From: Hormiphora californensis
Taxonomy: Eukaryota; Animalia; Ctenophora
Direction: 5' to 3'
Assembly: GCA_020137815.1 (NCBI GenBank)
Contig: CM035359.1
Location: 3,410,001 to 3,474,000, forward strand
DNA: 64,000 nucleotides
Shown: positions 1-64,000 of the stretch, piece by piece
Layout: the number at the start of each line of letters is the position of its first letter
Position numbering within the stretch: position 1 is the stretch's first letter
The notes under the pieces: model-generated
The model's database searches: none
What the model was told of the DNA's origin: nothing
Seen by the model: the letters and a program-made list of their open reading frames with translations, nothing else
Translations under genes and position numbers: made by a program

Positions 1-1250
1 TATTGTCTTTTTACCTCCAATCATTATATTATGAGGGCATACTGATCTACGTCTATATCGGTATAGAAGAGAGACCTTTATATGCTTTTCCTTTCTCCTT
101 CTTACCCAATTACTTCTTCTTTCTCTATCTTCTCCCTCTCATCCTCTTTCTTTGCTCCTTCTTCTCTCTATTAAATCTCTGCTTCTCTCCTCTCTCTTCG
201 ATCTCCATAGTGCCTTCGTCGTTTACCATCTCTCTCTCCCCTCATCATCTCCTCCTTACTGCCTCTCATCTGAGACGAGAGGATGCTGCATCCCGTCTCC
301 TGATAAACATTGGGCCCCTATTTTTGCTATCGTTTCCTCTCGCTGAATATTACCGTAGCTTATCTTCTTCTCTGTTAACTCCAGCTAACTGGCGAAGTGC
401 TAGGTTCCAGAAAAATAGATGACAACTTCCAGTCAAGGATTTGGAGCCAGGTTTGCCAAGTGCTCGCTATTTGTGCATCTGACACCAATTACAATGGCAA
501 CAACATCGATAACTAAGAAAACTGGGTTATTATTTATTGTCTCCCGGTAAATCAGGGTCCAACTGTAGCATCCGGAGAACACCTGTCGCCCAATATCATG
601 ATAATATCTTTCGCTTTCCTTCAAAACCGGGCCGTTTGAAAATTACAGTCGAAGTACATCTTTGATGGGCTATATCTTACTATCATAGGTAGGCTATATA
701 TACTTATAGCTGTGTATGTACCCAGATTGTAGTCTATCTAGCTAGGGCCTAGGCCTGAGGCCTTGAGAGTTTGAATTGAACGCTTTTCTCAAATCTTTAG
801 TAGCTTTTCCACAAAAAAATTTAAAAAACCCTATTTTTAGAGCGCACTGAATATTAAAAATTTAGCAGCGTTGTTACCATATTTTTTAGCCGCAGCGCGT
901 AAAACACTCATGATTGCAGTGAAAACACCAAAACGCGCAGCACGCGCCGCTCTGGGTGTAATGACTGAGTAAAGACTGTGTAAACGCTGTGTAACTTCTG
1001 AACTTTTTTAGGGATCCCTATTAGCCAAAACGGTTGAGTGGTTTGGCGGTTAGAGCCGATTTAGTGAATCAACTTTTTTGGCAGCGCGCACCTGTAAACA
1101 GGCCACCAATCACCCAGATCGTAACGACGCCCGACTGGCGGCTGCAGGATTGGCAAACGTTGCTGGCCCCCAGCGCGGGATAAGGCAGCGCTTTTCAAGC
1201 TGCAGGGTTTCCAGACTCGAATTTTGAATTTTTCAAAACCTTTTTTGAAA

Positions 1251-1412
1251 ATGAGGCCCCTCGGAAATGTTCAAGTCATGCACAATCAAGTCACGCCCAC
1301 CACACTGCACCAATCACAGCTCAGAACGCGCGGAGTGCTTCGCGCGTTCTGAGCTGTGATTGGTGGGCGTGACTTGATTGTGCATGACTTGAACATTTCC
1401 GAGGGGCCTCAT
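1251..1412. mobile_element. Hairpin MITE-like element, copy 1 (GAGG...CCTC ends, AT flanks)
   Basis: Near-perfect palindrome atgaggcccctcggaaat...atttccgaggggcctcat with loop gagtgctt; the left arm carries a 10-nt insertion. Confidence 0.75.
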
Positions 1413-1478
1413 GGAAAAAATGAGCGTTGGCAGACGTTGCTGGCCCCCGCAGCGCGGGATAAGGCAGCGCTTTCAAAA

Positions 1479-1630
1479 ATGAGGCCCCTCGGAAATGTTC
1501 AAGTCATGCACAATCAAGTCACGCCCACCAATCACAGCTCAGAACGCGCGAAGCACTCCGCGCGTTCTGAGCTGTGATTGGTGGGCGTGACTTGATTGTG
1601 CATGACTTGAACATTTCCGAGGGGCCTCAT
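1479..1630. mobile_element. Hairpin MITE-like element, copy 2
   Basis: Perfect 72-bp arms and an 8-nt loop aagcactc, the reverse complement of the copy-1 loop. An empty-site-like aaaaatgagcgttg at ~1416 implies a 2-bp AT duplication. Confidence 0.75.
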
Positions 1631-1809
1631 GAGCGTTGCAGTTTTGAATTTTTTTTGGAGTGGAAAATAAATTTGTTTGCGCTGCAAACCCAACGCGCGC
1701 GAACTTTTAGCGCCGCGCAGCGCGATTGTCTCGATCTCGTTGAAATTTGCAAGCAAGTTGCCAAAAAGTTTGTCGTTTTTTGCAGAAAAAAACTGAAACT
1801 GGAAAAAGT

Positions 1810-3970
1810 GTAATAAAAGAAGCCACATGCATCTGGCCTAACAATGTCAATAATAGTATATATAAATTGTTTTTGCCTGACTGGCTACACGAAGAAAATC
1901 ACATAAAATACATGCAACAGTTAAAGACTAGTATGTATGGTACAGATCTGATGAAGAGCCATCGTTCTTGTTCCTTCCTCTGTAACCCCGAATAGAACAA
2001 GTTATGGAGCGGACCATTGAAAATGATAGACGAACACGGAGGTATCGAATACACTCCTGGTAGGTATAGCCAGTTTTCCGCGATTTCTTGGTTGCGAGTT
2101 GCTTCAAAGTTCTGCTGAACTCTTGACCAAGTCCACCGGTCGTTGACATAACGAGGGGAGTAAAAGAAGCTTTTTCCACCTCGAGAATGCGATGTAGATA
2201 GTTCTTCTTCTTCCCTTCCTCGTGCTTGATATACGTTTGAGGGATATCCTGAGTCTCATTAGACTGTGCCCTTGGGTTAAAAACCCTTACGTCAAAATAG
2301 GTGCAGTCCATTGGTCCCCAGAATCCCCTCGTTCGAATGTCAAGGCGAGCTCCATCCTCTGTAATGGTCCCAGGTGGTAGTTTTGCTCCTCTAACTTCCA
2401 GTAGGTGGGGTTCAGCCTTAGTGTCGTAGCACACTTTGTCCAGCTCCGAGGTTAGAAAGTCTCGAACGCAATCGTGTCTGACCGCAACAAATCCCCCGCG
2501 TTTGCATGACATGGAGTGATCGATGCTGTTTTCCTCCCCACAAACGCACTGTGTTGCTCTCGGCTGTCCCACTAGTGGGAGATCGTATCGTGCTGAGATT
2601 GAATCAAAGAACTCCTGGCGATTGAGTGTGAGCTTCAATGACTCTAGGGGTAGACAAGTGAGCCATGTTGATGCCCCTTTCTCGCTGAGTAGATCAAGGT
2701 TCCTCGCCTCTCTTGGCTTGATTGACTGAACGATTTTTTCCCTGCATTCCTTGTGATAATTAGCTTTGCCAGTTTTGATGCTGAGGGCTATGGCTTTCTC
2801 AATCTCAGGATTCGGTATGTATTCTATGTCTTGTTTCTGGATGGCCTTCTGAAGTTCTTCTGTCGCTTTCAGCGAGTTCTGGTACTCCAGGTCAGCCATG
2901 TGACAGGGGTTTTCGACACCCAGCCCTCCCATTCTCGTAGGAAGTGCCATTATGGATCGTAGCGTATCAGGAATGAATGGTTGTCCTGTGATAGCTGGGA
3001 GGAATTTCTCTCTAATTGCCTTCTCGATGGGCTCTAGTTCTGTAGCGATCCCTGGTGTTGTCCGCAGCAAGTAGTTCCACTTCTTACTCAACCCGATTGT
3101 GTAGGCTGAATAGGCTAGTTGGGGTTCGTTGCAGGCAATGTCGCTCAGTTGTTCTATCTCCTCGACCCATGTCTTCACTTCATTATTCACCCACTCCTTC
3201 ATTCCATCATCGCTCCCAATGAAGGAACCCAGGTAACGGTGACCAACAGTTGTTATGTTGACATCTGGAAACAGTTCCTTGGCTCTTTCCTCCTTGTCTT
3301 CTTTCACAATCAGCCAACTTTTCGAAGGCTCAGGGTAGTATCCAAAGCCTGGACCCTTCTCTTTCACCTTGCTCCACCACTTCTCGATAATGGCTAGAGT
3401 GCCTCCGCCACCTGCATCATCTGCATAGAGGATCTGAAAGAGTTCATCATCTAAAGAATTTTCAATGTTACGGAGAGAATTAGCTAATGGCATAAGGCCA
3501 CATGCATACATGGGCATGGCAGTGGTATCACCCTGTGTTGTTCCTTCTTTTGATAGTAGGGTGTCATGTGAATTTCCATCAGATATGAATAGTTTGGCTG
3601 GCAAGCCGTAAGTGTTAGATAAATACATGCTAAAATCACGACATAAATAATCAATATTGCTTAGAGCAATCTTTCGGTTTAAAGAATTAAAGGCATTGGA
3701 CGCGTCAATTAACAGTATACATTCACATTTATCATCATTAAATTTTTCTCTTAAAGCATGCACTGCAGCTTCAACACCACTCTTCAGTCCCCCACACAGT
3801 TGTATTGGGGCTGTTGCCTCTATAATGTCAGGTTTTAGGACCGTTACAACAACTTTCCCCACAAGCCTTCGAATCACTTCACCCACACCGATCGGCCTGA
3901 TACCTGCTGGCTTTTTCGATAAGGGAATCAGTCTGCTAGCAACGAATGCTTCAAGGTAAATGGGATCAGT
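1810..3970 (-). mobile_element. 5'-truncated CRE-clade (RT + restriction-like endonuclease) non-LTR retrotransposon
   Basis: The frame opens at ~3965 with LEAFVASRLIPLSKKPAGIRPIGVGEVIRR, has RT motifs LLIDASNAFN, QGD and YADD, a CxC...H..C zinc motif, and RHD and RLDI...FDVRV (PD-D-like RLE) motifs. Ends are approximate and no clear TSD was found. Confidence 0.85.
1928..3886 (-). CDS. Reverse transcriptase / RLE endonuclease ORF of the CRE-like element (N-terminally truncated)
   Basis: 652-aa uninterrupted ORF with YADD and a C-terminal zinc knuckle plus RLE motifs. Confidence 0.85.
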   Translation of the reverse strand: MGEVIRRLVGKVVVTVLKPDIIEATAPIQLCGGLKSGVEAAVHALREKFNDDKCECILLIDASNAFNSLNRKIALSNIDYLCRDFSMYLSNTYGLPAKLFISDGNSHDTLLSKEGTTQGDTTAMPMYACGLMPLANSLRNIENSLDDELFQILYADDAGGGGTLAIIEKWWSKVKEKGPGFGYYPEPSKSWLIVKEDKEERAKELFPDVNITTVGHRYLGSFIGSDDGMKEWVNNEVKTWVEEIEQLSDIACNEPQLAYSAYTIGLSKKWNYLLRTTPGIATELEPIEKAIREKFLPAITGQPFIPDTLRSIMALPTRMGGLGVENPCHMADLEYQNSLKATEELQKAIQKQDIEYIPNPEIEKAIALSIKTGKANYHKECREKIVQSIKPREARNLDLLSEKGASTWLTCLPLESLKLTLNRQEFFDSISARYDLPLVGQPRATQCVCGEENSIDHSMSCKRGGFVAVRHDCVRDFLTSELDKVCYDTKAEPHLLEVRGAKLPPGTITEDGARLDIRTRGFWGPMDCTYFDVRVFNPRAQSNETQDIPQTYIKHEEGKKKNYLHRILEVEKASFTPLVMSTTGGLGQEFSRTLKQLATKKSRKTGYTYQECIRYLRVRLSFSMVRSITCSIRGYRGRNKNDGSSSDLYHTY

Positions 3971-4347
3971 TTTTTCAGTTTGTCGTTTTTTTGGGAAACG
4001 TTAAAATTTTGGTGTTTCGAGTGTCAGCACTCACGTTTTTTAGGGTAGGACATAAAAGTAGGGTTAGGGCTGGGCTGGGGTTCAGGCTTGCGATTTCCTA
4101 TCAGACAACCTTTAAATTAGCCAAAACGGTGGAGTGGTTAGACCCATACCAGTGCAGGTTACTTTGCTTTTTTGGCGGCGTACGCCTGTAAACAGGCCTT
4201 AAACACCTAATAGCCCCTTGCCAGAATATGCATGAAGTTTTATTTTTGAATCCACTTTAAAAAATAAGCATGTTTTCAAATAACCTAACTTGTTTAGCAT
4301 GTACTGGCGCTAGTTTCTCGCTCTCCCATGCCGGTGGTCCTGTGTTC

Positions 4348-14363
<10,016 letters not shown>

Positions 14364-15743
14364 GAAATAATTAGCACATGTGATAGTAGATCGAAGATGT
14401 TATAGTAGATCGAAGTTTCTTATTAACAGATTGATATATATATTAGCTGAAGTGTTGAGTATATTGTACACAGAATATTGTGTGGGCGATATGTATTGGG
14501 TTTGTGGTCTGGTACCATGGTGAATATTGAATCCCTACAAGATCGGTGTGAAAGTAGTTGTGTGTTTGTATGTTTAATTATATATTGTGTATCATGCCCC
14601 ATCTTATATACTGTGTAGGGGCCAGGAAAGTAGTGTCATAAAACGGCCGTTCAGGGAGTGCATTGAGGGATGAGAAATATCATTCTATCATCTTTTGGTG
14701 TGTTTTTGTAAAGTTATTGTGAGTAAAAACAGCAATGCTAGTAGAGTGTGTGTAAATTTATCCATTCCTGCGTGCAACAATCTCTTTTATTTTGCTATAA
14801 CAGTGGTGCTCCGTCATATTGGCCGGCAGCACAGCGCTGCCCAAAGCATTGTCCCAAGATACGCAAAAAAGCATTTCATGTTAGCGGGAGACGTCATGGA
14901 CATCGCTTTGGGCGGCCATTATGACGGAGCACCACTGTTAGGAATTCTTAGATATCTCCTTCGATTAATATCAATTGAATGCTGCTGCAGTAGTGCACTA
15001 ACTTAGGACTTAATAAATCCATTTAGTTTTTAAAAAGAATATGTATCCTTCAGGTGTATATTTGTGATCGTTGCAAAAGTTACAGGCCAACTTATGAAAA
15101 GTACCCGGGTATATTTTCCAAATGTACCCGGCGCCACACGTGTACTTTTGGTTAAAAGATACCCGGGTACTTCTTGCAAGTTGGTCCCTTATTTTCCCTC
15201 TCCGTTCTGTCATTGGTCTCTGTATAATATCCCGAGATAATGTTTCTTGTTTTTTTTTTCAACAGAGACAGTATTTGTTACACAGTTATTTGTTATACGC
15301 TTAGACAATTTATTTCAAAACTTGACCAAGTAATCGACGAGTTGTTTGTTTTACTAATATCAGATAATATAAGTGACGTTGAAGTTTGGGGTCCCCATGG
15401 TGTTTCATGTTTGCTAGTCAGGTCCGTTCTGATTGCTCGCAAATCCAGTATCCACTGTCTGTCATCACCAGACCACGTTTTCATCTCTAATCTGAGTGCA
15501 CGACAGCCCTAAACTTTGAAGCGATCGCCCCACTTGATGTCGCTGTGACGACATTTGCAACTTAACGGAAGACGCTGCTATGCAGCTCGTTCGTCGCATC
15601 TCCCTGCCGCGCAGCGCGCGTTAGATTTATGCGACGCGATTTTAATTTCAATTAAAATATTTCAATTTCGTTAGTTCAAAAAAAATCAAAAATTTTCGTT
15701 TTTCGCCAAAAAGTTTTAAAAACGGGATCTCAGTCTAAAACTA

Positions 15744-18700
15744 ATGTTTTGTCCTACCCCGAGGCTACCACAGGTAACCCCTGATTTTTTCCCTGCCCGG
15801 GTGAATGCCGAAGGCATTCACCCGGATGCCTTTTTACTTTGTAAAAAGGCATAGCAGGGTTTTTTTCAAACTTTCATCAACTACAACGTAAAACTATTTA
15901 TTGAGGCGGCATCCCCCCTCAATTGTTTCAGTCGTATGACCCTACTCTGAGGAAGCTGATAACAACAATGTCTGCAGCAGTAGTGCAAACTGAAAAGTCG
16001 GCTGACAAGAAGTCGAAAAAGGAGCCTGTGAAGACCGTGATACCTGAATTCCTGTTGGCGGAAGCACCTCCCCGCGCCAAAGCGGTCCTTGAGTTCTACA
16101 ACAAATTGGAATGCAAGGTGGACGCCCTGTTGAGCGAAAGTATCATCAAGATCAAGTCTAAGTTTGGTGCACCGTACATTGAAGAACTTGCGACCTACCT
16201 ATATCTCTGGACATTCGGCAAACAGAAAATGAGAAGGGCTACAGAAACATCCCCCTCTTAATCCACCGCTGTCTTCTGAAAGCCAGATCATATACCCCGA
16301 GTAAGTGTGGGGTCTGCTCGGAATATTACTGTGTCGAAAAGGACACTGTACCCGTTTTCACCTGTTGGATGTGTTTTCAGGGAAGCCACGACTGTGAAGG
16401 AGTGGCCAAAATCTTCTCCACCCTGTACACCATCACTCAGCCACTGACGGGATTTAACTGGACCTGCCACTCCTGTACCGAGAAGGGTAGTCTCGATCTA
16501 ATGTCGAGGATACCTGTTATCCCGGGGAAAGATGATCCCGTGGTAGTGCCAGTTGAAATTATCACCCCAGACGTTACTGAAGAAGCTGTAGCTGGCGAGG
16601 GCTTAAGCAGGGAATCATCTAAGGTCCCTTGTGCATTCCTGGCAGAAGGCTACTGCAGACACGGGATATCCGGTAAAAAGGAAGTGAATGGGGAAACCTG
16701 CCGTTTTCTCCACCGTAAAGTTTGCAGGAGATTTAGACTGTACGGATCTCATTCCCGCCATGGCTGTAAGTCGGGTTCAAAGTGCTCTAAACTCCACCCA
16801 AAACTATGTGAGGGCTCACAGCGGAGAATGAAGGAACGACAGTGCTTAAACCCTGATTGCCCGCATCTCCACCTAAAGGGTACACGAAGGAAAGAGGAAA
16901 ACCCTGAGAGGAAAGAACGTCAGGAAGTTGTTAGGACAACACGGCAACCTAACACTCACACCACTGACCAGAGAGAGAGAGTGCAGGATGAACAACTCCC
17001 TCTTAGCGGCTCACCATTGCGACCAGTTTCGCAGCAATACCCTGGACATCTACAATCGGGTTTTCTGAGCATTGTCTTGAAGGAGGTCAGGAATGCAAGA
17101 GAAGAGTCACTGAGGCAAGCGGACAGAATGGAAGAAATTCTCTCCCAGCTTGGCCCCACCCACAGCGAATCAATGCTGCACAACCAGCTGGCCCACCACT
17201 TACAAGCACACCCGCCGGTGCAGTACACCCTACCTACAGGTACCCTCACTCAAGGAGTACATCGTCAACTCCCGACCCAAATACTGCCCTCTCAAAGATT
17301 ATCATACTAAATGGGAGAAGTATTTCACCGGCTGCAGGGGGGAACACTCGGTGGAAACTCCCTTTCATCGAGGCTGTTTTGTTAAACAACCCAAACTCCC
17401 CGCCGACAGTTGCCCTTGCAATAACGGAGTCATGGTTGAAAAACTACATTGCAGATGCCCAAATCAAAATGCAAGGATACAGCACCTTCCGTTCTGACCG
17501 TCCTGACCGGAAAGGAGGAGGTTGTGTTTTGTACATCCGTGAGGACATCCCAATCAGCTACGCATACTCATTCAGTGACCGGGAATGCAGTCTGGTATTG
17601 GCTTTTAGTAAAGCTAAAAACATGTTGTTTTCATGTGTCTACCGTCCCCCCGACTCATCTGACCAGTCCTTCATCACAGTTATGAATGATCTCCAAGATA
17701 AAATTAATCTCCTGTCCAATGAAAGGAGCCCTGAAATGTTTATCATGGGCGATCTAAACTTGCCGTTGTTCAACTGGAAAGAAGAATCCCTGCCGTCAGC
17801 TGGCAGCTGCTGCTAACATAGCGGCTTATCAACGCACTGTGAACTTCATTGAGGAAAATTTCCTAACTCAGGTCGTAGACAAACCAACTAGAGGAAGTAA
17901 TACTCTGGATGTTATAATGACCAACTCACCCCAATACGTATCAACTGTGACAACCGAAGAGACAAAGATTTCTGACCACAGGATAGTTAACTGTACCCTG
18001 GTGATAAACCCCCTTATGAAGACAGCAGATACCATCAAAAAGTGGGACCACATGAGTTTCCGAGGGTTGGACATTCAGAAAGCCAACTTTGAAGACATGA
18101 ATGTAGACATTGCTTCTGTTGATTGGGACGAACTGCAGGCATTATGTGAGGAATCTGGAGACCCTGTTGGTGACAAATTCAAAGAACTTTTCATTCTAAC
18201 TGTTTTGCAAATCACCATCAAACACACACCTCAGAAGGTTCAGCGGAGGAAATTCAGCCCCCTGGAACCACTGAAAAGGAGAAGGCGGAAACTAAAAACA
18301 AGACTGGAAGCAATCTCTTCTGTCAATGTTAACATCTCCAAAATCGAAGCACTCGAAGACGAGCTCACAATACTTGAGGAGAAGATAAAACACTCTGTGG
18401 ATGAATCAATCGAGAAGAAGGAACACAGCGCTGTTGATACGATCAAGGTCAACCCACGATATTTCTTTTCCTACGCAAAACGACTATCAAAAGTTAAATC
18501 GAACATTGCCCCTCTCAAACGTGATGATGGAACACTCACCACAGACAACACTGAAAAAGCGGAACTCCTGCAAAAACAGTACTGCCGTGCTTTCAGTGAT
18601 CCAGACGGTGGAGACTTGCTGAAAAGTCTTTCTTGGGTTGAGGATAGCAGTGCGATTTTGGAGGATTTCACATTTACGTCTGATGACATTAAAGGAGCCC

Positions 18701-21700
18701 TCTCAGAACTTGACCCTGCTTCTGCCGGACCAGATGGTGACATCCCTGCTAAAATTCTCAGTGCTTGTAAAGCCACTCTTGCTGTACCACTCTTTCTTCT
18801 TTGGGAGCGGTCCTTCGAAGAAGGAATAACACCCCCAAACCTGAAAAAGCAGTACATCACACCAATCTTCAAGCGTGGTGACAAAACTCTTGCTGTTAAC
18901 TACCGCCCTGTTTCACTGACTTCTAACTTGCTAAAAACATTTGAACGAGTTGTACGAAACAAGTTGGTGGATCACCTTGAAAGTAACAATCTTCTACCAG
19001 ATAGTCAACACGGGTTTAGGAAGCAACGAAGCTGTCTCACACAGTTACTTGATCACATGGACGGAATCTTTCGAGAGCTAAACAGCGGGAACGAAGTCGA
19101 TGTAATCTATTTGGACTATTCCAAAGCCTTTGACCGTGTCAACCATGCTATTCTTCTTGCCAAGCTGGAAAAGCTAGGCATCAAAGGGAAAGTACTAAAT
19201 TGGATAAAAGACTTCCTTTCTGGTCGGTACCAAACAGTTACTGTTGACGGTGAAAAATCGAACTTCGAGCTGGTCAAAAGTGGAGTCCCTCAAGGGACCG
19301 TACTCGGACCAATCCTCTTTATCATCTACGTAGCTGATCTCCAAAGCCAAGTAATCCACAGCAAAATCAGAACCTTTGCGGATGATACCAAGCTCCAAAA
19401 GAGTGTCGACTCGGAAGAATCAGGAGCAGAAATGCAAGAGGATCTCCAGCGTGTGGTGGAGTGGTCTGCAGCCAACTGTATGACACTTCATGAGGACAAG
19501 TTTGAGGTTATTCAGTATACTCTGAACAGAACATCCCTTCTCAGAGAACTGCCTTTCACCCATGACCTTAGCTCATATGTGACTCCAGGTGGAAATGAAA
19601 TACAGCCAACGGATACAGTGAAAGACCTTGGCATCACTCTATCAAACAATGGCTCTTGGACAGACCATGTCATGAGGATCTCATCAGAAGCACGAAGGAT
19701 GGCCGCCTGGGCACTGAGAGCTTTTAAAGATAGGTCAGTAACCACTATGCTGACACTCTACAAGTCACTAATAAGGTGTAAAGTAGAATACTGCTCACCT
19801 TTATGGTCGCCCTACAAGATTGGTGACATCCAGGCGCTGGAGAGTATCCAGAGACAGTTTACCCGAAGGATCGAAGACATGGCACAACTTGACTATTGGG
19901 AACGGCTGAAAAAGCTTAGACTGATGTCATTACAACGACGGAGGGAGCGATACTCGATAATACAAATGTGGAAAATCCATAACGGTGCAGCCCCTAACAG
20001 CACGAATACCCGGTTTTACCATCATCAACGGCTCGGCATCCGAGCCGAAGTACCTACTCTTTACAGTGGAGCACAGAAGTCATTCTCAACAAAATACTTC
20101 CACTCTTTTACTGTAAGGGCCGCTCGGCTATGGAACACATTGCCGAAAGAGGTTAATACAGCAGCGACCTTAGATACGTTCAAGATCCTGCTGGGCCGTT
20201 GGCTGGACCACTTCCCTGACAATCCACCTGTGAAGGGTTATTCTACCCGGAACAACAATTCTATCATGGACTGGGTTTTGGAGGTTCGAGCTAAAGGGGG
20301 ATGCTGAAAAGACTGACACCGGTTACGATTCTGTAATAAAGTTTATTTATCAAGTTTATCAAGTTTATCAAGTTAGAATTCGAAATAACAATAAAGCAAA
20401 AGTTGAGATTCTCCATCCTTAGGTCAACTTTGAGGAGCTTGAGAGGTTGTAGGGTACCCATAAGAACACCAACACTGGACAATTTTGACTTCAACCTTTG
20501 AAATGTCATTAGTGATGAGAGACTATTTTTATATTATTTATCAATTTTTTAGTGTGTAGGCGTTTGATTAAGTTATTTTTCTGCACAGCCCACACAGGGA
20601 CCATATGATGACTTGATTCACACCTCACCGTGTCTAGTGGCTGCTCTGCACCGTTTCACCCCTGAGGTCCCTAGTGGGTTGTGTAGTATATGTTAGAATT
20701 CGAAAACGACATTTTGGTATACTAACTAATCGGTAGAGGGACATTTTTTGGTCACACTTTTGTCGCGAGGGGCAACGGTGTAGCAACTAGAGCCGCGCGC
20801 ACAGTGACGAGCTACTCCTTCATCAAACACCTCATTGACACAGTTTGATGGACGTGTGTGCGCACGCCACTCAATAAAACATGAAATGCTCTGCCACGCG
20901 TTTCGCGTGTTACATACATATTTTCATCTTGCGAGTCGAGTGTGAGATGTTAGATAAGTAGTTAAGTTGGAATGTCAAAAGCTGGTTAGCAAGTGTCATG
21001 TGATTGGGAGTTAACTACTCTAAGCTATGTGAGAAGTATACTGACAGCTAGATCGTATGCATCTCACATTACATTATGACCAAGCCCTGATCCTGTTGGC
21101 AGTGACAATGTGAAACGGTAGGGCAGGGAAACTCAGCATTATGAACACATAATGCAATAATTCTTGTTCTACTGAATACAAGGTTTACCACGATCCATAA
21201 ATTGGATTTGGAGTGAGCGAAGCTGATCAGAGTCCAGTGGCGTAGAAGTCAAAATTTACCAATCCGGTTTGAACCGGCAGAGATGATCTGTGGCCAAGAT
21301 CACAACCAAATTTTGAAAAGGGGAGCTCACAGAGAAAGGAATACACTTCAAGAACTATCTTAATTTCAAAGCATTCATAAAGAATGTTGATCTTCTCGGA
21401 TTCCTAAACCCGGAACCCGCGAACAATGCGAAATCAAAAAGATTTATGGAGACTGGAGTATGGTGAATTTCATGATTCCCAGGGGCAAATCCTCCATTGA
21501 TGAAGCCACCAGTTTAATCAGCCTTGAAAACTTTACCTGGCTGTAACTGCATTGTCCAGAAAGCTAACATCTGAAAAATTGGGCCAATCTCACTTTGAAG
21601 AATATTGATTCTTCTCACAAACAAGAATTATTTGCATTATGTATCCATAATGCTACGTTTCCCTGCCCTCTTCGATTTGCCATTCAACTCGCCATTAAGC

Positions 21701-24700
21701 TGTCCGCAAAATGGGGATTTGTGTTTTTCGAACTTTTGAAAAAAACGCAAAACATATTTTTCAATTTCTCCATTCCCCAAAAACGCGCGGCCGATATAAA
21801 ACAAATTTTGCCGCGCGTTACAGTTTATAGCCGCGCACGCCTCATAAATTTTCAATAGTTTGTGGGCGCGCATGTTACTCCGCAAACTTCAAATCGCGCG
21901 CGCCGCACGGTTGCCCCTCGCAACGAAAGTGTGACCAAAAAATGTCCCTCTACCGATTAGTTAGTATACCAAAATGTCGTTTTCGAATTCTAACCCTGCT
22001 ATGCCTTTTTACAAAGTAAAAAGGCATCCGGGTGGATGCCTTCGGCATCCACCCGGGCAGGGAAAAAATGAATCAGGTAATTCTTCCAATAAGCGTGGGT
22101 GAGTTTTACGGTGTTTAGTTGGGAAAGTTTCAATAGCCGAGGATAAACTACACCTCTTCAGCTATGCGGTGAACCCGCTTCAGGAGTGGCCTTTGAGAGT
22201 TTAGATTTCTGTGTTAAGTCCCTTTTTTCATTTTACCTCAAATCTCTAAATGTTATTAGCATAAGCAATGCTTATGCTTATGCTAATAACATGCTTAATA
22301 AGCTTAGCATGAGTAGGGTGTGTTCTTTCATCAAAAAGTGGGAGAGAACAGGAACCAAAATTTTGAGTTAGACGAAAGAAAAAAAGAGGAAGAAATTTGG
22401 ACATCCCCTGATGGCTAACTATTTTGATAACCTACCCTCAATGTATTCTCCAAATGCCGTTATTTCAAACAAATGAATGCACGCCTCTCCTTCACTTTTC
22501 TGCAGTCTCATGACGACAACCTTCACTTCATGCACTCCACTGCACTTTACTGTATGGGATGCCGCAACAGTCTCCAGAGTCAAAGTACCGCACAAAACCT
22601 CTTCTCCGGTTCCCTCTGTGTATATCTTGGCTCCTTGAATCCTTTCATACATGTCCATGTTTACATGGGAGGGATAAATAACAAAGTATGCAATCCAACT
22701 TGGCCAGCTAAGCCAGAGTTTTAGCCATATTTCTTGTCCTTGGGTGTTGCAAACAGAGTGGGCGAGAGTTGTGAGATTTCCATCGATTGCAAAGTTACCC
22801 CCCAAAGATTCCCACGTGGATGAGAATTCGGCTCTGGCGAATGAGACCTGATGAATGGCCTGAGAGGGTCCAATCATCGCCACCAGGAGGAACACTAGGA
22901 CCACATTTTTTGCCATTCCTGTGTCAATAAAATTTGCCAACTTGGCTCAGCCAAGTAAAGCAAAGCAAGTAAAGCAAAGCAAAGCAAAGCAAGTCGATTA
23001 ACGAATATAAAGTAGTAGTAGTAGTAGTAGCTGCTCTCTAGGTCTACCTATATAATAGTTATTGTTAAATGATTATATTATCATTATATTGCGGGCTTGC
23101 TCTCTTCTTGGAGTTGGCTCGTTGATGATTGTTGAATAGTAACAATACTAATACATATATGGATGGGCAACTCTCTTTTCTTACAGCTCCGGGCGGAGCT
23201 CGCCAAAAGGGGGTTGAGCTAGGCAATCAGCTCATTAATTATTATTGAACAATACTAATAAAACAATTTGCTCATTGATGATTATTGAACAATTATACTA
23301 ATAAAACAATCAGCTCATTGATTATTATTGAACAATTATACTAATAAAACAATCAGCTCATTGATGATTATTGAACAAAACTAATAAAACAATTGGCTCG
23401 TTCCTTTTTTAGATAGATGTTCTAATACTTGGTGATGACATCCCCTATTCGCAGGCTTCGTTTAGCCGCGCTGCGCGCGGCTAGTGTAGGGGTGGCTGCG
23501 TCACCAATTCTAATACTTAAACTCACCGGGCAAGATAAACAGTGACAGTCTGACAGACAGCAACAATCTTATCCAATTCTGAATCGGTCCACTCGGCACT
23601 CTCACTTACTTTGCCAGTTTTGGCTCGTGTCTAAGATGATAAATTATCAACTTTTAATACATTAACCTCTTCTTATAGGTAGCAGTGGGTATTTTAGGCA
23701 ATGAAAAACTGAGGACACACCATGTCTGCTGCTTCAAAGTCACTTTACGGGGTGTTCCCCATCTACAAGCCATCAGGTAATAGCTGTAGTAGTAGTAAGC
23801 CTTCGGGTAATACAATATGTTGGGAATTAGGTTTGGAATAAATGATAACATGGAATACATGGTTCTGCAAAATTACACCCAAATAATATATTGATACTAA
23901 ATCATGTAAATATCCATTCCCTTTCCAGGCTACTCAACCAGTGCGGTAATCAAAATCATAAAATCAAAACTTGGTGTTGAAAAGGTGAGCCATTTCCCAC
24001 ATGTCTTTTTCCACAAGGATCAAAGTCATTGTTTTGGCATCTCTCGAAATTGTTTTTTAACTTATTCATCGTTCCTATTTGTCTTTTTTTGTCGTCAGCG
24101 AGGCTATTTCTCGATCCATGTGGCAGTCCGACTTTTGGTTCCTATTTGTCTTGCTCGACCCTGCTTCACCGAGGGTCTGAACAAAACAATGCAAGTTCCT
24201 ACTATTATATCTGTCACCTCCTCCACCCCCATAACATCTCTATTTCTCTGTTTGACAGTGTTTTGGTATGCTAGAAATATGATTTTCCATATCATACAAA
24301 AACATGTGATCATGCAATGTGTGTACATCAACAATTGTTGTGCCACGTTTGTACCCAATCACGAGCCACACTGTGTGACTCACACACAACGGCGAACATA
24401 ACAAATACATGACACCTGGAAAATAAAACATTGATTCCCAATGTATATTTCAGTCCAATCGGCACACAAAAAATACACGTTTGAGGGCGTTATAAATAGC
24501 ACACAAATGTGTATCCAGGACACATCGACAAATATCAAAATAACATGGGTTGATTTTATGTGATGCTGTTGAGGCTCTACGTCAGAGTCGCAATAGTATA
24601 ATACATGTTCAAAGAAATTGTTTTGTCCTTTTTGGTTAGTTTCCCATAGACTTCGTTATGTACCACTGCTTTATTTCTGTTTTTACAACACTCCTACACT

Positions 24701-27374
24701 CACTTTTTATACCATTTCCTCTCTCTATCTCTCTCTCTATCTCTCTCTGTCTCTCTATCTCTCCCTCTCTCCATCACTTCCGCCTGCACCACCAGCAAGA
24801 CACCGCAGCAAATATATACCAGCACTGGTATATTTTTAGAGCGCTTCGACGGAGGGCGCCCAGACGCACGACATGGCTGAGAGTCACTTGGCGCGATGAC
24901 AACAAATATGAGGACGCGCGCACTTGACTTTGTGCTGGCAAGCGCAAACGTTACATTTCAAACACGGCCGATTTGAAAACAGTCTTCATCTCCAGAGTAC
25001 CTCAAATCAACTTATCTTTTTTCACGTACCTTCTTTTCATATTCTAACCCGTTTTCTCCTCTCAGATTTGCCACAGTGGTGCCCTAAGTAACTATGCCGA
25101 GGGAGTCATGGTAATGGGCGTGGGAAAAGCTGTCAAATACAACAAGGTATATTTTTATAATCGTTGTTAAATTAGGGCTTTATTTATATGCCTTTCACTA
25201 AATTCTGGATCATAGAACCAAGACAGATGTTCTCAACCGAAATCTTCTATATTTGGCATTTCTTGTATGACATTAATTAACAACAACAGAAGACGAAAAA
25301 CAGAATAAATTCCCCGCTCGGGCAGCACATTTTTGATGACAGACATGACGCACACTGGTCACGATATATTGAAAGATTTTACGATCACCATACATGCCCT
25401 GTTACAGAGTATTTAAAGGTGGGATGCATTTGTTACTAAGCAAGGATGTACAGTAAAGTGCACGGTAGAGTTAGACAATTGTATCGCCAGTGACGCCAGT
25501 ATAGTCTGATAGTATCAGTGATAGTATCAGATAGTATCAGATAGTATCATTAATAGTGAAGCACTCGGGGGTAATTAGATGTGGAACTTATTTTAGTAGT
25601 ACATAGTAGTAGTGAGGAAGTTTTGTTTTCTCCTTCCGGCTGGACAAATGAGTAGACGTAGATTTTATTGTAGAATAACGCTATCAATTTCGGCGCACAG
25701 CACCATCTTCAGGCTATACGTTATTCTACAATAAAATCTACGTCTACTCATTTGTCCAGCCGGAAGGAGAAAACAAAACTTCCTCACTGATATGCGGCTA
25801 ATAAACAATCAACCGATCCTTATTCTCTACATAGTAGTAGATTAAGATTGGGTAAGTATGTTTGTTTGACTTTGTGATTGCTGCGTCTGGAGGATGACCC
25901 GCTAGTGCTCGTAGTAGAGGCCGCACCGAACACGCTGATTAGGCCCTCCAACACGTCCAACACTCGACTCCGCCGTAGCAAGGCCACCCACTATTCAGTA
26001 TTCGGCACAGTCCACGTCTGAGTGAGATAATCTCACTCAGACATCACAGAATTTCTCCCAAGTGTACAATCTTTTTACAAAAATTAGAGTTGCTACATAA
26101 ACTAGAGCATCTCTAGTTTATGTAGCAACTGCCCATGTTAACTGACTTTATTGCCCTCTTGCATACAAAACAATTCCACCCTTCTCTCCCCTTGGTAATG
26201 AAATTACCCCTTAACCCCTCTGTTATTATTGCTCAATGCTCATGTATGCAATAAAAGGGGTGACTTCGTAACCAATCTCTCCCCCTCCAACCCCTCTCCC
26301 CCTGCTTCAGGCGATTCAACAGCACCAACGGATGTACCTGGTGAGAGGGATGATGGGCGTAGCTACCACCACAAATGATGCAGCCGGAGACTTTAGTAGG
26401 GTAATTAATTAGTAGAGTAATTAATAGTTAATTAGTAGGGTAATTAACTAATATCACCTCGCCTATCTGGCGGGACGTCGAACACCGTTATGATATGCGC
26501 AAGATTAGGGCTCCTTCATAACCTAAACCATCTTTCCAGGTATCCCCGTATTACCATATCACAGAAAAGGCCCTCCGAGAGGCGTGTAATGAAGTGTTCG
26601 TAGGGAAAATCCAGCAAACACCACCCACCCTCCCTAATTTCAAGTATGTTTTGTTTAGTACCTAAAATTAAGCGGTTACCACATCTTTGTGGTGTAACTA
26701 CTTTCAACCTGAATCTTCATAATTTGAAGATACTTGCTTTGTTCAAACATCCTACTCTCCCACTTGGGTACATCACGCCCCCTGTTCGCGTGCCCACTGG
26801 GCGATCCCCTCACACAGCCTACTCTCCCGCAGATTTCTTCAAAGATACCGTCCCAGTTCCGACCACAACAACTCAATCCTTCCTGTAAAACAAGCTGACG
26901 TCCACATAACATCCATCGATGTTATAGAATTTGATCCACCTAGTTTTCAACTGCATGTCCATACAGAGGGAAGGATATATCCGTGCTCCTTGATAAATGA
27001 TCTGGGAGAATTGTTAGATTCAGCGGCCCATCTTACACACCTCTGTCGCGTGCAACAGGTACAAAATCATGCTTACTTGGAGTCTGCAACTAGAACGCTG
27101 TGTATGGATTGCAAAATGAGACCGAAAAGGGTGCTTTACTTAGTCACTAAGTTAGTGATTTTAGGATTTAACTTAAAGTAACTTTATGGCATTTTACATT
27201 TGAGAGAAGAATCCAAGTCCAAAAAGATGACTTTTCAATGTCTAATATATTTCTCCATTCTCCCCTCAGGGTGACTTTGGCTTCCGGGAAGCTATACATT
27301 TTTACGATTGGACTGAAAAATCGATCCAAGAAAACCTTTATTTGCCGAGCAATGATCCTGAACTAAACTCCTAG
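15744..27374 (+). CDS. Small orphan protein (~101 aa), 4 exons; host gene of a 9.3-kb first intron
   Basis: Exons 15744-15773, 25066-25146, 26311-26400, 27270-27374, all phase 0 with good pyrimidine-tract acceptors. Product: MFCPTPRLPQICHSGALSNYAEGVMVMGVGKAVKYNKAIQQHQRMYLVRGMMGVATTTNDAAGDFSRGDFGFREAIHFYDWTEKSIQENLYLPSNDPELNS. Linkage of exon 1 is inferred; no homolog was recognised. Confidence 0.55.
15862..15905 (+). other. Spliced-leader-like sequence at the 5' end of the LINE (retro-copied SL, not an SL RNA gene)
   Basis: tttttcaaactttcatcaactacaacgtaaaactatttattgag matches the ctenophore SL pattern as I recall it (..CAAACTTT..CAAC..CTAC..TTGAG, ~40 nt). It is followed by GC rather than a GT donor or Sm site. 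Confidence 0.7.
15969..17310 (+). pseudogene. LINE ORF1 (PHD-like and CCCH zinc fingers), one frameshift near 16200
   Basis: CGVC...CWMC..SHDC...WTCHSC and repeated C-x7-C-xn-C-x3-H motifs; two overlapping frames. Confidence 0.75.
17379..20307 (+). pseudogene. LINE ORF2 (APE endonuclease + reverse transcriptase), frameshift near 17816
   Basis: 145-aa APE part plus an 822-aa part containing the SDH endonuclease end and a complete RT. Confidence 0.88.
22419..22916 (-). CDS. Secreted F-type-lectin / galactose-binding-domain-like protein, nested antisense
   Basis: Signal peptide MAKNVVLVFLLVAMIGPSQA; motifs SST...AIDG....AHS....WL.L and LCG...C...CIHLFEITAFG typical of fucolectin/discoidin-like folds. 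Confidence 0.7.
   Translation of the reverse strand: MAKNVVLVFLLVAMIGPSQAIHQVSFARAEFSSTWESLGGNFAIDGNLTTLAHSVCNTQGQEIWLKLWLSWPSWIAYFVIYPSHVNMDMYERIQGAKIYTEGTGEEVLCGTLTLETVAASHTVKCSGVHEVKVVVMRLQKSEGEACIHLFEITAFGEYIEGRLSK
25613..25827 (-). mobile_element. Penelope-like short insertion: 70-bp perfect inverted repeat around a hammerhead-like core
   Basis: Arms 25611-25680 and 25719-25788; 13-bp direct repeat tacatagtagtag at 25600-25612 and 25828-25840. Confidence 0.6.
25679..25718 (-). ncRNA. Putative minimal hammerhead ribozyme
   Basis: The minus strand reads GC-CUGAAGA-U-GGUGC-UGU-GCGCC-GAAA-UUGAUA-GC: core boxes CUGANGA and GAAA, a 5-bp stem II and a very short stem III. Confidence 0.5.
26192..26275. 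mobile_element. Mini TTGGT...ACCAA element with 9-bp TSD (Mutator/Merlin-like)
   Basis: TSD tctctcccc on both sides; ends ttggtaatgaaattacccc / ggggtgacttcgtaaccaa. Confidence 0.75.
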
Positions 27375-27519
27375 ATCCTTCCGTCGCGTCTTAGGCCGGG
27401 AATCAAGGCGTGGATAATCAAAATAAGATATTGAAGAGACTCTAACTGGGATGTTTAGTCTTTTATTTGGACTGTACTAAAACTTTGAATTGTGAACTGT
27501 ATTATTGTGAATTTATATA

Positions 27520-28460
27520 TAGTAGGGTCGGTTGTGGAAAGTTGGGTCTGGAATTTTAAATTTGACTCGCTGATATGATTAGGGACTCTATAAAAAGTCC
27601 AAAGTACCATCCCACAGGTCTCTACCACCCCCGGTTCACTAATTATTCGTAATTGTGTGATTTATGACGTTATCGCCAATTAGCACTAATAATACCAGTT
27701 CCTGGTCACTTAGAGCTTAGATTTTGATACCAGGTGATAGAGGATCACTAGATTAGTTGGCATTCAAAATTTCAGGTCGATCGGAGTTATGGTCGAGGAG
27801 TTATAACCGTTTTTCCGTTTGGCTGGCGGTTGGCTGGCACCACGTGGGATTACGGGTTTAGGTCGTCGTAGGAGGTCGTCATTGGTCGCGTTCGATCGGG
27901 CTCGATGAGGTGATCAAAACCTAGTGGGGCCAGACCTTGGCCCCACCCCGTTCTTGGGTTATTAGGCTTTTTCGGTTTTGGCGGGAAAATATTTTGACGG
28001 GAAACCGAAAAAGCCTAATAACCCAAGAACGGGGTGGGGCCAAGGTCTGGCCCCACTAGGTTTTGATCACCTCATCGAGCCCGATCGAACGCGACCAATG
28101 ACGACCTCCTACGACGACCTAAACCCGTAATCCCACGTGGTGCCAGCCAACCGCCAGCCAAACGGAAAAACGGTTATAACTCCTCGACCATAACTCCGAT
28201 CGACCTGAAATTTTGAATGCCCACTAATCTAGTGATCCTCTATCACCTGGTATCAAAATCTAAGCTCTAAGTGACCAGGAACTGGTATTATTAGTGCTAA
28301 TTGGCGATAACGCCATAAATCACATAATTACGAATAATTAGTGAACCGGGGGTGGTAGAGACCTGTGGGATGGTACTTTGGACTTTTTATAGAGTCCCTA
28401 ATCATATCAGCAAGTCAAATTTAAAATTCCAGACCCAACTTCCCACAACCGACCCTACTA
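27520..28460. mobile_element. ~940-bp near-perfect palindromic foldback element (TAGT...ACTA, 3-bp ata TSD; Academ-like termini)
   Basis: ~460-bp arms with few mismatches and a short spacer near 27978-28000. Confidence 0.85.
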
Positions 28461-29388
28461 ATAGGAGCTGAGTCGATTATTGTGCGTCAGAACATTTGTA
28501 TTTGTATTGTTATTTTCGGTTTATACATTATTAGTACGTTTAATCAGGGATTTATTAATCCGAATTTGGTTTTTGGTGATTTGTAAATAGTTATTTGGAG
28601 TGATAATGAGTCTAGATCAGACTTTCCGAGAGATTTTATAATATTTTAGGTCAAACTCAAATCAGTGTGTATATTTCGCCTTCGGAAGAGTGAGGTTATT
28701 AAAAACGTGAGCGACGTCGAAATGTATTGAAATAATACCACTGTCAGAGCATTGGCCTGGCCCTATTTTCATTTCTTCAAATATTGGCTTGACAGCTGTT
28801 ACCCCACCCTGAATTGTCAGAGCATTGACCTGACATGAGACCCTGAATATGTCGACACCATTTTCGCTTTTAGCTGTGAAAGTGACCCCGTCTTAAATTG
28901 TCTAGTGTACGTCACCAATGTCACCATGGTGGTGATATGTCAGTGTCACACATGACATGAAGCAAATGTGAATAATTTTTGCGGTAAACCTGGGGCCGGC
29001 TATTTTCCTTAAGTTGAAAATGAGTTTATATATGTAGGGTAGAAATCTAATTATTACCGGCATTTACCATACCCATTCTTACATGTTTATCTAATGTCGC
29101 TGTCGACATGAATACAGTGGCGGTTTAAATGTTGGTCAAGGGATAACCTAATTTTGTTCATTATTCGTGCATACTCAGTTGTTGATATATCGTCAGTATT
29201 GAATTGTACTTTATATAGTTTGGATTTTACAATTGGTTATACATTTGCAGTGATTTCAGACAATTTTTATTTGTATGGGGGGGGGGAGGGGGTCTGTTTA
29301 TTGACCTAGTTATTCAACAAGGGGAGGTGCTTGTTAGTCTGGAGTTGGTCTGCATGAACTAAACATATTTTGACATTTCACCTCATCA

Positions 29389-29459
29389 CTGTCAGACCAT
29401 TGGCCTGACCCTATTCTCATTTCTTTCAACTGTGGTCAGATCAGCATTGGCCTGACAGC
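29389..29459. repeat. Representative of a short dispersed repeat family (ctgtcagagcattggcctgac)
   Basis: Further copies near 28741, 28815, 32405, 32502, 34535-34595, 35557, 35980, 36393, 36850-36943, 37787-37840 and 49509-49581. Confidence 0.8.
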
Positions 29460-30090
29460 CTCATCAACTACCCATCCTTCTCCCACACCGTGTGGCACGG
29501 GATGCCTTTCTCTGCCTGACGGCACGGCCCGATATGAGAATCAAAAAGGGGTCTGGTGCATGCCGTCAGACGGTGATCTTCTGAGGGATCATCACACAAA
29601 CCAGCTTGGTTCCCTTGGTATTGGTACCATTGCCACCAATTCCTGGAACACCCCAAGACGAATAAGAAACACGGAATATTGTGGGGGTTTGTAAGAAATA
29701 TTCTTTAAGATCACACAACATACTCAAGTGGGAACCAACTCGTCAAATTGTTTGGTACAATTGATAGCGCTGTAGATATTAGGGCTGCTCGATAATTGAA
29801 CAATATCGAACTTGGTCACGCGACGATCATGGCAGCACCTTCAGACCGAAAAGTTACCGGCCGCTCTACTACAGAACACAAGATTCTCTACATATACAGA
29901 CACACACATATATTATGACTCACATTATGACTCATAATATGACTCTCATTATGAGTACCACGTACCAACACACGTTTGAACGTGTTACTTTAGAACATCC
30001 TTACTCAGCAAGAACATCTACACGTACTATCCAAGATATTTCAGCTTGTCTGGTGGCGCCTAACCATGATAGATTTGAGAATCAAAACTA

Positions 30091-30189
30091 CAGTCGGACC
30101 CCGATTTAGGGACACCCTCGGGGGAAAAGCTCTTGTCCACTAAATCGGGGTGCCACTAAATCAGGGGCCCCTAAATCGGGGTCCGACTG
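30091..30189. mobile_element. Tc1/mariner-type MITE, TA TSD
   Basis: ta|cagtcggaccccgatttag ... ctaaatcggggtccgactg|ta. Confidence 0.85.
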
Positions 30190-30706
30190 TATTGCGCAAA
30201 TAATACCACATGAAACTACTTATACCAGCTCTATAAAAGATTCTTAATTGAATTTTAGTACTGCTAAATAGTTTTCTTTAATTGCTTTATAAGAAGTCTA
30301 AAAACACTATATCACTAAATGTGTCCTAAGCAAGAGGGTCGATTAGAAAAAAATAAAATAGCTCAGAACTAAAGCTTATAACACGTCTCAGATAGAAAAA
30401 TAGATACCGATTTAGTCCCCATCCAATTCCACTTCCACCCCTTAGTTTTTTGAACCATTTAAACTTCAGCCAGCGAAACTTCAGCGAGCACACGTATAGA
30501 TAAATACTTAAAAAGCTCAACACACACCTAGTAAGACCTAGTAAGACCTATAAAATTCTCAGTTTTATTTGTCCTCCAAGTGTTCATTAAGCGCAGTCAA
30601 TTCCTCAACAACCAGTAGGTCCAGTAGTTCAGCTAGTAGAACATGACAATACTGATTTTCTGGCTTCACAGGATCAGTCATCAGAGATGTGTAGCTGGCT
30701 GAAGCT

Positions 30707-54456
<23,750 letters not shown>

Positions 54457-55207
54457 TCTTTGATCCTCGGTTACATGACTGTTTCCTTCGACTATTATCG
54501 AAATTTAACGTGTTAGTAAACATAAATCATGACATTCGATCGTCTAGCTGATAAATAAAAACTGATTCACAGCGAAAACAACTGGGAGGCTCAGCCAGCC
54601 GCCCGCGGCAGGCCACAGACCCGGGCCCCATGGCGGCAGGCTATTTGTATTCTGAAGCAAAACGGGGTGCTTAAAACTGGAGTGTGTGAGCAGAGTAAAA
54701 AGACCCGCCACACAGACGGGGCGGGATGGATTTTGTGATTCCAATTTCCAAAATTTCGAAAAAAAAAATCAAAAATGCTAAACCAAAATTTTGCAAATCT
54801 GACTTTTTCTCCGGCCTAAATTTAAATCACGCCGCGCATTTGTACTCGCGCGCGCCATTTCGCAGTGTAGTTTGTAAAAGTTCGCGTGGACGTCCTGCAG
54901 AAGAGTCGAATCGTAACTTTTGTAAACAGATCCGTACCAGCCGTTCCTTGTGCTGTTTTATGAACAATACAAGCCGTTATTTCAGGTATTGCCAGCTCAT
55001 GGCAGAGGTCCTGTATGAATTTGAAACCCATTGGTGCATTTAAAGACGAAATTTGGCAGCTGAAAAGAAAAAAATGAATCAAGGTTTTTTAGTTCAAATT
55101 CAAAATGAAAATAAATATGTACATTCTCTCTCTTATCTCCCAATATGATATGAACACAGAAAAAAAGCTAATAACCACACTAATGTAAGTTCATGACATT
55201 TCTATCT

Positions 55208-58200
55208 CTAGGGTTTACATCTCTCCGCAGTCCTAGGGTAGAGACAGTTTTCTCTGATGTTGTTGGAGTTGAGGAGCCACATCAGGTACCTGCGAAAGGG
55301 TAGTGAGGTTTTAGAGGTACTAGTGATATGAGGTACTAGTGATATGAGGTAACTATCGAGATCAGTCGATAGAAAGGCAACAGGACCACTTTTAAGATTG
55401 CGATAGTGCGAGAAAGAGACAGAGAGAGGGAGGGCCAGGGGGTAACCGGTAAGTAACATACCGTTCGAGTCCAAGGCCGTATCCACCGTGAGGACAGGTA
55501 CCGTATTTCCTCTGGTCCACGTACCAGTAATAGTTTTCAGGGCTGATACCTGGATAGAGGGGGTGTTGGTCAGTGATCGGGGGAAGCTGTTTAGCTGGTC
55601 TGTGGACTGTGGAGAGGAATGGGACCTGAAGAAACTTTAGAAACATGTCATTTTCCATACGTACACAAAATCCAGGAGAATTGAATGACCAATTAACGGG
55701 GCCTCCAATTAACTACATAATAATTAATTACCTTCTCGTTTAAATCCAGCAGCCAACTCCTGCTCGTCGTATATCCTCATGCTACCTCCAATAATCTCTC
55801 CAACGTTAGGTAGGAGACAGTCCACACTCTCAGTCACTATGGGGTCTGCTTTATCCGGCTGGGGATTGGGGTGTCAGTCAGGGTCCAGAGAACTTAATTA
55901 TCATTTTCTCCCTTTTTCTCATTCTCTCTCTTTACTGACACATTTCTTTCCTTCTCCCTCTGTCTCTCTCGTTCCCTTGTTACCTGCATATAAAATGATT
56001 TCATGGCCTTGGGGAAGCGACACAGAAGAATGGGAACCCCTATCATATCCGTCATTTTCCGTTCAGGGGCTTCAGGGATGTCATCTCCAAACTCAAATGT
56101 CGTACCTGCAAAGACGTTGGTTAGGAGGGGAACTGTAGGGGTCAGGGGTTGATACAATGGCTTGTAAAAAAGGATTGGAATTGGAATTGATCTACCGAAT
56201 CGGTAGATGAGCTAGGTAAAATAACGGCCAGTAGAATTAAAATACTGCCACAAAATCTCTTACCATCCTCCTTCCTGATTCCATTTTCCCTGCAGTACTC
56301 CAGGGCGTCCCTATAATCCATCCTCTTGAACGGTTTCTGGGGGACTTTGAAGTTGGGGTTGAGTTCCCTAACCAAGTCCCCGTGTTTCGAGTTCATGATT
56401 CTCGTGGCAGTGTCCACAATGAGGTCCTCTAGGGTGTCCAGTAACTGTGGGGGGAAGGTGCGGGGTTAGAAAATAAATTAGACTAGGGCAGGGGGTATGC
56501 TAATAATATATAAAATCAGGAGGCTACATATAGAACGCACCCAGGTTTAATTTCTTACTTACATCGTCAAAAGTTATGAAAGGTAATTCACCCTCAATGT
56601 GGGTAAACTCAGAGAGATGCCGTCTAGTGTGGGAGCTTTCCGCCCTATAACTCTGTGCTATACAGTACACATCTTGAGGAGAGAGGATTGAGGGTTAAGG
56701 ACGGATTAGGTTATAGTACAAAAGTAGGAAGTTTCAATCAAATAGTTAATCAATTAACTAATTACTTTATTAATTAATTAGAACTTACTTCCGACAGCAG
56801 GTATACACGTTTCCAGATAGAGTTGAGAGGACTGAGTAAGGTATGCCTCATCCCCAAAGTAGTTGAGTTTGAAAAGTGTCGAACCACCCTCTACCTGACA
56901 CTGTACCAGCGTTGGTGGGGTAACCTGGAGAGGACAAACAACTCTGTTAATCTTATGTTCTAAACCATTTTGCGGTGAAACAGGGCAAGGGAGGACATAT
57001 TGTCGAATATAGTAACTTTGCAATTCGCATGATCATTGTTAAAAATACTTTCGCACACTCAAAAAGTAGAAAAGTAACAAAATCTCAAAACACCAATTAA
57101 AATACCTCAACGTAATCCTTGTCATAGTAATGATCCCTAAAGGCCTTGATTGTTGCATGTCGGACCTTCAGGACCTTGCTCATGTTCTCTCCCCTAATCC
57201 ACATATGCCTGTTGTGGTACATGACATCTAGGGGAGAAGGGGCTGTCAGTTATCAGAACAGAATATTTTTTTATTGGGTCGAACTATTTTGGGTGGGAAA
57301 CATTTATAGTATACCCTTGGATAACAACCAAACATAGATTTACACGGGTTTCAAATTGAACAACCTATATCAGTTTTCACTCTCTCTCCAATAGTTACCT
57401 GGGTTACTCTCCGTGTTGAGAAGATTATCAACACCCCCCGCTGGAGATCCACCCACTAGCTCCCAATAATCAGCCTTCAGTTCGTGTCCACCAGGAGCCT
57501 CCTTCCCTTCTGGAACGGCTGTTAGTGTTCCGAAGATGGCCACTGAGGACTCCTAAGGGGGATATATTAGAAGTTTTATATCCTAACTTTCCTTTATGTT
57601 TGCGGAGAGAGAGAGGGTCGAACAAGACAGGAGAGAGCTAGAGAAGATGATATGGGACAGGGAAATAGGAAGATGATAGTTCAAAAACAACTCACAGAAA
57701 TAGGAAATTGCCCCGGTAGCATACGATAATGTCTTTGAGCAATAATGCCTTTGGGGAGTAACAGCATAGATAATTGGGTAAAGGCAAAAGCGTCAAAACA
57801 CCGAAGGCAAAACTGACCCAAGGCATTATCGTACGTAATCATTGCCCCCCCCCCCCCCCCCAAGAAGATAATAATTGAAAGGGGGGCCCGTCACCTTTTT
57901 TTTGCCCATATTTGCCCATATGGGCAAAACTGAATTTTCAAAAATCGTGGGACTTTGGGCAAAAATGGGCAAAATGAAATTTTCAGTGTTATATGTCATT
58001 TTTTCAACTCTATAACTTGATTTAACTTATTCAAAGTGAAAGTGAACAGCCCTGATTTTGATATAACTCGGTCAGAATGGTATTTGGTGTCATATTAGAA
58101 GTCAAAAAAATTTTAGTGCTCAAATCCTAAGTTTAGGATTTTTTAGGTTTTTAGGTGTTTTGGCTTTCATGGGTTTCAGAAACGTCCTAGAACAAAATAA

Positions 58201-59079
58201 ACCCATAAAAGCCTAAAACCTTTAAAAAATTTAAAAAATCCTAAATTTACGATTTGACCACTAAACAATTTTTTGACTTCTAATGTGACACCAAAGACCA
58301 TTCTGACCGAGTTTTATCATAATCAGGACTGTTCTCTCTCACTTTAAAGAATTAAAATCAAGTTATAGAGTTGAAAAAACAACAAAAAACACTAAAAATT
58401 TCATTTTGCCCATTTTTGCCCACTTTTGCCCATTTTTGCCCATATGGGCAAAACCAAAATTCGCTGGGATTATGGGCAATGGGCAAAAAAAAAAAGTGTT
58501 GCCCCCCCCCCAATTGAAAACCTGAAAAACAACTTACAGTGGCCAATAGAAGTGCATCATAAGTTTTACACTGTGTATCGGTTAGCACGCACTGCAGGAA
58601 GCCCGTTCCATCTCTCAAGACTAGGAAGATCAGGTTCTTTCCTTGTCTTCGTAATCGATGTACCCAACCAAACACCTGAAATTAATTAATTAATTAGTCA
58701 ATTATACATGTGTATCTCAGTTATTTTGGTCATACCATTTTTCCCCGCACGGTGAAGGCATTCACCCGGATATGGATGCCTTTTGTAAAAAGGCATAGGG
58801 GTTTAGAATTCGACAATTTTGCATACTAGATGAATAGTAACTTTCTAGGAGTCAGTAAAAACCTTTAAAAAGTTATGGATACTCTGTAATACAGAGTCTG
58901 TATCTGTTATATACTTATTGTTAAATACTTTTTTTTGGAATCTTGAATCTAATTTTAATCTTGAATGGGTCTTGAATCTTCAGTAACTTTGTTCCGAGAG
59001 CCTCTACACATTACATACCTCAAATCACACTACATACATGCACGAGTGGAAGAGGGAGAGAGAGAGGGAGGGAGGGAGG

Positions 59080-59146
<67 letters not shown>

Positions 59147-60864
59147 CTAATGTTCCATCCCTCGATATAGATCTGGGAAAATCATCTCTTGCATGGCTGT
59201 ATATCCTTCACTTCCTCTGTTTTTAGCTCGACTATCCGACTCTTGATTTTGAATCTTTTGAAGCAAAGTTATTCGCTAAATTTCGTTCAAATGATGCCAC
59301 CACCACCACCAAAAAAGAAGCAGAAGATCAAGAAGCAGACACTTCCCCCTTCAAGACAAAAAGAGTACAGGAAGAGCTATGCTGCTCGTCGGAGGAAAGT
59401 AAAACTTGAAAATGAGCTGAAAAGTTTACACGAGGAACAAATGGAGGAGCGAAATGATATGATGCTAAGATTGGAAAAAGCGGAGGAAATGGTAGCGTTA
59501 CTGCAGGAAGAGATGGAGGTATTGAAAAGGGACAGTAGAGTGCTGAGAGAACTGGTTGCGAAATTAGGATTGTCCGTTAGATGTGATGCTATTGAAAACT
59601 AGCAAACTTAGTAGAATTGTTTTAGTGAATTGTAATATACTCGTGAGATCAATTGTGTAACGATTAATTTAGTATTACAACTTCAACTATATGCTATAGT
59701 TTACTAAATCTGTGTTATTTCTATCTTACCTTCACTCTTTGATCCCTCAGCTCCCCCAAACTGCTAATCTTGGCTTGTTTTGCAGTTGGTAGTGAGGGGT
59801 CTTCTGAGATAGTGATCGATTTACTGTCTTCCAAATTAGCAGCACGTTTCGCAGCCTCTTCCGCGTCTTTCTCAGCTTTTCCTTTAGACTTACTGATCTG
59901 TGGGAAAGATTGTGAGGAAAATAGAGGGAGAGCAAATATTTAGTTTAGTACCCAGCGGGGATTGTGTGGGATACCCTGGGAAAAAAGGGAGATCCAAATT
60001 CACAATTCTTTACCTCTCGGTTGTACACTTTAGTGAGCTTTTTCAGTTGAGCCTGTGAAATAACACTGAACTTCTCTCCTCCCTCTTCCTTTGAGTCAAC
60101 ATAAATCGTTGGGAAGGGCTCCTGGTGGGAGATATAACTTAACCAATTACGGAAACGAATCAGGTTCCGAACAACATAGCTGGGCGAGGAGGCGCTACCG
60201 CCATCTGAGGCGTTTCACCCCTCACGCGCACCTAAAAACACAGAGTCTAATGCCGGCAATAGCTAGTTGTCATAACTAGCGCGCGCTACATACTAGCAAT
60301 AGGGTTGTTCGCGCGACACGGCAGTCACCAACTCATCACACTCACACTGCAGTACATTTTATGTATCATGAATATCATGAATGAATATTGTACTCACTTT
60401 TGCCCAATGACGCATCGCTTGAAGGGGTGTCTTAAAAGGGTTATCAGCCGTCCCTTCTCCCTTATCATCACTACCCAGTTTGTCTGATGTGTATAAAGGC
60501 TGAACCTGGGGGAGAATCGTGGGATTTTAAAAACATTCCCCCAAAACCAATTCCACCCTCCCCTGACAACCCTATTTCATGATAACAGGTCCCCAAATTA
60601 TTTTCACCTCGTACCTCTGTGGCCATGGTCATGGTTCGTGCGATTGGTCGAACTACTGCAGTGGGTTTTGAAACTGGCGGCGGGCTCACAGGAGCTGCTG
60701 TTGGTATAGGACGGAGTACAGAGGGTGTGGTGGTTTGTATAGGACGGTAGGTTGCACTCTGTCTAAGAGGGGGAGGTATCAAGTACTAGCTGTACTTTAC
60801 ACACACACATGAGAAACACACATAACACGAGATCACACTAAGATGTAGAGGGTGAGAGAGAGAT

Positions 60865-60921
<57 letters not shown>

Positions 60922-61044
60922 TAGAGAGAGAGATAGAGATAGAGAGAGAGAGAGAGAGAGAGATAGAGAGAGAGATATCCAAGTTTTTCAAACTTACAGA
61001 TTTGAAGCAGTAACACGGTATGCTCTACTGACAAGTCTCAGCAT
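55208..61044 (-). CDS. NARS1: Asparagine--tRNA ligase, cytosolic type, with N-terminal mitochondrial-presequence extension
   Basis: Exons 60998-61044, 60615-60762, 60398-60505, 60014-60121, 59730-59897, 58538-58675, 57399-57552, 57106-57227, 56789-56924, 56563-56672, 56264-56444, 55984-56105, 55732-55858, 55462-55549, 55208-55289, phase-consistent. Eukaryote-specific N-extension ([12 protein letters not shown]...[14 protein letters not shown]), [55 protein letters not shown]. Confidence 0.93.
57881..58511. mobile_element. Non-autonomous element with G/C-run termini and 8-bp TSD
   Basis: TSD aattgaaa at 57873-57880 and 58512-58519; long imperfect internal inverted repeats with tttgccca subrepeats. 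Confidence 0.75.
59291..59602 (+). CDS. Small basic/coiled-coil (bZIP-like) protein, 103 aa, nested antisense in a NARS1 intron
   Basis: [12 protein letters not shown]-like stretch, [17 protein letters not shown] basic region and heptad-spaced L/M. An upstream acceptor ctctgtttttag ends at 59226. Confidence 0.55.
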   Translation: MMPPPPPKKKQKIKKQTLPPSRQKEYRKSYAARRRKVKLENELKSLHEEQMEERNDMMLRLEKAEEMVALLQEEMEVLKRDSRVLRELVAKLGLSVRCDAIEN

Positions 61045-61524
61045 ACATCACTATCCAGTGCTAAACAAAACAGAAAACCAGTTAGTATTTAGATCTCACC
61101 AAATAAAATGTGCTTTACAAATCACACACAAGTGTGATCAAAATCACACAAATCACACTGATCACACACACACACACACACACAGGAAACACCCGATATA
61201 CTTTCGTTTTGAGCGCCCTTTCAGTCGCCAGGCCCGTGTCATTCAATTGAAAACTGTCTTAAATTTGGCTGAGAAAAGTAAAAGAATTGATGTTGAATAT
61301 TTTACAAAAAGAGAAAGACAAAACACACAAGAGCTCTTAGAACATGCGTAATACTTTTTCAACATTGTTAATAAATAAACTAGCACAAAGCACTCTCTCA
61401 TATAACATTGAACTGTTTATTCTGTTCTCACTCTTTCTAGTTAACTTGTTCCTCTTTGCCACACCCCTCCTCCCTCTCATATTGCCTTGCTCGACCCCCT
61501 TGTAAAGGAGGATTAGAACAACTC

Positions 61525-63067
61525 TCATGTCGCCGCTTCTTTGTTCCACCTCGATCGAATGACAATGTACAGCAGTTGCACAAAAAGTCCGGCAAACAAA
61601 AGTAACAGGAAGTTTCGTGTTGTGTGTGGAGATGAGGGTAGTAGGTTCTGGACTAACTTCTTAGGACCTTCCGAGAATACCTGAGTGAGTAGAGGTTGTT
61701 AGTTAGATCTGTCAAACCGAGAGAGGAAGGAGTAATATTAATCGTTTTATATTGGCCTGGGTACCGGGGAGAGAGATGTGAAACTGCACTGACAATAACA
61801 AAGTTATGACGTTGCTTCCTACCAACTTCTAACTCTCTTTATCCCTATCTCTCCTCTCTTTTTATCTCCCTATCTCTCTTTACTTACTATTCGGTTAGGA
61901 TTGCTGTATGTAGAAGGTAGTTTCATGGTGGACCCTACTTCCAATACTTCACACTTCATGTAGTGTTTCCCAGTCTCCGTTATCCTAACTGCAGAGGGAA
62001 GTTAGTATCACGTCATTCGTCCAATATGAACTGATATTATCATGTCAGTAGCAATTGTCTTACAAAAGACGGCCCTCTCCGAATCGTGCGCGACATCACA
62101 GTCATGTGTTATCACAAATCAGGTTGTGTTCAGAACCAGAATATTCCGTATCGTAAAAAAAAGAGAAAGGGATCGGTGGAAGAATGAATTATTGAATGAG
62201 CTAAAAAAGGTATCGGTGGAAGAATGAATTATTGAATGAGCTAACTCCTTCCTCACCTGTCAGGGTGGATCCCATGTAAGATTCATCCTTAGGCACCAAC
62301 ACCTGCTCATAAAACTTGTTATGACCCACGTAGTGCTCTCCATCGGTAGCTAGCTCAGTCACTAACACTGTTTCTACACTGCCTGAGATATAGGATCATA
62401 GTGTGCAGTGTTGCCTTTCTAAGACCCATACAAAAAGGCTACGAAGTCTGATCAATACATTTGTTCAACAGGATATATTTTTAATATAACCTACCAATTT
62501 TCCCTTTATAAGGGAACTGCTTCTGGAAGATCTCGGTGGCTCGTTTGGTCCTCAATTTCACCTGGTCAGCGGGTATCCTTTTCATCCTTGCTGCTGGTGT
62601 TCCGGGACGGGGAAAGAACTGGTTGATGAAGAGGGAGGGAAACTGGTACCGGTCTATCAGGGCTAGTGTCTCGTTGAAGTCTTCCTGTAGGGTGGGACGT
62701 GGGTGGTTACTGGTTAGTAGGGTGGGACGTGGGAGGTTAGTAGGGTGGGACGTGGGTGGTTAGTAGGGTGGGACGTAGGTGGTTAGTAGGGTGGGACGTG
62801 GGTGGTTAATAGTGGTTAGTAGTCAGAAGGGTGGTTAGTTGCCCGGTAAATCGGGGCAAATACAGTAAATTTCCTATGCCAGGGGGCGTTCATCCTCCCG
62901 GTAAATCAGGGGGTTCGACTGTAGTACCTCAGTCTCAGTTGGAAATCCGCAGATAATATCGGTTGCTATGGTAACACCGGGTACGTGTTCCCGGAGATAA
63001 TCAACTACTTTCCTAAACTCCCCACATGTGTACTCTCTCTTCATATCCTCCAGGACGTTATCACTGG
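61525..63067 (-). CDS. CDKAL1: Threonylcarbamoyladenosine tRNA methylthiotransferase (3' exons; gene continues beyond the window)
   Basis: Exons 62928-63067, 62495-62684, 62257-62382, 61888-61988, 61525-61680. Motifs [61 protein letters not shown], and C-terminal TM anchor [17 protein letters not shown]. Confidence 0.92.
62688..62822. repeat. 22-bp tandem repeat (tagggtgggacgtgggtggttag)
   Basis: About 5 units are visible. Confidence 0.85.
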
Positions 63068-63148
63068 CTGGGTAAAGAGAGGGGGTTAGGTTTGGAGAAG
63101 AGAGTGCGAAGTAGAGGGTTAGGCTTGGAGGAGAGGGTGAGTGAGAGT

Positions 63149-63223
<75 letters not shown>

Positions 63224-63439
63224 AGAGAGAGTGAGAGAGAGAGAGAGGATGTGTGCTAGTTAACGGAGGCAGTCCGGACAATGTCAGTTCTGGACAGTAC
63301 TATGGAACTAGATGTGATGTTGCCTGGTACTGCAACTACCGCCGGCACCCACCGCACCACCCACAGAACGTGGGTGTGGCAATGAAACTGGGTGAAATTC
63401 CAGTACCGGACAAGGTGGTAGGACCAGGCAATTTACCGA

Positions 63440-63675
63440 TTACGTACGATAATGCCTACGGTCAATAATGCCTACAGGGGTTAAGGGCATAGATAATTGG
63501 GTGTAGGCAAAACCGTCAAAACAGCAATAATGCCTACAGTAAAGTACGATAATGCCTACGGGCAATAATGCCTACAGCATAGATAATTGGGTGTAGGCAA
63601 AAGCGTCAAAATTACTGCTGATATGGCAATAATGCCTACAGGGGTGATTGGGTGTAGGCAAAAGCGTCAAAACAT
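63440..63675. repeat. Dispersed repeat built of ataatgcctac / gcaaaagcgtcaaaa modules
   Basis: Related to 57720-57840. Confidence 0.65.
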
Positions 63676-64000
63676 CAGATCACGATTAGTAACGACTAAG
63701 TAGCGACGTAACCCTGAGGAGACAATACGAGATATGGAACATGATTCGGGGAAGCCAATCAGGAGTGTTAGACGACATGAGACACGATTCGCGGAAGGTT
63801 TCTATCTCATTCTATCCTTATGTGACCATGCCCTCTGTGTCGCTCTGTCTCCTTCTCTCTCACTTTCTCTGAGGGAGAAGGAGAAATATGGAGAAAGAGA
63901 GATGCCCATAACTTTTTTACCGAGACAGAAAGACAGTTGAGCTCCGTGGGAATGGGTTTCGCCGCTTTCCCAGCAGGTAGATGTAGGCGGTTCTCGGTCG

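Follow-up and report, generated by a model that had tools for sequence, protein, structure and literature searches.

A 4.5-kb CR1-type LINE at 15862-20372 (+) of the window, the 64,000-nt stretch of Hormiphora californensis DNA analysed here, begins with a spliced-leader (SL) exon. That this leader head is a trait of the family, which was copied from trans-spliced RNA, is well supported. Our preferred reading, to which we give a probability of about 0.52, is that the leader-headed LINE was copied from trans-spliced RNA and that its unit-length RNA is remade when host transcripts that read through into it undergo a further round of trans-splicing at the final AG of the integrated leader.

Insertion site and coding regions of the LINE

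The LINE interrupts a non-coding DNA transposon with inverted repeats, within the left arm. The target was the outer left terminal inverted repeat of this transposon (15784-15861), which is 97% complementary to 21992-22069. The left arm resumes at 20372-20385, and the remainder of the transposon (20372-22069) includes an inner arm (20692-20780) and the right arm (21906-22069). The unbroken target can be read in the intact right arm as GCAGGGTT-AGAATTCGAAA, with no interruption, and in contigs of the sequencing runs other copies of the target arm run on as AGAATTCGAAA at 15861. The 5' junction of the LINE is thus set by the interrupted repeat, as an earlier note on this DNA had proposed. GTT is present at both ends of the LINE (15859-15861 and 20372-20374) and represents either a duplication of 2-3 nt or a short stretch of microhomology to the repeat tail, (TTTATCAAG)x3, which, together with AATAAA, is part of the 3' UTR (20308-20372, +). 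About 300 nt of extra sequence lie between two copies of TTAGAATTCGAAA inside the left arm of the transposon (20373-20700).

ORF1 (15968-17310, +) contains CCCH fingers, for which the Pfam zf-CCCH match reached only E 0.067, and a PHD-like cysteine pattern that was read by eye and had no Pfam match. Near position 16200 it carries 2 extra nt, which are absent from all contigs of runs X1, X4 and X5 that span this position. ORF2 (17274-20307, +) encodes an APE endonuclease and a reverse transcriptase (Pfam Exo_endo_phos, E 2e-6; RVT_1, E 4e-31) with a frameshift between 17807 and 17827. An intact relative of 975 aa (P0159) is 95-96% identical to the window ORF2, the identity being spread over two frames. 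The named relatives of ORF2 are ctenophore proteins, from Pleurobrachia bachei (64-79% identity by stretch) and from Mnemiopsis and Bolinopsis (near 50%). Both ORF1 and ORF2 are broken in the window copy, and with these two frameshifts it probably cannot serve as an autonomous source.

Members of the CR1/L2 group have a microsatellite 3' tail, a very short target duplication and a PHD-type ORF1. The element has the organization of an APE-type two-ORF LINE, with APE and RT domains in ORF2, and its repeat tail, the GTT at both ends and the PHD-type ORF1 (by eye) agree with these CR1/L2 traits.

The spliced leader at the 5' end

A block of 42 nt ending in TTGAG (15864-15905, +) was identified as a retro-copied spliced-leader exon, with 42/42 identity to the exons of three SL RNA genes (loci L002, L003 and L007). 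It is preceded by two additional T (15862-15863, +) where the SL gene has AG, and the T run of the leader is 7 nt long versus 3 in the gene. In two other leader-headed elements, L008 and L006, this run is 8 and 4 nt long, and the AG of the gene is missing in all three elements. The head had been put at 44 nt; 42 of these are leader, while the first TT is not. The suggested resemblance to ctenophore leaders was borne out, since by eye the block and the leader published for Hormiphora have the TTTCAAACTTT start and the TTGAG end in common (accessible part of PMC8527503). According to the same part of that report, 56% or more of the Iso-Seq reads from Hormiphora carry the leader, and genomic leader copies number 718 in Hormiphora and 491 in Mnemiopsis.

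Metagenome contigs were scanned with a gapped pattern, which returned 10 loci, and five of these have the exact 42-mer. The other five, along with all five matches in the genome-contig collection, were rejected as chance matches with unrelated middles; the viral contigs gave 0 matches to the leader pattern. Within the window a single match was found versus 0.08 expected (18-mer, 3 mismatches), with no second leader copy, and the exact 42-mer would occur by chance at about 7e-25 per site. By these estimates, a chance origin of the leader block is excluded. The block is not an SL RNA gene, as had been stated from the outset: it is followed by GCGG and not by GT, no qualifying Sm site was found, and there is no likeness to the sequence downstream of the exon in SL genes. 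Sequence identity and context support its assignment as a real spliced-leader exon, present as a retro-copy and not as an SL gene.

In the DNA runs the leader block appears as a sharp-edged stretch of high depth. The leader depth summed over contigs (231,000 in X4) is no measure of copy number, since contigs that overlap are counted more than once. Within 15822-16300, the block is the sole part covered deeply by X22, a probable RNA run, in which six contigs with sharp edges lie on the block, differing from it by 2-3 letters, and two of them have other sequence behind. Based on the identity of only 80-88% between the MYST exons of X22 and those of the window (the MYST gene is described in the last section), this run comes from another, more distant ctenophore species, and its leader differences were dropped as evidence against a refreshing of the leader. 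A low-depth DNA contig (X1, X4) at 15864-15887 contains tandem partial leaders, one of them after GAG where the gene has CAG. These may be a record of reverse-transcriptase jumps and of cap copying.

SL RNA genes

Three of the five loci with the exact 42-mer (L002, L003 and L007) read CAG-exon-GTAAG, with the exon followed by a GT donor. At 7 nt past the donor is GATTTTCCG, a candidate Sm site which agrees with that of Hydra SL-A in 8 of 9 positions. Upstream of the exon, the three loci have a conserved stretch of about 130 nt in common, and beyond this stretch the flanks of L002 and L007 diverge. By this anatomy the three loci are SL RNA genes; folding of the SL RNA gave z values of -0.8 and -1.6, no better than shuffles, and there was no Rfam match. 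The conserved upstream sequence seems to point to an external promoter, which the retro-copies lack. The genes on L002 (1-2073) and L003 (1-1723) are located about 1.6 kb upstream of the start of 18S rRNA, on the opposite strand, and likely sit in the rDNA spacer.

Copy number of the leader junction

In the DNA run X1 the junction between leader and UTR is covered by a single unbranched contig (15879-15945) with 0 differences and a depth of 245.8, which corresponds to the sum of two downstream continuations, the window lineage (109.2) and a diverged lineage (133.4; a 3754-nt contig splitting after 16001). Since single-copy flanks in this run have depths of 20.9-29.3, the junction is present in about 10 genomic copies. 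Run X4, from the same sample, gave an identical unbroken junction at a depth of 252. Among the copies extending into the UTR, nearly all carry the last 27 nt of the leader, leaving little room for another upstream sequence, with the proviso that contig depth is a rough measure and that rare variants are lost in contigs, so that a single source copy with a promoter might have escaped notice.

Full-length copies had been expected to share the junction and perhaps to carry different SL variants. The common junction was found, with no branch at 15906, whereas one leader version is common to all copies in the junction contig and no exchange of leader variants was seen there. A one-off retrocopy, which the earlier note had named as the outcome that would undo its proposal, is contradicted by the roughly 10 copies and by two unrelated elements that share the leader head. 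The UTR was also found in run X9, which has a second organism label, and in the more distant run X22 its first 23 bases follow the end of a leader. Behind 15905/15906, at least 14 contigs in X1 and at least 25 in X5 continue from the leader into varied sequence, the consensus of which is not the SL intron; many further leader-headed retro-copies are likely to exist in the genome.

Other leader-headed elements

The remaining two loci with the exact 42-mer, both on metagenome contigs, contain elements unrelated to the window LINE. In L008 the leader is followed by a 77-nt UTR and by an ORF with a PHD finger (E 4e-6), and the element sits inside an antisense fragment of a CR1-type ORF2. L006 (1-1252, -) is an ORF1-only element of 1.24 kb with a leader head, a 20-nt UTR, a 319-aa ORF and a (TATTTG)n tail. 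Sequence searches with this ORF gave no useful match in Pfam or PDB and only weak leads in the Atlas (Transposase_22 at 0.86). The top 11 Foldseek matches to its structural model (pLDDT 72) were LINE-1 ORF1p, with a best E of 2.5e-5. Relatives of L006 number 26, many of them on contigs of 1.2-1.5 kb and two in Pleurobrachia gene sets; none was found in the genome-contig collection. With only 9 nt upstream of the leader, L006 may be RNA-derived. The downstream sequences and the ORF1 proteins of the window LINE, L006 and L008 show no significant mutual similarity, and no tandem leaders are present in any of the three. Several ctenophore LINE families thus begin with the host spliced leader, which is broader than could be seen from the window.

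Origin of the leader head

In the window LINE, L006 and L008 the leader is joined at the exact donor position. Trans-spliced templates are indicated because this junction recurs in three unrelated elements, which template switching would not give. The proposal that the element RNA was SL trans-spliced and then reverse transcribed agrees with the identity to SL genes, the donor-exact junction, the multiple copies and the presence of the head in three elements. Such templates would have been capped RNAs, reverse transcribed up to a point about 2 nt short of the 5' end; the T run could stem from slippage or from pairing at a T-rich target.

An alternative is that the leader has no role in the cycle and goes back to one or a few old capture events, or to template switching, or to insertion into SL genes in the manner of NeSL/SLACS. 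In its favour, the depth of the leader block points to a great abundance of SL genes in the genome. This account is nevertheless largely refuted by the three independent junctions. Moreover, what flanks these elements is not SL-gene upstream sequence but a transposon arm in one case and an antisense fragment of a CR1 element in another, and the leader exon is unmutated in all three elements, against a divergence of about 7-12% in ORF1 between family members. We regard this account as highly improbable.

Remaking of the 5' end

Since the lineage persists, either leader-headed copies are transcribed and trimmed again or hidden sources exist. For the first of these a cycle can be proposed in which a host read-through transcript would be trans-spliced again at the final AG of the integrated leader to give a new unit-length RNA. 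The old leader would be removed with the outron and replaced by a new one, so that each copy would retain one perfect leader and need no internal promoter. Re-trans-splicing is favoured because of the lone AG of the leader, a TTCAT motif, the very short UTRs, the single perfect leader and the absence from the retro-copies of the upstream promoter that SL genes seem to use. The only AG in the 42 nt is at the end of the leader, and TTCAT, branch-point-like but a common motif, lies 29 nt upstream of it, an arrangement which fits the scanning for the first AG described at splice acceptors (PMC9068804, as far as its accessible text goes). The 5' UTR of the window LINE (15906-15967, +) is 62 nt long with the ATG of ORF1 at 15968, each one nucleotide less than the approximately 63 nt and 15969 first given; in L006 the distance from leader to ATG is 20 nt and in L008 it is 77 nt, counted to the ATG of the long frame. 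The UTR contains a 4-codon upstream ORF at 15936 and an acceptor motif (TTTCAG, ending at 15931) which is stronger than the GAG of the leader but looks unused, the 25 nt upstream of it being kept in the window.

The acceptor itself is of an unusual kind. The leader ends in GAG with TATTTATT and does not have the YAG and pyrimidine tract of host-like acceptors; all five host cis acceptors examined were CAG with a C/T tract. In human data no acceptor is less favoured than GAG, and in tandems of the form GAGHAG the second AG is usually the one spliced (accessible part of PMC2699507). In L008 a CAG is located directly behind the leader. A hairpin between the end of the leader and the UTR (15900-15923) was predicted in the window LINE. 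The pairing of UTR and GAG had a predicted probability of 1.00 in both the window LINE and L006, equalled by 1 and 3 of 1000 shuffles in what was a post hoc test, and in L008 no pairing beyond chance was found (683 of 1000 shuffles reach its value). Such a hairpin over the GAG would hinder use of the acceptor.

Another possibility is that the RNA comes from hidden source copies equipped with a promoter and with an outron that ends in a standard YAG acceptor, the leader-headed copies being mostly dead ends similar to processed pseudogenes. Use of a weak GAG would then be unneeded, and the hairpin would arise only in mature RNA and hence be costless; the broken state of the window copy is in line with this view, as is the conjecture put forward for flatworm loci (see below). 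The X1 junction contig argues against it, being unbranched through 15906 with a depth equal to the downstream sum, as do the occurrence of the UTR in X9 and of the 23-nt piece with leader end in X22, which imply that the lineage lasted although trans-splicing would strip the promoter. On balance, hidden sources appear unlikely.

It is also conceivable that the integrated leader acts as an internal promoter or initiator, with transcription from its own first base, no second trans-splicing and the hairpin shielding the AG. Transcription of nematode SL RNA reportedly needs internal elements (Hannon 1990, by its title). A promoter role has been proposed for the dinoflagellate leader (PMC6050394, in the part accessible), the hairpin over the GAG is predicted in two of the three elements, and the T that replaces AG in all three could be inherited. 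The T runs vary in length (7, 4 and 8), however, and the conserved stretch of about 130 nt upstream of L002 and L007 points to an external promoter that is absent from the retro-copies. Transcription from within the leader is, in our estimation, decidedly unlikely.

We put forward re-trans-splicing in a wider form only tentatively, at a little short of an even chance: several LINE families, autonomous as well as ORF1-only, would have given up their promoter, with the integrated leader serving both as 5' end and as the acceptor at which any host read-through RNA is recut into an exact element RNA with a new cap, and many of the leader copies reported by the hundreds from ctenophore genomes would stem from them.

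Relation to known systems

LINEs must restore their 5' end and their transcription signal in every cycle. NeSL-1, SLACS, CZAR and CRE are elements with a restriction-like endonuclease that insert into SL genes, and in these, too, a LINE lies directly behind leader sequence. Unlike them, the window LINE has an APE, an unrelated target and no SL-gene upstream DNA; identity as an SL-gene-targeting element of the NeSL/SLACS type was ruled out by the APE domain and the transposon-arm target. CR1/L2 LINEs and HAL1-like ORF1-only elements resemble the elements described here in their two ORFs, APE and RT, PHD-type ORF1 and microsatellite tail, L006 being the ORF1-only counterpart, but CR1/L2 elements have a longer UTR with an internal promoter where the ctenophore elements have a host leader and a UTR of 20-77 nt. 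L1Tc/ingi elements with Pr77, in the descriptions available, are likewise LINEs of a trans-splicing host in need of a defined 5' end; in contrast to the window LINE, they use an internal promoter and a ribozyme, and their RNA is unspliced.

Leader sequences attached to LINE and LTR elements in the genome have been described in flatworms. In Schistosoma, leader pieces were reported on retrotransposons at 6 loci, with the conjecture that trans-spliced transcripts had integrated (Boroni 2018, PMC5832876), and across 24 flatworms 597 loci with partial leaders were given the same explanation (PMC12582326). In the accessible parts of these two reports the leaders are partial and are set aside as by-products or possible misassembly, whereas here a near-complete exon stands at the exact 5' terminus and the leader head is, by depth, the norm of the family and occurs in several families. 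The SL-relict retrogenes of dinoflagellates also derive from trans-spliced mRNA that was copied into DNA together with its leader and expressed again; these, in the text at hand, are host genes with relict leaders that are often stacked, and not, as here, a retrotransposon with a single perfect leader (PMC6050394). About 30% of the Iso-Seq reads of Hydra transposable elements bear a leader; that work concerns RNA, and leader-headed genomic copies are not among the findings in its accessible part (PMC12220107). In the open-access literature searched, no account of leader-headed LINE families in ctenophores was found.

If the proposed cycle is true, it would be a third solution to the 5'-end problem of LINEs besides internal promoters and ribozymes, and with host trans-splicing remaking the 5' end, the life cycle of the element would depend on host read-through and splice-site choice. 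It would also account for part of the 718 Hormiphora and 491 Mnemiopsis leader copies (PMC8527503, accessible part). Counts of SL genes would accordingly have to be read as inflated by retro-copies, and full-length elements could be recognized precisely by their leader head. Even on a weaker reading, the leader head indicates that several animal LINE families transpose from a template of trans-spliced mRNA. The cycle is directly testable in ctenophores, for which chromosome-scale genomes and Iso-Seq data exist.

Host genomic setting

The nearest upstream transcription unit found on the same strand is a gene for a MYST-family acetyltransferase, identified by a Pfam MOZ_SAS match on exons at 13100-14118. 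Its last coding exon and stop are at 14256-14363 (+): RNA contigs run from the exon end at 14118 into sequence matching 14256 onward, and the frame stops at 14361. The LINE begins 1.5 kb past this stop, on the same strand and behind an AATAAA at 15012, and read-through from the MYST gene into it is possible. The sense-oriented intron in which the earlier note had placed the LINE was not confirmed, the upstream MYST gene stopping before it, and a position inside an intron of the MYST coding region is ruled out by the stop at 14361. The LINE possibly lies in an intron of the MYST 3' UTR or in a 5' intron of a downstream TruB-like gene, of which a weak exon was detected at 26723-27178 (+; E 0.03).

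The MYST gene, which includes a PHD exon, covers 4270-14363 (+) and has a single-exon ORF of 455 aa (10919-12286) nested on the same strand. A CRE-like retrotransposon at 1928 to about 3960 (-) is 5'-truncated and has no leader (RT, E 2e-7). The ORF at 22419-22916 (-) begins with a hydrophobic N-terminal region and matched nothing in Pfam. Farther downstream, a rhodopsin-family GPCR was identified at 40839-41480 (+) and exons of asparaginyl-tRNA synthetase at 55395-60214 (-).

Follow-up and report, generated by a model that had tools for sequence, protein, structure and literature searches.

A cytosolic-type asparaginyl-tRNA synthetase gene in a ctenophore with a predicted mitochondrial presequence and a probable choice between two start codons

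Background

Ctenophores are reported to have lost all of their mitochondrial tRNAs and all but two of their mitochondrial aminoacyl-tRNA synthetases (PMC4558845, accessible portion), and 'asparaginyl-tRNA aminoacylation' is enriched among the mitochondrial orthogroups missing from Mnemiopsis (10.1101/2023.08.23.554511, accessible portion). The locus analysed here raises the question of whether one gene for a cytosolic-type asparaginyl-tRNA synthetase (AsnRS) provides the enzyme of both compartments, and by which mechanism. Import of cytosolic synthetases into ctenophore mitochondria is assumed or discussed in the accessible portions of both sources, and neither portion identifies a ctenophore cytosolic synthetase that has a presequence or two start codons; in that of PMC4558845 the word 'targeting' occurs 0 times. 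Whether the charging enzymes or ready-charged tRNAs are imported in ctenophores is a point that the accessible literature assumes rather than shows. Our search for a published presequence on a ctenophore cytosolic synthetase found none, and Pett 2011, Haen 2010 or supplements might hold a prediction.

The window is a stretch of 64,000 nucleotides from Hormiphora californensis (contig CM035359.1, positions 3,410,001 to 3,474,000, forward strand), and all coordinates below are positions within it. An earlier note on this DNA had proposed that spliced-leader (SL) addition at 61060 yields a mitochondrial AsnRS isoform carrying a hidden presequence, and that SL addition at 60762, or else leaky scanning or reinitiation, yields the cytosolic one.

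Results

A cytosolic-type AsnRS of ctenophore affinity

The AsnRS gene lies on the minus strand and has 15 exons between 61044 and 55208, with GT-AG at every intron; it encodes an open protein of 612 aa (Table 1). Every one of the 14 introns of the model is present as a joint in RNA contigs, with a few displaced by 1-3 bases. In the Pfam search the cytosolic-specific AsnRS_N domain (PF20917) was above cut-off on exons 4 and 5 and the class II core (PF00152) on exon 9; P0121 and P0136 each possess AsnRS_N, the OB fold and the class II core (3/3 domains), and the top PDB match of P0121 is the cytoplasmic AsnRS 8tc8 (E = 2.6e-254). Domains and best structural match support the cytosolic type assigned earlier to this enzyme. 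The window protein shares 74-76% identity with its three top database matches and 62-67% with other cytoplasmic AsnRSs among the best 40 hits. Named proteins of Mnemiopsis leidyi and Bolinopsis microptera (Ctenophora) sit in one of the three best-matching clusters, and in a tree of 21 rows, composed without a NARS2 row, the window AsnRS groups with the 9 rows of the three clusters (support 100/100). From this tree position we infer that clusters 2 and 3 are ctenophore. A homologue search with exon 11 gave 13 candidates and no homologue, and the Pfam scan of 145 of the 735 candidate frames outside the AsnRS gene showed no second synthetase.

Table 1. Features around the 5' end of the AsnRS gene (window coordinates)
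Feature	Position	Strand	Remarks
Candidate exon 0 (tentative)	61202..61242	-	ATG at 61242, 41 nt, then GTATAT
T-rich acceptor before exon 1, likely SL (trans-splice) site	61061..61085	-	judged from relative P0139
Exon 1	60998..61060	-	16 nt of 5' leader and first 15 2/3 codons of predicted presequence
7-codon uORF	61025..61048	-	overlaps first start (ATGTATG)
First in-frame AUG (predicted mitochondrial form)	61042..61044	-	context TGT-ATG-C
Intron 1	60763..60997	-	235 nt, phase 2, (CT)n tract, GT..AG; joint in X2
Exon 2	60615..60762	-	Pro/Thr/Ser-rich rest of extension and internal starts; covered by X2, X3 and X8 contigs
Internal in-frame AUGs 60632 and 60626 (predicted cytosolic starts)	60624..60632	-	ACC-ATG-A, ACC-ATG-G
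Exons 3-15	55208..60505	-	AsnRS_N (UNE-N), anticodon OB fold, class II catalytic domain; stop 55210-55208

Several other features were observed in the window. Intron 6 of the AsnRS gene seems, on inspection by eye, to hold a long imperfect inverted repeat (57880-58500; fold-back or MITE-like). Four further regions (1931-4000, minus strand; 17007-20304, 6513-14011 and 40836-41477, plus strand) comprise two reverse-transcriptase frames, one of them adjoining an endonuclease frame, exons with PHD and MOZ/SAS acetyltransferase domains and a frame of a rhodopsin-family receptor. An upstream gene on the same strand (61310-63065), tentatively labelled CDKAL1-like, shows weak Radical_SAM (E = 0.017) and TRAM (E = 0.049) matches, both below cut-off. 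A transcript contig of this gene from X2 extends to 61310, about 250 nt from the exon-1 acceptor of AsnRS, an operon-like spacing; operons are not reported in ctenophores (PMC7986045).

A basic N-terminal extension conserved in kind

The 59-residue extension of the long form contains 8 K+R, 14 S/T and 0 D/E, so the Arg/Ser/Thr-rich and acid-free character that it had been given is confirmed by counting. The probability that 59 residues lack D/E is 0.016 for random window frames and drops to 9e-5 if the composition of the core is assumed. Relatives were taken from 24 cluster members, comprising 14 full-length proteins, one partial protein (P0139), two starting inside or after the extension and seven fragments without the region. 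All 14 full-length relatives possess the extension, the named Mnemiopsis and Bolinopsis proteins included, and so does P0139. Each of the 13 relatives analysed has an extension of 39-90 aa with 7-14 K+R and 0-2 D/E, followed by two in-frame Mets that stand between it and the conserved core (13/13); the fourteenth, P0138, also has an extension. Only Bolinopsis isoform X1 shows an extra Met within the extension (residue 8) among these 13. The extension therefore appears conserved in kind, not in sequence, together with the internal Met in the full-length relatives, as the earlier reading would have it. In other AsnRSs the core motif lies at most 30 residues from the start in 73 of 76 cases and at most 37 in the remaining three, a further 13 of the 89 having no match to the motif. 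The decapod cytosolic AsnRS isoforms P0144 and P0150 (654-661 aa) are about 100 residues longer, and P0144 carries a GST_C/Arc1p-like insert inside its N-terminal domain.

A crude presequence rule (at least 3 Arg and at most one acid in 30 residues, with a moment of 0.5 or more), which was devised after the sequences had been seen, is passed by the window and 9 of the 13 relatives, failed by the other 4, and passed by 0 of 88 other AsnRSs; among representatives at 50% identity it is passed by 2 of 99. One AsnRS representative of 1058 aa, P0186, has a presequence-like start and is possibly an independent case elsewhere. The hydrophobic moment is 0.85 in the window, 0.80-0.85 for cluster 3 and the window together and 0.53-0.83 across the relatives, most of which have 0.53-0.69; N-termini of other AsnRSs have a median of 0.42 and a 95th percentile of 0.51, and core stretches have a 95th percentile of 0.70, exceeded only by the window and cluster 3. 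Among the differences listed between the window and the X2 contigs, 31 of 31 in the core leave the residue unaltered. In the extension, 2 of 3 replace a residue, and none introduces a stop, a frameshift or an additional ATG; the listing is incomplete, as 28 rows and three differences in exons 1-2 fall outside it. Such a pattern is usual for presequences. Residues 1-74 of P0121 retrieved nothing usable in the Atlas feature search. As judged from its sequence, the 59-residue extension is likely to be a mitochondrial presequence. It is not 'hidden', as had been claimed, since the long start is already annotated as the N-terminus of the NCBI proteins of Mnemiopsis and Bolinopsis; public gene models with this start only would miss the cytosolic form.

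Two in-frame starts and an upstream open reading frame

The spliced mRNA has two in-frame AUGs, and the interval separating them is free of AUG. Exon 2 had been described as free of AUG until 60632 and 60626, which proves correct and holds also for the part of exon 1 after 61044. No ATG in any frame occurs between the starts in 3 of 3 DNA sequences (the window, L001, and L002 for exon 2 only), over inter-start lengths of 174, 114 and 223 nt with shuffle chances of 0.17, 0.18 and 0.046, respectively. The out-of-frame upstream AUG noticed 4 nt before the first AUG is likewise real (ATG at 61048), and the stop of its uORF lies 157 nt 5' of the internal start in the spliced mRNA. In L001, which represents another species, an acceptor-like AG is directly followed by ATGTATG (270-276), and the uORF has 3 codons instead of the 7 in the window. 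Both species with readable exon-1 DNA (2/2) have ATGTATG at the first start, an arrangement that is rare, with 12 occurrences among 2079 window ATGs. A metagenome pattern scan yielded two loci only. The upstream AUG is known from two species only, and the junction of exons 1 and 2 from one contig of a relative, which calls for caution.

The first AUG is preceded by T at -3 in both the window and L001 (2/2). Around the last internal AUG, the window, L001 and L002 all carry A at -3 and G at +4 (3/3). By the vertebrate Kozak rule, which may not be the ctenophore consensus, the context of the first AUG is weak. Short uORFs may allow reinitiation. The exon-1 start is retained in 12 of the 14 Logan/JGI proteins that reach this region, a count that is biased, as the longest path tends to be preferred in assembly and gene calling.

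The junction of exons 1 and 2 and the probable addition of a spliced leader

The coding part of exon 1 (61044-60998) measures 47 nt and ends at a GTAAGT donor, and exon 2 measures 148 nt between a TTAG acceptor and a GTACGA donor. Splicing of these two segments in frame gives the peptide that had been read from the sequence, and the 60998/60762 joint itself is seen in one RNA contig of the metatranscriptome X2 (711 nt, depth 6.09, 61 letters on the short, exon-1 side). Around the junction, 4 of 150 and 2 of 61 letters of this contig disagree with the window (about 3%), so that it stems from a related population or species and not from the same animal. Seven distinct RNA runs were aligned, of which X2 alone covers exon 1, with X1, X3, X4 and X8 covering other exons; X5 and X6 yielded no aligned contig, and such gaps carry no weight as evidence. 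L002 has a phase-2 acceptor at approximately the position of the intron 1 acceptor, and its first 211 positions, which are intron-like, include an in-frame ATG at 195. Second AG acceptors are found 4 nt into exon 2 (60758-60762) and 10 nt into exon 1 (61050-61060), both on the minus strand; use of the former would shift the long frame and leave the internal start alone.

Ctenophores trans-splice at least 56% of their mRNAs, with a spliced leader that ends in TTTGAG (PMC8527503). The acceptor AG before exon 1 ends at 61061, and 12 of the 17 positions of its tract are T, as compared with 2-9 in 14 internal acceptors. P0139 agrees with the L001 protein at each of residues 1-461, yet it starts with L-R-C-M where the unspliced L001 reads I-R-C-M. 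A leader ending in TTTGAG would encode Leu-Arg at this place, so that P0139 supports a leader at the exon-1 acceptor. It is also possible that this L-R derives from another upstream exon with the same ending. Two other JGI proteins start at GTG and TTG codons, written V and L. SL addition at 61060 as proposed earlier is hence supported indirectly, and in a relative only, by the comparison of P0139 with L001. The published leader motif has no exact match in L001, L002 or the window, and the two matches with two mismatches in the window are at the level of chance. The X2 contig stops at 61058, two bases short of the proposed acceptor, and has no leader letters. An attempt to read the 2086-2087 nt contigs of cluster 3 as starting at the L001 acceptor was set aside; it requires equal 3' ends.

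The acceptor at 60762 is C-rich, resembles the other internal (cis) acceptors and has a cognate cis donor. No leader is seen there in the RNA contigs, and the X2 contig runs through the junction, contigs being informative on presence and not on absence. A downstream MFS-type gene on the minus strand (weak MFS_1 match) has an apparent non-coding first exon at 54437-54547, and the acceptor of this exon is T-rich (10 T and 1 C in 17 positions), in contrast to the internal ones examined. T-rich acceptors may mark trans-splice sites in this species.

A candidate exon upstream of exon 1

The Bolinopsis RefSeq isoform X1 has different first 24 residues that are joined at exon 2 (also residues 1-24 of P0122). 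Among 4924 stop-free segments of the window, the best match to this N-terminus is the stretch at the ATG at 61242, MTRAWRLKGRSKR, with a score of 38 that was reached by 9 of 5000 shuffles. The phase of its GT fits exon 2, and a transcript without exon 1 would read in frame from this candidate exon 0 into exon 2; in a transcript that includes exon 1, the frame of exon 0 would meet two stops just ahead of the first AUG. Its donor is the best of the 27 GTs in 61310-61062 and scores 6.0, compared with 7.3-11.8 for 14 real donors. No RNA joint for exon 0 is seen in the seven runs aligned, and the 5' parts of L001 and L002 show no match to the X1 N-terminus (scores 19 and 16). Going by sequence features, exon 0 could specify a third isoform, or the stretch may have been conserved as a uORF or as part of a promoter.

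Discussion

Probable start-codon choice on one mRNA and its alternatives

The best mechanism for this locus seems to be one mRNA giving a long mitochondrial and a short cytosolic AsnRS by start-codon choice, to which we assign a probability of about 0.62. A spliced leader would be joined at 61060; a minority of ribosomes would begin at 61044, with its weak AUG, to give the imported form, and most would start at 60632 or 60626, either by scanning past 61044 or by reinitiating after translation of the 7-codon uORF that opens at 61048. The imported long form would charge imported cytosolic tRNA-Asn, replacing the mitochondrial AsnRS reported lost in the phylum. Leaky scanning or reinitiation, which the earlier note kept as a fallback, fits better than SL addition at 60762. 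The latter would make a trans-splicing switch as in Trypanosoma IleRS, with a mitochondrial long form and a cytosolic form from a leader at 60762. It would suit the prevalence of trans-splicing in ctenophores and the lack of an AUG in exon 2 before the internal start. The otherwise spliced, Bolinopsis-like L002 still has an intron-like stretch of 211 nt ahead of exon 2, suggesting that intron 1 may splice slowly or serve as an outron and that there is room for a minor route. However, the 60762 acceptor has its own donor and a cis-like C-rich tract, X2 shows no loose end there (contigs revealing presence, not absence), L001, L002 and the window are devoid of the leader motif, and the conserved upstream AUG is left unexplained. 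The short variant is 3-4 times commoner in Trypanosoma, yet exon 1 is present in 12 of 14 assembled relatives here. We regard such a switch as unlikely. A little less likely still is a cassette arrangement like those of human LysRS and zebrafish HisRS, in which exon 0 would be joined either to exon 1, giving stops followed by the mitochondrial AUG, or to exon 2, giving a different basic N-terminus. The frames of exon 0 toward both exons, the similarity of its peptide to the alternative N-terminus of Bolinopsis X1 and the layout described for LysRS and HisRS (PMC7600831, in excerpt) agree with this arrangement, but its joint is absent from the seven runs aligned, its donor scores below each of the 14 real ones, and the 5' parts of L001 and L002 lack the peptide. 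Moreover, the form that skips exon 1 retains the basic, acid-free stretch of exon 2, and isoform X1 passes the crude presequence rule, so that the skipped form need not be cytosolic.

Two further explanations do without a second isoform or without import of the enzyme, and both appear improbable. A single long protein could be divided between the compartments by weak import or processing, with the internal Mets as relics of the ancestral start; this is a known route for synthetases (PMC7600831, in excerpt) and the long start is the one used by public gene models, but all relatives have preserved the internal Mets although the length and sequence of the extension have diverged, and no AUG occurs between the starts. 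Alternatively, the extension might be a disordered linker or an RNA-binding or nuclear tail instead of an import signal, with tRNA-Asn imported already charged, as described for Toxoplasma (PMC3273800, in excerpt). The lack of a usable hit in the feature search for the extension would be compatible with such a tail; however, the extension is lineage-restricted, acid-free, basic and placed ahead of a retained start, in a phylum reported to be without the mitochondrial enzyme. Taking start-codon choice, the trans-splicing switch, the exon 0 cassette and weak import together, the long form is likely to be mitochondrial. Start-codon choice might also be part of a wider picture, for which the odds seem rather poor, in which cytosolic synthetases were retargeted wholesale after the loss of all mitochondrial tRNAs and nearly all mitochondrial synthetases, a conserved cassette of leader, upstream AUG and AUG (ATGTATG immediately after the leader) sets the cytosol-to-mitochondrion ratio and a conserved basic peptide of exon 0 gives a third isoform.

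The presequence-like AsnRS leader in several ctenophore lineages makes the question of enzyme import testable and leads one to expect this layout on the other cytosolic synthetases as well.

Comparison with known dual-targeting systems

The class of mechanism is known, and the ctenophore case, expected in outline by specialists, is apparently undescribed. The phrase 'convergent solution in an animal' used for it earlier overstates the novelty, because dual targeting of a synthetase from two starts has already been published for human GARS1 and C. elegans tars-1. By analogy, the predicted layout is closer to these two than to the alternative trans-splicing of trypanosomes. The comparisons that follow rest on the accessible portions of the sources cited. 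In human GARS1, a weak first AUG of one gene adds the presequence and a downstream AUG gives the cytosolic form (PMC12718117), with a uORF that favours the cytosolic form in the model of Alexandrova 2015 as cited in PMC13084160 and PMC7600831. However, dual targeting of GlyRS is described as conserved from yeast to humans and serves a mitochondrion-encoded tRNA (PMC12718117), whereas the ctenophore AsnRS, an enzyme that is normally cytosol-only, would be newly retargeted in a phylum without mitochondrial tRNA genes. C. elegans tars-1 likewise has two AUGs on one mRNA, a presequence of 41 aa and a short uORF across the first AUG; it differs in being a ThrRS that charges a mitochondrial tRNA and in having been shown experimentally, and its uORF had little effect in human cells (PMC10196762).

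The IleRS of Trypanosoma brucei resembles the present case in that a single cytosolic-type gene serves both compartments in a trans-splicing organism, and a similar scheme has been predicted there for AsnRS (PMC3273800). It differs in its two trans-splice acceptors and in the dominance of the short mRNA (3-4x; PMC3273800), whereas the second acceptor of the ctenophore AsnRS is a cis acceptor at which the contigs show no leader. The Sileneae offer a parallel in which the loss of tRNA genes was followed by the gain of transit peptides on cytosolic synthetases; these are plants, however, in which the cytosolic AsnRS was not retargeted and organellar enzymes were kept (10.1101/2022.01.27.478071). 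If our reading is true, the ctenophore gene would provide a case of AsnRS retargeting, which is absent from this best-studied plant parallel.
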